Made by a program: the position numbers and the translations under genes. 64,000 nt of DNA from an uncultured SAR86 cluster bacterium. GTDB lineage: Bacteria; Pseudomonadota; Gammaproteobacteria; Magnimaribacterales; AG-339-G14. The DNA is taken from positions 1,550 through 65,549 of the forward strand of contig CABZRA010000002.1 in NCBI GenBank assembly GCA_902527995.1, in the 5' to 3' direction. Every line of letters begins with the position of its first letter. Position 1 is the stretch's first letter. The notes under the pieces are model-generated. The model saw only the letters and a program-made list of their open reading frames with translations, ran no database searches and was not told the origin of the DNA. Below, one piece after another: positions 1 through 64,000 of this stretch.

Positions 1-2
1 AT

Positions 3-1643
3 TTTGAATTTACTAATAAGTACAGAGAATTAACTATATGGTCGATAGTTTTTTTACTGTTACTTTCTTTACCAGTAAGATTTTATTTTCTTGAAAAATA
101 TCAATCTGAAATTGCAATAAAAAAATCTGTATCTATTTCGGAAAGGTCAACAGATATCTTGGCTCGAAGAGGAAAGATTACAGATCGAAATGGAGAAATA
201 TTAGCTGAGGATATTCCTTCTTATGAAATAGGGCTGGAAATAGGTAAATTTTCTTTTAATCCTGATGAGATCTCAAAAATATCTTCTCTTTTGAAGATAG
301 AATCAAAACGACTAAAAACTAGAATTTCCAAGCGAGACAAAAAGTATTTGGTTCTAAAAAGAAATGCATCTGTTGAAACATTTTTAAAAATTAAAACCCA
401 TAAAATCAAAGGAATTGTAGGCTATAAAAAATATACTCGCACCTATCCTAAGGGAGCGCCTTTTTCACAAATTGTTGGAGTTGTAAACACTTTTGATAAT
501 TCAGGAATCCAAGGAATTGAATTAAGTCTTAATTCATTACTTACAGGAGCAAATGGAAAAAAAAATAATTTAAAAACTAGAAAAAATAAAACAATAAAAA
601 CCTCAATAGAAAATCCTTCTCATGGAAGAGATATTCGTCTCACGTTGGATGCAGATTTACAGTCTGAAGCTTACTCAATACTTGCAAAGACCGTAGAGGA
701 GCATAATGCAAATTCAGGATCGATGGTAGTTATCGATCCTGAAAGTTTTGAAATTCTTGCTATGTCTAATTATCCGAGCTTTGATCCAAATGACAGAAAA
801 AAAATTATGATTGGAACTCTTGAAAATAAAGCCGCTACCGATTTGTTTGAGCCAGGATCAACGGTTAAACCAATAATCATGGCTGCAGTTTTGCAAAACG
901 ACAGTTCTATTGAGAATGAACTAATAAATACTAGTCCAGGATTTATTGATTATGAAGGTTTTATAACAAAGGATTTTAAAGATTATGGAACTCAAAATTT
1001 ATCTCAAATAATATCTAATTCGAGTAACGTTGGGATGATAAAACTATGCGATAAATTTGAAGCCAAAACTATTGTTAATGGTTTTCATAAAATGGGATTC
1101 GGTAAATACATGAATGAAATTTTTATTTCTACGAGGGAAGGATACCTCCCACCAATTAATAAATTGAGTAAAAGAGACAAAGTGAGTTTGTGTTACGGTT
1201 ATGGGTTGCAGACTACTTTGTTAGAGCTAGTAAGTTCCTATTCAATTTTGTACTCTCAAGGCAAGTCAAAGCCATTGAGTTTAATATTTGATACAGCTCT
1301 TGATGAGCATGAGCAAGTTATTCCAGTTGAATTATCTTTAAAAATGGAAAAAATGTTAACAGCTGTTGTTAATGAAGGAACTGGTAGACGAGCTCAAGTC
1401 AAAGGAATAAAAATTTCCGGCAAAACCGGCACTGTAAAAAAAATTGGAAAACTTGGCTATGAAGAGCAATCATTAAACGCTCTTTTTGTTGGACAGGCAT
1501 CTTTAAATCAAAAAAACTTAATAGTGGGAGTAATTATTAGAGACTCGCAAGTTAATGAAAACGGAGGTGGAGATGTTGCCGCACCTTTGTTTGCAAATTT
1601 TATAAATAAGATTAGTCAAAAAGAAGGATATTATGACTTTTGA
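3..1643 (+). CDS. ftsI: Peptidoglycan D,D-transpeptidase PBP3 (5'-truncated by window edge)
   Basis: Frame is open from base 3 and includes a TM helix upstream of the listed TTG at 159; RGxIxDRNG, EPGSTVK (SxxK), SSN and KTG motifs; precedes murE. Confidence 0.93.
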   Translation, partial: FEFTNKYRELTIWSIVFLLLLSLPVRFYFLEKYQSEIAIKKSVSISERSTDILARRGKITDRNGEILAEDIPSYEIGLEIGKFSFNPDEISKISSLLKIESKRLKTRISKRDKKYLVLKRNASVETFLKIKTHKIKGIVGYKKYTRTYPKGAPFSQIVGVVNTFDNSGIQGIELSLNSLLTGANGKKNNLKTRKNKTIKTSIENPSHGRDIRLTLDADLQSEAYSILAKTVEEHNANSGSMVVIDPESFEILAMSNYPSFDPNDRKKIMIGTLENKAATDLFEPGSTVKPIIMAAVLQNDSSIENELINTSPGFIDYEGFITKDFKDYGTQNLSQIISNSSNVGMIKLCDKFEAKTIVNGFHKMGFGKYMNEIFISTREGYLPPINKLSKRDKVSLCYGYGLQTTLLELVSSYSILYSQGKSKPLSLIFDTALDEHEQVIPVELSLKMEKMLTAVVNEGTGRRAQVKGIKISGKTGTVKKIGKLGYEEQSLNALFVGQASLNQKNLIVGVIIRDSQVNENGGGDVAAPLFANFINKISQKEGYYDF

Positions 1644-3048
1644 TGAATTGATTTCTATAATTTTGGAATTAAAAAAGAATTCTGGATGCAAATCTATAAA
1701 ATTAAATTCAAAATTTATAAAAAAGAATGATATTTTTATAAGCATTTCTGAAGATTCAAAAAAAAATTTGGAATACGTTTCTGACGCAATCTCAAAAGGC
1801 GCTCAATTAATTATTTCGAGTGACAAAGACCAAAAGAATAAACATTCTTTAATAAGATATTTTCCAAATGTAAAAAATAAGCTTAGTGAGATTTCTAATA
1901 TCTTTTATGAAGAACCCTCAAAAAATTTTAAAGTTTTTGGGATTACTGGTACAAATGGGAAATCGTCAGTCTCTTATTTCCTCCACCAAATATTTACAAA
2001 AAGCAATTTTAGATCGGCTTTGCTGAGTTCAGTTAAAAATAAAAAAAAAGAAATCTTCTTTTCAGAATTAACTACTCCTGATACGTTTTTTTTGAACCAA
2101 TTTATTTCTAATTTATCTGTTGAAAATTATAAGTCTGTTATCTTAGAGGTTTCTTCTCATGCTATTCATCAAAAAAGAGTTGAAGGACTAGACTTCAATT
2201 TTGGATGTTTTACAAATATTAGTAGAGATCATTTGGATTATCATAAATCTATGAAAGAGTATTCAAGAGTTAAAGAGAGTTTTTTTTTGGATAATGCTTT
2301 TGAATCTTGTCTAATTAATGTCGACACCCCTTTAGGTAAAAAGATAAAGAAAATAAATAGCAATTTTTTTTCATTTTCCTCAAAACAAAAAAATGTCGAC
2401 TTTTTTTTCGATGAAAAAAGTGTACTTCATCACGACCAAAAAACTTACAACTTAAAAAATTACTCAAATTCAAATTTTATGCAAATTAATTTAGCAATGG
2501 CTCTATCTTTAGCATTAATCTCAAAGTTAAAAATAAATCTAAAAAATATTAAAAATATATTAAGTCCTTTGGGGAGATTCGAAAAAATAGAGGTTCTTAA
2601 AGGAAAATATTGTGTAATTGATTATGCTCATACTCCTGTTGCTCTCGAAACGATATTAAGTGAAGTCAATTCAGCTCATTATGGAGACGTCATTTCTATT
2701 TTTGGTTGCGGGGGAGATAGAGATAAAGGGAAAAGAGCAAAAATGGGAGAGATAGCAGAAAAATATTCAAATGAATTAATAATCACGAATGATAATCCTC
2801 GGTGGGAAGATCCTCTTAAAATTAAAAAAGATATAATGAAAGGATTAAAAAAAATATCTCAAACCCATTTTATCTTGGATAGACGAGAGGCTATTAAGAA
2901 GGGGTATAACTTATTAGAATCTGCAAAAAAAGATTCTGTTTTACTTATTGCTGGAAAAGGACATGAAGATTTTCAAGAAATTGAAGGAAAAAAATACTCT
3001 TTTAGTGACAAGAAAATTATCCAGAAATTGAGAGATGTTATTAGATAA
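1633..3048 (+). CDS. murE: UDP-MurNAc-tripeptide synthetase (meso-DAP type)
   Basis: GITGTNGKSS P-loop, LTTPD, EVSSH, DYAHTP, FGCGGDRDKGKR, DNPR. Confidence 0.96.
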   Translation: MTFDELISIILELKKNSGCKSIKLNSKFIKKNDIFISISEDSKKNLEYVSDAISKGAQLIISSDKDQKNKHSLIRYFPNVKNKLSEISNIFYEEPSKNFKVFGITGTNGKSSVSYFLHQIFTKSNFRSALLSSVKNKKKEIFFSELTTPDTFFLNQFISNLSVENYKSVILEVSSHAIHQKRVEGLDFNFGCFTNISRDHLDYHKSMKEYSRVKESFFLDNAFESCLINVDTPLGKKIKKINSNFFSFSSKQKNVDFFFDEKSVLHHDQKTYNLKNYSNSNFMQINLAMALSLALISKLKINLKNIKNILSPLGRFEKIEVLKGKYCVIDYAHTPVALETILSEVNSAHYGDVISIFGCGGDRDKGKRAKMGEIAEKYSNELIITNDNPRWEDPLKIKKDIMKGLKKISQTHFILDRREAIKKGYNLLESAKKDSVLLIAGKGHEDFQEIEGKKYSFSDKKIIQKLRDVIR

Positions 3049-4282
3049 AAAGCTTTCAAAGATTGTAAAAATAACAAACTCTAAGTTATATGGTGAAGAT
3101 TTAGTTTTTAATAGAATATCTACTGATACGCGAACTTTAAAAAAGGGTGATTTATTTCTTGCTTTGAAAGGGGAAAATTTTGATGGTCATGATTTTATAG
3201 AAGAGGCCATTTCTAAAGGCGCAAGTTCGATAGTCTCTGAGAGAGATTTAGGTTTCAAAATAAGTTATTTAAAGACAGAAAATAATCTCATTTTCTTAAA
3301 AAAGCTTGCTGAACAAATAAGGAAAAATTTTAAGGGCACTATATTTGCCATAACTGGCAGCAATGGAAAAACTTCAACAAAAGAAATATCGTTTTTAATC
3401 TTGAGTCATATTTTTGGTGAAAAAAAAGTTTTTAAGTCTCCTAAAAACTGGAATAACGAACTTGGACTCTATTTTTCTTTATTGGAATTAGAATCAAGTC
3501 ATCACTATGCTGTATTTGAAATAGGAACAAATTTTCCTGGAGAAATTGATGCTTTATCTAAATTACTTAAACCCCATCATGGATTAATTACCAATTTAGG
3601 TCGTTCTCATTTGGAATTTCTTACAAATCTTGAAGGTGTTGCAAACGAAAAATCGGAACTTTTTAAAAATGTTCATAAAACTGGATTTTGCCTTGTCAGG
3701 GCACATGATAAGTTTAAAAAAATTCTTCTTGAAAAAGCGAAAGGGAAAAATTTAATCTTTTTAACAAACGATAAAAAAGGAATTTTCGATTTAAATTTTG
3801 ATGCATCTATTAAAATCATCGAAGCCGCTTTAAATCAAGTAATTCCAAAACTGGAGAAAAATAAATTAAAGGACAATATAAAAAAAATCATTAAAGTTCC
3901 TGGAAGGATGGAACAAAAAATTGGTCCCAAAAAAACTACTATTATTGACGATTCATATAATGCAAATCCTGATTCTTTTTCTGCTGCATTTAAAGAAATT
4001 TCTAAATTTAATTTCAAAAAGAAAATCTGTGTAATGGGTAAAATGGGAGAGCTAGGGGTAAATTCTACTCAACTTCATGATTCTGTAATAAAAGAATCAC
4101 TGAGTTATTTTGATCTAATTTTTTGCGTTGATTTTGAATCTAAAATTACTGACAAAAAAATAAAATATATTTTAAAAAGTGAGGTACAAAAGCATGTTAA
4201 AGGTTTTTTTGGAATAGATACTTTAATTCTATTTAAAGCATCAAGATCAGTTAAAATGGAATCAGTTATAAAACTTGCTTGA
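3035..4282 (+). CDS. murF: UDP-MurNAc-pentapeptide synthetase
   Basis: LFLALKGENFDGHDF, AITGSNGKTSTK, NNELG, DDSYNANP, MGELG. Confidence 0.95.
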   Translation: MLLDKKLSKIVKITNSKLYGEDLVFNRISTDTRTLKKGDLFLALKGENFDGHDFIEEAISKGASSIVSERDLGFKISYLKTENNLIFLKKLAEQIRKNFKGTIFAITGSNGKTSTKEISFLILSHIFGEKKVFKSPKNWNNELGLYFSLLELESSHHYAVFEIGTNFPGEIDALSKLLKPHHGLITNLGRSHLEFLTNLEGVANEKSELFKNVHKTGFCLVRAHDKFKKILLEKAKGKNLIFLTNDKKGIFDLNFDASIKIIEAALNQVIPKLEKNKLKDNIKKIIKVPGRMEQKIGPKKTTIIDDSYNANPDSFSAAFKEISKFNFKKKICVMGKMGELGVNSTQLHDSVIKESLSYFDLIFCVDFESKITDKKIKYILKSEVQKHVKGFFGIDTLILFKASRSVKMESVIKLA

Positions 4283-4283
4283 T

Positions 4284-5366
4284 ATGCTTTTACCTTTTCT
4301 AGATTTATTAGCCGAAAGTTATGGGCCTTTCCGTATATTTAATTATTTTACATTTCGAGCAATTCTTGCGACCTTAACCTCCCTTATTTTTTGTCTCGTA
4401 TTCGGTAAATATTTCATTTCTTTTTTAGAGGAAAGGAATTTTGGTCAGGTAATTCGAGAATTAGGACCAGAAAAACATTATGAAAAAAAAGGCACTCCAA
4501 CTATGGGGGGAATTTTAATTTTAGCTGCAGTAACTTTTTCTTGTTTATGCTGGGGCGATTTTGGGAATAGGTATCTTTGGGTAATGATTTTTTTGATCAT
4601 TTCTTTCGGAACTCTTGGTTTCTTAGACGATTACTTAAAGCTTAAGTTCAATTCAAGCGATGGTCTTTCAGCAAAAATGAAAATATTCTGGCAACTATTA
4701 TTTGCATCAATCATTGTTACCTATCTTTACCTTTCTCATTCGATACCACAGGAAATTAGTTTATTTCTTCCCTTTTTGAAGGATTTTGCTTTAAATCTAG
4801 GTATCTTTTTTATTTTCTTTTCTGTTTTTGTGATCATTGGAACAAGTAACGCTGTGAATCTAACCGATGGTTTAGATGGACTAGCTATTATGCCTTCGGT
4901 TATGGTTGCAGGAGGCCTTGGTATCATTGCTTATATTTCTGGAAATATTATTTTTGCAGAATATTTAAATATTGTTTATTTACCGGGTACGGAAGAATTA
5001 CTCATTATTTGTGGAACGATAATTGGGGCAGGTATTGGGTTTCTTTGGTTCAATACTTACCCGGCTCAAATATTTATGGGCGATGTAGGTTCATTATCCC
5101 TCGGAGCTGCTTTAGGTGGTATGGCTGTAATTTTAAGACAAGAAATAATATTAGCCATTATGGGAGGCGTCTTTGTAATTGAGGCCCTTTCAGTAATCAT
5201 TCAAGTGACCTCTTTTAAATTGACAGGAAAAAGAGTTTTCAAAATGTCTCCAATCCATCATCATTTTGAACTTTCTGGATGGGCTGAACCAAAAATAATT
5301 GTAAGGTTTTGGATTATTACTTTAATTTTAGTTTTAATTGCATTGGCATCATTTAGATTGCGTTAG
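4284..5366 (+). CDS. mraY: Phospho-MurNAc-pentapeptide transferase
   Basis: KKGTPTMGG, DDYLK, NAVNLTDGLDG, FMGDVGS, PIHHHFE; ATG at 4284 preferred over TTG at 4275. Confidence 0.97.
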   Translation: MLLPFLDLLAESYGPFRIFNYFTFRAILATLTSLIFCLVFGKYFISFLEERNFGQVIRELGPEKHYEKKGTPTMGGILILAAVTFSCLCWGDFGNRYLWVMIFLIISFGTLGFLDDYLKLKFNSSDGLSAKMKIFWQLLFASIIVTYLYLSHSIPQEISLFLPFLKDFALNLGIFFIFFSVFVIIGTSNAVNLTDGLDGLAIMPSVMVAGGLGIIAYISGNIIFAEYLNIVYLPGTEELLIICGTIIGAGIGFLWFNTYPAQIFMGDVGSLSLGAALGGMAVILRQEIILAIMGGVFVIEALSVIIQVTSFKLTGKRVFKMSPIHHHFELSGWAEPKIIVRFWIITLILVLIALASFRLR

Positions 5367-5368
5367 AA

Positions 5369-6580
5369 ATGCATTCAGAAGATAAATATGTTCTTATTTT
5401 AGGCGCAGGACAGACAGGATTGTCAGCAATAAATTTTTTGAAAACAAAAAATTTTAAAATATTTGATACAAGGAATTTCATCGAATTACCTGAAAATATA
5501 AAAAATAATTTTTTAATTAAAGAAAATTTAATTTCAGAGGATAGAATAAATACAAAATTAATTGATTATGTAATTTGTTCTCCTGGTTTTGATCTATCCC
5601 ATCAGCTAATAAAAAAACTAAAAGATAAAAACATCAGTATTAAAAGCGATATAGAAGTTTTTATAGAAAATAATGACTCTAAAATAATCTTAGTTTCTGG
5701 TACAAACGGAAAGACAACAGTTTCTCTTCTTTTGGAAAAATTTATTTCCTTGAAAGGGTTTAGCTCAAAAGCTATAGGTAATTTAGGCAGACCGGCCCTA
5801 GATTATGTTGACATAAAAAAGGATTATTTTGTGATAGAAGTTTCTAGTTTTCACTTGGAAATCTCAGATAATCTTAAATCTGACTTGTCAATACTTTTAA
5901 ATATTACAGAAGACCATTTAGATAGACATAAAACATTTGATAACTATAAAAATATTAAAAACTCCATTTTCAATAATTCGAATTTATCCATTGGTAATAA
6001 GGACGATGAGAATATAAGAAAAGATCTCACAAACTATTTTGACGGAAATGTAAATCTTGATATTGCAAATCTTAATGCAGTAAAAGCAACTTTAGATAAT
6101 ATTGGCTTAAATTATTCATTTAAGGAGCTTGAAGAACAAAAATTCAAACCTGAGCATAGAATGGAAGTTTTTTATAAAGATAAATTAAATAGAATTTTTA
6201 TAAACGACTCAAAAGCTACAAACTGTGGCGCAACTCTAGCTGCAATTAACTCAATCAAAGGGGATGAAAAGATTTTTCTAATATGCGGAGGGCAAAGTAA
6301 AGGAGCTGATTTCTCAAGGTTGGCACAAGAAATAAAAAAAAATTGTTATGGAGTTATTATTTATGGAGAAGATAAAAATCTAATAATTGACGAATTGAGT
6401 GATTTTAATAAATTGACTGCTGACAGTTTCGAAGAGGTAGTTTCTTTATGTCTAAAAGTGTCTAAGCCCGATACCAAAGTTTTGTTTTCGCCAGCATGTG
6501 CAAGTTTTGATATGTTTAAAAATTTTGAAGATAGGGGTAACAAGTTTAAACAATTCATTTTAAATGAGAGAGACGCTTAA
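5369..6580 (+). CDS. murD: UDP-MurNAc-L-Ala:D-Glu ligase
   Basis: SGTNGKTT, EVSSF, DHLDRH, NDSKATN, SPACASFDMF. Confidence 0.95.
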   Translation: MHSEDKYVLILGAGQTGLSAINFLKTKNFKIFDTRNFIELPENIKNNFLIKENLISEDRINTKLIDYVICSPGFDLSHQLIKKLKDKNISIKSDIEVFIENNDSKIILVSGTNGKTTVSLLLEKFISLKGFSSKAIGNLGRPALDYVDIKKDYFVIEVSSFHLEISDNLKSDLSILLNITEDHLDRHKTFDNYKNIKNSIFNNSNLSIGNKDDENIRKDLTNYFDGNVNLDIANLNAVKATLDNIGLNYSFKELEEQKFKPEHRMEVFYKDKLNRIFINDSKATNCGATLAAINSIKGDEKIFLICGGQSKGADFSRLAQEIKKNCYGVIIYGEDKNLIIDELSDFNKLTADSFEEVVSLCLKVSKPDTKVLFSPACASFDMFKNFEDRGNKFKQFILNERDA

Positions 6581-7751
6581 ACAGTCTAAGCTCCAAAGAA
6601 TTATTTTCGGAGAATTCTATAGAGATCTTAAATTTTCAGATTTGGATTTTGGTATTTTTGTTAGTGTGATTTTTTTAAGCCTATTAGGGATTGTAATGGT
6701 TGCCTCTGTAACAATTCCTTTAACAGATGGTTCGTTATCCATGGCGTTAAATCATATTCTCAAACTGGTAGTTGCATTTTTTGTTGGTTTAATAGTGTTT
6801 AGATTTTCTTTGGAAATTTGGAAAACCATAGATATAGGGCTAATTTTGTTTTCCTTTTTTTTACTTACCTTAGTGTTTATTCCTTTTATAGGATATGAAG
6901 CAAATGGCGCCTCAAGGTGGATAAGATTATTTGGGTTTTCGTTTCAACCATCGGAACTAATGAAATTTTCTTTGATAGTTTATATATCATCTTACTGTTA
7001 CAGAAGAATGACTGAATTTAAAGAAAAATGGATAGGTTTTTGGAAACCTGTTTTAGTTGTTGTTTTAGCAATTGCACTGGTTTTGCTTGAACCTGATCTA
7101 GGCTCCTCAGCAGTGATTTTTTTAATATCTTTAATAATAATGTTCATTGCAGGAGCACCCTTAAAACAAATGTCTATAATTTTATTTATGGGCTCAATGG
7201 TTTTCGTAAGCATGATAATTTTAGTACCCTGGAGAATGCAAAGAATTCTAAGTTTTGTTGATCCTTGGAGTGCTTATGGAGAAAGCGGTTATCAATTATC
7301 TCAAGCTTTAATTGCTTTTAGCAGAGGAGATCTATTTGGAGTAGGTTTAGGAGAAAGTTTACAAAAATATCATTATTTACCAGACGCCCAAACAGATTTT
7401 ATTTTTGCAATTATTGCCGAAGAGTTGGGATTAATTTTTTGTATATTTTTGATCTCAATATATGGATATTTAATTTTTAAATCGTTTTCTTTAGGAAGAA
7501 ATTCAAGAATACAAAATAAATTTTTCGAATCTTATATTTCTTATGGGATAGGTATTTGCATTGCATTTCACGTTTTTATAAACATAGGAGTTTCTAGTGG
7601 TATGCTTCCTACGAAGGGACTGACGTTACCTTTTATTAGCTTTGGGGGAACAAACTTGATGCTCATGTTTGCTTTAATAGCTTTACTTTTTAGAATCAAT
7701 TTAGAGTTAAATGAAAACTCAAAAATTGAAGGTAAGGTGATGAGTGGCTAG
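6564..7751 (+). CDS. ftsW: SEDS peptidoglycan glycosyltransferase
   Basis: NGASRW, FQPSE, EPDLG, TDFIFAIIAEELG, PTKGLTLPFIS; dcw context. Confidence 0.95.
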   Translation: MRETLKQSKLQRIIFGEFYRDLKFSDLDFGIFVSVIFLSLLGIVMVASVTIPLTDGSLSMALNHILKLVVAFFVGLIVFRFSLEIWKTIDIGLILFSFFLLTLVFIPFIGYEANGASRWIRLFGFSFQPSELMKFSLIVYISSYCYRRMTEFKEKWIGFWKPVLVVVLAIALVLLEPDLGSSAVIFLISLIIMFIAGAPLKQMSIILFMGSMVFVSMIILVPWRMQRILSFVDPWSAYGESGYQLSQALIAFSRGDLFGVGLGESLQKYHYLPDAQTDFIFAIIAEELGLIFCIFLISIYGYLIFKSFSLGRNSRIQNKFFESYISYGIGICIAFHVFINIGVSSGMLPTKGLTLPFISFGGTNLMLMFALIALLFRINLELNENSKIEGKVMSG

Positions 7752-8835
7752 TCCGAAAACTATATTTATTGTTGCTGGGGGCACAGGAGGACACGTATTT
7801 CCTGCTAAAAGGGTAGCGCAAAAGTTTATCGAGGAAGGTTTTAAAATTATTTGGATTGGAACTAGTAGAGGTCCTGAAAAAAACATTTGCAAAGATTTAG
7901 GGATTAGTTTCATACAAGTTCCTTTGTATGGATTTAGAGGTAAAAGCTTTTTTTCAAAATTTAAAGCTTTATTTGCTTTTTTTATCAGTGGATTTATTTT
8001 TTACTTAAAATCAAGTCCGTTAGATAGAAAAAATTATCCCATGCTCGTGTTCGGAGGCTATGTATCTCTGATATCGTTTTTTTACTTTAAAGGACCTGTG
8101 TTTTTGCAGGAACAAAATACTATTCCCGGATCTGTCTCTAAACTACTTTTTACAACCAATAAAGTGTCAAAAATTTTCTGTGGATTTGAGAAAACAAAAA
8201 TTTTTTTTGAGGAATTAAATAAAAAATACATCAAAATAATTAATACTGGAAATCCTATTGGAAAAATAAAAAAAACAAATGAGAGAAACTTAGAATTGAA
8301 TGAACTTAATATTTTAGTTATAGGGGGAAGCCAAGGATCGAAATTTTTAAATGATTTTGTCTCGAGAGTGTTGATTGAAATAAAAGATGATTATTTAATT
8401 AAAATAAAACATCAATGCGGAAGAAATAACGTAACTAATCTAAAAAAAATATATGCTTCTGCGGGCAATGATATATCTATTACAGAATTTATAAAAAATA
8501 TCGATGATGCTTATCAATGGGCAGATCTTGTAATTTCAAGGTCAGGAGCTCTAACCGTTTCAGAACTTATTGCATCAAGATCTGCTGCTATTCTAGTGCC
8601 ATTAAAAATTTCTATCGATGATCATCAAAAAGAAAATGCTAATTATCTATTTTCTAATAACGCTGCTTGGATTTTAGAAGAAACAGATTCTTTTTCAGTT
8701 GATCTAAAAAGTCTTCTAGTTTCAATTTTAAAAAACAAAGAAAGTCTTTTACAAAAGAAACAAAGTATTAGTCAAATTGATATTAAAGATTCAGAAACAA
8801 TAATATTTAACGAAGTAAATGCTTGGTACCGATAA
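7744..8835 (+). CDS. murG: Lipid II GlcNAc transferase
   Basis: GGTGGHVFP, EQN, GNP, GGSQG, RSGALTVSE, HQKENA. Confidence 0.95.
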   Translation: MASPKTIFIVAGGTGGHVFPAKRVAQKFIEEGFKIIWIGTSRGPEKNICKDLGISFIQVPLYGFRGKSFFSKFKALFAFFISGFIFYLKSSPLDRKNYPMLVFGGYVSLISFFYFKGPVFLQEQNTIPGSVSKLLFTTNKVSKIFCGFEKTKIFFEELNKKYIKIINTGNPIGKIKKTNERNLELNELNILVIGGSQGSKFLNDFVSRVLIEIKDDYLIKIKHQCGRNNVTNLKKIYASAGNDISITEFIKNIDDAYQWADLVISRSGALTVSELIASRSAAILVPLKISIDDHQKENANYLFSNNAAWILEETDSFSVDLKSLLVSILKNKESLLQKKQSISQIDIKDSETIIFNEVNAWYR

Positions 8836-10186
8836 TTTAAAGAAGGTTCATCTAGTTGGAGTTGGCGGCGCCGGTATGAGTGGAATCGCTGAAATATTAA
8901 TAAATATGGATTATGAAGTATCAGGTTCTGATATCCACTCCTCTCAAATTACCGATAGGCTCCAAAGCCTTGGTTTGACTTTTTTTAATTCCCATGACAA
9001 AAAAAATCTAAAAAATGTAGATCTGGTTGTTTTCTCTTCAGCCATAGACAGAAATAATCCAGAATTAATAGAGGCTAAAAATAAAGAAATAAATACAATT
9101 AGAAGAGCTGAAATGTTGGCGAATTTAACCGATTTAAGAGAAAGTATCATCTTTGCTGGAAGTCATGGCAAAACTACTACTACATGCATAGCTGCTCATA
9201 TTTTCAAGGAAAATAATTTAGATCCTACATATATTATAGGTGGAAAGGTAAGCTCATTCGAATCTAATGCTAATTTAGGAAGCGGAAGACATATCCTTGC
9301 TGAAGCAGATGAGAGCGACGGAAGTTTTTTATTATTCACTCCCGATAAAGCCGTTATAACAAGTATCGATAATGATCATTTAGAAGCATATGGTCAATCT
9401 GTAAAAAAATTAGAATTTTCCTTTATTGAATTTATTCAAAAAGTGAAAAAAAAAGTTTTTATCTATGATGAAAAAAAAGCATTAATAAAAAATTTAACTT
9501 CTGAAGTTAATATTTTTACTTATGGGTTTGATAAGCATTCCGATTTTCAAATATTAGATTTTTTTCAAAATGAGCAAGGTTCGTTTTTTAGCCTTAAGAA
9601 TAAAATTAACGATACGTTATATGACTTTGAAATTAACATGCACGGAAGACATAATGTTCTGAATACTGTGGCAGCTATCATCGTATCTTTCGATGAAGGA
9701 ATAAATTATTCAAGTATAAATAAATCTTTAAAAACTTTTCCTCAGGTTGAAAGGAGATTTGAGATTATTAGTAAAAATGTTTTTTCGAAGAATATAATTT
9801 TGATTGATGATTATGGACATCATCCTACGGAATTAATTAATACTATTAATACGATTAAAGAAATATGGCCAGATAAAGAGATGGTGATGGCTTTTCAACC
9901 TCATCGATATAGCCGAACTAAAGCCTTGTTTAATGAGTTTGTTGAAGTGCTATCGAAAATTGATAATTTAATTCTCCTTGAAATATATCCTGCGAGCGAA
10001 GCTCCAATTCAGAATTACTCGAGTCATGACCTATTTAAAAAAATTAGGAATTTCAACAAAAAATCTGTGTTAGTAAATGGAATAGATGAAGCTTTCGTTG
10101 AATTTGAAAAATTCAAAAACGAGAAATATATATTTCTCACACAAGGCGCAGGTAATACATCAATACTAGCTTCAAAGTTTAAATAA
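8819..10186 (+). CDS. murC: UDP-MurNAc:L-Ala ligase
   Basis: GVGGAGMSGIA, GSHGKTTT, EADESDGSF, DDYGHHPTE, FQPHRYSRT. Confidence 0.96.
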   Translation: MLGTDNLKKVHLVGVGGAGMSGIAEILINMDYEVSGSDIHSSQITDRLQSLGLTFFNSHDKKNLKNVDLVVFSSAIDRNNPELIEAKNKEINTIRRAEMLANLTDLRESIIFAGSHGKTTTTCIAAHIFKENNLDPTYIIGGKVSSFESNANLGSGRHILAEADESDGSFLLFTPDKAVITSIDNDHLEAYGQSVKKLEFSFIEFIQKVKKKVFIYDEKKALIKNLTSEVNIFTYGFDKHSDFQILDFFQNEQGSFFSLKNKINDTLYDFEINMHGRHNVLNTVAAIIVSFDEGINYSSINKSLKTFPQVERRFEIISKNVFSKNIILIDDYGHHPTELINTINTIKEIWPDKEMVMAFQPHRYSRTKALFNEFVEVLSKIDNLILLEIYPASEAPIQNYSSHDLFKKIRNFNKKSVLVNGIDEAFVEFEKFKNEKYIFLTQGAGNTSILASKFK

Positions 10187-10187
10187 A

Positions 10188-11099
10188 GTGGAAAATTTAA
10201 AAAAATTAAATTTAGGAATTTTAGGAGGAGGGTATTCAAATGAAAGAAATATTTCTTTAAAAAGTGCTGAGGCCGTAAATAACGCTCTAAACGAAGAAGG
10301 GTATAAATCAAAGATCCTTGATGTAGATAACAAAAAGAAATTATTTTCTAAGGATTCTTATAAAAACTTTGATTTCATTTTTGTGCTCATTCATGGTTTA
10401 GGCGGAGAAGACGGTGAACTGCAAAATTTTTTCGAAGAAATAAAACTTAATTATTCTGGAAGTAATGCAGAAGCTTGCAAAAAATCTTTTGATAAAAAAA
10501 TAGCAAAAACCTATCTCTCGAATAACTTATTTACTCCAGAACAATTTCAATGGAATTCATATGAGAGAAAAATTGAATTTAATTCTCATAAGGTAAAAAG
10601 ACTGGTTGTTAAGCCTACCAAAGAAGGTTCTAGCCTCGGGGTCTCTATTATAGAAAATAAACCTGACCTCATTAAAATGGCAATTGAAAAAGCTTCAAAA
10701 TATGGAGAGTTTATGATTGAAGAATTTATCGAAGGAAGTGAAATAACTGTAGCGCGGGTTGGAAATGAAAATTTTCCACCAGTGCAAATCATTCCTGAAA
10801 ATCAATTTTATGACTTTCAAGCAAAATATAATTCTTTTAATACAAAATATACTAAAGCCGAGTATTCTTATGAAAGACAAAGAGAATTAGATCAATTAAT
10901 TACACAAATTAATTTAGATTTTAATTGTAAAGCTTGGTCTCGAGTCGATTTAATCGACGATGGAACAAATTTTTATTTTCTCGAGCTCAATACAGTTCCT
11001 GGAATGACAAATAGTAGCTTAGTTCCAAAAGCCGCAAAGTTCGCCGGCATAGATTTCAATAAACTTGTGATTCAAATAATAAAAAGTTCTCTTGATTAG
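10188..11099 (+). CDS. ddl: D-Ala-D-Ala ligase
   Basis: GGYSNERNISL, HGLGGEDG, GSSLG, FYDFQAKY, ELNTVPGMT; GTG start. Confidence 0.95.
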   Translation: MENLKKLNLGILGGGYSNERNISLKSAEAVNNALNEEGYKSKILDVDNKKKLFSKDSYKNFDFIFVLIHGLGGEDGELQNFFEEIKLNYSGSNAEACKKSFDKKIAKTYLSNNLFTPEQFQWNSYERKIEFNSHKVKRLVVKPTKEGSSLGVSIIENKPDLIKMAIEKASKYGEFMIEEFIEGSEITVARVGNENFPPVQIIPENQFYDFQAKYNSFNTKYTKAEYSYERQRELDQLITQINLDFNCKAWSRVDLIDDGTNFYFLELNTVPGMTNSSLVPKAAKFAGIDFNKLVIQIIKSSLD

Positions 11100-11121
11100 A
11101 TTGATCGTCATATGTAAACTC

Positions 11122-11167
11122 TCTCCGTTTTCTTGAGTCTTCTGTTAGATTCAAACCCATAAGGAGA
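11122..11167 (+). promoter_or_regulatory. S6:S18-binding rpsF leader hairpin (probable)
   Basis: TCTCC (11122-26) pairs with SD GGAGA (11163-67); inner stem TTGAGTCT/AGATTCAA; 3' internal loop ACCCATAA resembles the CCR motif preceding TAAGGAG. Confidence 0.65.
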
Positions 11168-11176
11168 CAATAAATT

Positions 11177-11632
11177 ATGAATCATTATGAAATAGTTTTC
11201 GTGGTTGATCCACAACTCGATAAAGAAGCTAAATTATTTAAAAAGTGTTTGGATACAGTGAAATCAATCGATGGCCTCACCCATAGATCTGAGGATATAG
11301 GAGTCAGAAAGCTTGCCTATCCAATTAACGATAAAAATACAGGTCACTATTTTTTACTTAATATTGAATGTGATCCTGAAAAATTAAAAGATGTCGAGGC
11401 ATTATTTAAATTCGATGAGTCAATAATGAGGTCTTCGTTAGTCAAAAAGAAAAGAGCTGAAACAGAACCGTCTAGCTTAATGACTCAAACAAAAAAACAG
11501 CTTAAAGCCGAAACTTCCCCAGAATCTTCTTTGGATGTAAAAAAAACTGATAAAGATATTAAAAAGCAAGAGGAACAAAGTGGAGCAGATGATCAAAAAG
11601 AAGCTTCTAAACCAGATTCAGAAAATAATTAA
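11177..11632 (+). CDS. rpsF: 30S ribosomal protein S6 with charged C-terminal tail
   Basis: [24 protein letters not shown]. Confidence 0.95.
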
Positions 11633-11646
11633 TATGCAAAAAAAAT

Positions 11647-11916
11647 ATGAGAAGAAAAACTGAAAAAAGAGGCTCTCAAAATCAGGAAACCTTAGTTAAG
11701 TCAAAGAGAACTTGCCAATTCACTGCAGCCAATGTTGAAGAAATTGATTATAAAGATGTTGAGTTATTGTCTAAATTTATTAACGAAATGGGCAAAATAT
11801 CTCCAGCTAGAATGACTGGAACAAGCGCTAAATATCAAAGACAACTTACTAAGGCTATTAAAAGAGCAAGACAATTAGCTTTATTGCCTTACACAGACAG
11901 TCATAGGGTTAAATAA
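11647..11916 (+). CDS. rpsR: 30S ribosomal protein S18
   Basis: [33 protein letters not shown]. Confidence 0.97.
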
Positions 11917-12362
11917 TGAAAGTAATCCTTAAAGAATCTATTACTGGATTAGGCTCTCCAGGAGATTTGGTTAATGTTAAGTCGGGATATGGAAGAAATT
12001 TCCTTATGCCTACAGGGAAAGCTATACCTGCTACTGAAGAAAATTTAAAAATCTATGAAGCAGAAAAAACTAAACTTGAAGAGTTAGAAAATAAAAAAAT
12101 AGCTGAAGCTAAAGAAATTGATAGTAGATTGTCAGGATTTATCCTTGAAATTAACGTTGCTGTAACAGAAGAAGAAGCGATGTATGGATCTATTGGTACA
12201 AAAGAGATATCAGAATCTCTCAAAGAAAAAGGATTTGAAATTGACAGACAATCCATAAGGCTTCCCGAGGGGGTCTTAAAAGAACTTGGAGAATTTGAAT
12301 TGGACATAGAACTTCACCCTGAAGTTGTCTCCAAGATTAAAATTATTTTAAAACCTGAATAA
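11916..12362 (+). CDS. rplI: 50S ribosomal protein L9
   Basis: MKVIL, LGSPGDLVNVKSGYGRNFL, YGSI, LHPEV. Confidence 0.96.
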   Translation: MKVILKESITGLGSPGDLVNVKSGYGRNFLMPTGKAIPATEENLKIYEAEKTKLEELENKKIAEAKEIDSRLSGFILEINVAVTEEEAMYGSIGTKEISESLKEKGFEIDRQSIRLPEGVLKELGEFELDIELHPEVVSKIKIILKPE

Positions 12363-12415
12363 TAAAAATCTAATTTGTCTTAACTGGTTTGAGATGGGAG
12401 AATATCAAACTATTT

Positions 12416-13795
12416 ATGAGAAAAGAATCTGATCAGCCTTCGTCAGTAGAAGCAGAAAAAGCCGTTTTGGGTGGATTATTACTTGAGCCTGAATTATGGG
12501 ATACAGTTTCGGTGACAGTAGATGAAGAAGATTTTGTTTTATTAGAGCATCAGCTCATATATAGAGCCATAAGACGATTGAGAGATCATGGAAATGAGTT
12601 AGATACTGTTACATTAATAGAATCTTTGACTAATGATCCTGATATTTCCACCGTTACCAATTTCAATCAAAATGATTATATAAAACAACTGGCTTCCGAT
12701 ACTCCTGGAACAGCAAACTTCATTAATTACACTGACATTGTTAAACAGACTTCAAATTTAAGAAAGTTGATTTCTACTGCGTCGGATATATCAAGTATTG
12801 CAAAAGAATCGGATTCATTTGAAATTGAGGATACTTTTAGCCAAGCAGAAAATAAATTAATTAACCTTAGAGACTCTATCGATCGAAAAAAAGGGCCTAC
12901 TCTTGCCAAAGATTTAATAAAGCCTGTCTATGACAACATTGAAGAAAATATAAATTCAACAACTCCATTAATTGGACATTCAACTGGGTTTAGAGATTTA
13001 GATAAATTAACGCTGGGTCTTCAGGATGGTGATTTAATATTAGTAGCAGGAAGACCAAGTATGGGAAAAACTGCTTTTGGATTGAGTATTGCAGCAAATT
13101 TTATCGAAAATAACATTCCAGCGGTTTTCTACAGCTTAGAGATGTCATCTCGGTCAGTTATGTACAGACTTATTTCTATCTTATCTAGGGTAGAACTAAA
13201 AAAAATATTTCAAGCTAAAGAGCTCACTGACTCGGATTTTGAAAAAATAGGTAAGGCAGTTGAACTATTAGAAAAAAGTAATTTTTTTATAGACGATACT
13301 TCAGCTCTTAGTCCTTCAGAAATTCTTTCAAGATCTAGAAAGCTTAAAAGAGAGCATACAGATTTAGGCTTGATTGTCTTGGATTATCTGCAATTGATGA
13401 GAGCAGACATAAGTAACCCGAGTAGAGTTAATGAAATGAGTGAAATCTCCAGAGCTACCAAAGCTTTGGCAAAAGAATTGGATGTTCCAGTTATAGCTTT
13501 ATCGCAACTAAACAGAGCCTCAGAAACTAGGACTAACAAAATGCCTATAATGGCTGATCTTAGGGACTCAGGAGCTTTAGAACAAGATGCCGACTTGGTT
13601 GTTTTTCCCTTCAGACCAGAATTTCATGAACCTACTCCTGAGAATAAAGGAATTGCCAAAGTTATAGTTGCAAAACATAGAAATGGTGAAACTGGTGATG
13701 TACTTCTTCATTGGGCAGCTAGATACACTTCTTTTGAAGATCTTGCTCTTAATGATCCAGCTTATGACAACCCCTCATTTACGAATCAAAATTGA
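12416..13795 (+). CDS. dnaB: Replicative DNA helicase
   Basis: EAEKAVLG, GRPSMGKT, DYLQL, LSQLNR, DLRDSGALEQDAD, KHRNG; ATG at 12416 preferred; no intein. Confidence 0.96.
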   Translation: MRKESDQPSSVEAEKAVLGGLLLEPELWDTVSVTVDEEDFVLLEHQLIYRAIRRLRDHGNELDTVTLIESLTNDPDISTVTNFNQNDYIKQLASDTPGTANFINYTDIVKQTSNLRKLISTASDISSIAKESDSFEIEDTFSQAENKLINLRDSIDRKKGPTLAKDLIKPVYDNIEENINSTTPLIGHSTGFRDLDKLTLGLQDGDLILVAGRPSMGKTAFGLSIAANFIENNIPAVFYSLEMSSRSVMYRLISILSRVELKKIFQAKELTDSDFEKIGKAVELLEKSNFFIDDTSALSPSEILSRSRKLKREHTDLGLIVLDYLQLMRADISNPSRVNEMSEISRATKALAKELDVPVIALSQLNRASETRTNKMPIMADLRDSGALEQDADLVVFPFRPEFHEPTPENKGIAKVIVAKHRNGETGDVLLHWAARYTSFEDLALNDPAYDNPSFTNQN

Positions 13796-14886
13796 GTCGC
13801 CCTACAATTGCTGAAGTCAATCTTTCAGCATTAAATAAAAATGTAAGAAAATTAAAAAAACTTACCAATTCTAAGATTTACCCAGTTGTAAAAGCTGACG
13901 CTTATGGACATGGTTTGAAAATGATAGCTAAAAGTATTGATCGAATAATTTCAGGATATTGCGTGGCAACATTCGAAGAATCTTTAGAGCTTCGGAAAAT
14001 TACAAAAAAAAATATTGTATGCATGGAAGGGCCGTACGACTCATCAGAATTAAAAAGTTTTGAAAAACTAAATATTGACTACGTAATTCACTCTTTCAGA
14101 CAAATTTCTTTTATAGAAAATCTAGGTAATCAAAATTTCGTCGGTAAAAATAAAGTTTGGTTAAAAATAGATACTGGGATGAATAGGTTGGGATTCAAGG
14201 AAAACGAGGTTTTAGAGGCTTTTTCAAGAATAAATTCGATAAAAAAAAATATGGTTTTGATGAGTCATCTTTCCTCCTCATCGTCAAATAAGAGCTCAAG
14301 ATTGATAACGAATAGCCAAATTGAGATATTTAGAAAATTTGAATCAAAGCTTAAGAAAATTAAGCCAAATTTAATCTTAAGTCTTTGTAACTCAGGAGGG
14401 TTAATCAATTTCAAAAGATCTCATAATGATATCTCGAGACCAGGAATAAGTATTTTCGGAAGTAAAGCCGATGGTGAAATATCTAAAATAGATTTAGAGC
14501 AAGTTATGACTTTGAAATCTAAATTTATAAGTATAAAAAAAGTCTACAAAGGAGATAGGGTAGGATACGGAGGAACCTGGATGGCAAAAAAAGAAACTTT
14601 AGTTGGAATTTTACCAATAGGATATGCTGATGGTTATTTAACAGGAATGGGAAATTCGGCTTATGTTTTGGTTGAAGGTATAAAAGCAAAAGTTATTGGT
14701 CGAGTTTCTATGGATCTGACTGCGGTTGATTTAAGTAAATGTAAAAATGCTGACTATAACTCTGAAGTAATTTTATGGGGCAATAATTTAAAAATTGATA
14801 AAGTTTCTAAGTTTGCAAATTCCATACCTTACGAGTTGATAACTTCGGTTTCTGGAAGAGTTAAAAGAGAATACGTATATAAATAA
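13792..14886 (+). CDS. alr: Alanine racemase
   Basis: VVKADAYGHG, KIDTGMNRLG, GYADG, GRVSMD; TTG start overlapping dnaB stop. Confidence 0.95.
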   Translation: MSRPTIAEVNLSALNKNVRKLKKLTNSKIYPVVKADAYGHGLKMIAKSIDRIISGYCVATFEESLELRKITKKNIVCMEGPYDSSELKSFEKLNIDYVIHSFRQISFIENLGNQNFVGKNKVWLKIDTGMNRLGFKENEVLEAFSRINSIKKNMVLMSHLSSSSSNKSSRLITNSQIEIFRKFESKLKKIKPNLILSLCNSGGLINFKRSHNDISRPGISIFGSKADGEISKIDLEQVMTLKSKFISIKKVYKGDRVGYGGTWMAKKETLVGILPIGYADGYLTGMGNSAYVLVEGIKAKVIGRVSMDLTAVDLSKCKNADYNSEVILWGNNLKIDKVSKFANSIPYELITSVSGRVKREYVYK

Positions 14887-14937
14887 CCTTATTTATAAAA
14901 ATTATAAAATCAAAAAAGATATTTACATTCTTTTGTT

Positions 14938-16044
14938 ATGACTGATAATTGCTATATGAAAATTGATTATTTGAAAGAAACTCCAAGAAAACTTAAAGAA
15001 TTTCCTGTTGAAAATGAACTCAACTTATCAGAACAAGAGGTTACTGATGTTGCAGAAATATTTAGTACACCTTTGACTGGTTCTTATAATTGGGACTACA
15101 CAGTACAAGATAATAGAATTAAGAAACTTTATGAACTTGGGAAAGAGCTTAATTGGAACGTGGAAAAAGATATTGATTGGAATCGACCTCTTCCAGAAAG
15201 AGGAGACACTCCTCCTGAAATTTTTTGGGATCAGTATGAACCCTATCAAAAATTATCTAATGAAGACAAATTTGAATTTTTAAGACATAGAGCTTCATGG
15301 TCATTGAGCCAATTTCTTCATGGAGAACAAGGAGCATTGTTGGTTGCCTCTCAGCTTGTTTCATGCGCGCCAACATTCAATGCCAAATTATACGCGGCAT
15401 CTCAAACCTTTGATGAAGCAAGACATGTGGAAGCATTTAATAAATATCTTCAAACTCGTCAAAAATTAATGTATCCAGTCGGCACAGGTTTAAAATCATT
15501 ATTAGATAAGATTCTTACAGATCCTAGATGGGACTTAAAGTTTATCGGAATGCAAATCATCATCGAGGGTCTTGCATTAGCTGCATTCAATTTAGCAAAA
15601 CAAACTTCAAATGATCCAGTTTTTAGAGATATGCTTTATTTAATAATTAGAGATGAAGCAAGACATGTAACTTTTGGTGTGAACTACCTTGAGGAATACC
15701 TTAAAAATCTCTCTCAAGATGAGTTAGAAGAAAGAGCTATGTTCGCTTATGAGGCATGCGTTGTTATGAGAGGTAGGTTGTTATCTGCAGAAGTTTATGA
15801 AAAGTTTGGCTGGGATGTAGAGGAAGCACTTGAATTTCAATCCAAAACAGACGTAACAAATAATTTTCAACATCTTTTATTTACAAGAGTTGTTCCCAAT
15901 TTATCAAGAATTGGACTCATAACCGAAAAAGTAAGACCCTTATATGACGAATTAGGTGTTCTGGATTATGAAAGTTGGCCAACAGATGGAGACATAGACT
16001 GGGCCTCCCTTAAGCAACCTTTAGATTTATCCGAATCTGCATAA
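14938..16044 (+). CDS. Ferritin-like diiron protein (AurF-like oxygenase family)
   Basis: HGEQGAL, two DEARH (ExxH) motifs, IIEGLALA; true start may be ATG 14956. Confidence 0.75.
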   Translation: MTDNCYMKIDYLKETPRKLKEFPVENELNLSEQEVTDVAEIFSTPLTGSYNWDYTVQDNRIKKLYELGKELNWNVEKDIDWNRPLPERGDTPPEIFWDQYEPYQKLSNEDKFEFLRHRASWSLSQFLHGEQGALLVASQLVSCAPTFNAKLYAASQTFDEARHVEAFNKYLQTRQKLMYPVGTGLKSLLDKILTDPRWDLKFIGMQIIIEGLALAAFNLAKQTSNDPVFRDMLYLIIRDEARHVTFGVNYLEEYLKNLSQDELEERAMFAYEACVVMRGRLLSAEVYEKFGWDVEEALEFQSKTDVTNNFQHLLFTRVVPNLSRIGLITEKVRPLYDELGVLDYESWPTDGDIDWASLKQPLDLSESA

Positions 16045-16109
16045 AATTTATTCGTTGAAGCATTAGCATTTATTTGCTAACCTGATGTTCCATCTTGAGA
16101 TAAAAAGAG

Positions 16110-17729
16110 ATGGCATCTAATCCTAAATATTTGTTTGTAACCGGCGGAGTAGTATCTTCTCTAGGTAAAGGTATTTTTTCTGCTTCTCTAGGAGCAATAC
16201 TTGAAAGTAAAGGCCTAAAAGTCACAATCCAAAAATTAGACCCCTATATAAATTTAGATCCTGGCACAATGTCACCATTTCAGCATGGCGAGGTTTTTGT
16301 TACAGAAGATGGATCAGAAACTGACTTGGATTTAGGACATTATGAAAGATTTCTTGATTCGAAAATGTCTAAATTGAATAATTTTACTGCTGGTCAGGTT
16401 TACGAACATGTTTTAAAAAGGGAGAGAAAAGGAGATTTTTTAGGATCTACCGTCCAGGTTATTCCCCACATAACTGACGAAATCAAGAAAAGAATCATTA
16501 AATGTGCAGATGGAAACGATATAGCAATAATTGAAGTAGGAGGAACGGTAGGGGATATTGAATCGCAACCTTTTTTAGAAGCTATAAGACAAATGAAACT
16601 CGAGTTGGGAAGTAATAGAGCTCTTTTCGCTCATCTAACATTAATTCCTTTTTTGGCTTCTTCTGGAGAGATAAAAACTAAGCCAACTCAACATTCGATT
16701 AAAAATTTATTGTCCCATGGAATTCAAGCTGACCTACTTATATGTAGATCTGAAAACCCTTTACAAAAATCAGATTCAAAAAAAATATCTTTATTTACTA
16801 ATGTTGATGAAAAATGCGTGTTTTCAATTCCTGATGTAAATTCAATTCACTCAATACCTGAACTTTTAAATTCTCAAGGACTTGATAAGCAGATAACTGA
16901 GAAGCTGAGACTTAAATCTAAACCAGCTAATTTAAAGAGATGGAAAAAAGTTTCTAGATTAGAAAAAAATAGAAAAGGAATTACTAAAATTGCTCTGGTC
17001 GGAAAATATACTGAACTTGCAGACTCCTATAAATCAGTAAATGAGGCCCTCGTGCACGCAGGTATTCATAATGAAACAGAAGTTGAAATAGAATATTTCG
17101 ATTCTCAAGATTTTGATAAAGGCGTTAAAAAATTTAAACCACATGGAATATTAATTCCTGGAGGATTTGGAGGCAGAGGAATTAATGGGATGATAAATGT
17201 TGCTAAATTTGCAAGAACAAAAAATATTCCTTTTTTTGGTATTTGCTTAGGAATGCAAGTAGCTGTGATTGAATTTGCAAGAAATGTCTTAAAAATTTCA
17301 GCAAATAGTACAGAATTTGAGAAAACTACAAAACATCCTGTGATTGCATTAATAACTGAATGGATGGACAAAAAAGGGTTAACACAGATTAGAAATGAAA
17401 ATTCCGATAAGGGTGGAACTATGAGGCTTGGCAGTCAGATATGTATTTTGGAAAAAAATAGCAAAATGTCAAAAATGTATAAAAGCAGAAAAATCTCAGA
17501 ACGACATAGGCATAGATATGAATTTAACAGTAATTATCTTGAAAAAATAAAGTCGAAAGGAATGAACATAGTTGGGTTTTCAGAGGATAAAAACTTAGTG
17601 GAAGCCATTGAACTTAAAGGACACAAATGGTTTGTAGGATGTCAATTTCATCCCGAATTTACTTCAGATCCAAGAACAGGACATCCTTTATTTAACGGTT
17701 TTATTAGAGCTGCTAAAGTTACAAAATGA
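16110..17729 (+). CDS. pyrG: CTP synthase
   Basis: [38 protein letters not shown]. Confidence 0.98.
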
Positions 17730-18547
17730 AAAAAATTATTCTCGATGGAATAAGTATATCTAACGAAGATAAGATATGTTTTTTTGCTGGGTTAAATATT
17801 CTGGAAACTTCTGAACAAGCATTTGAGGTAGCTCTTAATTTAAAAGATATATGTAGCAACCTCGAGAACCCTTTTATATTCAAAGCTTCTTTTGACAAAG
17901 CTAATAGATCTTCAATTAACTCTTACAGAGGACCTGGGATAAGTAAAGCAATAGAAATTTTTAAAGAACTCAAAAAGGAAAACATTAAAATTATTTCTGA
18001 TGTTCATGAAATAAGTCAGATTTCATTATTCCAAGAATATATTGACATAATTCAAATACCAGCATTTTTATGTCGTCAAACCGATTTAATTAAAGAAGCC
18101 TGTGAAACAAAAAAACCAATTAATATTAAAAAAGGTCAGTTTTTATCTCCAAATCAAATGATAAATATCGTAGAAAAATGCAGCGCATTCGGAAATGAAA
18201 ATATTTTACTTTGTGAAAGAGGTACTTCTTTTGGATATAACAATCTCGTCGTAGATATGCTTGGATTATCTGAAATGAAAAAAATAGGAAATCCAATTGT
18301 ATTTGACGTCACTCACTCTCTTCAGATTCCTGGAGGACAGGGAGACGCTGCTAGCGGAAGAGGAGAGCAAGCTTTAGATTTAGCCCTTTCAGGAGTAGCA
18401 CAAAGAATTGCGGCTTTATTCATAGAAACTCATCCCTCCCCAAAAGATGCAAAGTGTGATGGACCATCTGCTACCAAATTAAGTGAAATGGCATCTATTC
18501 TTAAAAAAGTATCTGATCTAGATTCTTTTATCAAATCTCAAAAATGA
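17726..18547 (+). CDS. kdsA: KDO-8-phosphate synthase
   Basis: [36 protein letters not shown]. Confidence 0.97.
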
Positions 18548-19821
18548 AAATAAAAAAAATAAATTCTATTGAAATTTTAGATTCTAGAGGTACGCCCACT
18601 GTCATGACTTCAATTGAATTAGAAGATGGCACTTTAGAATTCGGATACGTACCTTCAGGTGCTTCTACTGGTTCTAGAGAAGCTATTGAAAAAAGAGACG
18701 GAAAAGATAGTTTTAACGGAAAAGGAGTAGACTACACTATCAAAAATGCAGCTGAGAATTTATTTCCATCACTCATAGGATTTGATTTAGGTAGTCAATT
18801 GGATTTTGATTCAAAATTAATTGATCTAGATGGATCTAAAAATAAAGAAAACTTTGGAGCAAATATTTTACTTTCATTATCGATGGCGGCTTGCAAAGTA
18901 TCAGCCTCTCTTTCAAAAAAACCCCTTTATTCACATATTAACGAATTAGCAAAATCTATTGGAATTGATGCGGAACTAAAGGCGCCATTACCAATGATGA
19001 ACATCTTAAATGGAGGAGCTCATGCTAACAATGGATTGGATTTTCAAGAATTTATGATTCAACCTTTTGGATTTAAAACCTTTAAAGAAAGTGTCATCTG
19101 TGGAGTAGAAGTTTTTCAAGAATTAAAAAAAAACCTAGCCAAAAAAGGTTTTTCTACTGCTGTAGGTGATGAGGGAGGGTTTGCTCCTAATATATATTCT
19201 TCAGAAGAAGCTTTAGACTTAATTTGTGAAGCTATTACTTCGTCTGGATATAAAGTGGGAGACGAAGTGTCTTTTGCACTAGATTGCGCTTCAACAGAAA
19301 TTTTTAATAACGATGTTTATGAGCTTAATAAGAAAAAATTATCTTCTCATGATTTAATAAAATTTCTTAAATCATTAAAAGATAAGTTTCCAATCACTTC
19401 AATTGAAGATGCTTTGGATGAAAATGATTGGGACAGTTGGGTAGATTTAACAAAAATTTTGGGTTCAGAAACTCAACTCGTAGGAGATGATTTATTTGTA
19501 ACGAATAAAACTTTTTTAAAAAAGGGTATTGAAATGAAAGCAGGAAACGCGGTTTTGATAAAAATTAATCAAATTGGTACCTTAAGCGAAACTCTTGAGA
19601 CAATAAAGCTTGCTTTAGATAACAAATTTAAATGTATCATTTCTCATAGATCAGGTGAAACAGAAGATAACTTTATTGCTGATCTCGCAGTTGCAACTGG
19701 TGCAGGACAAATTAAAACTGGGGCGCCTTCAAGGTCGGATAGGACCTCTAAATACAATCGATTGTTATATATTGATTCAATAGAAAATCTTACTTTTGAT
19801 GGAGAAAAAGAAATCAGATAA
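18544..19821 (+). CDS. eno: Enolase
   Basis: ILDSRG, PSGASTG, VGDEGGFAP, VGDDL, SHRSGET. Confidence 0.98.
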   Translation: MKIKKINSIEILDSRGTPTVMTSIELEDGTLEFGYVPSGASTGSREAIEKRDGKDSFNGKGVDYTIKNAAENLFPSLIGFDLGSQLDFDSKLIDLDGSKNKENFGANILLSLSMAACKVSASLSKKPLYSHINELAKSIGIDAELKAPLPMMNILNGGAHANNGLDFQEFMIQPFGFKTFKESVICGVEVFQELKKNLAKKGFSTAVGDEGGFAPNIYSSEEALDLICEAITSSGYKVGDEVSFALDCASTEIFNNDVYELNKKKLSSHDLIKFLKSLKDKFPITSIEDALDENDWDSWVDLTKILGSETQLVGDDLFVTNKTFLKKGIEMKAGNAVLIKINQIGTLSETLETIKLALDNKFKCIISHRSGETEDNFIADLAVATGAGQIKTGAPSRSDRTSKYNRLLYIDSIENLTFDGEKEIR

Positions 19822-19823
19822 AA

Positions 19824-20057
19824 ATGATTTTTTCAAAAAAAAACTTTGCACTTTTTCTGCTTTTATCAATGACGATTATTTTTTTTTATTATACGATTGA
19901 TATTTTCTTAGGTGATTATAGTTTTTCTGAGATAAGAAAATTGAATACCGACTTAGAAAATTTGAAAATTTCAAATGATCTTTTGGAGAATGAGAATAAA
20001 GTCTTATTTCAAAATTATGAAGAATTAAAAAAAGATGGGGATGCATTAAATGAGTGA
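19824..20057 (+). CDS. ftsB: Short FtsB/DivIC-like septum protein
   Basis: One TM helix plus leucine-zipper coiled coil between eno and ispD (canonical ftsB slot); C-terminal region absent. Confidence 0.8.
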   Translation: MIFSKKNFALFLLLSMTIIFFYYTIDIFLGDYSFSEIRKLNTDLENLKISNDLLENENKVLFQNYEELKKDGDALNE

Positions 20058-20763
20058 ACAATATCTTGCATTGATACCCGCAGCAGGAGTTGGATCAAGG
20101 GCTAAATTAAAAATGGCTAAACAATTCACTGCGATTGGCTCTAAAACAATTATCGAATACGCATTAGATCCTTTTTTGTTAGATGATAACTGCAAAAAAA
20201 TCTGTGTTGTAACACAAGAAGATAATGAGGCTTGGACATCTTTGTCTATTTCAGGGCACGAAAAGATTGTTTCCTGCATAGGCGGAGATACAAGAATGGA
20301 ATCAGTTCTTAGAGGCTTGGAGTTGCTAATGGAATCAGAAGACAAAGGTTCGTTAGTAGCAATCCATGATGCAGCAAGACCATGTTTATCTAATGAAGAT
20401 TTAAAAAAAATAATGGATTTTGCTAACGAAGAAATGAAAGATGAAGGTCAAGGTGTTTTTCTAGCTCACCAACCCTCTGAAAGTGTTAATCTGGGAGACA
20501 AAAATAAAGTTACTAAAAGTTTAGATCGTTCAAAAGTTTGGCTATCAGCTACCCCTCAAGTTTTTTTCTTGGAGGATATCCTCAAAGCATTGGAAAGTGC
20601 CAAAGAGGATGAAAAGTTTTTTTCTGATGAAGTTGGCGCAGCTTTCACCTTTTTTAAAAATACTATTAGTCCGTTGCTGTCCGACCGAATGAATATAAAA
20701 GTTACTAAAAAAGAGGATTTAGTTCTTGTCGAACAATATCTCAAGCTATCTGGAAGAATATGA
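20050..20763 (+). CDS. ispD: MEP cytidylyltransferase
   Basis: IPAAGVGSR, KQF, GGDTR, HDAARP, TPQ, NIKVT. Confidence 0.93.
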   Translation: MSEQYLALIPAAGVGSRAKLKMAKQFTAIGSKTIIEYALDPFLLDDNCKKICVVTQEDNEAWTSLSISGHEKIVSCIGGDTRMESVLRGLELLMESEDKGSLVAIHDAARPCLSNEDLKKIMDFANEEMKDEGQGVFLAHQPSESVNLGDKNKVTKSLDRSKVWLSATPQVFFLEDILKALESAKEDEKFFSDEVGAAFTFFKNTISPLLSDRMNIKVTKKEDLVLVEQYLKLSGRI

Positions 20764-21242
20764 TGAATTTCAGAATTGGTAATGGCTTCGATGCTCATAA
20801 AATAAAAAAAGGAAATGGAATTACACTTGGCGGAATTTTTATTCCTTGCGACTACAGCTTAATAGCTCATTCGGATGGAGATATCATCTCTCACACCGTC
20901 TGTGATGCTTTATTAGGAGCGGCAAATTTAGGAGATATTGGAGTTCATTTTCCAAATACTAAAAAATTTGAAAATATTTCAGGAAAAGAAATGATTGAGT
21001 CAGTATTAGATAAACTCCAAAAACAAAATTTTGAAATATCTAACATTGATATAACTTATATCGGAGAAGTTCCAAGATTGAATAGTCATAAGCACGAAAT
21101 CATAAATTGTTTATCTAAATTTCTAAAAGTTGATGAAGAAAAAATATCTTGTAAAGCAACAACTACGGATCAACTTGGATTTATGGGTAAAAAAGAAGGG
21201 GTAGCTTGTCTTGCAAATGTATTAATTTATAAAAATAATTAA
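20760..21242 (+). CDS. ispF: MECDP synthase
   Basis: RIGNGFDAH, HSDGD, DALLGA, DIGVHFP, KATT. Confidence 0.96.
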   Translation: MMNFRIGNGFDAHKIKKGNGITLGGIFIPCDYSLIAHSDGDIISHTVCDALLGAANLGDIGVHFPNTKKFENISGKEMIESVLDKLQKQNFEISNIDITYIGEVPRLNSHKHEIINCLSKFLKVDEEKISCKATTTDQLGFMGKKEGVACLANVLIYKNN

Positions 21243-21922
21243 TGAATATTCTTTTGACTAATGACGACGGAATAGAACATTCAGGTATCCAAACACTTAT
21301 CTCAAATCTTTCCGAAGAACATAATGTCTTTACAATGGCGCCAGATAGAAATAGAAGTGGATTTGGAAGTGCCATAACTTTTTTAACAGAAACAAAAGCT
21401 AAAAAGATAAAAGAAAATATTTATAGTCTTGATGGAACTCCAGTCGATTGTGTAAAAAATGCTTTAGAATTTTATTGTCCATTTGAGCCTGATATTGTGG
21501 TTTCTGGAATAAATCCAGGACCAAATTTAGGCTCAGTTTTGTTGTATTCTGGAACCGTAGGAGCGGCATTTGAGGGAAGAAATTTAAAATATCCTTCCAT
21601 TGCTGTTTCTGTAGCTTCTTTTGAAATAACAGATTATGGTTTTGCCGCAAATATTGTAAAAGACATCTTAAATAAAATTAACAAATTAAACCTAGATTCA
21701 TCTTCTATATTGAATCTTAATGTACCTGATAATAAAAAGTTTAAAAATCCTAAATTAAAAGTAACAAAGACTTACCTGGATGAGCAAAATAGAGATGAAG
21801 AAGATTTTTTAGAAGATCAAAAATGTTTGGAAGAAGGATCTATTTCTTTATCTCCAATTAAACTAGAAACAATTTCTAAAGCTAATTTAAAAGATCTTAA
21901 AGATTTTCTCGATGAGTTTTGA
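21242..21922 (+). CDS. surE: 5'/3'-nucleotidase SurE (shortened)
   Basis: MNILLTNDDG, GTPVDCV, SGINPGPN, YSGT. Confidence 0.94.
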   Translation: MNILLTNDDGIEHSGIQTLISNLSEEHNVFTMAPDRNRSGFGSAITFLTETKAKKIKENIYSLDGTPVDCVKNALEFYCPFEPDIVVSGINPGPNLGSVLLYSGTVGAAFEGRNLKYPSIAVSVASFEITDYGFAANIVKDILNKINKLNLDSSSILNLNVPDNKKFKNPKLKVTKTYLDEQNRDEEDFLEDQKCLEEGSISLSPIKLETISKANLKDLKDFLDEF

Positions 21923-22601
21923 AAAATCGATAGATTTAAATTATCAGAGAGCTAGAAAAGCCTTGGTTGAGGAGATTTCTTCAAAAGGGATTTCAGATTT
22001 AAGAGTTTTAGATGCATTTTTAAATACTCCAAGACATTTATTTATTGATGGAGCATTTTCCTCCAGAGCTTATCAAGATATGTCTTTGCCAATAGGATAT
22101 CATCAAACTATTTCACAACCCTTTGTGGTTGCAAGAATGATTGAATTAATTTTAAAAGGAAATATTTTTGAAAAAGTTCCTTTAGGCACAATTCTTGAAA
22201 TTGGTACAGGATGCGGATACCAAACAGCTATTCTTTCGAACTTTTGTAGGAAGGTTTTCTCAATCGAGAGAATCTCTCCTCTTGCAGAAAGAGCAAAAAT
22301 CAATTTAAAGTCTGCTGGTGTAAAAAATTTTCTTATTCGTTGCGCTGATGGATCATTAGGCTGGCCCACATTTAAAAAATTTGATGCAATCATTTGCTCT
22401 GCTGTCAGCAGCAATATTCCTGAACCTTTAGTAAAACAATTAGAAGTTTCTGGTAAGTTAATTTGTCCAATTGGAAATCATGAAGACCAAAATTTAATTT
22501 TAGTTGAAAAAAAGAGTAGAACAGAGATTACTAAAAAAGTTCTAGATTCTGTTTTATTTGTTCCAATGCTGCCCGGAATAGTTGACCTAGACGATAAATA
22601 A
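21912..22601 (+). CDS. pcm: Protein-L-isoaspartate O-methyltransferase
   Basis: PRHLF, QTISQP, LEIGTGCGY, FVPM. Confidence 0.95.
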   Translation: MSFEKSIDLNYQRARKALVEEISSKGISDLRVLDAFLNTPRHLFIDGAFSSRAYQDMSLPIGYHQTISQPFVVARMIELILKGNIFEKVPLGTILEIGTGCGYQTAILSNFCRKVFSIERISPLAERAKINLKSAGVKNFLIRCADGSLGWPTFKKFDAIICSAVSSNIPEPLVKQLEVSGKLICPIGNHEDQNLILVEKKSRTEITKKVLDSVLFVPMLPGIVDLDDK

Positions 22602-22641
22602 AATTGTAGAAACAAATTTAAGTGAGTTGTAAAATATTTTA

Positions 22642-22851
22642 ATGGAACGTTTTAATAATCTTTTAAAAGATCATCTGTCAAAATGGGCTTTGGTTTGGTT
22701 TGGCTTTCTTTTCTGGGGAAGTATTTTTAGCGCTTTTCTAATGACGTTCTTTCAGAATATAAGCCATTTTTATTTATACGTTCTAGGTTATTTATTAGGA
22801 TTAATATTCGGGATAATTTCCAAAATTAATAAATGGTCATGGATAAATTAG
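22642..22851 (+). CDS. Small two-TM hypothetical membrane protein
   Basis: 69 aa, two hydrophobic segments; TAAAAT 6 nt before ATG; overlaps the next gene. Confidence 0.6.
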   Translation: MERFNNLLKDHLSKWALVWFGFLFWGSIFSAFLMTFFQNISHFYLYVLGYLLGLIFGIISKINKWSWIN

Positions 22852-23783
22852 CTCGCAAAGAAAGTTTAGACAGCTTTGAGGTTTACCCAGCTCAAGATTT
22901 GTCATTAGAAGAAGAAAAAAAAATAGCTAGATCGTTTATGGGCCGTATTGAATGGGAAATGATTGTAATTGGCTTAACACAATTTTTTGTTTGGCTTGGA
23001 GTTTGGGTATTAGTTGTAAACGGGATTTTACCTATTTGGATGGGGTTTCTGATATTGATGGTCTCAACTACTTTTGCTTATTTACCATCTCACGCGGGAC
23101 AACATGGACATCTTTCTGGGAGCAAAAAACATCTTGCATGGGTTGATTACGTTGTTGGTCAAATATCTTTAATTCCGCTTGCTCAATCACATGACATATT
23201 AAAAGTAACTCATCTAAAACATCATGCTCATACTAACGATCCAAGTCGAGATCCGGATTACAAACATACTCATACTGGAAGCTGGTTAAAATCAGCTCTT
23301 CAAGTACATTTTCAAACAGGTGATAGAGACGAGAGACTTAATGAAATGATTGAAAATTGGACAAATAATGAGCCAAAATTCAAAGAAGCGGTGGAAAGAG
23401 GGGCATTAGTTTCTTTAGGATTTTTTGTAATACAAATTGTAATGGCAATTAATTTTCCTTTGGAAACTCTTTTTTTATGGTGGTTGCCAAGAAAATTTAC
23501 TGTTTCTTATTTAGGAGTAATCTTTTCTCACATGCCGCATCGCGATCTTCCTGTTGGAAGACATGCAGATACTAGATTTTGGGCCAATGGTATTATTAGG
23601 TTTTTTAACCATTCAATGCAAATTCACGCAATGCATCACATGTACCCTAAGATTTGTCATCATGATGAACCAAAAGCTATTGAAGCTTTAAGGCCTTATA
23701 TGATCGAAAGAGGCATACCTGGAGCAGACAAAATTCCTGAAAGAATAATCAATAATCCTTTAACCAACTTGAAGTCAATTTAA
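22833..23783 (+). CDS. Membrane fatty-acid desaturase superfamily protein (desaturase or carotenoid-hydroxylase-like)
   Basis: Three His boxes HAGQH, HLKHH, HAMHH plus TM helices. Confidence 0.85.
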   Translation: MVMDKLARKESLDSFEVYPAQDLSLEEEKKIARSFMGRIEWEMIVIGLTQFFVWLGVWVLVVNGILPIWMGFLILMVSTTFAYLPSHAGQHGHLSGSKKHLAWVDYVVGQISLIPLAQSHDILKVTHLKHHAHTNDPSRDPDYKHTHTGSWLKSALQVHFQTGDRDERLNEMIENWTNNEPKFKEAVERGALVSLGFFVIQIVMAINFPLETLFLWWLPRKFTVSYLGVIFSHMPHRDLPVGRHADTRFWANGIIRFFNHSMQIHAMHHMYPKICHHDEPKAIEALRPYMIERGIPGADKIPERIINNPLTNLKSI

Positions 23784-24214
23784 ATTTTATCTAATGGGTT
23801 TGAACCCTCTGGAAATTTAGATGGTTGAATCGTGTGGAGTAAAGTAGCTGCGAGCTTATTTTCTGAATTGAATAGTTTTCCCTCAACGGTTGCAAGTTTT
23901 TTACCTAATTTGATGATCCTTACTTCTATCAAGGCTTCTCCTACGGCAACCGGCCTATGAAACAAAACATGAAGATCTGTTGTTAAAGGCCCTATTTCAA
24001 AGTTGTAAGCTGATATTACAACCATAGCCGTAGCATCATCTAGAGCAGCTGTAATCATTCCTCCTTGAACCATATTCATTGGATTTTTTGTTTCATTAGG
24101 GAAAGTTGCTTTTAAAATATATACGTCTCCCTTAGTTTCAATATATTCTAGGTTTAAAAATTTCGCTGTGTTTCCAGGTTTTTGCCTGTTTAACCAGTCA
24201 AGAGATATTTCCAT
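23780..24214 (-). CDS. PaaI-family hotdog thioesterase
   Basis: NPMNMVQGGMITAALDD hotdog motif. Confidence 0.85.
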   Translation of the reverse strand: MEISLDWLNRQKPGNTAKFLNLEYIETKGDVYILKATFPNETKNPMNMVQGGMITAALDDATAMVVISAYNFEIGPLTTDLHVLFHRPVAVGEALIEVRIIKLGKKLATVEGKLFNSENKLAATLLHTIQPSKFPEGSNPLDKI

Positions 24215-24235
24215 TTATTTTTCGTTATACTTTTA

Positions 24236-24562
24236 TTAATCAAGTATTAGGACTTCTATTTTATTTTTAGATTCTGACCACTTTTCTGCATCTGGTAAAG
24301 CATCTTTTTTTTCTGAAATATTTGGCCAAATTTTTGAATATTTCTCATTTATCTCAATAAATTCTATTTCGTCTGCAGGAACTTCGTCTTCTGCATAAAT
24401 AGCATTAACTGGGCATTCAGGTTCGCATAACCCACAGTCAATGCATTCTTCTGGATCTATAACCAAAGTGTTTTCTCCCTCATAAAAACAGTCGACAGGG
24501 CAAACTTCAACACAATCCGTATGCTTACAATTAATGCAAGCTTGTCCAACAATAAAAGTCAT
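24236..24562 (-). CDS. fdxA: 7Fe ferredoxin
   Basis: [18 protein letters not shown] and [12 protein letters not shown], Azotobacter FdI type. Confidence 0.95.
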
Positions 24563-24564
24563 AG

Positions 24565-24580
24565 ATAAATTATAATTTAT
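24565..24580. promoter_or_regulatory. Palindromic bidirectional -10 element for leaderless fdxA and pncC
   Basis: Perfect palindrome ATAAATTATAATTTAT; TATAAT on each strand ends 6 nt before each ATG. Confidence 0.6.
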
Positions 24581-24582
24581 AT

Positions 24583-25074
24583 ATGGTTAATTCAGAGAGC
24601 GTTTTAAATGTCTTAGCAGAAAAAGTTGGAACCTTATTATCAGAAAAAGGGTTAACCATTTCAACGGCAGAATCTTGTACAGGGGGTTGGGTTGGTAAAG
24701 AATTTACTGGTATTCCTGGGAGTTCCAAGTGGTATGGAACTGGCTTGGTTACATACTCAAATCATGCAAAACATAATCTATTAAAGGTCTCTAAAGATTC
24801 TTTAAAGTCTCATGGTGCAGTTTCAAAAAAAGTCGTCGAAGAGATGGCCGAAGGAGTGAAAAAAATAAGTAAATCCAATTTAAGTATAGCAATTAGTGGA
24901 ATTGCTGGGCCTTCAGGGGGAACTAAAGAAAAACCTGTAGGCACTGTTTGTTTTGCTTATTCAGATGAAGCTGGCACAAGAAGTTATGAAAAATTTTTTT
25001 CTGGCAATAGAGACGATGTTAGAAAAGCTAGTGTTAAATTTATTCTTGAAGAAGTTTTAAATAATTTAAATTGA
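24583..25074 (+). CDS. pncC: NMN deamidase (CinA C-terminal domain)
   Basis: [30 protein letters not shown]; upstream of recA. Confidence 0.92.
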
Positions 25075-25123
25075 TTGCAATAAATAAAAAAATAAAGTTA
25101 TAATACTGTAATTATATACAGTA
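25075..25123 (+). promoter_or_regulatory. recA sigma70 promoter and LexA (SOS) box
   Basis: TTGCAA (25075-80), 18 bp spacer, TATAAT (25099-104); TACTGTAATTATATACAGTA (25104-23) matches CTG-N10-CAG. Confidence 0.9.
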
Positions 25124-25129
25124 ATTAAC

Positions 25130-26158
25130 ATGGCAACAAAAAATACAAAAAAAGAAGAAATCTCTACAGATAAATCCAAAAATTTAGCCTCCGCTATAAA
25201 TCAAATTGAAAGTCAATTTGGTAGCGGAACAATAATGAGAATGGGTGATAAAAAAGTCGAAAATATCCCCAGCATTTCTACTGGCTCCCTAGGACTAGAT
25301 TTGGCACTTGGCGTAATGGGTCTTCCGCGAGGAAGAGTGGTTGAAATATTCGGTCCCGAATCATCAGGAAAAACCACACTTACACTTCAAGTTATTGCTG
25401 AGTGCCAAAAACTTGGAGGGACAGCGGCTTTTGTAGATGCAGAACATGCATTAGATCCAATATATGCAGCAAAATTAGGAGTCAAAGTTGACGACTTGTT
25501 GTTATCACAACCTGATACAGGTGAACAGGCTCTCGAAGTGGCAGATATTATGGTTAAGTCAGGCGGAGTAGATGTCCTAGTAATTGATTCTGTTGCAGCT
25601 CTTACACCGAGAGCAGAGATAGAAGGAGAAATGGGCGATCATCACGTAGGTTTACAGGCAAGGTTAATGTCTCAAGCTCTGAGAAAAATAACTGGAAATA
25701 TTAAAAGATCAAATACTTTAGTAATTTTTATAAATCAAATCCGAATGAAGATTGGAGTAATGTTTGGTAATCCCGAAACTACATCAGGTGGAAATGCATT
25801 AAAATTTTATTCTTCAGTAAGATTGGACATTAGGAGAATAGGAACTGTCAAAGACGGAGATGAAGTAAGCGGAAACGAAACACGAGTTAAAGTGGTTAAA
25901 AACAAAGTTGCCCCCCCATTCAGACAAGCGGAATTCCAGATTTTATATGGTAAGGGTATCAATAAAGCAGGTGAACTATTAGATATAGGAGCTGAACATA
26001 AAATTGTTGAAAAAGCTGGTGCTTGGTATTCTTATAATGAAGAAAAAATTGGTCAAGGAAAGGTAAATGCGAGTGAATTTTTGAAGCAAAATCCAAAAAT
26101 AATGAAAGAAATTGAGGACAAAATTTACAAAGCTATCAAAGAATCAGAAATAAATTAG
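25130..26158 (+). CDS. recA: Recombinase A
   Basis: [36 protein letters not shown]. Confidence 0.99.
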
Positions 26159-26160
26159 AT

Positions 26161-27423
26161 TTAATTTTTAAATTTATTAACAATTTCATTAATCTTTATT
26201 ATTTCTTTTTGTTGATTCTTCCTCTTTATCAATTCAACAGATCGATCTCTTGATGTCTTTTCCCCAATGACCAATTGATACGGCACGCCCATTAGATTTG
26301 CATCTCTAAACTTAACCCCAGGGTTTAAGTCTCTATCATCAAAAAACACTTCTATATTATTTTCTTTTAGTTCTGAATAAAGCCTTTCTGCTTCAGAATT
26401 TATATTTTGATTGCCTTTTTGATTAATTAGAACGATATAGTATTTAAAAGGGGAAATGGACTCAGGAAATAATATTCCATCATCATCAAAATTTTGTTCA
26501 ATAGCAGCTGCAATAATCCTTGAAACTCCGATTCCGTAACAACCCATAAATATATCTTTTAAAACATTATCTTTTTGAACTGTTAGTCCCATTGCCTTAC
26601 TGTACTTCGTTCCTAATTCAAATATGTGACCGACCTCAATTCCTTTTTTAAGATTTAGTTTTCCATTTCCATCAGGACTAGACATTCCACTAATTTTTTT
26701 TGGATCCTTTTCATCTAATAGCTCAATATTTATTGCAAAATCACTTTTGTCACTAAATGCCAATGTATCCTCCCCAGAGTCAGCTAGGACATGAAATTCT
26801 TCAGATTTATCACCCCCAATTGATCCTGAGTCTGCAGAAACTATTCTGTAATCTAGTCCAATTCTATCAAATATCTTTTGATAAACTTTTTTCATATTTG
26901 AGTAAGTCTCATGCATCGAATTTTCATCAATATCAAACGAATATGCATCTTTCATTAAAAATTCTCTTGCTCTCATGACTCCAAATCTAGGTCTTATTTC
27001 GTCTCTAAATTTATCTTTTATCTGATAAAAAGTTTTTGGTAGATCCTTTGGGCTTGTAATTTCTTTTTTAGCTATATCAGTAATTATTTCTTCATGTGTT
27101 GGACCTAAATAAAAATCTCTTTGATTTCTATCCTTGAATCCAAGTAACTCAGGACCATACTCTTTCGATCTGCCTGATTGATCCCATAAATCTTTAGGTT
27201 GAACTAAAGGCATAATAATTTCTAAACAATTTCCATTATTAAGCTCTTCTCGAATAATATTTTCGACTTTTTTTAGTATTAAAGTTCCCAAAGGCAACCA
27301 ACTATAAATGCCTGATGCAATAGGCTTAATCATGTTAGCTTTAATCATTAATTTATGACTAATTAATTCTGTGTCAGAAGGCGTGTCCCTAAGAGTTTTG
27401 AAATGATATAAAGAAGCTTTCAT
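26161..27423 (-). CDS. proS: Prolyl-tRNA synthetase lacking the INS editing domain
   Basis: LGPTHEE, FRDEIRPRFGVMRAREF, GIEVGHIF, GCYGIGVSR; 420 aa. Confidence 0.97.
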   Translation of the reverse strand: MKASLYHFKTLRDTPSDTELISHKLMIKANMIKPIASGIYSWLPLGTLILKKVENIIREELNNGNCLEIIMPLVQPKDLWDQSGRSKEYGPELLGFKDRNQRDFYLGPTHEEIITDIAKKEITSPKDLPKTFYQIKDKFRDEIRPRFGVMRAREFLMKDAYSFDIDENSMHETYSNMKKVYQKIFDRIGLDYRIVSADSGSIGGDKSEEFHVLADSGEDTLAFSDKSDFAINIELLDEKDPKKISGMSSPDGNGKLNLKKGIEVGHIFELGTKYSKAMGLTVQKDNVLKDIFMGCYGIGVSRIIAAAIEQNFDDDGILFPESISPFKYYIVLINQKGNQNINSEAERLYSELKENNIEVFFDDRDLNPGVKFRDANLMGVPYQLVIGEKTSRDRSVELIKRKNQQKEIIKINEIVNKFKN

Positions 27424-27494
27424 TGGAAAAATATCTTATGATTCAACATATTTTGCCTTAAATTTATTTAATTTGTTAATTAACGAGAATAATT

Positions 27495-27779
27495 ATGCCA
27501 ATTTATGAATTTCAATGCTCAAAGTGTCGTAAGAAATTTGAAAAGATACTAAGCATTTCCGATTCTAATAAGAAAGTAAAATGTGAAAGTTGTGAAAATG
27601 CTTTAGCCAAAAAAATTGTATCAGCTCCAAGTTTTAGATTAGATGGAAAAGGATGGTACGAAACAGATTTTAAGACTGGAACAAAGAAAAATTTAGTACA
27701 ATCTAAAGATCCTAAATCGTTAAATAAGGAACAAAAAAATAAATCTACAAAAAAAGAACAACCAACATCTAAAACTTAA
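27495..27779 (+). CDS. FmdB-family zinc-ribbon protein
   Basis: MPIYEFQCSKC...CESC, FRLDGKGWYETDF; upstream of aspS. Confidence 0.88.
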   Translation: MPIYEFQCSKCRKKFEKILSISDSNKKVKCESCENALAKKIVSAPSFRLDGKGWYETDFKTGTKKNLVQSKDPKSLNKEQKNKSTKKEQPTSKT

Positions 27780-29543
27780 ATGAGCTCAAAAATTTTTAAT
27801 CTCTCTATTTCTGATGAGGGGAAAACAGCAACTGTTAGTGGATGGGTCGAAAAAGTTAGAGACCATGGAGGAGTAATTTTCATAGATTTAAGAAAAGATC
27901 TTGAACTTGTCCAAGTTGTAATTGAGCCAAGTGAAAAAGAAATATTCGCAGTTGCTGAAAATATTAAAAATGAGTTTGTTATTGAAGTATCTGGTCTTGT
28001 GAGAAAGAGACCAAATGGCAAAGAAAATAAAAAAATGAATACTGGAGAAATAGAAGTCTGCGCAAATAAGCTTCATATTTTTTCTAAAAGTAAACCTCTG
28101 CCTTTTCAACTAGATGAATATTCAAATGCAGGAGAAGAAATAAGACTTAAATATAGATATTTGGATTTAAGAAGACCAGAAATGCATAAAAATCTGATTA
28201 TGCGCTCGGAAATCAATAACCTAGTAAGAGACTTTTTGGTTAAAAAAGGATTCATAGACATAGACACTCCTATGATGACCAAAGCCACGCCTGAAGGCGC
28301 GAGAGATTTTTTAATTCCAAGTAGAGTAAATCAAGGTAAATTTTATGCTTTACCTCAATCACCACAATTATTTAAACAATTATTGATGGTAAGTGGTTTT
28401 AGTAAATACTTTCAAATAGCGAGATGTTTTCGAGATGAGGACACAAGGAAAGACAGACAGCCAGAATTTACTCAGATTGATATCGAAATGTCTTTCACTA
28501 GTTGCAAAGAAATAATGAATATTTCGGAAAACCTAATTATTAAATTATTTAAAAAAATATTAGAAGTTGATTTGGAAAAATTTCCTAAACTTACTCATAA
28601 AGAATCCATGGAAAAATACGGTACCGACAAACCAGATTTAAGAAATCCAATTATTCTTAATGATGTTAAAGAATTATTTTTAAACTCAAATTTTAAGGTT
28701 TTTAAAGATCCTGCAAACGATGAAAAAGCAAAACTTATTGCAATGAAACTAAAGAAAGATGTTAGCAGAGGTCAAATAGATGAGTACACAAAATTTGTAG
28801 GAAATTTTGGAGCAAAGGGTTTAGCTTACATTAAGGTAAATGATTCATCTGATATAGAAAAAGGTCTCCAATCGCCCATTGTTAAATTTTTGTCCAAAGC
28901 AGAATTAGAAAACTTAGTTAAAAAATTAGATCTTAAAGACGGTGAAGTTGTTTTTTTTGGGGCTGGGAACAAAAAAATTGTTTATGATTCAATGGGCGCG
29001 TTGAGACAGAAACTTGCAGAAGATTTTGAGTTAATAGATAAAACCTCCTGGGCACCAGTCTGGATCACAGATTTCCCAATGTTCGATGAGACTCTTGAAG
29101 GAACGTTAACTCCAAGTCATCATCCTTTTACAAAATCTTTAAGCTCTTTGGATCAGTTAGAAAAATCTCCGGATCAAGCTTTATCAGAGGCATATGACTT
29201 AGTTTTAAATGGCTTTGAACTAGGAGGGGGTTCCATGCGTATTTATGATGTAGAGGAGCAAAGAAAAATATTTTCTCTCTTAGGTATTAGTGAAAAAGAA
29301 GCCAAACAAAAATTTGGATTTTTTCTTGAAGCCTTAGAATATGGATGTCCTCCGCATGGAGGAATAGCTTTTGGTTTGGATAGAATTGTAATGTTAATGG
29401 CCAATGAAGATTCTATCCGAGATGTAATAGCTTTTCCTAAAACTCAATCTGCATTGTGCTTAATGACTGAAGCCCCTGACAAAGTTTCTAGTGATGAGCT
29501 TGAGGATTTATCGATACAATCTACTTTTGAGGAGACAGATTAA
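27780..29543 (+). CDS. aspS: Aspartyl-tRNA synthetase
   Basis: RDHGG, RLKYRYLDLR, ALPQSPQ, RQPEFTQ, PPHGGIAFGLDR. Confidence 0.98.
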   Translation: MSSKIFNLSISDEGKTATVSGWVEKVRDHGGVIFIDLRKDLELVQVVIEPSEKEIFAVAENIKNEFVIEVSGLVRKRPNGKENKKMNTGEIEVCANKLHIFSKSKPLPFQLDEYSNAGEEIRLKYRYLDLRRPEMHKNLIMRSEINNLVRDFLVKKGFIDIDTPMMTKATPEGARDFLIPSRVNQGKFYALPQSPQLFKQLLMVSGFSKYFQIARCFRDEDTRKDRQPEFTQIDIEMSFTSCKEIMNISENLIIKLFKKILEVDLEKFPKLTHKESMEKYGTDKPDLRNPIILNDVKELFLNSNFKVFKDPANDEKAKLIAMKLKKDVSRGQIDEYTKFVGNFGAKGLAYIKVNDSSDIEKGLQSPIVKFLSKAELENLVKKLDLKDGEVVFFGAGNKKIVYDSMGALRQKLAEDFELIDKTSWAPVWITDFPMFDETLEGTLTPSHHPFTKSLSSLDQLEKSPDQALSEAYDLVLNGFELGGGSMRIYDVEEQRKIFSLLGISEKEAKQKFGFFLEALEYGCPPHGGIAFGLDRIVMLMANEDSIRDVIAFPKTQSALCLMTEAPDKVSSDELEDLSIQSTFEETD

Positions 29544-30266
29544 ATGGCAGGTCATTCTAAATGGGCAAACATAAAACATAGAAAAGGTAGACAGGACGAA
29601 AAAAAACAAAAGATTTTTTCAAAGTTAATAAGAGAGATTACAGTAGCATCCAAATTAGGAGGAGCTGAAGCGTCTGATAATCCTAGATTAAGGTTAGCAC
29701 TAGATAAAGCTTTAGGAGCGAATATGCCCAAAGATACCATTGAAAGGGCAATCTCTAGAGGAGCAGGGGATTCAGATTCAGGAAATTTAGAGGAAATAAC
29801 CTACGAAGGTTATGGTCCTAATGGAGTGGCTGTTTTAATAGAAGCAATGTCAGATAATAAGAACAGGACTGTTGCAGAAGTTAGACATGCATTTTCTAAG
29901 TGTGGCGGAAGTTTAGGAACTGATGGCTCCGTATCTTATTTATTTTCAAAAAAAGGACAAATAATTGTGAAAGAATCAAATCAGGAGAAATTATTAGAGC
30001 TACTTATATCTGAGGGAATAGAAGATATCGAATCTTCTGATGAGGATTTAACTCTGATATTTACAGAACCTAGTAACATTCACAATGTAAAAAATGTTTT
30101 ACTTAAAGAAAGTATAGAAATTGTTGAAGCTGAAATGATTATGGATTCCAGCCAAAATGTCGAATTAAACTCTGATGAAACGGAAAAAGTCTTAAAATTA
30201 TTAGAAAATCTTGAAGACTTAGATGATGTTCAAAATGTATTTTCAAATGCAGAATTTTCCCTATGA
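29544..30266 (+). CDS. yebC: YebC/PmpR family protein
   Basis: MAGHSKWANIKHRK, YEGYGP, DNKNRT, LEDLDDVQNV. Confidence 0.97.
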   Translation: MAGHSKWANIKHRKGRQDEKKQKIFSKLIREITVASKLGGAEASDNPRLRLALDKALGANMPKDTIERAISRGAGDSDSGNLEEITYEGYGPNGVAVLIEAMSDNKNRTVAEVRHAFSKCGGSLGTDGSVSYLFSKKGQIIVKESNQEKLLELLISEGIEDIESSDEDLTLIFTEPSNIHNVKNVLLKESIEIVEAEMIMDSSQNVELNSDETEKVLKLLENLEDLDDVQNVFSNAEFSL

Positions 30267-30280
30267 TTAGTTGATTTAAG

Positions 30281-30691
30281 ATGACAAATTCAAGAAATAA
30301 AGGTGCAGCTTTTGAAAGAGAAATTGCTAAATTAATAAACGAAGAATTTTCTTTATCAATTCCTTTAAAGAGAATTTTAGAACAAACTAGAGAGAAATTT
30401 TTACCTGATTTAATTTTAGGAAGGTGGCATTTAGAATGTAAACGCTACGGTCAAGGAAATGAACCAATCGAGAAATGGTGGGGTCAAGTCTTAGAATCTA
30501 CTAAAGCAGAAGGATTACCTGCTCTTATTTACAAGTTTAATAATAGGCCAATAAAAGTAAGAGTTCCACTTCACAGTGTGAATCCTGAATTAAAAAAAAA
30601 CAACAATAATACGTGCGATCTTCTCTGGAAAGATTTTATTTATTTACTTAAAAATTTATATATTGAAGATATTAAAATGCATAAACGATAA
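30281..30691 (+). CDS. Hjc-like/phage-type PD-(D/E)xK nuclease, putative Holliday junction resolvase
   Basis: N-terminal NSRNKGAAFERE, LPDL and LECKR catalytic motifs; occupies the ruvCAB position. Confidence 0.72.
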   Translation: MTNSRNKGAAFEREIAKLINEEFSLSIPLKRILEQTREKFLPDLILGRWHLECKRYGQGNEPIEKWWGQVLESTKAEGLPALIYKFNNRPIKVRVPLHSVNPELKKNNNNTCDLLWKDFIYLLKNLYIEDIKMHKR

Positions 30692-30695
30692 AAAA

Positions 30696-31103
30696 ATGTC
30701 TTCATTAAAAATAAGAATTTACTTTGAAGATACTGATGCTCAAGGTTTAGTCTACAACTCAAATTATCTTAAATATTTGGAAAGAGCACGAACAGAGTTT
30801 TTAAGAAATTTGGGTTACGACCAAAAAAAACTTTTAAAAGAAGGGTTAATATTTGTTGTTAAAAAAGTAAATTTAGATTTTATAAAGCCAGCAGAACTAG
30901 ACGAAATCATTGAAGTGAAGAGTAAAATTAAATCAGTAAAGAAAGTAAGTTTTACTTTTGTTCAAGAAATATTTGATTCAAACCAAATAAAAATATTAGA
31001 CGCAAATATTAAATGTGGATGCTTAGAAATTAAAAATAAAAAACCTTTTAAAATACCCCTTGGGTTGTATCAATCTATGAACGAAAATATCGATGGCATT
31101 TGA
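30696..31103 (+). CDS. ybgC: Tol-Pal-associated acyl-CoA thioesterase
   Basis: RIYFEDTDAQGLVY, YLERARTE; ATG 30696 preferred. Confidence 0.92.
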   Translation: MSSLKIRIYFEDTDAQGLVYNSNYLKYLERARTEFLRNLGYDQKKLLKEGLIFVVKKVNLDFIKPAELDEIIEVKSKIKSVKKVSFTFVQEIFDSNQIKILDANIKCGCLEIKNKKPFKIPLGLYQSMNENIDGI

Positions 31104-31761
31104 ATTAAATCTTTTATCTCTTTTCCTTCAAGCAAGTTTAGTCGTTAAATTAGTTCTTGTTATCCTGTTGGTTATCTCTTTTGTTTCTTGGTGGTTCATA
31201 ATTGAAAAATTCATAACTTTTAGAAGAGTTGAAAAAGATATCTTTGATTTCAATAAACTTTTTTGGGATAAAAGTGATTTAGAGAGTATTTTCTCTAAAA
31301 TTTTAAACAAAGAAAGATTGGTAGGAATAGAACAAATTTTTTTTGTAGCATACAAAGAATTTAAAGATTCCAAAGATAAACACGTTAATTTTGAATCGAT
31401 AAAAAAAATCATAGAAATCTCTATTTCTAGGAATGAAGAGATACTATCTAAAAGACTATCTTTCTTGTCGACCGCAGCTTCTGTAAGTCCTTACATTGGA
31501 CTATTTGGAACTGTTTGGGGAATAATGAATGCTTTTGGAGGACTATCTCAATTAACTCAGGTTTCAATAACAGTAGTAGCTCCTGGTATCTCCGAAGCAT
31601 TAATAGCAACTGCTCTTGGTCTTTTTGCTGCTATACCCGCCTTAATTTCGTATAACTGGAATCTGAATAAAATTAACAATTTTATTAATGAGTATTCTAA
31701 TTTTTCTGAAGAACTAATCATTATCCTTTTAAAAGAAAAAGATGAGAACGAGGGATCCTAA
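31093..31761 (+). CDS. tolQ: TolQ
   Basis: SPYIGLFGTVWGIM, VAPGISEALIATA. Confidence 0.95.
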   Translation: MAFELNLLSLFLQASLVVKLVLVILLVISFVSWWFIIEKFITFRRVEKDIFDFNKLFWDKSDLESIFSKILNKERLVGIEQIFFVAYKEFKDSKDKHVNFESIKKIIEISISRNEEILSKRLSFLSTAASVSPYIGLFGTVWGIMNAFGGLSQLTQVSITVVAPGISEALIATALGLFAAIPALISYNWNLNKINNFINEYSNFSEELIIILLKEKDENEGS

Positions 31762-32161
31762 AAAATACCTAGCTGAAATTAATGTTATTCCTTATGTGGA
31801 CATAATGTTAGTTCTCCTTTTAATTTTTATGGTAACGGCGCCTTTTTTAATCCAAGGGATTAATATTGATTTACCTCAAGTCGATTCGGCACCAATAGAA
31901 GATTTTGAAAATAATTCTTTAACTATTTCCATAGATTCAAAAGGAAATTATTTTCTAGAACTCGATACCTTTAGGAACGTATCTATGGATTTAATTAAAC
32001 TTGAATCTGAATTAAAAAAAATAATACCAAAAAATAAAATTGAAATTTTTATTCGCGCAGACTCACAAGTTATTTTTAACGACGTTGCATTATTGATGTC
32101 TTCTTTACAAAAACTTAAACCTAACTCAATTAACTTTCTTACAGAACCTAAAGATGATTAA
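31742..32161 (+). CDS. tolR: TolR
   Basis: EINVIPYVDIMLVLLLIFMVTAP. Confidence 0.94.
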   Translation: MRTRDPKKYLAEINVIPYVDIMLVLLLIFMVTAPFLIQGINIDLPQVDSAPIEDFENNSLTISIDSKGNYFLELDTFRNVSMDLIKLESELKKIIPKNKIEIFIRADSQVIFNDVALLMSSLQKLKPNSINFLTEPKDD

Positions 32162-32744
32162 TTTATATCTAGGATTCTTTTTATCTTTTTTTGGCCACTT
32201 AATAATTTTATTGATGGTTCTAGTAGATTTTTCTATTTTTTTTTCAAATAAACAGAATTATGAAGTTATCCCTATTGGCTTTATTCTGGAAAAAAAAGAA
32301 AAACCCAATTTGAGAGGAATTCAAGAAAAATTATTTTCTCTTAAAGAATTAGAAAGCAATAGTCTTGAAATTGATAAATTGATTAAATCTGAAGAAAAAA
32401 TTAATTCAAATGATCTTTTTATCTCTGCAAAACAGTCTCTTGAAGCGTTGCAAAAAGAAAAATTTGAAGAAACTATTATTATTATTCAAAGAAAATTTAT
32501 CGAATTATGGAATAAGCCTTTTGTCCTTAATGAAGACCTAAAAGTTTCTATCAAAATAAAATTAGCACCTTCCGGTGAGATTTTATCCAAAACTTTAATG
32601 GAATCGAGCAGTAATGATAAATTTGATGATTCAGCAATGAAAGCTGTTAATAAAATTAGTTTTCTTAAAGAAGTATCCAATTTAAAGAGGGAAGATTTTG
32701 AAAAGTACTTTAGAGAAATTAATTTAGTTTTTAAATCAAGATAA
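32154..32744 (+). CDS. tolA: Short TolA
   Basis: N-terminal TM with SxxxH, C-terminal TonB/TolA domain (LAPSG, SSSNDKFDDSA); between tolR and tolB. Confidence 0.82.
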   Translation: MINLYLGFFLSFFGHLIILLMVLVDFSIFFSNKQNYEVIPIGFILEKKEKPNLRGIQEKLFSLKELESNSLEIDKLIKSEEKINSNDLFISAKQSLEALQKEKFEETIIIIQRKFIELWNKPFVLNEDLKVSIKIKLAPSGEILSKTLMESSSNDKFDDSAMKAVNKISFLKEVSNLKREDFEKYFREINLVFKSR

Positions 32745-34016
32745 ATGAAAATTTTCTTTATCGTCTTAATCTATTTTTTTTGCTTGAACTTTGAAGCAAA
32801 ATTAAAGATAGAAATTATAAAAGGTTCTGAGGATCTTCCCGATATAGCTGTCGTTCCTTTCAAAAGTAGTCTTGGAAGAAAGTTTGAATATAAAGTCAGA
32901 GATTTAATAAATGAAAAGTTAACACTTTTTGGTGAGTTTAATTCTCTCGAATTGGAGAAGATGTTGTCTTTTCCTTTTGATGAAGAAAGTTTCTACAGAA
33001 GAGATTGGGAGCTTTTATCTGTAGACTACGCAGTTTTCGGAGAAATTTATGAAACGGAAGGCAATTTAACTCTATATTACTTGGTTGCTGATATTGGCCT
33101 TAAAAGAATTATTCTTCGAGGAGATATAACAGGAGAGAACAAAAATATTGGATTAATTACGAAAAAGATCAGTGATAGAGTTTATGAAAGTATTACAGGT
33201 TTGAAAGGAATCTTTAATACAAAACTTGCTTACATTTTAAATCCAGAGCCAAATAAATATAGTATTTGCGTATCAGATATTGATGGGGATAATGAAGAAG
33301 TTTTATTTTCCTCAAATTCACCTTTAATGTCTCCCGACTGGTCACCAGATGGCAACAAACTAGCTTATGTATCTTTTGAAAAAGGTTTTGCAGAGATTTA
33401 CATTCAAAACTTATTGACTGGAGTTAGAGAGACTATTCCAACTCTCGGTATGAGCAAAAGCGCACCTGTTTGGTCTCCTGACTCTAAAAATTTAGCATTT
33501 GTAATTTCTATGTCTGGAAATCCAGATATTTATAATTACAATTTAAAAAATAAAAAAATTTCTAGATTAACTAACCATTACGGAATTGATACTGAACCAG
33601 CTTGGTCTCCAGATGGAAAAAAATTATTATTTACTTCTAACAGGTCAGGAAGCCCTCAAATTTTTGAGATTAAAGTATCAAATAAGAGAATAAAAAGGGT
33701 AACTTTGGAAGGAAGTTATAATGCTAGATCTAGATTTTTTCCTGACGGAAAAAATATTGTTTTTGTTCATGGAAATAATGGTATTTTTCACATAGCCACT
33801 AGAAATCTCAAAGATAGATTTATAAATATTGTGACGAAAACGACCTTAGACGAATCACCAACAATTTCTCCAAATGGTCACATTGTTATTTATTCTACAA
33901 AAAAAGAAAATCAAGGTTACTTAGCAGGCATAACTGTAGATAGAAAATCTAAATTTCAGTTACCAGTTAAGAAGGGGTCTGTTAGAGAGCCAGCATGGTC
34001 TCCTTTTTTGAACTAA
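32745..34016 (+). CDS. tolB: TolB
   Basis: PD40 repeats SPDWSPDG, PVWSPD, EPAWSPDG; C-terminal REPAWSP. Confidence 0.95.
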   Translation: MKIFFIVLIYFFCLNFEAKLKIEIIKGSEDLPDIAVVPFKSSLGRKFEYKVRDLINEKLTLFGEFNSLELEKMLSFPFDEESFYRRDWELLSVDYAVFGEIYETEGNLTLYYLVADIGLKRIILRGDITGENKNIGLITKKISDRVYESITGLKGIFNTKLAYILNPEPNKYSICVSDIDGDNEEVLFSSNSPLMSPDWSPDGNKLAYVSFEKGFAEIYIQNLLTGVRETIPTLGMSKSAPVWSPDSKNLAFVISMSGNPDIYNYNLKNKKISRLTNHYGIDTEPAWSPDGKKLLFTSNRSGSPQIFEIKVSNKRIKRVTLEGSYNARSRFFPDGKNIVFVHGNNGIFHIATRNLKDRFINIVTKTTLDESPTISPNGHIVIYSTKKENQGYLAGITVDRKSKFQLPVKKGSVREPAWSPFLN

Positions 34017-34073
34017 TAAAGCCTGTATCTGTCTAAGATAGAGTTATATAAATTATAATAACTAGGAGATGTC

Positions 34074-34538
34074 ATGAAATTCTTAAAATCAGTACCAATA
34101 ATTTTTTTATTATTTCTAATAAGTTGTTCTACACAAGTAAGCGATTCTGTTAGTGAAACAATTTATACAGAAGTTGAAGGAATAAATTTTGATGAAAAAG
34201 ATAAAATTGATACATCTCTGGAAGATAAAGTTTTTTTTGATTTTGATAAAAGCACTCTAAATAACGATACAAAAAAAATTCTTTCTCAATATGTTTCAGA
34301 ATCCAAAAAAGCTAACATAATTAGACTTGAAGGTCACTGTGATGAGAGAGGTACTAGAGAGTACAATTTAGCTTTAGGAGAAAAAAGAGCAATAGAAGTA
34401 AAAAATTACTTAATTATTCAAGGAGTGTCTTCATCAAAGATTAAAATCATTAGTTATGGAGAAGAAAAACCTATCAGCTTTGGTTCTACAGAATCAGATT
34501 GGAAACAAAATAGAAGGGTTGAGATTACATTGTTTTAA
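34074..34538 (+). CDS. pal: Peptidoglycan-associated lipoprotein
   Basis: Lipobox LISC, FFDFDKS, GHCDERGTREYNLALGEKRA, NRRV; SD AGGAG. Confidence 0.95.
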   Translation: MKFLKSVPIIFLLFLISCSTQVSDSVSETIYTEVEGINFDEKDKIDTSLEDKVFFDFDKSTLNNDTKKILSQYVSESKKANIIRLEGHCDERGTREYNLALGEKRAIEVKNYLIIQGVSSSKIKIISYGEEKPISFGSTESDWKQNRRVEITLF

Positions 34539-34553
34539 TAAATTCTTCAGAAA

Positions 34554-35261
34554 ATGAATAAGTTTCTTTTAACAATAGTTTTTACGATTCTTTCTGGCAA
34601 TTTTCTTGCACAGAGCGATCAAGAATCTTTAGAAATATTATTAGATAAATTGAATAAACTTGAAGAAGAAATAGCTAATCTTTCGAATAATATAGATCAA
34701 AATACATATGAACTTCAGAGAATTGAAGATGCTAATCAATTAAGATATATGGATTTAGATAAACGCATTCATCAGCTTGAGACTCTTATTCTTTTGTCAA
34801 ATGAAGATGACAACCAAGAACAAATTGTATCGAGTGATCTTGACGAAAATCCCTTATCTGGGCTCATAGCCAATGATGAGTCTGAAGAGGAATTTCTGTT
34901 GTGGTCCAATTCCTTAAAACTTATTGAAAATTCTAGATATTCAGAGGCTGCTGAAAACCTTAGATTGTTGATTTTATCTTTTCCTCAAGGGGAATATACA
35001 AACGAAGCTTATTTTTATTTAGGAGATATTTATTTTCAACAACAAATGTACCAAGATTCTATCGAGACATTCAATTCACTTTTAAATAATTTTCCCGAAA
35101 ACAATAGAACTCCAGAATCTATTTTCAAATTAGGATTGAATTTTCTCCAACTTGAAGATGAATTAGCTGCTATAAGTAATTTTAATAATGTTATACAAAA
35201 TTATCCTGAATCCAGTGCAGCCATTCTTTCAAAGGAAGAATTAGTTAAACTTAATAATTGA
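34554..35261 (+). CDS. cpoB: Cell division coordinator CpoB (YbgF)
   Basis: Signal peptide, coiled coil, TPR repeats; follows pal. Confidence 0.85.
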   Translation: MNKFLLTIVFTILSGNFLAQSDQESLEILLDKLNKLEEEIANLSNNIDQNTYELQRIEDANQLRYMDLDKRIHQLETLILLSNEDDNQEQIVSSDLDENPLSGLIANDESEEEFLLWSNSLKLIENSRYSEAAENLRLLILSFPQGEYTNEAYFYLGDIYFQQQMYQDSIETFNSLLNNFPENNRTPESIFKLGLNFLQLEDELAAISNFNNVIQNYPESSAAILSKEELVKLNN

Positions 35262-35263
35262 TT

Positions 35264-35272
35264 TGATATAAT
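35264..35272 (+). promoter_or_regulatory. Extended -10 promoter for tRNA-Lys
   Basis: TGATATAAT ending 11 nt before the tRNA 5' end. Confidence 0.55.
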
Positions 35273-35283
35273 CCCTTCAATTT

Positions 35284-35359
35284 GGGTCGTTAGCTCAGTT
35301 GGTAGAGCAGTTGGCTTTTAATCAATTGGTCATAGGTTCGAATCCTATACGACCCACCA
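35284..35359 (+). tRNA. tRNA-Lys(UUU)
   Basis: 76 nt cloverleaf GGGTCGT...ACGACCC-ACCA, anticodon loop CTTTTAA, GGTTCGAATCC T-arm, encoded CCA. Confidence 0.98.
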
Positions 35360-35365
35360 AGGTTT

Positions 35366-35719
35366 ATGACTTATCTTTTAATTTTTATAGGAGGAGGCCT
35401 GGGAGCAGGAACCAGATTTTTTGTTTCAAATCTTCTTGGAAATTTTTCTATTTTCGGATTTGCCATAAGCACCTTAATTGTCAATATTATTGGTTGTTTT
35501 TTAATTGGTTTTTTTATGGCAGAAAATTTAGAATTTTCTAAGTCTTTACAACTTTTTTTTGTAATAGGTTTTTTAGGCTCTTTTACTACTTTTTCGACTT
35601 TTACCAAAGAAGCAATCTTGTTTTATGAACAAATAGGAATTATGGAAAGTTTAGTTTATATTTTCATGACTTTAATTTTTTGTTTAATATCCACTTATAC
35701 AAGCTATAGATTTTTTTAA
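35366..35719 (+). CDS. crcB: Fluoride channel Fluc
   Basis: GGGLGAGTR, TLIVNIIG, GFLGSFTTFSTF. Confidence 0.93.
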   Translation: MTYLLIFIGGGLGAGTRFFVSNLLGNFSIFGFAISTLIVNIIGCFLIGFFMAENLEFSKSLQLFFVIGFLGSFTTFSTFTKEAILFYEQIGIMESLVYIFMTLIFCLISTYTSYRFF

Positions 35720-36073
35720 ATGAGTAAGACAATCTTTCAAAGAATCATAGATAGAGAAATTCCTTCAGAAATATTATATGAGGACGAACTTTGTATCGTA
35801 ATTAAAGATATTGCTCCTAAAGCTCCTGTACATCTTTTGGTCATACCAAAAAAATTGATATCAAAATTATCAGAAAGTTCTGAGGAAGATACCAATCTGC
35901 TTGGACATATGTTGAAGATAGTAAGAGAAATGGCTAGAAATTATGGAATAGAGGAGGCTTTTAATGTGGTTATAAATAATGGAGAAAAAGCCGGACAAAC
36001 TGTTTTTCACTTACATATTCATGTTTTAGGCGGGAATCAAGTTGAACTGCCTTCAGAATTAATTACAGATTAA
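35720..36073 (+). CDS. hinT: HIT-family nucleotide phosphoramidase
   Basis: TIFQRII, DIAPKAPVH, GQTVFHLHIHVLGG. Confidence 0.92.
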   Translation: MSKTIFQRIIDREIPSEILYEDELCIVIKDIAPKAPVHLLVIPKKLISKLSESSEEDTNLLGHMLKIVREMARNYGIEEAFNVVINNGEKAGQTVFHLHIHVLGGNQVELPSELITD

Positions 36074-36075
36074 TA

Positions 36076-37503
36076 TCAAGATAATTCTCTTAGGGCTTTT
36101 TTTGTCTCAAATATATCTTCAAGTCTACTTACGATGGATTCTCTTATTTCAAAAAAATTTTTAGAGAGTTTTAATGCCTCTCTTAGTTGAAAAATTGCTG
36201 CATCATACCTTCCTGTGAGCATAAAATATTCCGCTCTGGATCTATGAAGACCTAATATGTTTCCTGCTAGACCTTGGGCCTCTGCAAGTTGATACCAAAC
36301 AGAAGGATCAGAAGATCTATTTCTGCTTAATTCGCTTAAAATTATTTCTGCTTTTCTTGCTTGATTATTTTGTAGGTATGCTTTTGAAAGAATTTTTGAA
36401 ATTGCGTAATTATTTTTATTCAAACTCAATAATGTTTCACCTACTGATACGGCTTCAAAGTTATTTTCTTCCTCTAAATGAAGTTCCATTAAGGTTGTTT
36501 GCAAAATTAAGTTATTTGGAAATTGATCAAGCAAAGCTCTTAAAAGTTTAAAAGCTGATGGAAAGTTTTTTAATTTTTTGTGAGATAAAACTAAGCCATA
36601 CTCAGCTGCGACAATTGATTTTTGATTAACATTGGAACGTAAAATATTTTCATATTCTTTAATTAGGTCTCTAGGATTGTTCGATGATGAAACAATCGAC
36701 CTTGCTTTAATTAAATAAAAATCCAGAGAATCTCTGTATTCTCCTTTTGTCTCTATAGAGTTTTCTCTCAAACGGGCATCAGTAATTCTCTCTTTAGGAA
36801 GTGGATGGCTCATAAGATAAGAAAATTCTTCATCATTCGCTCCTCTAGATTGCTGAAGCTTCTGAAACATACTAGACATCCCTTTAGGATCAAATCCAGC
36901 TCTAACAAGATTATTAAAACCAATTCTATCCGCTTCTTTTTCATTGCTTCTGGTATAGTTAATCGAGAGTTGTTGAATGAGGGCAGGGCCTAAGTAGATT
37001 CCCTCAGGACTTCCTGAGGCTGCTGCAACTGCCACGCTTCCCAGAATGAGAAGGGCATTTCCTAATGCTGTGACTTGAGATTGAGATCTTGCAAAATGCC
37101 TTTGACTCAAATGAGCCAATTCATGACACATTACTGAAGCAAATTCTGACTCAAATTCAGTTTTAAGAAACATTCCTTTATTAATTCCAATAATACCTCC
37201 TGGTGCAGCAAATGCATTGATAGATTCATCGTCAATTACGACAAATTCATATCTTCTGTCTCTTACTTCACTAGTTTCAGAAATTCTATAAATTAAATCT
37301 TCTATGTAAGTTGTTGTTAAAGGATCTTCATACTCTTCTACTGACGATCTAAAAATAGAAAGCCATAATCTTCCCAAGTCATACTCTCCTGATAAAGAAA
37401 TAGAGGCCGAAGAGGGGTCTCCTAACAATGGAAGATTATCTTCTGCTTGATTTAAAGAAACAGAGGAGAAAAACAAAAATAAAAATAAATAAAAATATTT
37501 CAT
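36076..37503 (-). CDS. bepA: M48 metalloprotease with TPRs (BepA-like)
   Basis: INAFAAPGG, HELAH, EKEADRIG, SHP; synteny with perM-bcp-dapA. Confidence 0.88.
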   Translation of the reverse strand: MKYFYLFLFLFFSSVSLNQAEDNLPLLGDPSSASISLSGEYDLGRLWLSIFRSSVEEYEDPLTTTYIEDLIYRISETSEVRDRRYEFVVIDDESINAFAAPGGIIGINKGMFLKTEFESEFASVMCHELAHLSQRHFARSQSQVTALGNALLILGSVAVAAASGSPEGIYLGPALIQQLSINYTRSNEKEADRIGFNNLVRAGFDPKGMSSMFQKLQQSRGANDEEFSYLMSHPLPKERITDARLRENSIETKGEYRDSLDFYLIKARSIVSSSNNPRDLIKEYENILRSNVNQKSIVAAEYGLVLSHKKLKNFPSAFKLLRALLDQFPNNLILQTTLMELHLEEENNFEAVSVGETLLSLNKNNYAISKILSKAYLQNNQARKAEIILSELSRNRSSDPSVWYQLAEAQGLAGNILGLHRSRAEYFMLTGRYDAAIFQLREALKLSKNFFEIRESIVSRLEDIFETKKALRELS

Positions 37504-37560
37504 TTAAAAAAGTATAATTCCTAAGGTTAGGTATTTTAATTAAATATCGTCTTTTTTAAT

Positions 37561-38616
37561 ATGGTCAAATTCTTAAAAAATTTTTTTGATACTTATTTTT
37601 TCAAAGAAGAGCAATATGCTGCTTTGGTTTTGTTACTGATAGCTTTAGTTTTAATTTATTTTATTGGCAGCTTAATAACCCCTTTTTTCATTGCCTTATT
37701 GATTGCTTATTTACTAAATGGAGCAATGGCTTTTTTTGGCTCTAAGGGAGCATCAAAAAGAACCTCATTGTTTTTAGCATTCATAATCTTTACTGCTTTT
37801 TATGTTTCTATGTTTTTGCTGCTTCCTTTGATAACTTCTCAAATTGGATCGTTGATCAATGAACTTCCTGCCATCGCAAACTACGTTGAAAAACTCGCTC
37901 AAAATTTATTAAAAGCGTATCCAGAAATTTTTTCTCAAAGCCAGGTTGACGGTCTAGCGGGAAGCATTACTTCTTTCTTTCCAACTATTGCTGAGCAAAT
38001 TCTTATTCAAATGAACGCAGGTTTTTCTGCAATGATGAATGCATTGATATATATAATTTTGATTCCTTTTTTTGTTTTTTTCTTCTTGAAAGATAAAAAT
38101 GAAATGATTGAATATGCAACTTATTTCCTACCTAAAAATTCACAACTTTTATCTACACTTTGGTCTGATTTAAACATTCAATTATTTGGATATATTAGAG
38201 GCAAAGCGTTAGAAATGATAATTGTCGGATTTATTACCTCACTAGTTTTCGCATTTATAGGAGTTAATTACTCTATTTTGTTAGGTATCATGGTAGGGCT
38301 ATCGGTTTTGGTGCCTTTATTTGGAGCAATTATTGTAACTATTCCTGTTGTTGCTATAGGTTTGTTTCAATATGGTTTAGAATCCACTTTCTTTATATTT
38401 TTAGCAAGTTATCTAATTATTCAAACTTTAGACGGAAATTTCCTTTTTCCCTTGTTATTAGGTAGAGAGGTAAATTTGCACCCAGTTTTGATAATACTAG
38501 CAATTTTAATCTTTGGAGGGATTTGGGGCTTTTGGGGTCTTCTGTTAGCAGTACCGATTGCTACTTTTATAAGAGCTATTTTAAGAGCTTGGCCGAAAAA
38601 AGAATTAGCTAGCTGA
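37561..38616 (+). CDS. perM: AI-2E family transporter (PerM-like)
   Basis: Multi-TM, YIRG, IQTLDGN, NLHP, GLLLAVP. Confidence 0.85.
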   Translation: MVKFLKNFFDTYFFKEEQYAALVLLLIALVLIYFIGSLITPFFIALLIAYLLNGAMAFFGSKGASKRTSLFLAFIIFTAFYVSMFLLLPLITSQIGSLINELPAIANYVEKLAQNLLKAYPEIFSQSQVDGLAGSITSFFPTIAEQILIQMNAGFSAMMNALIYIILIPFFVFFFLKDKNEMIEYATYFLPKNSQLLSTLWSDLNIQLFGYIRGKALEMIIVGFITSLVFAFIGVNYSILLGIMVGLSVLVPLFGAIIVTIPVVAIGLFQYGLESTFFIFLASYLIIQTLDGNFLFPLLLGREVNLHPVLIILAILIFGGIWGFWGLLLAVPIATFIRAILRAWPKKELAS

Positions 38617-39072
38617 GTTAATTGCTTCTAAAACTTCATCTGCGTGCCCTGGAACTTTTACTTTTCTCCATTCTTTGATTAATTTACCTTTTTCGTCAAT
38701 TAGAAAGGTACTTCTTTCGATTCCCATATATTTCTTACCGTACATATTTTTTTCTTTTATGACGTCAAAAAGGTTACATAGGGATTCTTCAGGATCTGAA
38801 ATTAGTTCAAATGGAAATTTGTATTTTTCAATAAAGCCTTCATGGGATTTAATACTTTCTCTTGAAACACCAAAGATTTCAGCATTGAGTTTCTTAAATT
38901 GAGGATATAAATCTCTAAAATTTTCACCTTCTGTTGTGCATCCAGGTGTGTTGTCTTTTGGATAAAAATAAATAACAACTTTTTTTCCTAATAATTCTTT
39001 CAAATCAAGTTCAGATTTTCCTGTTACTGATACTTTAAAATTAGGGACTTTTTTATTAATTTCGACTTTCAT
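38605..39072 (-). CDS. bcp: Peroxiredoxin BCP
   Basis: YFYPKDNTPGCTTE, GIERSTF; ATG at 39072 preferred over 39117. Confidence 0.93.
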   Translation of the reverse strand: MKVEINKKVPNFKVSVTGKSELDLKELLGKKVVIYFYPKDNTPGCTTEGENFRDLYPQFKKLNAEIFGVSRESIKSHEGFIEKYKFPFELISDPEESLCNLFDVIKEKNMYGKKYMGIERSTFLIDEKGKLIKEWRKVKVPGHADEVLEAINSAS

Positions 39073-39120
39073 ATTAAGGGTTAAATTATTAATTAAAATT
39101 AATATAAAATAAAGCATTTA

Positions 39121-40011
39121 ATGAAGATTTCAGGCGCAATCACAGCATTAGCTACACCAATGAAGACTGATGGATCATTGGACTTTTTATCTCTTGAAAA
39201 GTTAATCGAATTTCAAATCTCTGAGGGAATAAATGCTTTAGTCGCTGTTGGAACTACAGGGGAATCTGCAACAGTTGACGTTAAAGAACATTTAGAAATT
39301 ATTAATTTTTTCATAAAAATTTCTAATGGTAGGGTTCCAATTATTGCTGGAACGGGGGCGAATTCTACGAAAGAGGCTATAGAGCTAACAGAAGAAGCAA
39401 GAGTGTTAGGTGCAGACGCAGCTTTGTTAGTATCGCCTTATTATAATAAACCTACTCAAGAAGGACTTTTCCAACATTTTTCTGAAATTGCAAATTCAGT
39501 TGATTTGCCTCAAATTATTTACAACGTTCCTTCTAGGACCGCAAGCAACATTGAAGTTGATACAGTAAAGAGACTATGTTCAAACAAAAATATAATAGGA
39601 ATTAAAGATGCTACAGGAGATTTAAATATTTTTGAGGATCTTAAAAAACAATGTTCGCTTGAAATTAAATCAGGAAATTTTGCAATATATTCAGGAGATG
39701 ATGAAACATCTTTTGATCTAATTTCTCGAGGCGGACATGGAACAATTTCAGTTACTTCTAATATACTTCCAAAATTAGTTTCTGAAATGTATGAGGCTGC
39801 AAAAATTAATTCTGAATCAGGAGAGGATATAAACTTAAAATTATCGAAAATAAATAAACTTTTATTTTTAGAATCAAATCCAATTCCCATAAAATTTGCT
39901 TTAAATTTAATGGGTATAATAGATAAAGGTATTAGACTCCCTTTAACTTGGTTAGATGAAAAATTTCATCAAGACATTCAGAATGAATTAAATAATCTTA
40001 AATTAATTTAG
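39121..40011 (+). CDS. dapA: 4-hydroxy-tetrahydrodipicolinate synthase
   Basis: GTTGE, PYYNKP, YNVPSRT, GIKDATG, ESNPIP. Confidence 0.97.
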   Translation: MKISGAITALATPMKTDGSLDFLSLEKLIEFQISEGINALVAVGTTGESATVDVKEHLEIINFFIKISNGRVPIIAGTGANSTKEAIELTEEARVLGADAALLVSPYYNKPTQEGLFQHFSEIANSVDLPQIIYNVPSRTASNIEVDTVKRLCSNKNIIGIKDATGDLNIFEDLKKQCSLEIKSGNFAIYSGDDETSFDLISRGGHGTISVTSNILPKLVSEMYEAAKINSESGEDINLKLSKINKLLFLESNPIPIKFALNLMGIIDKGIRLPLTWLDEKFHQDIQNELNNLKLI

Positions 40012-40968
40012 ATGAAGTTATTATCGTATCTCTATTTAATTTTTCTTTTGGCTGCTTGTGCTACCGATCCTTCGGAATCTAGATCTAATAAATATTTAAA
40101 TGAAAAAAATAATAAAACTTTAGAAGAAATAATTGAAGACGAAATAAATGATGCAGTAGATTTTTACCCAATACCTGACTCAGAAGTAACACTTTCTTCA
40201 CAGTCTTATGACTTACCTATGCCCAAGCAATTCTTTTCAGCAGAAAATAAAAATGAAATTAGATTGCATGCTTTAGGGGAGATCAGATGGATTTATGTTG
40301 GTTTAGAGCCAAGCAAAGTATGGCCTATTTTAAAAGAATATTTAGAAAACGATGATTTCGTTAAATTAGGCGCTATAGATCCAAATAAAGGAATTATGGA
40401 AAGCAAAACCTTTGATCATTTAGGAAAATCATCTAAATTTGAGTATAAATTAGAAAGAGGGCTGCAAAGAGAAAGTTCTGAATTATTTATCTCTCATTTA
40501 GTTAAAGAAAATGATAATTGGGTCAAAGTAAAATTAGACACGGAATTAGTAGAAAATAATTCAAAAAAATTACTAGATTATTTTGGTAATTCTGGTCCAG
40601 TAAGTGGCACATCATTAATTGCTTTGAACTTAAACAATGAGGACAAAGCAATTGTTTTTGAAGATCAAGAGGATGGAGATATAAAAATTAAGGTCATGAT
40701 AGGTTTTCCTAGAGCTTGGGCGGCAGTTGAAAGGTCAATTAAGATTGCTGGTTTAAATTTAATAGATAAAAATAGAGATGAGGGCAAATTTTATCTATCT
40801 TTTAAAGGAGACTCTTCTTTTTTTAATAGGAATGAAAGTGATCAAATAATCCAAGTTAGAATAAATAAAATTGAGGAAAATATTTCAATAATTTCTGTTT
40901 TCATGGAAAATGAAGACTCAGAAACTTCTCGTGAAATTATTTCTCAAATAAACCAATCACTCACATAA
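40012..40968 (+). CDS. bamC: Outer membrane assembly lipoprotein BamC (NlpB)
   Basis: Lipobox LAAC; FPRAW segment; canonical slot between dapA and purC. Confidence 0.78.
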   Translation: MKLLSYLYLIFLLAACATDPSESRSNKYLNEKNNKTLEEIIEDEINDAVDFYPIPDSEVTLSSQSYDLPMPKQFFSAENKNEIRLHALGEIRWIYVGLEPSKVWPILKEYLENDDFVKLGAIDPNKGIMESKTFDHLGKSSKFEYKLERGLQRESSELFISHLVKENDNWVKVKLDTELVENNSKKLLDYFGNSGPVSGTSLIALNLNNEDKAIVFEDQEDGDIKIKVMIGFPRAWAAVERSIKIAGLNLIDKNRDEGKFYLSFKGDSSFFNRNESDQIIQVRINKIEENISIISVFMENEDSETSREIISQINQSLT

Positions 40969-40970
40969 AA

Positions 40971-41687
40971 ATGTTAGAAAGAAAAGAATTACTCAAGACT
41001 GGAAAAGCAAAATCTCTTTACCACACAGATGACCCATCTAAGTTAATTATGGAGTACAAAGACGATACATCAGCTTTTGATGGAAAAAAAATTGAACAAA
41101 TAGCTGGAAAGGGAACAGTTAATAACAGATTTAATAGCCACATTATGGAACACTTAAAAAAGAATGATATTCCCAATCATCATTTAGAAGTTTCAAATCC
41201 TAATGAAAGTGTAGTCTTATCTTTGGATATGTTTCCGATAGAATGTGTTGTAAGAAATTTTGCTGCAGGAAGCATCTGCAAAAGACTTGGTTTAGAGGAA
41301 GGTATGAAAATGGACCCTCCGATATTTGAATTTTTTTATAAAGATGATGATCTTGGAGATCCATTAATAAATGATTGTCATATTACTGCTTTTGGATGGG
41401 CCAACGAAAAGGACATAGAAGTAATGAAAGATTTAACTTTAAAAACAAATTTAATATTAGTTTCTCTTTTTGATGCAGCTGATTTAATCCTAGTAGATTT
41501 TAAAATTGAATTTGGGTTAGCTGATGGAAAAATTTTATTGGGCGATGAATTTACTCCTGATGGTTGTAGGGTCTGGGACAAAGAAACTAAAAAGAAGCTT
41601 GACAAAGACAGATTTAGATTAGGATTAGGAGACGTTGTAGAGTCTTACCAAGAGATTGCACACAGACTCGGAATTGATATTAGTTAA
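40971..41687 (+). CDS. purC: SAICAR synthetase
   Basis: GKAK, ECVVRN, LVDFKIEFG, DEFTPDGCRVWD, DKDRFR. Confidence 0.97.
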   Translation: MLERKELLKTGKAKSLYHTDDPSKLIMEYKDDTSAFDGKKIEQIAGKGTVNNRFNSHIMEHLKKNDIPNHHLEVSNPNESVVLSLDMFPIECVVRNFAAGSICKRLGLEEGMKMDPPIFEFFYKDDDLGDPLINDCHITAFGWANEKDIEVMKDLTLKTNLILVSLFDAADLILVDFKIEFGLADGKILLGDEFTPDGCRVWDKETKKKLDKDRFRLGLGDVVESYQEIAHRLGIDIS

Positions 41688-41765
41688 TTATTTTTCTAAA
41701 AAAATCTACTTTATTTCTTTTAATTTCTGTTTATTTTTTTATCGGTTACAATTGTAGTTCAAGTA

Positions 41766-43439
41766 ATGAGTTTTTTAAAAAATAATAAAAAAAAAACAGG
41801 TGCTGAACTTCTAGTTAAATGCCTGGAACAAGAAGGAGTGGAGTACATTTTTGGGTTACCTGGAGAAGAAAATCTAGACTTCCTTCAATATCTAAGTAAG
41901 TCCAATAAAATAAAGCTCATTTTAACCAGACATGAACAGGGAGCCGGTTTTATGGCTGCTACTTATGGTAAGTTGACAGGTAAGCCTGGGGTATGTCTTT
42001 CAACTCTTGGTCCTGGAGCCACTAACTTAGTAACTTCGGCAGCTTACGCTCAACTTGGGGGTATGCCCATGGTAATGATAACAGGCCAAAAACCAATAAA
42101 TAGCTCAAAGCAAGGAAAATTTCAGTTATTAGATGTAATTGATCTCATGCAACCTATTACAAAATTCACTAATCAGATCTCTTCAGCGAATATGATTCCA
42201 TCAAGAGTAAGAGAAGCTTTTAGACTGGCTGTAGAGGAACGTCCAGGAGCGGTCCATTTGGAATTACCAGAAGATATTGCAGTGGATAAAACTCGAAGAA
42301 TCCCTTTGCCTAAAAGCATAACCAGAAGACCTATTGCAGACGAAAAAGTAATTATGCAAGCAATTGAACTTATAGAAAAAGCAAAAAAACCTGTCCTAGT
42401 TTTAGGGGGAGGCGCAAATAGAACACTAACAAATAAAATGCTTTTAGAATTTGTTGAAAAAACTAACGTTCCCTTTATCACCACTCAACTGGGTAAGGGT
42501 GTTTTAGATGAAAGACATGAAAACTTTCTTGGATGTGCAGCTTTATCTTCAGGTGATTTTGTTCATCGTGCAATTGAAGAATCAGACTTGATAATAACTG
42601 TCGGACACGATGAAATTGAAAAACCTCCTTTTATTATGACAGAACATGATCGGAGGAAAGTTATCCATATTAACCACAGCTCGGCCAGCATTGATGCAAT
42701 TTATTTTCCTCAATTAATGGTAGTCGGAGACATTGCAAACTCCATTTGGCAAATAAAAGAAAAGATAAAAGTTAACCCCGATTGGGATTTTTCTAAAATG
42801 CTTAAGTCTAGACAAGCTCATCTTGAGCATTCAAAAAAAATTAGAGATGACGACAGATTTCCTATCTTTCCTCCTTATTTAGTAAGGCAAATAAGAAATG
42901 TTATGCCTTCAGATGGAATAATTACTCTAGATAATGGTGTATATAAGCTCTGGTTTGCTAGAGGTTACCCCGCTCTTAATAGAAATACAGTTATTCTAGA
43001 TAACGCTCTTGCAACGATGGGCGCAGGATTACCATCTGCAATTACAGCATCAATGATATTTCCAGACAAGAAAGTTATATCTGTTTGTGGCGATGGAGGC
43101 TTTATGATGAATAGCCAAGAGCTAGAAACAGCAGTTAGGTTAGGTACAAATCTGACAGTAATTATTTTAAACGATAAAGCTTATGGAATGGTTAAGTGGA
43201 AGCAAGAAAATATGGAGTTTTCTGATTTTGGATTAAGTTTTGAAAATCCTGATTTTGTAAAATATGCAGAAGCTTATGGAGCAAAGGGTTATACAATAAC
43301 TAATGCAAAAGATTTGGCTCTTACAGTTGAAAACTGTATTAACTCAACCGGAGTTAATGTGATCGACTGTCCAATTGATTACAGCGAGAATGACAAGATT
43401 TTGAATAAAGACTTAAAAAAAATAAGTTCTTCTTTATAA
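41766..43439 (+). CDS. ThDP-dependent acetolactate-synthase-like enzyme, putative 2-oxoglutarate decarboxylase
   Basis: CLEQEGVEYIFGLPGEENL, RHEQGA, STLGPGATN, GDGGFMMNSQE..N; N-terminus resembles cyanobacterial OGDC; no small subunit adjacent. Family is secure, substrate is inferred. Confidence 0.7.
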   Translation: MSFLKNNKKKTGAELLVKCLEQEGVEYIFGLPGEENLDFLQYLSKSNKIKLILTRHEQGAGFMAATYGKLTGKPGVCLSTLGPGATNLVTSAAYAQLGGMPMVMITGQKPINSSKQGKFQLLDVIDLMQPITKFTNQISSANMIPSRVREAFRLAVEERPGAVHLELPEDIAVDKTRRIPLPKSITRRPIADEKVIMQAIELIEKAKKPVLVLGGGANRTLTNKMLLEFVEKTNVPFITTQLGKGVLDERHENFLGCAALSSGDFVHRAIEESDLIITVGHDEIEKPPFIMTEHDRRKVIHINHSSASIDAIYFPQLMVVGDIANSIWQIKEKIKVNPDWDFSKMLKSRQAHLEHSKKIRDDDRFPIFPPYLVRQIRNVMPSDGIITLDNGVYKLWFARGYPALNRNTVILDNALATMGAGLPSAITASMIFPDKKVISVCGDGGFMMNSQELETAVRLGTNLTVIILNDKAYGMVKWKQENMEFSDFGLSFENPDFVKYAEAYGAKGYTITNAKDLALTVENCINSTGVNVIDCPIDYSENDKILNKDLKKISSSL

Positions 43440-43557
43440 AAGTTGTCTTTTGCATTATTTTTTAAAATAATTTTAAAAACAGTTATTCTCAAAGGATTGT
43501 GATCTTTATCTAATATATAATTAAGTAAAAAGTTTATCGTAGATAGGGAGAAATATA

Positions 43558-44946
43558 ATGATTGAATCTGAGTCTAATAAATCCATTGATTTATCAATTA
43601 AAGAACTCGTAAAAAGTGCTCGTACAGCGCAAAAAAAATATGAACTTTTTAATCAAGATAAGGTAGATGCAATTGTTCGAGATATAGGTAAGTTTGTTTA
43701 CGATAATGCAGAACCACTCGCAAAAATGGCTGTCGATGAGACAGAAATGGGATCTTTTGAGGATAAAATCTTAAAAAATAAAAGCAAGGCGCGAGTTATT
43801 TGGAATAATTTAAAGGATAAGAAATCTCGTGGAGTTATTGGAGAAGATTCTGAAAGCAATCTAGTTTATGTCGCGAAACCGATGGGAGTAGTTGCTGCAG
43901 TTACTCCCGTGACAAATCCAATTGTAACGCCGATGTGTAATGGAATGTTCGCATTAAAGACAGGAAATGCCGTTATTTTTGCGGCTCATCCAAAGGCTCA
44001 AAAATGTGCTGAGTTTCTCACACAAGAGTTTATGAAAATTGTTAAATCTCATGATGGTCCGGATAATCTAATTCAAGTTGTCACTAAGGGATCTGTTGAA
44101 AAGACGCAAGAATTAATGCAAAGCGTAGATGTTGTAGTGGCTACCGGCGGAGGAGCAATGGTTAAATCTGCTTACTCATCAGGAAAACCCTCCTTTGGAG
44201 TTGGAGCAGGAAACGTCCCTGTAATAATAGATCGAAATATAGATTTAAAAGAAGCTGTTGAAAAAATTATTGATGGAGCATCTTTTGATCATGGAATTAT
44301 TTGCTCTCACGAACAGTTTGTATTTGCTCCGGAAGAAAACTTTGACAAGACAATTGAATTATTCACAAATTCTGGAAAAGTTTGGTTCACTGATGATCAA
44401 AGCCAAATAAAAAAATTACGCGATGTTGTTTTTCAGGATGGAAACTTAAACAAAGATGTTGTAGGAAAATCTGCAAGTGATGTAGGAAAATTAGCAGGAG
44501 TCGAAGTTCCAGACACATCTAGATTAATTCTTTTGCCCGCAGATGGATCTGGTACCCAAGATGTTCTTGCAAAAGAAAAACTTTGTCCAGTAATTGCAAT
44601 TGTTCCATACAAAACTTTTGAAGATGCTGTCAGTATGGCTAAATCAAATCTTCTTGTTGAGGGCGCAGGTCATTCAGCTGCTTTGCACTCCAATAATGAC
44701 CAAAATATAGAAAAAGCTGGATTAGAATTACCTATCAGTCGTCTTGTAGTTAATCAGCCAAGTTCTACTTCTGCAGGTGGGTCTTTAACAAATGGTTTTG
44801 CACCAACAACTACTTTGGGTTGTGGCTCCTGGGGTGGAAATTCTATTTCTGAAAATCTTGACTATAAACACCTTATGAACGTATCACGAATTGGTAAAAT
44901 AATTCCCGATAAAAAAGTGCCTACAGATGAAGAAATCTGGTCATAA
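43558..44946 (+). CDS. CoA-acylating aldehyde dehydrogenase, succinate-semialdehyde dehydrogenase (acylating)/succinyl-CoA reductase type
   Basis: TPVTNPIVTPMCN, ATGG, GIICSHEQ, EGAGH, LPISRLVVNQP, TTTLGCGSWG, C-terminal KVPTDEEIW, closely resembling my recollection of Clostridium kluyveri SucD; SD GGGAG. Confidence 0.82.
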   Translation: MIESESNKSIDLSIKELVKSARTAQKKYELFNQDKVDAIVRDIGKFVYDNAEPLAKMAVDETEMGSFEDKILKNKSKARVIWNNLKDKKSRGVIGEDSESNLVYVAKPMGVVAAVTPVTNPIVTPMCNGMFALKTGNAVIFAAHPKAQKCAEFLTQEFMKIVKSHDGPDNLIQVVTKGSVEKTQELMQSVDVVVATGGGAMVKSAYSSGKPSFGVGAGNVPVIIDRNIDLKEAVEKIIDGASFDHGIICSHEQFVFAPEENFDKTIELFTNSGKVWFTDDQSQIKKLRDVVFQDGNLNKDVVGKSASDVGKLAGVEVPDTSRLILLPADGSGTQDVLAKEKLCPVIAIVPYKTFEDAVSMAKSNLLVEGAGHSAALHSNNDQNIEKAGLELPISRLVVNQPSSTSAGGSLTNGFAPTTTLGCGSWGGNSISENLDYKHLMNVSRIGKIIPDKKVPTDEEIWS

Positions 44947-45147
44947 ATTTAATTTACTTTGCATAATCAATTTTATATTTGCTTAATTTTCTGGACGAAG
45001 CTCTTGGAAAAAAAGTCTTTAGACATTCTTAACTAAAATTTAAAACCCTGTAAGGATATAAGCTTTAATTTTTCTGTCGTTACACTTGATCAAATAACAT
45101 ATTCTCAATATGTAATATGATAAAATTTTTGATGTAGTTACTTATTC

Positions 45148-46581
45148 ATGAAAAACAAATTAAGAGATAAATATCCTCTCTATTTAGCTAATGAACCTTT
45201 ACAACCTAATGCTAATTTAAAAGTAGAAGATAAATATACGGGCGAGGCAGTCACATCTGTAGCTTTGGCTGACGCAGAAATAATCGAAAGAGCAATTGTA
45301 GCAGCAGATGATTGCTTTGAAAAAATGGTCAATATGGCTTCTTACGAAAGGCAAGAAGTTCTTTTACACTGCGTTCAAAGATTTAGAGAAGATTTCGATG
45401 AATTCGCATATGCTTTATGTGTAGAAGCGGGAAAGCCTATAAGAGATTCTAGGGGAGAAGTAAGTCGACTCATAGATACTTTTAAAATTGCTGCTGAAGA
45501 ATCAACAAGAATCTATGGAGAGATTCAGCCTCTCGATATAAGTGAAAGAGCAAAAGGATACAGAGGAATGTGGAAAAGAGTTCCTATTGGCCCTTGCTCG
45601 TTTATTTCACCTTTTAATTTTCCATTAAATCTTGCAGCACATAAAATTGCTCCTGCCATTGCCGCGGGATGCCCCTTTGTAATGAAACCAGCTTCCAAGA
45701 CGCCTTTAGGAGCGATACTCATTGGAGGGATTTTGGCAGAAACAAATTTGCCTAAAGGAGCATTTTCTATTTTACCAGCTTCGAGGGATGGTTCTGATCT
45801 TTTCACAACAGATGAAAGATTTAAGCTTTTATCGTTTACTGGTTCTCCAGAAGTAGGTTGGGATTTAAAAGCAAGGTCTGGAAAGAAAAAAGTTGTTCTC
45901 GAATTAGGAGGAAATGCTGCAGTAATTATTGATAAAGATTCAGATATTGATTCAGTTGTTGACAGAGTAATTTTTGGTGCATTTTACCAGTCAGGTCAGT
46001 CTTGTATCAGCGTACAAAGAGTAATTGTGCATGAAAAAATTTACGACAAATTTAAAAAAAACTTTGTTGAAAAAACTAAAAAACTTATATCTGGAGATCC
46101 CAAATTAGAGACGACTTTCATTGGCCCTATGATTTCTCTTTCGGAAGCGGAAAGGTTAGACGAATGGATAAAAGACTCACTTCTCAAGGGCGCTAAAGTT
46201 TTATGTGGCGGGAATCGAAAAGATTCAATGATCGAAGCAACAATTTTAGAAAATGTAGATAGAACCTCAGAAGTTTATGCTGAAGAAGCTTTTGGACCTA
46301 TAGCAATTTTGTCAAAATTCTCAAATTTTAATTCCGCTTTAGACGAAGTAAATGATTCTAAATTCGGTCTTCAAGCTGGAATTTTTACAAAAAATATTGA
46401 TAAAGCATTCTTAGCTTGGGATAAATTAGAAGTTGGCGGAATTATTATTGGAGATGTGCCTAGCTATAGGGTCGATAATATGCCTTATGGTGGAGTTAAA
46501 GATTCTGGTATTGGTAGAGAAGGGATTAAATTTGCTATAGAAGATATGACTGAAATAAGAAACCTCGTTATCAAGACCTAA
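45148..46581 (+). CDS. ALDH21-type aldehyde dehydrogenase, putative NADP+ succinate-semialdehyde dehydrogenase
   Basis: SFISPFNFPLNL, KPAS, LELGG, FYQSGQSC (Cys286), PSYRVD, PYGGVKDSG. Confidence 0.78.
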   Translation: MKNKLRDKYPLYLANEPLQPNANLKVEDKYTGEAVTSVALADAEIIERAIVAADDCFEKMVNMASYERQEVLLHCVQRFREDFDEFAYALCVEAGKPIRDSRGEVSRLIDTFKIAAEESTRIYGEIQPLDISERAKGYRGMWKRVPIGPCSFISPFNFPLNLAAHKIAPAIAAGCPFVMKPASKTPLGAILIGGILAETNLPKGAFSILPASRDGSDLFTTDERFKLLSFTGSPEVGWDLKARSGKKKVVLELGGNAAVIIDKDSDIDSVVDRVIFGAFYQSGQSCISVQRVIVHEKIYDKFKKNFVEKTKKLISGDPKLETTFIGPMISLSEAERLDEWIKDSLLKGAKVLCGGNRKDSMIEATILENVDRTSEVYAEEAFGPIAILSKFSNFNSALDEVNDSKFGLQAGIFTKNIDKAFLAWDKLEVGGIIIGDVPSYRVDNMPYGGVKDSGIGREGIKFAIEDMTEIRNLVIKT

Positions 46582-46703
46582 TTTTTATTTTACAAAGAGT
46601 TAAATATTTTTCATTATTATTTTGAATTATTTTTTAAGTTGAAGTAATTACTAAGAACTTTTGATTATAATAAGCATATTCTTTATTAAATTTTATTTGT
46701 ATG

Positions 46704-46736
46704 TACCTTTTTCTAAAGGTAAATTGTGGTACAATT
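46704..46736 (+). promoter_or_regulatory. isc promoter with two adjacent inverted repeats
   Basis: TACCTTT-N4-AAAGGTA (46704-21) and AATTGT-N3-ACAATT (46722-36); the second overlaps the extended -10 TGGTACAAT, which ends 6 nt before the ATG. Confidence 0.6.
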
Positions 46737-46741
46737 CTTGA

Positions 46742-48166
46742 ATGGATAAAAAGTACCTTTTTAAAAGAAATAATGTCTGGTGGGTTAAACTCGCTGTACC
46801 TTTTCACCTCCGAGACAAGCTAGGTTTCGATCTAAGGAAATCAACAGGTGAAAAAGACTTAGAAAAAGCTCTTTTAATAAGAGACGGAATTATTTCTGAG
46901 CTTAAATCTAAGTTTCTACCTTATTCTAAAGAAACTCAGCCTAATGAAGCTTCTTTTAATGAAAAGACTACTTACTTTGATTATGCTTCAACAACACCCG
47001 TTGATGAAAGAGTAATCGAAAAAATGAAAGATTGTTTGTCTTTTGAAGGAGCCTTTGGAAACTCAGGTTCAAGATCGCATGTTTACGGTTGGAAGGCTGA
47101 AGAATTAGTCGAAGAGGCGCGTGTGAATGTTTCTGAACTTCTAAATTGTGATCCAAGAGAGATCATTTGGACTTCAGGAGCTACTGAATCAGATAATCTT
47201 GCCATTAAAGGAGCAGCTAACTTTTATCAATCAAAGGGGAAACATATAATTACGTCAAAAATTGAACATAAAGCTGTTTTAGATGTATGCAGACAGCTAG
47301 AGAAAGAAAATTTTGAAATCACTTATCTAGATCCAGACGAAAACGGCGTCATTCCTCCTGATGCTGTCAAAAAAGCTATCAGAGAAGACACTGTTCTGGT
47401 TTCTTTGATGCATATAAATAACGAGATCGGTGTTATCAACGATATAGAAGAAATAGGCAACATAACAAGAGAAAATAACGTTATATTTCATGTCGATGCA
47501 GCTCAAAGCGCTGGAAAAATTCCCATTGATCTAAGCTTACTTAATGTGGATTTAATGTCTTTTTCAGCACATAAAATTTATGGCCCTAAGGGAATTGGCG
47601 CTTTATACATTAGAAGAAAACCTAGAATTAGACTCCAGCCTCTTTTTCATGGAGGCGGCCAAGAAAGAGGTATCAGAGCTGGTACTCTACCAACACACCA
47701 AATTGTGGGAATGGGAGAGGCTTTTAGGATTGCCAATGAACAAATGGAAATTGATCATCAAAGGCTTCTTAATTTCAGATCTACCCTTTGGAACGGATTA
47801 AAAGATATGGAAGAAATTTACGTTAATGGAGCAATAAGCAATAGTTTTCCAGGAATATTTAATTTGTCTTTTAATTTCGTCGAAGGAGAGTCTCTAATTA
47901 TGGCTTTAAAAAATATTGCAGTTTCGTCTGGATCCGCTTGCACTTCTGCAAGTTTGGAGCCTTCTTATGTTTTAAGAGCTCTCGGGAGACCAGATGAATT
48001 AGCTCACAGCTCTATTAGATTTTCTTTTGGAAGATTCACCAAAAAAGAAGAGGTAGAGAATACAGTAAATTTAGTCAAAAACTCTGTTTCTCAATTAAGG
48101 GAAATCTCACCTTTATGGGAGATGTATCAAGATGGAATTGATTTAGATAAAATAGAGTGGGCTTAG
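46742..48166 (+). CDS. iscS: Cysteine desulfurase IscS with N-terminal DUF6538-like DNA-binding extension
   Basis: [42 protein letters not shown]; about 75 extra N-terminal residues. Confidence 0.95.
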
Positions 48167-48191
48167 ATAGGTTTTTTAAATAGAGGTAATT

Positions 48192-48614
48192 ATGGCGTAT
48201 TCTCAAAAAGTAGTTGAAAAGTTTGAGCAAACTTTAAATAATCCAAAAAAAGCAAGTGTGGGTCGTTGGAAACCAGGGGATAAAGATTTTCACCGTGTAG
48301 GCACTGGTATTGTAGGCGCTCCTGCTTGTGGTGACGTAATGAAATTACAGGTTAAGTGTGAAAATATAGATGGAAAAAACGTGATTGTAGATGCAAAATT
48401 TAAAACTTATGGTTGTGGCTCTGCCATAGCTTCCAGCGGTCAATTAATAGATATGCTAATAGGCAAAACCATTGAAGAAGCGCAAAAAATTTCAAATCAA
48501 GAAATAGTAGATATATTAGAGCTACCGGCTATTAAAATACATTGCAGTGTTCTTGCAGAAGAGGCAATACACAGAGCTATAGATGATTTTAAAAGTCGAA
48601 GAAATAATGATTAA
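48192..48614 (+). CDS. iscU: Fe-S scaffold IscU
   Basis: MAYSQKV, GAPACGDVM, GCGSAIASS, KIHCSVLAE; SD GAGG. Confidence 0.95.
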   Translation: MAYSQKVVEKFEQTLNNPKKASVGRWKPGDKDFHRVGTGIVGAPACGDVMKLQVKCENIDGKNVIVDAKFKTYGCGSAIASSGQLIDMLIGKTIEEAQKISNQEIVDILELPAIKIHCSVLAEEAIHRAIDDFKSRRNND

Positions 48615-49342
48615 TGCCCAAAATAAAGATTTTACCTCATGAAGAACTTTGCCCTAATGGTGCTGAGATTGAAGCAACCGTGGGCAAATCAGTATGTGAA
48701 AATCTACTCGATAACGAAATAGATTTAGAACACGCCTGTGAGCTTTCTTGTGCTTGCACTACTTGCCACGTTATTTTCAAAGAAGGTTTTGACTCTTTGA
48801 ACGAATCGACCGATGACGAAGAGGATTTACTTGATAAAGCATGGGGACTTGAACCCAAATCAAGACTTAGTTGCCAAACTATAGTTGATGAAAACGATCT
48901 AACTATTGAAATTCCAAAATATACAATTAATATGGTTTCTGAAATTCATCCAAAAAAAGAGAGCAAAGCGACACAAATGGAAAAAAAACTTAGTAAGAAA
49001 GATTTCAGTTTATCTAACAGTGCTGTTAATCATATATCCAACCTTTTAGAAAAAAATAAGTCTTCTGGTGTTAGGGTAAGTGTAAAGTCATCTGGATGCT
49101 CTGGATATGCATACGATCTTTCCTTTGTTCAAAAAGCTGAACAAGACGACTATAAAGCAAGCGTTGAAGATATAAACCTATATATTAGCGAAGAAAGCCT
49201 TATATTTTTAAAAGGAACTGAAATTGATTATGTAACTAAAGGTCTAAATTCAGAGTTGATATTTAACAATCCAAACATTTCTGCTAAATGTGGTTGTGGA
49301 GAGAGCTTTAGTATTGATCAAAATTTATTTCAAAAAGCATAA
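48614..49342 (+). CDS. fdx: ISC [2Fe-2S] ferredoxin fused to A-type carrier IscA
   Basis: N-terminal HACELSCACTTCH...SRLSCQ; C-terminal SGCSG...NPN..CGCGESF. Confidence 0.9.
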   Translation: MPKIKILPHEELCPNGAEIEATVGKSVCENLLDNEIDLEHACELSCACTTCHVIFKEGFDSLNESTDDEEDLLDKAWGLEPKSRLSCQTIVDENDLTIEIPKYTINMVSEIHPKKESKATQMEKKLSKKDFSLSNSAVNHISNLLEKNKSSGVRVSVKSSGCSGYAYDLSFVQKAEQDDYKASVEDINLYISEESLIFLKGTEIDYVTKGLNSELIFNNPNISAKCGCGESFSIDQNLFQKA

Positions 49343-49359
49343 ATTTATTTAATCTCTTA

Positions 49360-49554
49360 ATGAAATGGATTGATACATACGAAATAGTAGATTTACTTAT
49401 CGACAAACATCCTGAAGTTGATCCAAATAAAGTTTTATTCACAGATTTGAGAAACTTAATCACCAATTTAGAAGAATTTGATGATGATTTAGACAGATGT
49501 AATGAACGAATCTTGGAGGCTGTTCAAGCTTTATGGATTGAAGAAAAAGATTAA
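49360..49554 (+). CDS. iscX: Fe-S assembly protein IscX
   Basis: MKWID, FTDL, NERILEAVQ..W. Confidence 0.93.
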   Translation: MKWIDTYEIVDLLIDKHPEVDPNKVLFTDLRNLITNLEEFDDDLDRCNERILEAVQALWIEEKD

Positions 49555-49557
49555 GAT

Positions 49558-49965
49558 ATGGAACAAACATTATGCATTATTAAGCCCGATGCTGTTAAAA
49601 ATTCCTTTGTTAACAAAATTAATAGTATTATTGAAGACAATAAATTAATAATTTTAAAGTCAAAAAAAATAAAAATTTCTAAAGAAATTGCAGAAAATTT
49701 TTATTTTGAGCACAAAGAGAAACCTTTTTTTTCTGAATTAGTAGATTTTATGACTTCAGACTATTCAGTCGTTCAAATTCTTCAAGGAGAAAATGCTGTT
49801 GCAAATTATAGGAAATTAATGGGAGCAACTAATCCAGATGAGGCTACCGAAGGTACTTTACGAGAAAAGTTTGCCGAGTCTTTGTCTAAAAACGCTGTTC
49901 ATGGCTCGGATTCTCTTGAGTCGGCTCAAAGAGAAATTGATATAATGTCGAAAATATTCGATTAA
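49558..49965 (+). CDS. ndk: Nucleoside diphosphate kinase
   Basis: IIKPDAV, GATNP, NAVHGSDS. Confidence 0.96.
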   Translation: MEQTLCIIKPDAVKNSFVNKINSIIEDNKLIILKSKKIKISKEIAENFYFEHKEKPFFSELVDFMTSDYSVVQILQGENAVANYRKLMGATNPDEATEGTLREKFAESLSKNAVHGSDSLESAQREIDIMSKIFD

Positions 49966-49967
49966 TT

Positions 49968-50777
49968 ATGAAAACCAACTGGGTCTCTAACTTAAAAGAA
50001 GTTAGAAATTCAAAAAATCTATCTCTAGAGTTATGTTCGAAGGAAACAAATATTCCTGTCGACTTTCTAAGAAATTTAGAATCAGGCAAATTTAAAAAAT
50101 TACCTCCTGCAGTATTTACAAAATTTCATATAAAAAAATTTTTTGAATTTTTGGATCTTGACCCTTCCTCGTGCCTATCTGATTATGAAGAATTCATTTC
50201 TAAGCAGGAAAAAAAGAGTAGAAAAAAAGATTTAAAAGTAAAAGAAATACAAGCAGATAAAAATAGAAGTATTTATAAAATCTACACAGGAATTACCATA
50301 TTAGTCATTTCTGCTCTTGTGTCATTATATCTTTTAAATAGTAATTCAGAAAAACTTGAACAACCTTTGACAAAAGAAACTTCTGAGTCTTTCGAAGAAG
50401 ATGATTTTTTAAGTGAAACTGATTTAAATTTATTTGAAGAGATTGATAATGAAACTTCTGACTTTTCAGAAGAAATTGGTTTGCAAAAGAATATAACTCC
50501 GATTGATATTCCTTTAAGGATTAATCTGGAAATTCAAGGAGAAAGTTGGATTGTTTTAGAAGACAAAAATGAAAGAATGCTTTACGAACTCATGCAAACA
50601 GGATCTTATGAACTAAGAGGAAGCCCACCATTTTCGTTTAAAGTTGGGTATGCTCCAGCAGTGAAAATTTTTATAGAAGGAAACAAGATAAACTTTAATA
50701 ATTTTATAAATAAAAGCTCAAACTATGCAGCTTTCTATACAATAAACGGTAAAGATGTCGAAAAAATCAGAAATTAA
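49968..50777 (+). CDS. rodZ: RodZ-like cytoskeletal protein
   Basis: N-terminal HTH, TM helix, C-terminal SWI..D..G.PPF..G domain; upstream of ispG. Confidence 0.8.
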
Positions 50778-51867
50778 AAGAAGAGTATCTAAGAAAATAT
50801 TTGTTGGCTCTGTTGGTGTTGGCGGAGACTCACCAATTTCTGTGCAAAGTATGACGAATACAGATACTGAAAATGTCATAGCTACTATTGAGCAAATTAA
50901 TTTATTGGATGCCGCAGGTGCTGACATTGTAAGAGTTTCAACTCCAACACTTAAGTCAGTGGAAGCTTTTAAAAAAATAAAGAAATCTACAAATATTCCG
51001 TTGGTAGCAGATATACATTTTGATTACAAGATTGCTATAGCTGTAGCTAAAGCTGGTGCTGACTGCCTTAGAATAAATCCTGGAAATATCGGTTCTGAAG
51101 ATAAAGTAAATAAAGTCATAAATTCAGCAATTGACCATAATATTCCTATTAGAATAGGTGTGAACGCAGGTTCATTAGAAAAAAAACTCCAAAAAAAATA
51201 CGGAGAACCATGTCCAGAAGCTCTCGTTGAGTCGGCCTTATCACATGTTGAAATTCTAGCCAAAAAAAACTTTGAGAATTTTAAATTAAGCATTAAAGCA
51301 TCAGATATAGACCTAATGACTGAAAGCTATAGATTAATTGCCAAAGAAATCGACCAACCTCTCCATCTAGGCCTCACAGAAGCAGGAGGACTTAGATCCG
51401 GGACTGTGAAGTCTTCAATAGCAATTAGTCAATTATTAAAAGATGGCATAGGGGATACATTGAGAGTATCTCTGGCTGCAGATCCAGTAGATGAAATAAA
51501 AGTAGGTTTCGATATTTTGAAATCTCTAAAGTTAAGAAAAAAGGGTATAAATTTTATTGCCTGCCCAAGCTGTTCAAGACAAAACTTTGATGTTATCAAA
51601 ACTATGAACGAACTTGAGAGAAGATTAGAAGATATTAAAGAAAGTATCGACGTTGCAGTAATAGGGTGTTATGTAAATGGTCCAGGAGAATCAAAAGCTG
51701 CTCATATTGGTTTAACAGGAGCAAATCCAAAAAGCCTTATATATGTCGATGGCTTGCCTGATAAAAAAATTAGTAACGACGAAATCATTGATCAAATAGA
51801 GCACAGAGTTAGAACTAAGGTTAAAGAGTTATCTTCAAAAAAAGAAAAGTTGATTGCAAGTTCATAA
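50755..51867 (+). CDS. ispG: HMBPP synthase
   Basis: [33 protein letters not shown]. Confidence 0.97.
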
Positions 51868-51869
51868 TA

Positions 51870-53138
51870 ATGAAAAAATTTCAAAAAATTAGAGGTGCTC
51901 ATGAAATCAATCCAGGTGAAAGTGAAACCTGGAGTTATTTGACAAAAAAAATAACTGAAATTTTCGAATCTTTCTCTTACAAAGAAATTAGATTACCGAT
52001 TATAGAGAGTACGAGTTTATTTCAAAGATCGGTTGGAGAAGGAACTGACATTGTAAATAAAGAAATGTTCACTTTTGAAAGTAAAAGTGGAAAATCTTTA
52101 ACTTTAAGACCTGAAGGGACTGCAGGATGTCTAAGAGCTTCAATTGAAATGGGTTTAACTGATCGAGGTCCGATGAGACTTTTCTATCAAGGCCCAATGT
52201 ATAGATATGAAAGACCTCAGAAAGGTAGAAATAGAGAATTTTATCAATTGAGCGCAGAAGCTTATGGATTTGATGGAGTAAATATAGAGTCTGAAATGAT
52301 TCAAATGTCTCATAAAATTTTTAGCCTTTTAAATTTGGAAGATCATTACTTAGAAATTAATTCTTTAGGTTCGAAAAAGTCTCAACAAAATTTCTCAAAA
52401 GCTCTTAAAGAATATTTGAGACCGTTAGAGGATCAATTAGATCCAGATAGTAAAGTTAGATTAGATTCAAATACTTTGAGAATCTTAGATTCTAAAAATC
52501 CTGAAACTCAAAAAATTTTAAAAAATGGACCTAAAATTTTTGAATTTCTAGACCAAAGGAGCACGGAAAATTTTGATTTACTTAAATCGAGCTTAGACGA
52601 AATGAAAATTCCCTACAAAATAAATCATAATCTTGTTAGAGGTTTGGATTATTATAATGATGCAGTTTACGAATGGAAATCTGACGCTTTGGGCAGTCAA
52701 AATACTTTTTGTGCTGGAGGAAGATACGATTCTTTATCTAAAAATTTAGGAGGAAGGGATATTTCTGCCGTTGGACTCTCAATTGGATTAGACAGATTAA
52801 TTATTTCCTTAACCAACCAAAGTGTTTTTAAAACAAAAAAAAAATTAATTGTCATCATTCTAGAAGATAACCTTTTCTATGCGGGCTCAAAAATAGCTGA
52901 AACAATCAGAAACAACATCGACGAGATTGTTGTAAGATTTGACGGAGTTAGGTCAAATCTCAAATCGCAATTAAAAAAAGCGGTCAAAGATAATTATGAT
53001 TTTGCAATAATTATAGGCAACGAAGAAATCAATAAAGGAATATTTTCATTTAAGAACTTGAAAAAAGATGATAATCAATTATCTTTGACAGAAAGTGAAA
53101 TTTTAAAGTCTATTTCTAAGAATATAGAAAATGAATAA
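51870..53138 (+). CDS. hisS: Histidyl-tRNA synthetase
   Basis: LRPEGTA, RYERPQKGR, LVRGLDYY, GGRYD. Confidence 0.97.
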   Translation: MKKFQKIRGAHEINPGESETWSYLTKKITEIFESFSYKEIRLPIIESTSLFQRSVGEGTDIVNKEMFTFESKSGKSLTLRPEGTAGCLRASIEMGLTDRGPMRLFYQGPMYRYERPQKGRNREFYQLSAEAYGFDGVNIESEMIQMSHKIFSLLNLEDHYLEINSLGSKKSQQNFSKALKEYLRPLEDQLDPDSKVRLDSNTLRILDSKNPETQKILKNGPKIFEFLDQRSTENFDLLKSSLDEMKIPYKINHNLVRGLDYYNDAVYEWKSDALGSQNTFCAGGRYDSLSKNLGGRDISAVGLSIGLDRLIISLTNQSVFKTKKKLIVIILEDNLFYAGSKIAETIRNNIDEIVVRFDGVRSNLKSQLKKAVKDNYDFAIIIGNEEINKGIFSFKNLKKDDNQLSLTESEILKSISKNIENE

Positions 53139-53775
53139 TTTTAATTTCGAAATGCTTTTAGACTTTTTAAAGAAAAATTATCTGTACTTTATCTTTGGAT
53201 CATTTCTAATAATACTTAGCAGCGTTTCTTATTTTTTTTACTTAGCAAATATTAAGGAAAAAATTTATTTATCTCAGGCAGCATATGAAAATTATTTAAA
53301 TGAATTAACTCAATTTGATGGATCTGAATTTTCAGAGCTAGAAACTAAACTTGAAGAATTAAAAAACACCTTCGATCGATCAATTTACTACCATTTAGCA
53401 AATTTTCAACAAGCTAAAATTTATTTTGAAAACGACCAAGAGTTAGAGGCTATGAATTTGATGGAACAATTAAATTCAGAACTCGAAGAAGATAAATCGT
53501 CTAGAAATTTTTTAAGGGATATTTCAAGAATAAGACTTGCTTCTATCTATATTGATTTTGATCGATTTGAAGACGCTCAAGAACTTCTTAGTAGAAATTT
53601 TGATTTTTTCGATTCTTTGAAACTTGAAAAGTTAGGAGATTTAGAAAAGATTAAATTAAATAACGAGGAAGCAGAGAACTACTATAAGCTTGCTATCGAG
53701 ATGTCTCAAAATCAAACACAAATAAACTTATTAAATTTTAAACTTTCTAGCTTAGCTTCCCCAAATGACAAATAA
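53131..53775 (+). CDS. yfgM: YfgM-like TM-TPR ancillary SecYEG subunit
   Basis: TM helix plus TPR (RIRLA, LGDL); between hisS and bamB. Confidence 0.75.
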   Translation: MNNFNFEMLLDFLKKNYLYFIFGSFLIILSSVSYFFYLANIKEKIYLSQAAYENYLNELTQFDGSEFSELETKLEELKNTFDRSIYYHLANFQQAKIYFENDQELEAMNLMEQLNSELEEDKSSRNFLRDISRIRLASIYIDFDRFEDAQELLSRNFDFFDSLKLEKLGDLEKIKLNNEEAENYYKLAIEMSQNQTQINLLNFKLSSLASPNDK

Positions 53776-54901
53776 AAAATTAAATTTTTTCCTTCTAACT
53801 TTTATTTCCATTTTTATACTTGGATGTCAGTCTGATGAAATCATTGTTGAAGAGCCAACAGAGCTTTTACCAATTCAATCAATTGTAGAAATTGATGATT
53901 CCTGGTCAAAAAATGTTTTCTCTAACCTCTCAGCTGGAAAAAATAATGTTGTGTTGGACGATGAGGGAATATATGTTTTCTCAAATGAGGGATTGGTGAG
54001 TTTATACTCACCTGACGGTAGTCTTGAATGGGAAGTAGATCTTAATATCGATTTGTCCTCCGGTGTCGGCAAAGAATTTGGCTCTTTATTCGTTACATCA
54101 ATTGATGGCGAAGTTTTTTCTCTTAATTCTAAAAATGGAAATATGAATTGGACTTCATCCGTAGAAGGAGAAAGTTTGTCGGTTCCAAGTTCTAACGGTG
54201 ACATTGTTGCGGTTCAATCTACGAATGGAAAAATCACTGCTTTAAATCTTAAAGACGGTAAATTCAGGTGGGAATACATATCAGTTCTTCCTAGCTTGAG
54301 CTTGAGAGGAACTAGTTCTCCTGTATTTGACGATCAAGCGTTGTATGTTGGTTTTGCTAATGGGAATTTAGCAAGGATTGAACCCAGATCTGGAGTTGTT
54401 CAGTGGGAGGTACCAGTAACAATCTCAAAAGGTGCTTCAGAAATTGAAAGAATCATTGATGTGGATTCTAAGCCTAAAATTTCATCAGGAATTGCCTTCG
54501 CTATATCTTATCAAGGAGATATATCTGCAATTAATGTCCGAACAGGTAGAGTAATATGGAGGAATAGTTTTTCTTCAACAAAAGATATTTTAGAGTTTGA
54601 AAGAAATATCTTTGTGGTAGATGAAGAAAGTGAAATTCAAGCTTTTTCAGGATTAACAGGAATTAGCCTTTGGAAAACAAGTGACTATCGGTTAAGGAAT
54701 TTAACCGCACCAGTAAAGGTTGATAATTACTTGGTGGTAGGAGATTTTGAAGGATATATTCACTTCATCAATATTGAAAATGGTTCAACTGTAGGAAGGT
54801 ACCGTGCAAGTCGGTCTGGCATTCTTACATTGCAAACTTATAAAAATTCTCTTGTTAGTCTGGACTTATCAGGAAGATTAACTTACCTTGAGATTAAATA
54901 A
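53765..54901 (+). CDS. bamB: Outer membrane assembly lipoprotein BamB
   Basis: Lipobox ILGC, PQQ-like repeats, LSLRGTSSP, EIERIIDVD, VGDFEGY. Confidence 0.92.
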   Translation: MTNKKLNFFLLTFISIFILGCQSDEIIVEEPTELLPIQSIVEIDDSWSKNVFSNLSAGKNNVVLDDEGIYVFSNEGLVSLYSPDGSLEWEVDLNIDLSSGVGKEFGSLFVTSIDGEVFSLNSKNGNMNWTSSVEGESLSVPSSNGDIVAVQSTNGKITALNLKDGKFRWEYISVLPSLSLRGTSSPVFDDQALYVGFANGNLARIEPRSGVVQWEVPVTISKGASEIERIIDVDSKPKISSGIAFAISYQGDISAINVRTGRVIWRNSFSSTKDILEFERNIFVVDEESEIQAFSGLTGISLWKTSDYRLRNLTAPVKVDNYLVVGDFEGYIHFINIENGSTVGRYRASRSGILTLQTYKNSLVSLDLSGRLTYLEIK

Positions 54902-54914
54902 GTGAAGCTTAGCT

Positions 54915-56300
54915 ATGGGACCACTAATCGCTATTGTCGGAAGACCGAATGTAGGCAAATCAACTTTGTTCAATACTCTTGTAGGACAAAATTTGTCTTT
55001 AGTGGCAGATTTTCCAGGATTAACTAGAGATAGAAAATACGGCTCCGCAAAAATAAACGATTTTTCTTACATTTTCATTGATACTGCAGGAATAACAGAC
55101 TCAGATGACGAATTTGAAAAACTGGTTCTCAATGAAACACAAAAAGCTCTAAAAGAAGCAGATGGTTTTTTATTTTTGGTGGATGCAACAAATCCGCTTA
55201 ACTCTTTAGACTTGGAAATAAATAATATTTTAAGAAAATCTGGAAAAGAATACTTGCTTTGTGTAAATAAGTCAGACCAAAAGGATTCGAAGGAGAACTT
55301 ACAAGATTTTTATGAACTTGGAGTAAAAATAACTTTAAAAATTTCGGCTAAAAATAATAATGGTCTTATAGATTTAAGAAATAAGATTTCTAAACAATTT
55401 ATTTCTTCCACATCAAAAAGTAGTGAGGATTTTAAGGAAGGAAATTTAAAAAAAATCGGCATTTTAGGCAAACCTAATGCAGGAAAATCTACTTTTTTTA
55501 ACAAGATCTTAAAGGATAATAGGTCACTTGTTTCAAAAGTTCCTGGGACAACTGTTGATTCAATTACAGAAAAAATAAAATTTAAAAATCAGTTGATTTC
55601 TATTACAGATACTGCAGGACTTAGAAGAAAGGGTAAGATTAAAAAAGAAAACGAAATTTTTTCTTCTCAGAAATCAATCAACATTATCAGAAATTCAGAG
55701 GGAATAATTTATCTTATTGATGGCAAAGAAACAGTAACTGATCAGGACTTGCATTTGCTTTCTCTAATTATATCTTCAGGTAAACCTTTAATAATAGGGA
55801 TAAATAAATCTGAGTCTTTGAGTGCCTATGAAAAGTCTTTACTTAGAAGGAGTATAAGCAAGAAATTGAGTTTCGTAAGTCATATTGAAGTAAGTTATGT
55901 GTCGGCTCTGAAAGGCATTGGTACAAGTAATCTTTTGAATAAGTTATTAAAATTAGTAGATAGAAGTAAAATCAAATTTAAGTCACAAGATTTAAATAAA
56001 TTTATCAAAGAGGCTCAGAAAATAAATCCACCTGCGATGCAAGGAAGATTTAGACCTAAAATAAAATTTGTAAACATTGGAAGCACATCTCCTCCAACTT
56101 TTATTTTTCACGGAAATCAATTAGATAAATTAAATAAAAGTTACAAGAAATATATAGAAAACTTTTTAAGAAAAAAATTTAAGCTACAAGGAATTCCAAT
56201 TCAATTAATCTTTAAAGCTAATGAAAATCCTTACAAAAAGAATAAAAATATACTTACAAAACGGCAATATGCTAAGAGAAAAAGGGTAAGAAGCCATTGA
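54915..56300 (+). CDS. der: Ribosome biogenesis GTPase Der
   Basis: Two G domains: GRPNVGKST and GKPNAGKST, DTAG twice. Confidence 0.96.
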   Translation: MGPLIAIVGRPNVGKSTLFNTLVGQNLSLVADFPGLTRDRKYGSAKINDFSYIFIDTAGITDSDDEFEKLVLNETQKALKEADGFLFLVDATNPLNSLDLEINNILRKSGKEYLLCVNKSDQKDSKENLQDFYELGVKITLKISAKNNNGLIDLRNKISKQFISSTSKSSEDFKEGNLKKIGILGKPNAGKSTFFNKILKDNRSLVSKVPGTTVDSITEKIKFKNQLISITDTAGLRRKGKIKKENEIFSSQKSINIIRNSEGIIYLIDGKETVTDQDLHLLSLIISSGKPLIIGINKSESLSAYEKSLLRRSISKKLSFVSHIEVSYVSALKGIGTSNLLNKLLKLVDRSKIKFKSQDLNKFIKEAQKINPPAMQGRFRPKIKFVNIGSTSPPTFIFHGNQLDKLNKSYKKYIENFLRKKFKLQGIPIQLIFKANENPYKKNKNILTKRQYAKRKRVRSH

Positions 56301-56344
56301 TCCTTCAAAACAACTTAATATAATGCTTAAAACTTTGCTTGAAT

Positions 56345-56716
56345 ATGTCTAAACCGCCTCTTTTTTTAAACTTATTAAAGATAAGATTACCTATCACTGC
56401 AAAAGCTTCTATAACTCACAGAATTTCAGCGGTAGGAGTATTTTTTTTGATTTTTCCATTCATGGGAGCAGTATTAATAGCTACTAGCTCTCCAGATGGT
56501 TTTAATTATATGCAAGATTTAAGGAATTCTTTTTTTGTAAAAACTTTACTTAACCTCTTCATAGCAGGTTTGACCTTTCATTACATTGCTGGTCTAAGGC
56601 ACTTGGTAATGGATTTTGGTTTTTGGGAGACTTTTAAAGCTGGTTCACTGAGCGCTTATGGTACTTTTTTTATAAGCGGAATTTTAATTATTTATTTTTC
56701 AACCTTAATATGGTGA
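56345..56716 (+). CDS. sdhC: Succinate dehydrogenase cytochrome b556 subunit
   Basis: SITHRIS, HYIAGLRHLVMD; ATG 56345 preferred. Confidence 0.92.
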   Translation: MSKPPLFLNLLKIRLPITAKASITHRISAVGVFFLIFPFMGAVLIATSSPDGFNYMQDLRNSFFVKTLLNLFIAGLTFHYIAGLRHLVMDFGFWETFKAGSLSAYGTFFISGILIIYFSTLIW

Positions 56717-57072
56717 CCAAGCTTTATTCTCTTAAAAGGACTGGGATTTTTGATTATCTCATGGTTAGAGTATCAGCGGTTTTTCAAGCCCTATATTTTT
56801 CAGTTATAACCTATTATTGGTTAACGTATATGCCAGTAAATTACACTCAGCTGATCGGTTTTTTTGATATTCTATTCGTGAAAGTAGGGACTTTATTAGT
56901 TTTAATATCGATTTCTTATCACTCGTTACAAGGTATTCATCATATTATTGAAGATTATTTAACCGAGGCAAGAGTTGGTAACGCTGCTAGATTTCTCCAG
57001 ATTTCTGTTTTATCTTTCAGTTATCTACAAATTTTAGGAGCTATAATTTGCACTATTTTCATAATAATTTAG
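56710..57072 (+). CDS. sdhD: Succinate dehydrogenase anchor subunit
   Basis: RVSA, H...G....EDY; three TM helices. Confidence 0.88.
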   Translation: MVTKLYSLKRTGIFDYLMVRVSAVFQALYFSVITYYWLTYMPVNYTQLIGFFDILFVKVGTLLVLISISYHSLQGIHHIIEDYLTEARVGNAARFLQISVLSFSYLQILGAIICTIFIII

Positions 57073-57081
57073 GAATTTAAT

Positions 57082-58884
57082 ATGGCAATGAATGGAAAAG
57101 GATATCTGGATGCATCTAGCTTACCTGTTAAAGAATTTGATGGGATTATAGTTGGCGGTGGTGGCTCCGGCCTCATGGCAGGACTTCAACTCGCTCAATC
57201 AGGAATGAATACTGCAGTAGTATCCAAAGTATTTCCGACGAGGTCTCATACTGTGTCTGCTCAAGGAGGTATTACTTGTGCCATAGCAAGCGCTGATCCC
57301 GATGATGACTGGAGATGGCACATGTACGATACCGTTAAAGGCTCGGATTTCATTGGAGATCAAGATTCAATTGAATATATGTGTCAAGAAGGGCCAGCAA
57401 CTGTATTTGAACTAGAGAATATGGGTTTGCCTTTTTCTAGAACCGAAGAAGGAAAAATATATCAAAGAGCTTTTGGGGGACAATCAAAAGATTACGGCAA
57501 AGGAGGTCAAGCTGAGAGAACTTGTGCAGCTGCTGACAGAACAGGTCATGCTCTTTTGCATACACTTTATCAAGCTAACATTAAAGCGGGCACTAACTTT
57601 CTAAGTGAGTGGTTTGCGGTAGATCTGGTTTTAAATGACTCTAATCAAGTCACTGGAGTCATAGCTTTTGAAATTGAATCAGGCGAAGCTTACTTTTTGA
57701 AAGCTAAAGCAACAGTTTTAGCTACTGGAGGAGCGGGGAGAATTTACAAATCCACTACCAATGCTTTAATAAATACTGGAGATGGAACTGGAATGGCTCT
57801 CAGAGCTGGATTGGCAGTTCAAGACATGGAAATGTGGCAATTCCATCCTACAGGAATTCATGGAGCAGGAACTTTAGTTACAGAAGGCTGTCGCGGAGAA
57901 GGTGGATATCTAATTAATAAAGACGGTGAAAGATTTATGGAGCGTTACGCTCCTAATGCTAAGGATCTTGCAAGCAGAGATGTTGTGGCAAGGTCTATGA
58001 TGCTTGAGATAATTGAAGGAAGAGGTTGTGGACCAGATAAAGATCATTGCTATCTAAAACTTGATCATCTTGGAGCGGATCTTTTACATAAAAGACTTCC
58101 TGGAATTACTGAGCTTTCCAAAACATTTGCTCATATAGATCCAGCAGATCATCCCATTCCAGTTGTACCGACCTGCCATTACGCAATGGGAGGTATTCCA
58201 ACAAATGTTCATGGTCAAGTTATTACGCAGCAAGCAGATGGTTCAGATAAAATTGTCGATGGCTTGTATGCTGCTGGAGAAGCAGCTTGTGTCTCTGTGC
58301 ATGGAGGAAATCGTTTAGGTGGAAATTCATTATTAGATTTGGTTGTTTTTGGTAGGTCTGCAGGACTTCACATCGAGGACTCCTTTAAACAAGGCATAGG
58401 CATCTCTGAACCTACTAGTGAAAATATTAATGAAGTCTTAAAAAATATTAATCGTGTAAATTCAAGTAAAGATGGCGAGAATTCTTCAGCAATAAAAAAA
58501 GATTTACAAGAGGTTATGCAATTAAGTTTTGGAGTTTTTAGAAGCGCCAAAAACATGGAGGAAGGAATACAACAAATTAATGATATTAGAGAAAGATCTG
58601 AAGGACTTTATTTAGCTGATAAATCCTCAAAATTTAATACTGCTAGAGTTGAAGCTCTCGAGCTACTTAACTTATTAGAAGTCGCTGAAGCAACTGCAAT
58701 ATGCGCGAACGAAAGAAAGGAAAGTAGAGGCGCCCATTCCAGAGATGATTATCCAGAAAGGGATGATGAAAACTGGCTCAAACATTCAATTTATTTTAAG
58801 GAAACAAAAGAAGTCTCAAAAAGAGATGTAAATTTTAGACCTAAAATTGTTCAAGCTTTCCAACCTTTTGCCAGAACTTATTAA
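57082..58884 (+). CDS. sdhA: Succinate dehydrogenase flavoprotein
   Basis: [35 protein letters not shown]. Confidence 0.98.
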
Positions 58885-59621
58885 TGAATAGTATCGCTGC
58901 AGAACAACTAAAGACTTTAAAAATTAGTATCTATAGATACGACCCCGATATTGGTAAAAAACCATACATGCAGAGTATGGATATAGATATCCCTAAAGAT
59001 AAAGACATAATGGTTCTTGACGCGCTGCAGCTTGCAAAGGAGATTGATCCAACAATATCCTTCAGAAGATCATGCAGAGAAGGTGTGTGCGGTTCCGATG
59101 GAATGAATATTAACGGTAAAAACGGACTAGGATGTATTACTCCTCTTTCAGAGGCCGTTAGAGGAAACAAGCTTGAATTAAGACCCCTCCCTGGCCTACC
59201 TGTAGTGAAAGACCTAATCGTTGACATGACACAGTTCGTTGATCAATATAAAAAAATTCAACCTTATCTAATAACTGATAAAGAGACTAATGGGAAAGAA
59301 ATACCTCAAACAGTTGAAGATAGAGATAAATTAGATGGCTTGTACGAATGTATTATGTGCGGGTGTTGTTCGACTGCTTGCCCGTCTTTTTGGTGGAATC
59401 CTGACAAATTTCTCGGACCTGCTGCTCTTCTTCAAGCTTATAGGTTCATTTCTGATAGTAGAGACGTTGCAACCGAAGAAAGATTAGACCAATTAGAAGA
59501 TGCTTTCAGTGTTTTTAGATGTCACGGAATTATGAACTGCGTATCTGTTTGTCCTAAAGGATTGAATCCAAACAAAGCGATCAACGAAATTAAAAAAATG
59601 TTGTTCAAAAGAGCCGTTTAG
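58884..59621 (+). CDS. sdhB: Succinate dehydrogenase Fe-S subunit
   Basis: SCREGVCGSD, CIMCGCCSTACP, CHGIMNCVSVCP. Confidence 0.98.
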   Translation: MNSIAAEQLKTLKISIYRYDPDIGKKPYMQSMDIDIPKDKDIMVLDALQLAKEIDPTISFRRSCREGVCGSDGMNINGKNGLGCITPLSEAVRGNKLELRPLPGLPVVKDLIVDMTQFVDQYKKIQPYLITDKETNGKEIPQTVEDRDKLDGLYECIMCGCCSTACPSFWWNPDKFLGPAALLQAYRFISDSRDVATEERLDQLEDAFSVFRCHGIMNCVSVCPKGLNPNKAINEIKKMLFKRAV

Positions 59622-59674
59622 ATTAATTATAGTTCCTTTTTTTATCATTCCTTCTTTGCTACTATTCATGCAGG

Positions 59675-60835
59675 TTGAATTTACACGAATATCAAGCAAA
59701 ATTTCTTTTTAAAAGTTACGGTTTACCTGTTTCAAAATCAGAATTAATTTTTCAAGAGTCTGATATCGATCAGGCAATATTAAAACTTAATGTTGATTCA
59801 TTTGTAGTTAAAGCACAAGTTCATGCGGGCGGTAGAGGTAAAGCAGGAGGAGTTATTCTTACTAAAGAGAAAGAAGAGATTAGAGATTTTTGCCAAAAAT
59901 GGTTAGGAACTAATTTAATTACTTATCAAACTGATGAAAAGGGACAACCTGTATCCTGCATACTCTTAGAGGAGTGCACGGATATAGAAACAGAGTTATA
60001 TTTAGGATTAGTGATCGACAGAAGTTCTAGGTCTATTGCAGTAATTGCATCTCCAGACGGCGGAGTTGACATTGAATCGGTTGCTAAAAATAATCCAGAG
60101 AAAATATTTAAAGTATTTTTAGATTCGTCTTACAAAATTAAAGATAATGAAATAAAGAAACTTTCTGACGGGTTGGAATTAAATAAAAGTCAGAATTTAG
60201 AATTTTGTTCTCTGATAAATAATCTTATTAACTTATTTGTTGATAAGGATTTTTCTCTTATTGAAATAAACCCCCTAGTAATTGATAGCTCCGGCAAACT
60301 TAATTGCTTAGATGGAAAAATTAATGTTGATGGTAATGCGTTGTATCGTCAAGAAGAAATTTGTGAAATGCGGGATGAATCTCAAGAAGATGCCTTAGAG
60401 CTAGATGCATCAAAGTGGGGGCTAAATTATGTAACATTAGATGGAACTGTCGGTTGTATGGTGAATGGAGCAGGATTGGCAATGGGCACTATGGATATTA
60501 TTAAGCTTTCTGGTGGTTTTCCTGCTAACTTTTTAGATGTTGGAGGTGCAGTAAACAGAGAAAGCGTCACAGAAGCATTTAAAATTATCGTTTCTGATTC
60601 TAAAGTTAAATCAATTTTAATAAATATCTTTGGTGGTATAGTCCGATGTGACGTAGTGGCCGAAGGAATAGTGTACGCTATGCAAGATATAGGGATTCAA
60701 ATTCCTGTCGTGGTTCGTTTAAAAGGAAATAATTCTGACATAGCTAAAAAGATTCTTGAAAAAAGTGAACTTAATATTTTTTCAGAATCAGATTTAACTC
60801 GCGCTGCAAAAAAAGCCGTTGATTTATCAAAATGA
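59675..60835 (+). CDS. sucC: Succinyl-CoA synthetase beta subunit
   Basis: MNLHEYQAK (TTG start), [33 protein letters not shown]. Confidence 0.97.
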
Positions 60836-61704
60836 GTATTCTTATTGATAATCAAACTATCGCAATATGTCAGGGGTTCACTGGTTCTCAGGCAACTCTG
60901 CACTGTTCCCAATCTATAGAGTATGGAACAAATATCGCTGGAGGAGTAACACCAGGAAAAGCTGGGCAAACCCACTTAAATCTTCCTGTATTCGAAAATG
61001 TTTCTCAAGCAGTTAAAGAAACTGGTGCAGATACTTCTTTAATATTCGTACCAGCCCAATTTTGTAAGAACTCTATTAATGAAGCTTTAGACTCTGAATT
61101 AAAGTTGATTATAGTTATTACTGAAGGTGTACCAACTTTAGATATGCTTTATTTAAAAGCAAAAGCAGATGAAATGGGAATTAGGATTATTGGACCAAAC
61201 TGTCCAGGTGTAATAACACCGGAACAAGCAAAGCTGGGAATTATGCCGGCTAGTATTCACAACAAGGGGAAGGTAGGGATCGTCTCTAGATCTGGAACTC
61301 TTACTTATGAAGCAGTGGATCAAACCTCTAAGGAAGGTCTAGGACAATCCAGTTGTGTAGGTATTGGCGGCGACCCTATACCAGGCTCTAGCTTTATAGA
61401 TATTCTAGAAATGTTTGAACAAGATCCTGAAACAGAAGGTATCGTGATGGTTGGTGAAATTGGAGGTACAGCCGAAGAGGAAGCAGCGGAATTTATTAAA
61501 GAAAAAGTTTCAAAGCCAGTTGTTTCTTATATAGCTGGAGTAAGTGCTCCTCCAGGAAAAAGAATGGGACATGCGGGTGCAATCATCTCTGGTGGTAAGG
61601 GTACAGCAGAAGATAAATTTAATGCGTTAGAAAAAGCAGGAATTAGAATAGTCAAGAGTCCTGCAGACATTGGAAAAGCTATTTCTGAAGAAATAAACCC
61701 TTGA
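60832..61704 (+). CDS. sucD: Succinyl-CoA synthetase alpha subunit
   Basis: [33 protein letters not shown]. Confidence 0.98.
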
Positions 61705-61715
61705 AGCTTTTTTAA

Positions 61716-62741
61716 TTAGATTTTTATTAGCTGTTTTCCGAAATTCTTTCCAGATAAAACATTTCTTAGACCTTGAGGGGTATTTTCAAAACCTTCTAAA
61801 ATAGATTCTTTATATTTTATTTCACCTTTTCGAATCCATTCTGTAAGTTCCTTTGTAGCTTGATCCCATTGATTCATATACTCTGTAACTACAAAAAATC
61901 TGTGTTCAGGAACAGGATCAAGTGATCCAAAGACATCAAAAGGAGTTTCTGGCAAATCATCTCTACTATCCATATCGGGATTAAAAGAATTATAGGCTGA
62001 AATATATCCACAAATTGGTACTCTTCCTCCTTCATTCATTAAAGGCGCAACTGCATTAGATACATCTCCACCTACATTTTCAAAGTAAATATCGATACCA
62101 TCAGGACAAGCATCAGCAAGGTTTTTAGAAAGGTTTCCAGATTTATAGTCAATTGCATGATCTAATCCCATCTCTTCTTTTACAAAGGAGCATTTATCAG
62201 GTCCGCCGGCAATTCCAACAGTTTTACATCCTTTTAATTTTGCTATTTGACCCACTACTGATCCAACAGCTCCAGACGCAGCAGAGACAACTACAGTATC
62301 TTCTGATTTTAGTTTTCCTACATCTAGTAACCCAAAATAAGCTGTTCTTCCAGGCATTCCAGCTACTCCCAAATAGGCTTGAATAGGAGCTAAATCTGGA
62401 TAAACCCTTCTAACAAATAAACTGTCATCATCAGCAACTATATGAGTTTGCCAACCTAAGTGAGCCGTAACAATGTCTCCAATATTGTATTTTTCTGATC
62501 TAGATTGGATTACTTTTCCAACACTTTCTCCCACCATAATACCCCCAATTTTCACAGGTTCAGCATAGGATTTCATGTCATTCATGCGTCCACGCATGTA
62601 AGGATCTACAGAGAGAAAAGTTACTTCTATTAGAATTTGATTTTCTAATAGATCTGGAATGTCAGACTCGATTAGATCCCAACAGTCATCCTCTGGCATT
62701 CCTATCGGTCTTTTAGCGAGTGTAAATTGTTTATTTATCAT
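61716..62741 (-). CDS. NADP-dependent alkenal/double-bond reductase (CurA/YncB/PTGR family)
   Basis: SVDPYMRGRM, GMPGRTAYFGL, SAASGAVGS, YFENVGG, GKNFGK. Confidence 0.9.
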   Translation of the reverse strand: MINKQFTLAKRPIGMPEDDCWDLIESDIPDLLENQILIEVTFLSVDPYMRGRMNDMKSYAEPVKIGGIMVGESVGKVIQSRSEKYNIGDIVTAHLGWQTHIVADDDSLFVRRVYPDLAPIQAYLGVAGMPGRTAYFGLLDVGKLKSEDTVVVSAASGAVGSVVGQIAKLKGCKTVGIAGGPDKCSFVKEEMGLDHAIDYKSGNLSKNLADACPDGIDIYFENVGGDVSNAVAPLMNEGGRVPICGYISAYNSFNPDMDSRDDLPETPFDVFGSLDPVPEHRFFVVTEYMNQWDQATKELTEWIRKGEIKYKESILEGFENTPQGLRNVLSGKNFGKQLIKI

Positions 62742-62800
62742 TTTCTCTCCTACAATTATTATTGTTTATATAATATAGAAAAAAATCATTTATTAAAATT

Positions 62801-63976
62801 ATGCAAAGAAAATATCAACTCTTAGTTTATGGAGCTTCAGGTTTTACAGGTAGATTATGTGCAAAATATTTACATGAAAACTATCCGGATTTGTCATGGG
62901 CAATTGGTGGGAGAAATAAAAAAAAATTAGAGCAATTAAAAAACGAAATGAATCTTACTTGCAACATCCTTGTTGCTGACGCGGAAAATTATGAAGATTT
63001 AGCCAATATGGTAAAAGAAACCAAGGTTCTATTAACAACAGCTGGTCCCTATGCAAAGTATGGTTCTTTACTACTAAAAGCATGTATCTCTGAAAGAACT
63101 CATTACACAGATATAACAGGAGAGAATCATTGGGTAAAAAAACAAATGGATCTTTACAATGAAGAAGCAATTTCAAAAGGGGTTCGAGTAATTCCTTCAT
63201 GTGGTTATGACTCTTTGCCGTCTGATATAGGAACTTTTTTTGCTGTTAATCAAATGAACAAACCGGTAAAAAAAGTCGAAGTATTTCACTCTGCATCTGG
63301 GGGTGCTTCCGGAGGAACAATTGAATCAATATTTTTAATGGGAAAACTCCCTAAAGAAATGAGAGACCCATTTCTATTAAATCCACAAGAATCAGTTTCT
63401 GATTTTCAAAGAAAAAAGAGTGCAGACTCTCTTTCAATAAAATGGATTGAAGAGGCTCAAAAGTGGTCTGGCCTAGGACTTTTTTCTGTCGCTAATACAA
63501 GAGTAGTTAGAAGATCTGCAGCTTTAATGGAAATGAACCAAAAGTCTTATGGCAATAATTTTGTGTTCAAAGAATATGGTGCCTATGCTTCTAAAAATTC
63601 AGCAAGAATTGCTTCAATAGGCCTGATTCTAGGCTTTCTAATTATTTCATCGCCTTTAAAGTGGCTTGTAAGAAGGTTTTTACCTAAACCTGGAGAGGGG
63701 CCTTCTGTAGAAGTACAAAACAATGGATGGTTTAAAGGAGTGTTTGTTGCTGAAGCCGAAGACGGTGAAAAACAGGTGAGCATAATATATGGCGATGGCG
63801 ATCCTGGTTATAAATCTACTTCTAAAATGCTTTGCGAGTCAGCTTTAACGATTGCTCTTTCAGATAATTTACCTGGAGGAGAGAATTTTGGAGGGTTTTT
63901 AACACCAGCTACAGGTCTAGGAATTCCTTTGATTGAAAGGTTAAAAAAAGCTGATATAAAATTTGAAGTTGTATGA
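62801..63976 (+). CDS. Saccharopine-dehydrogenase-like oxidoreductase (trans-acting enoyl reductase family)
   Basis: YGASGFTG, GPY, YTDITGE, CGYDSLPSD, PKPGEGPS, DPGY. Confidence 0.85.
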   Translation: MQRKYQLLVYGASGFTGRLCAKYLHENYPDLSWAIGGRNKKKLEQLKNEMNLTCNILVADAENYEDLANMVKETKVLLTTAGPYAKYGSLLLKACISERTHYTDITGENHWVKKQMDLYNEEAISKGVRVIPSCGYDSLPSDIGTFFAVNQMNKPVKKVEVFHSASGGASGGTIESIFLMGKLPKEMRDPFLLNPQESVSDFQRKKSADSLSIKWIEEAQKWSGLGLFSVANTRVVRRSAALMEMNQKSYGNNFVFKEYGAYASKNSARIASIGLILGFLIISSPLKWLVRRFLPKPGEGPSVEVQNNGWFKGVFVAEAEDGEKQVSIIYGDGDPGYKSTSKMLCESALTIALSDNLPGGENFGGFLTPATGLGIPLIERLKKADIKFEVV

Positions 63977-64000
63977 ATTTCTTATAACTTTTAATAACTA

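Follow-up and report, generated by a model that had tools for sequence, protein, structure and literature searches.

In the 64,000-nucleotide stretch of SAR86 DNA analysed here (the window), the genes for a ThDP-dependent enzyme and a SucD-like CoA-acylating dehydrogenase lie between purC and iscS, where relatives carry korCAB, coding for a 2-oxoacid:ferredoxin oxidoreductase and a GltD-like Fe-S subunit. To judge from their sequences and distribution, the two genes probably do the job of korCAB as well as hold its place, taking 2-oxoglutarate (2-OG) by way of succinic semialdehyde (SSA) to succinyl-CoA. Within the family, KorCAB has been replaced non-orthologously by this module, the two systems having complementary distributions and sharing one locus. 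The ThDP enzyme would decarboxylate 2-OG to SSA, and the SucD-like enzyme would oxidise SSA with CoA and NAD(P)+ to succinyl-CoA, to be passed to SucCD. The predicted net reaction, 2-OG + CoA + NAD(P)+ -> succinyl-CoA + CO2 + NAD(P)H, is the one inferred for KorAB with its GltD-like subunit, and the module would need no Fe-S clusters and 3.2 kb of genes as against about 4.9 kb.

The module genes are the first two of three co-oriented open reading frames (557, 462, and 477 aa), with intergenic gaps of 118 and 201 bp (Table 1). A promoter and terminator scan did not rise above chance (sigma-70, 20 matches against 17.5 ± 4.6). A first-pass annotation of this DNA had assigned the three products to the ThDP, CoA-acylating ALDH, and ALDH21 families, which converge on SSA; both points are sound, the assignments being upheld by NCBIfam scores and PDB matches. 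Its observation that sucAB are missing from the sdh-suc operon while sucCD are retained is also correct, with sdhB ending at 59621, sucC starting at 59675, and 53 bp between them.

Table 1. Features of the purC-iscS slot and the sdh-suc operon; positions are those of the window.
Feature	Position	Strand	Remark
purC, bordering the exchange slot on the left	40971..41687	+	TIGR00081
ThDP-dependent enzyme, PRK08322 family, predicted 2-oxoglutarate decarboxylase (OgdA/KGD-like); gene 1	41766..43439	+	Swap core
CoA-acylating aldehyde dehydrogenase, SucD-like, predicted SSA + CoA + NAD(P)+ -> succinyl-CoA; gene 2	43558..44946	+	Swap core
Non-acylating ALDH21-type dehydrogenase, predicted NADP+-linked SSA -> succinate; gene 3	45148..46581	+	Accessory
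Inverted-repeat box TGTACC...GGTACA, predicted operator, just upstream of the IscS fusion	46702..46733		Sequence pattern
DUF6538-like domain at the N-terminus of the IscS fusion, homologue of the KorC N-terminus	46742..46975	+	KorC alignment
iscS, bordering the slot on the right and moving with the module	46742..48166	+	TIGR02006
sdhCDAB-sucCD operon without sucAB	56339..61704	+	NCBIfam (sdhA, sdhB, sucC, sucD); position and sequence (sdhC, sdhD)

Twelve of the 50 family genomes have the SucD-like gene, and each of the twelve also has the ThDP gene (81–100% identity). OFOR alpha is over the cut-off in none of these 12 and in 33 of the other 38, and the five genomes with neither module nor Kor are 60–78% complete. 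Among the 14 genomes that are at least 90% complete, eight have Kor only, six have the module only, and none has both or neither. Fisher tests (p = 5e-8) are not counted as evidence, because the genomes are kin and not independent. A published reconstruction reports porA in just half of the genomes of two RedeBAC7D11 genera, and sucCD in 92–100% (Table S5, PMC11582366). The module had been proposed as a lipoate-independent replacement for OGDH, with a search of relatives for sucA and sucB as a check. That search found SucA and E2 in 0 of 50 family genomes each, and the displaced enzyme is KorCAB, OGDH being already gone family-wide. The module is indeed lipoate-independent, but this is not what changed, as the family already lacks E2, and LipA is over the cut-off in none of five genomes. 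Kor, not OGDH, is displaced, and therefore the gain would be independence from Fe-S clusters and not from lipoate; the selective motive may have been iron economy or oxidant tolerance.

The two systems alternate at a single slot. In all 22 Kor loci fetched (of 33), korB-korA-korC adjoins purC, and 21 of them reach iscS, the contig ending in the other one. The ThDP gene directly follows purC in 12 of 12 module genomes, with the SucD gene next in nine and elsewhere in the genome in three, such that purC borders either korB or the ThDP gene in 34 of 34 family slot loci fetched. A tree of six flanking genes from 33 genomes has monophyletic genera and at least seven changes between the module and Kor states, and a single module clade is rejected on it (p-AU 1e-9). 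The IscS tree mixes the genera, with p values for genus break-up of 4e-9 (g4), 0.02 (g1), and 0.10 (g2), and IscS is 94.7% identical between module genomes G000 and G010 versus 69.6% between Kor genomes G007 and G021 of the same two genera. The swap has carried iscS along with it across genera.

IscS has an extra N-terminal domain in every one of the 12 module genomes, whereas no IscS of a Kor genome (401–416 aa) has it. This extension is derived from KorC; it aligns with KorC N-termini, with 76% identity over 58 aa to KorC of G006, and Pfam DUF6538 (threshold 27) scores 31.6 for KorC and a sub-threshold 22 for the IscS fusion. Because a KorC-derived domain sits on the IscS of module genomes, Kor is the older state in the family. 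In all 12 module genomes the IscS start has a paired TGTACC...GGTACA box no more than 60 nt away, and the entire G000 assembly contains this pair a single time; upstream of iscS in Kor genomes the paired box is found in 0 of 21 regions, with TGTACC half-sites in all 21. A simple inversion as the origin of the fusion is disfavoured, the upstream DNA resembling, by eye, the iscS-side promoter of Kor genomes.

In an order-level survey of 171 genomes, Kor tracks the absence of SucA family by family. SucA is present in 72 of 75 f3 and 20 of 23 f4 genomes, and in none of the 38 f1 or 34 f2 genomes, where OFOR is found in 28 and 30, respectively. Six of the eight f3 genomes with Kor also have SucA, and the f3 Kor loci lie in accessory contexts, not at the PDH locus. 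Sister family f2 provides an in-place replacement without the IscS fusion: G131 has the order purC-ThDP-SucD-iscR-like-iscS and no Kor, and G119 is alike from its cut ThDP gene onward. The ThDP-SucD pair occurs in four f2 genomes, of which G086 and G139 keep an intact Kor, so the anti-correlation with korAB that was suggested as a check holds among the 50 family genomes, none of which shares the two systems, but not in these sister-family genomes. G056 has the look of a closed genome with a broken Kor and no module, but hisS, ispG, and the isc genes are missing there too, and the break is treated as an assembly gap.

The displaced enzyme scores above TIGR03710 (586, cut-off 483) and below the beta model (196, cut-off 262). 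Its best PDB match is 6N2N, which we take to be the Magnetococcus OGOR, and KorB has a Lys at 6N2N Arg63, as in the 5B48 enzyme, presumably a broad-range OFOR. Kor is predicted to oxidise 2-OG, and it may oxidise pyruvate as well; the family is without PDH. The three-subunit 2-oxoglutarate:NADP+ oxidoreductase of Azoarcus evansii combines OFOR alpha and beta subunits with a GltD-like Fe-S flavoprotein, and is a model for the displaced KorCAB, not for the module, with the difference that SAR86 KorC has an extra DUF6538 domain.

If KorCAB were a broad-range OFOR, the slot could serve pyruvate, with the pair acting as a pyruvate decarboxylase and an acetylating acetaldehyde dehydrogenase that bypass the missing PDH. 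The lack of E2 in all 50 genomes and, in Table S5 of PMC11582366, of aceE/aceF in RedeBAC7D11, the Lys in KorB, the presence of SucA in most f3 Kor genomes, and the match in Suzuki G03 of porA (0.40) plus aceE (0.47) to sucA (0.87) would agree with this. We nonetheless consider it improbable, as Kor tracks SucA absence by family and lies away from the PDH locus in f3, and PDH loss is evidently tolerated, because Suzuki G10 has aceE in only 32% of genomes and porA in none (Table S5, PMC11582366). Active-site residues of genes 1 and 2, described below, speak against pyruvate too.

Gene 1 matches NCBIfam NF006187/PRK08322 with 858 bits (cut-off 509) and has an ALS-like three-domain ThDP fold, with Pfam TPP N, M, and C domains, the catalytic E57, and GDGG at 442. 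That it is an acetolactate synthase, as the family name and database labels have it and as its best PDB matches, which are ALS enzymes, might indicate, we regard as very improbable. It scores below every biosynthetic or catabolic ALS cut-off among the models listed (TIGR00118, 382 against 538; AlsS, 461 against 510 and 410 against 551), a proper ilvB is present on contig C8 (TIGR00118, 804 against 538, with a small-subunit-sized open reading frame downstream), ilvB-like matches are found family-wide, and the exclusion with Kor would be left unexplained. The residue positions listed for Microcystis KGD (MaKGD), from 382 to 531, map onto gene 1 at a constant offset of +8. Lys386 and Lys471 are kept (K394 and K479), where IlvB of the same genome has Gln at both. 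Mapped via published residue numbers, 12 of the 17 positions in the MaKGD pocket list are identical, both lysines included, and five differ (Q254 to S, V382 to N, A384 to V, H385 to Y, and L467 to M). The assignment of the two pocket lysines in MaKGD comes from docking and not from mutants; pyruvate is not turned over by cyanobacterial KGDs (PMC10418658), which with the two conserved lysines argues against a pyruvate decarboxylase.

The cyanobacterial OgdA/SsaD bypass (Synechococcus PCC 7002 A2770/A2771; Microcystis MaKGD; PMC5160925, PMC10418658) likewise takes 2-OG to SSA with an ALS-like ThDP decarboxylase, with which gene 1 shares residue spacing and the pocket lysines in the case of MaKGD. 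It finishes at succinate through a non-acylating SSADH, whereas the constant partner in SAR86 is CoA-acylating, with succinyl-CoA as its predicted product, and the SAR86 module, unlike the bypass, replaces an OGOR in a heterotroph. Cyanobacterial OgdA sequences were sought in protein and plasmid collections, none being named among the matches listed, and the trees were built without any.

The closest solved relative of gene 2 is the succinyl-CoA reductase SucD of Clostridium kluyveri (CkSucD; PDB 8CEI/J/K; PMC10249356), the top PDB match being 8CEI, 'succinate-semialdehyde dehydrogenase (acetylating)' (E 4e-161; AdhE, E 6e-93). The catalytic Cys and His and the pocket residues Lys70, Ser243, and Thr395 are all kept, with K73, K77, T119, C249, S250, H372, and T404 of gene 2 corresponding to CkSucD K66, K70, T112, C242, S243, H364, and T395. 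Ser373 stands at CkSucD Thr365, and CkSucD Ser244 is replaced by His (His251 in gene 2) in 89 of 90 aligned rows. The carboxylate ligands K70/S243 (CkSucD numbering) are Ala/Ala in AdhE, a further point against an acetaldehyde dehydrogenase. CkSucD is characterised as an NADPH-dependent reductase (PMC10249356), whereas marine gene 2 is predicted to run oxidatively. Thr395 is one of three residues that open the CkSucD pocket relative to PduP (PMC10249356), and at the corresponding position 404 every one of the 14 Kor-less genomes has Thr, while G086, which keeps Kor, has Leu; 56 of the 90 rows have Leu and 13 have Phe. Together with the in-place mutual exclusion with another 2-oxoacid oxidoreductase, these active-site residues argue for the two-protein route to succinyl-CoA that the first-pass annotation had predicted.

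The pair might instead degrade another 2-oxoacid or aldehyde, such as sulfoacetaldehyde or a longer dicarboxylic semialdehyde, and hitch-hike with the iscS allele, the loss of Kor being explained by a glyoxylate shunt that is enough by itself. All four near-complete genomes examined have isocitrate lyase, so simple Kor loss could be tolerated through that shunt; iscS does move with the cassette; most SucD-like relatives have Leu/Phe404 and other neighbor genes, with no ThDP gene at 78 of 80 distant loci. The chance of this is slight in our view, given that none of the 14 near-complete genomes is without both systems, that a second in-place replacement occurred in f2 without the IscS fusion, and that Thr404 follows Kor loss. 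Gene 2 also fails the sulfoacetaldehyde models (SauS, 394 against 600; SafD, 351 against 700), and of 51 models, the best 25 do not include Xsc.

Gene 3 matches three uncharacterised bacterial ALDH structures first and then moss ALDH21 (5MZ5, E 1e-165), with GabD/ALDH5-type SSADHs at E 1e-84 or weaker, and it fails the GabD/ALDH5 model TIGR01780 (330 against 646). Its R107, Y280, and R441 align with Arg121, Tyr296, and Arg457 of PpALDH21 (read at an offset of 18 residues along the chain of 5MZ5), all three thus being kept from Physcomitrium ALDH21A1, an NADP+ SSADH (PDB 5MZ5; bioRxiv 10.64898/2026.01.13.699213). In moss this is a GABA-shunt enzyme, whereas gene 3 is an optional third gene in SAR86; ALDH21-type genes occur in three of 50 family genomes, and in the purC-iscS slot of G000 only (one of 12 module genomes). 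The three genes had been taken for one unit, and as a conserved system they do not stand: among the 80 distant SucD loci a single one (L078) has the triad, with its genes arranged differently, and none of 37 metagenome loci of ALDH21 relatives has it, SucD being found in 0 of these 37 and the ThDP-ALDH21 pair in 14. The ALDH21 gene probably provides a dispensable, irreversible outlet for surplus semialdehyde.

The frequency of the ThDP-ALDH21 pair, the SucD gene lying outside the slot in three of 12 module genomes, and the characterisation of CkSucD as a reductase (PMC10249356) could be taken to mean that a cyanobacterial-type shunt alone matters (2-OG to SSA to succinate), the acylating enzyme having another substrate or running in reverse. 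Its prospects are poor: 11 of the 12 module genomes have no ALDH21, GabD-type SSADH is over the cut-off in none of five genomes (four of them module genomes), and all 12 have SucD, linked or not. ThDP and ALDH21 alone have not displaced Kor, which is kept in both genomes with these two genes and no SucD (G024 and G032).

The predicted SucD-dependent route shares its logic, a decarboxylase plus an acylating ALDH equalling a 2-oxoacid dehydrogenase, with the PDH bypass in engineered yeast, made of pyruvate decarboxylase and acetylating acetaldehyde dehydrogenase; that bypass has another substrate and is engineered, not a natural chromosomal replacement. Mycobacterium tuberculosis Kgd is a SucA-like enzyme. 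In this fatty-acid-oxidising aerobe, KOR and KGD are likewise a ferredoxin oxidoreductase and a decarboxylase serving as alternative 2-OG exits; there a single cell has both routes, and the one through SSA stands in for succinyl-CoA, whereas in SAR86 they are alternative alleles of one locus (PMC2773412).

A broader reading, which is possible although we lean slightly against it as a whole, makes the decarboxylase and oxidative SucD a third natural route from 2-OG to succinyl-CoA beside OGDH and OGOR, free of lipoate and Fe-S. It would be an exchangeable allele of a core TCA step among SAR86 genera, favoured by scarce iron or by oxidants. The Leu-to-Thr pocket change would tune the dehydrogenase for SSA, and in the absence of IscR, IscS would have taken over the DNA-binding head of KorC. 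We have found no description in nature of what would be a two-step iron-free citric-acid-cycle route. If correct, it would conserve the thioester, which the SSA shunts of cyanobacteria and mycobacteria do not, and two small proteins free of metal clusters would suffice, which could be of use in synthetic pathways. It would also fill a gap in published SAR86 reconstructions, where, for two genera, every second genome has sucCD and neither OGDH nor OGOR. A large family that goes under the wrong label 'acetolactate synthase' would gain a function open to testing. An ecological question would become directly testable as well, because the flanking genes are common to both alleles and ocean metagenomes can be scored for each allele in relation to iron, depth, and oxygen.

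Elsewhere in central metabolism, NADP-IDH is confirmed in two module genomes and is of the dimeric type, the monomeric type being found in 0 of five genomes; neither IDH nor isocitrate lyase was seen in G000, which is 71% complete. Class I fumarase, at 0 of 50 family genomes, is of no use as a proxy for iron economy. Flavodoxin was rejected as a signal of iron economy, its nine weak matches (eight in module genomes) being one flavodoxin-fold gene of a haem operon (Flavodoxin_5). This gene, presumably hemG, scores at the threshold and is also present in a Kor genome.

Three co-oriented open reading frames, described in the first-pass annotation as a ThDP enzyme, a SucD-like acylating dehydrogenase and an ALDH21-type dehydrogenase, are present with purC and iscS on either side, and the three-gene feature is real; sucAB is also absent from the sdh-suc operon of the window, as that annotation had it. 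The assembly carrying the window (G000) is 71% complete, and absences were therefore judged on relatives.

Features of the purC-iscS interval and the adjoining IscS head
Feature	Coordinates	Strand	Length and assignment
Gene 1 (ThDP gene)	41766..43439	+	557 aa; PRK08322/NF006187, 858 > 509 bits
Gene 2 (SucD-like)	43558..44946	+	462 aa; best relative C. kluyveri succinyl-CoA reductase 8CEI, E 4e-161
Gene 3 (ALDH21-type)	45148..46581	+	477 aa; three uncharacterised bacterial ALDH structures first, moss ALDH21 next (E 1e-165)
IscS DUF6538-like head (KorC-derived) and upstream inverted-repeat box	46702-46975		

In profile searches gene 1 fails the models for biosynthetic and catabolic acetolactate synthases, and gene 2 falls below the SauS cut-off (394 < 600); the structure-database match of gene 2 to AdhE (E 6e-93) is weaker than that to 8CEI. 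PMC10249356 gives Lys70 and Ser243 as the carboxylate ligands of the C. kluyveri SucD, and Lys70, Ser243 and Thr395 as opening its pocket relative to PduP; the gene 2 equivalents are K77, S250 and T404, and AdhE has Ala at both positions equivalent to Lys70 and Ser243. Residues K73, K77, T119, C249, S250 and H372 are invariant in 90/90 aligned rows (two of them exact duplicates and one more possibly so), and position 404 is occupied by 56 Leu, 19 Thr, 13 Phe and 2 others. The seventeen Microcystis KGD residues listed in PMC10418658 align with gene 1 at a constant offset across residues 382-531, with twelve identical and five different; Lys386 and Lys471, whose role in that enzyme is based on docking, are kept, and both are Gln in the genome's own IlvB. 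Gene 3 retains Arg121, Tyr296 and Arg457 of moss ALDH21, as named in 10.64898/2026.01.13.699213.

The proposal that the module replaces 2-oxoglutarate dehydrogenase (OGDH) is one step off, as OGDH was gone beforehand. Because SucA and E2 components of any kind are each found in 0/50 genomes of the family (f1), and the slot holds either the korCAB operon (Kor) or the ThDP gene, the displaced enzyme is a 2-oxoacid oxidoreductase, probably one for 2-oxoglutarate (OGOR); LipA is over cut-off in 0/5 genomes tested. The SucD-like gene occurs in 12 of the 50 genomes, each of which also has the ThDP gene (81-100% identity). The search of relatives for sucA, sucB and kor that the annotation had suggested did recover an anti-correlation with Kor: the alpha subunit of the 2-oxoacid:ferredoxin oxidoreductase (OFOR) is over cut-off in 33/50 genomes, comprising none of the 12 with the pair and 33 of the 38 others, and the five genomes in which both systems are missing have completeness values of 60-78%. 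When only the 14 genomes of at least 90% completeness are counted, eight have Kor only, six the pair only, and none both or neither.

Gene order was compared at every one of the 12 module loci and at 22 of the 33 with Kor: korB-korA-korC adjoins purC in 22/22, with iscS reached in 21, and the ThDP gene fills the purC-side position in 12/12, followed by SucD in nine and with SucD elsewhere in three. The displaced operon encodes an OFOR alpha subunit (TIGR03710, 586 > 483), a beta subunit scoring 196 < 262 against its model, and a flavoprotein that resembles GltD and carries Fe-S domains, labelled KorC here after an Azoarcus enzyme. Domain content would give about five [4Fe-4S] clusters per KorCAB unit; this cofactor content is the only sign of a possible iron motive for the swap, two proxies having been uninformative. 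One single-contig assembly (G056, locus L157) is missing ~13 kb here, including hisS, ispG, isc genes and most of korCA, which is probably an assembly gap.

Two of the four families of the order have SucA and two have OFOR in its place, in agreement with Table S5 of Ramfelt et al. 2024 (PMC11582366); the order is presumably SAR86, in which f1 and its sister f2 would correspond to RedeBAC7D11 and Magnimaribacteraceae. The OFOR could also oxidise pyruvate, as the family lacks PDH, SucA stands alongside Kor in 6/8 Kor-bearing genomes of family f3 (loci L216-L223, where korCAB is an accessory operon), and in one Suzuki genus of the same table porA and aceE may complement each other. The korCAB copy of one f3 genome (G114) has no DUF6538 head.

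The pair is found in 4/34 f2 genomes. G131 has purC-ThDP-SucD-iscR-like-iscS and no Kor, and G119 has the same arrangement, visible from a cut ThDP gene onward; both (76-80% complete) keep the iscR-like gene and have no DUF6538 domain. G086 and G139 retain Kor with the pair downstream of fdx, and are either counter-examples to strict exclusion or intermediates. SucD position 404 is Thr in 12/12 f1 and 2/2 Kor-less f2 genomes, and Leu in G086 and two Woeseiaceae relatives; the G139 gene is cut before this site. Kor is replaced in 14/16 genomes with the pair and present in both genomes with ThDP and ALDH21 genes lacking SucD, which suggests that the product needed is succinyl-CoA, not succinate. 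These two (G024, L128; G032, L130/L131) have a more distant ThDP copy adjoining ALDH21, inserted at a separate site near aspS with Kor intact; the G032 copy is in pieces over two contigs.

From sequence, we consider it probable that genes 1 and 2 take 2-oxoglutarate (2-OG) through succinic semialdehyde (SSA) to succinyl-CoA in place of KorCAB. Gene 1 would convert 2-OG, formed from isocitrate, to SSA and CO2, and gene 2 would oxidise SSA, by way of a thioester on Cys249, to give succinyl-CoA and NAD(P)H, with SucCD then conserving the thioester energy; the net reaction would equal that inferred for KorCAB, and ALDH21 would likely be an optional irreversible overflow for SSA. GabD-type SSADH is over cut-off in 0/5 genomes tested (four of them module genomes), so SucD is the only evident SSA sink in most module genomes, and NADP-IDH was confirmed in two. 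Counted against this route, besides the possible use of pyruvate by the OFOR, are isocitrate lyase in 4/4 near-complete genomes tested and the lack of the ThDP gene at 78/80 distant SucD-like loci.

Every part has a known relative, namely cyanobacterial OgdA/SsaD (PMC5160925), clostridial SucD and moss ALDH21, with a counterpart in the M. tuberculosis KOR/KGD alternatives (PMC2773412); what would be new is the combination as a natural route. Full-text searches of the open literature, a scope that leaves aside subscription papers and bioRxiv supplements, gave among the matches listed neither a natural decarboxylase plus acylating-SSADH route nor mention of one in SAR86. A Novosphingobium MAG locus (L078, 2658-7389) combines the three genes, arranged ThDP-ALDH21-SucD, with Leu404. 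In seven others, mostly Novosphingobium (L059, L061, L066, L086, L087, L088, L094), the SucD-like gene is transcribed divergently from a second aldehyde dehydrogenase gene that by eye looks GabD-like, and ~15 further loci have genes for E1/E2 of 2-oxoacid dehydrogenases nearby.

A tree of six flanking genes from 33 genomes (G001 omitted for want of sequence) has the four f1 genera (g1-g4) monophyletic, requires seven Kor/module changes, rejects a single module clade (p-AU 1e-9), and places G000 sister to the Kor genome G007. KorA phylogeny agrees with the genera; the IscS tree departs from them, rejecting g4 (4e-9) and g1 (0.02) but not g2 (0.10). IscS identity is 94.7% between G000 and G010, module genomes that belong to separate genera, and a Kor pair drawn from those genera reaches 69.6%; between G000 and G007, IscS is 82.9% and DapA 93.6% identical. 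The cassette therefore appears to move together with iscS by recombination. Between purC and the ThDP gene there are 78 bp in this genome (41688-41765); the 11 remaining module genomes have 0-8 bp, suggesting read-through from the dapA-bamC-purC run there. Six g4 module genomes share a haem-operon flavodoxin-fold gene (L170-L178) at 89-100% identity, with ~70% to the copy in G035, a g4 genome with Kor; this could mark another exchanged allele, or reflect mere kinship.

In all 12 f1 module genomes IscS has an N-terminal head of ~75 residues, alignable to the DUF6538-like start of KorC; this likeness indicates that Kor is the older state in f1. An inverted TGTACC...GGTACA pair lies upstream of the fusion in 12/12, and occurs once in G000. 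Rrf2/IscR was found in 0/4 near-complete f1 genomes and 1/1 f2 genome, and f1 appears to be without IscR. Elsewhere in the window is a short-form prolyl-tRNA synthetase (26161-27423, 420 aa), its editing insertion apparently absent. At 48614-49342 a single open reading frame of 242 aa joins the ferredoxin and IscA-like genes, as it does in g1, g2 and g4; in g3 and f2 the two are separate.
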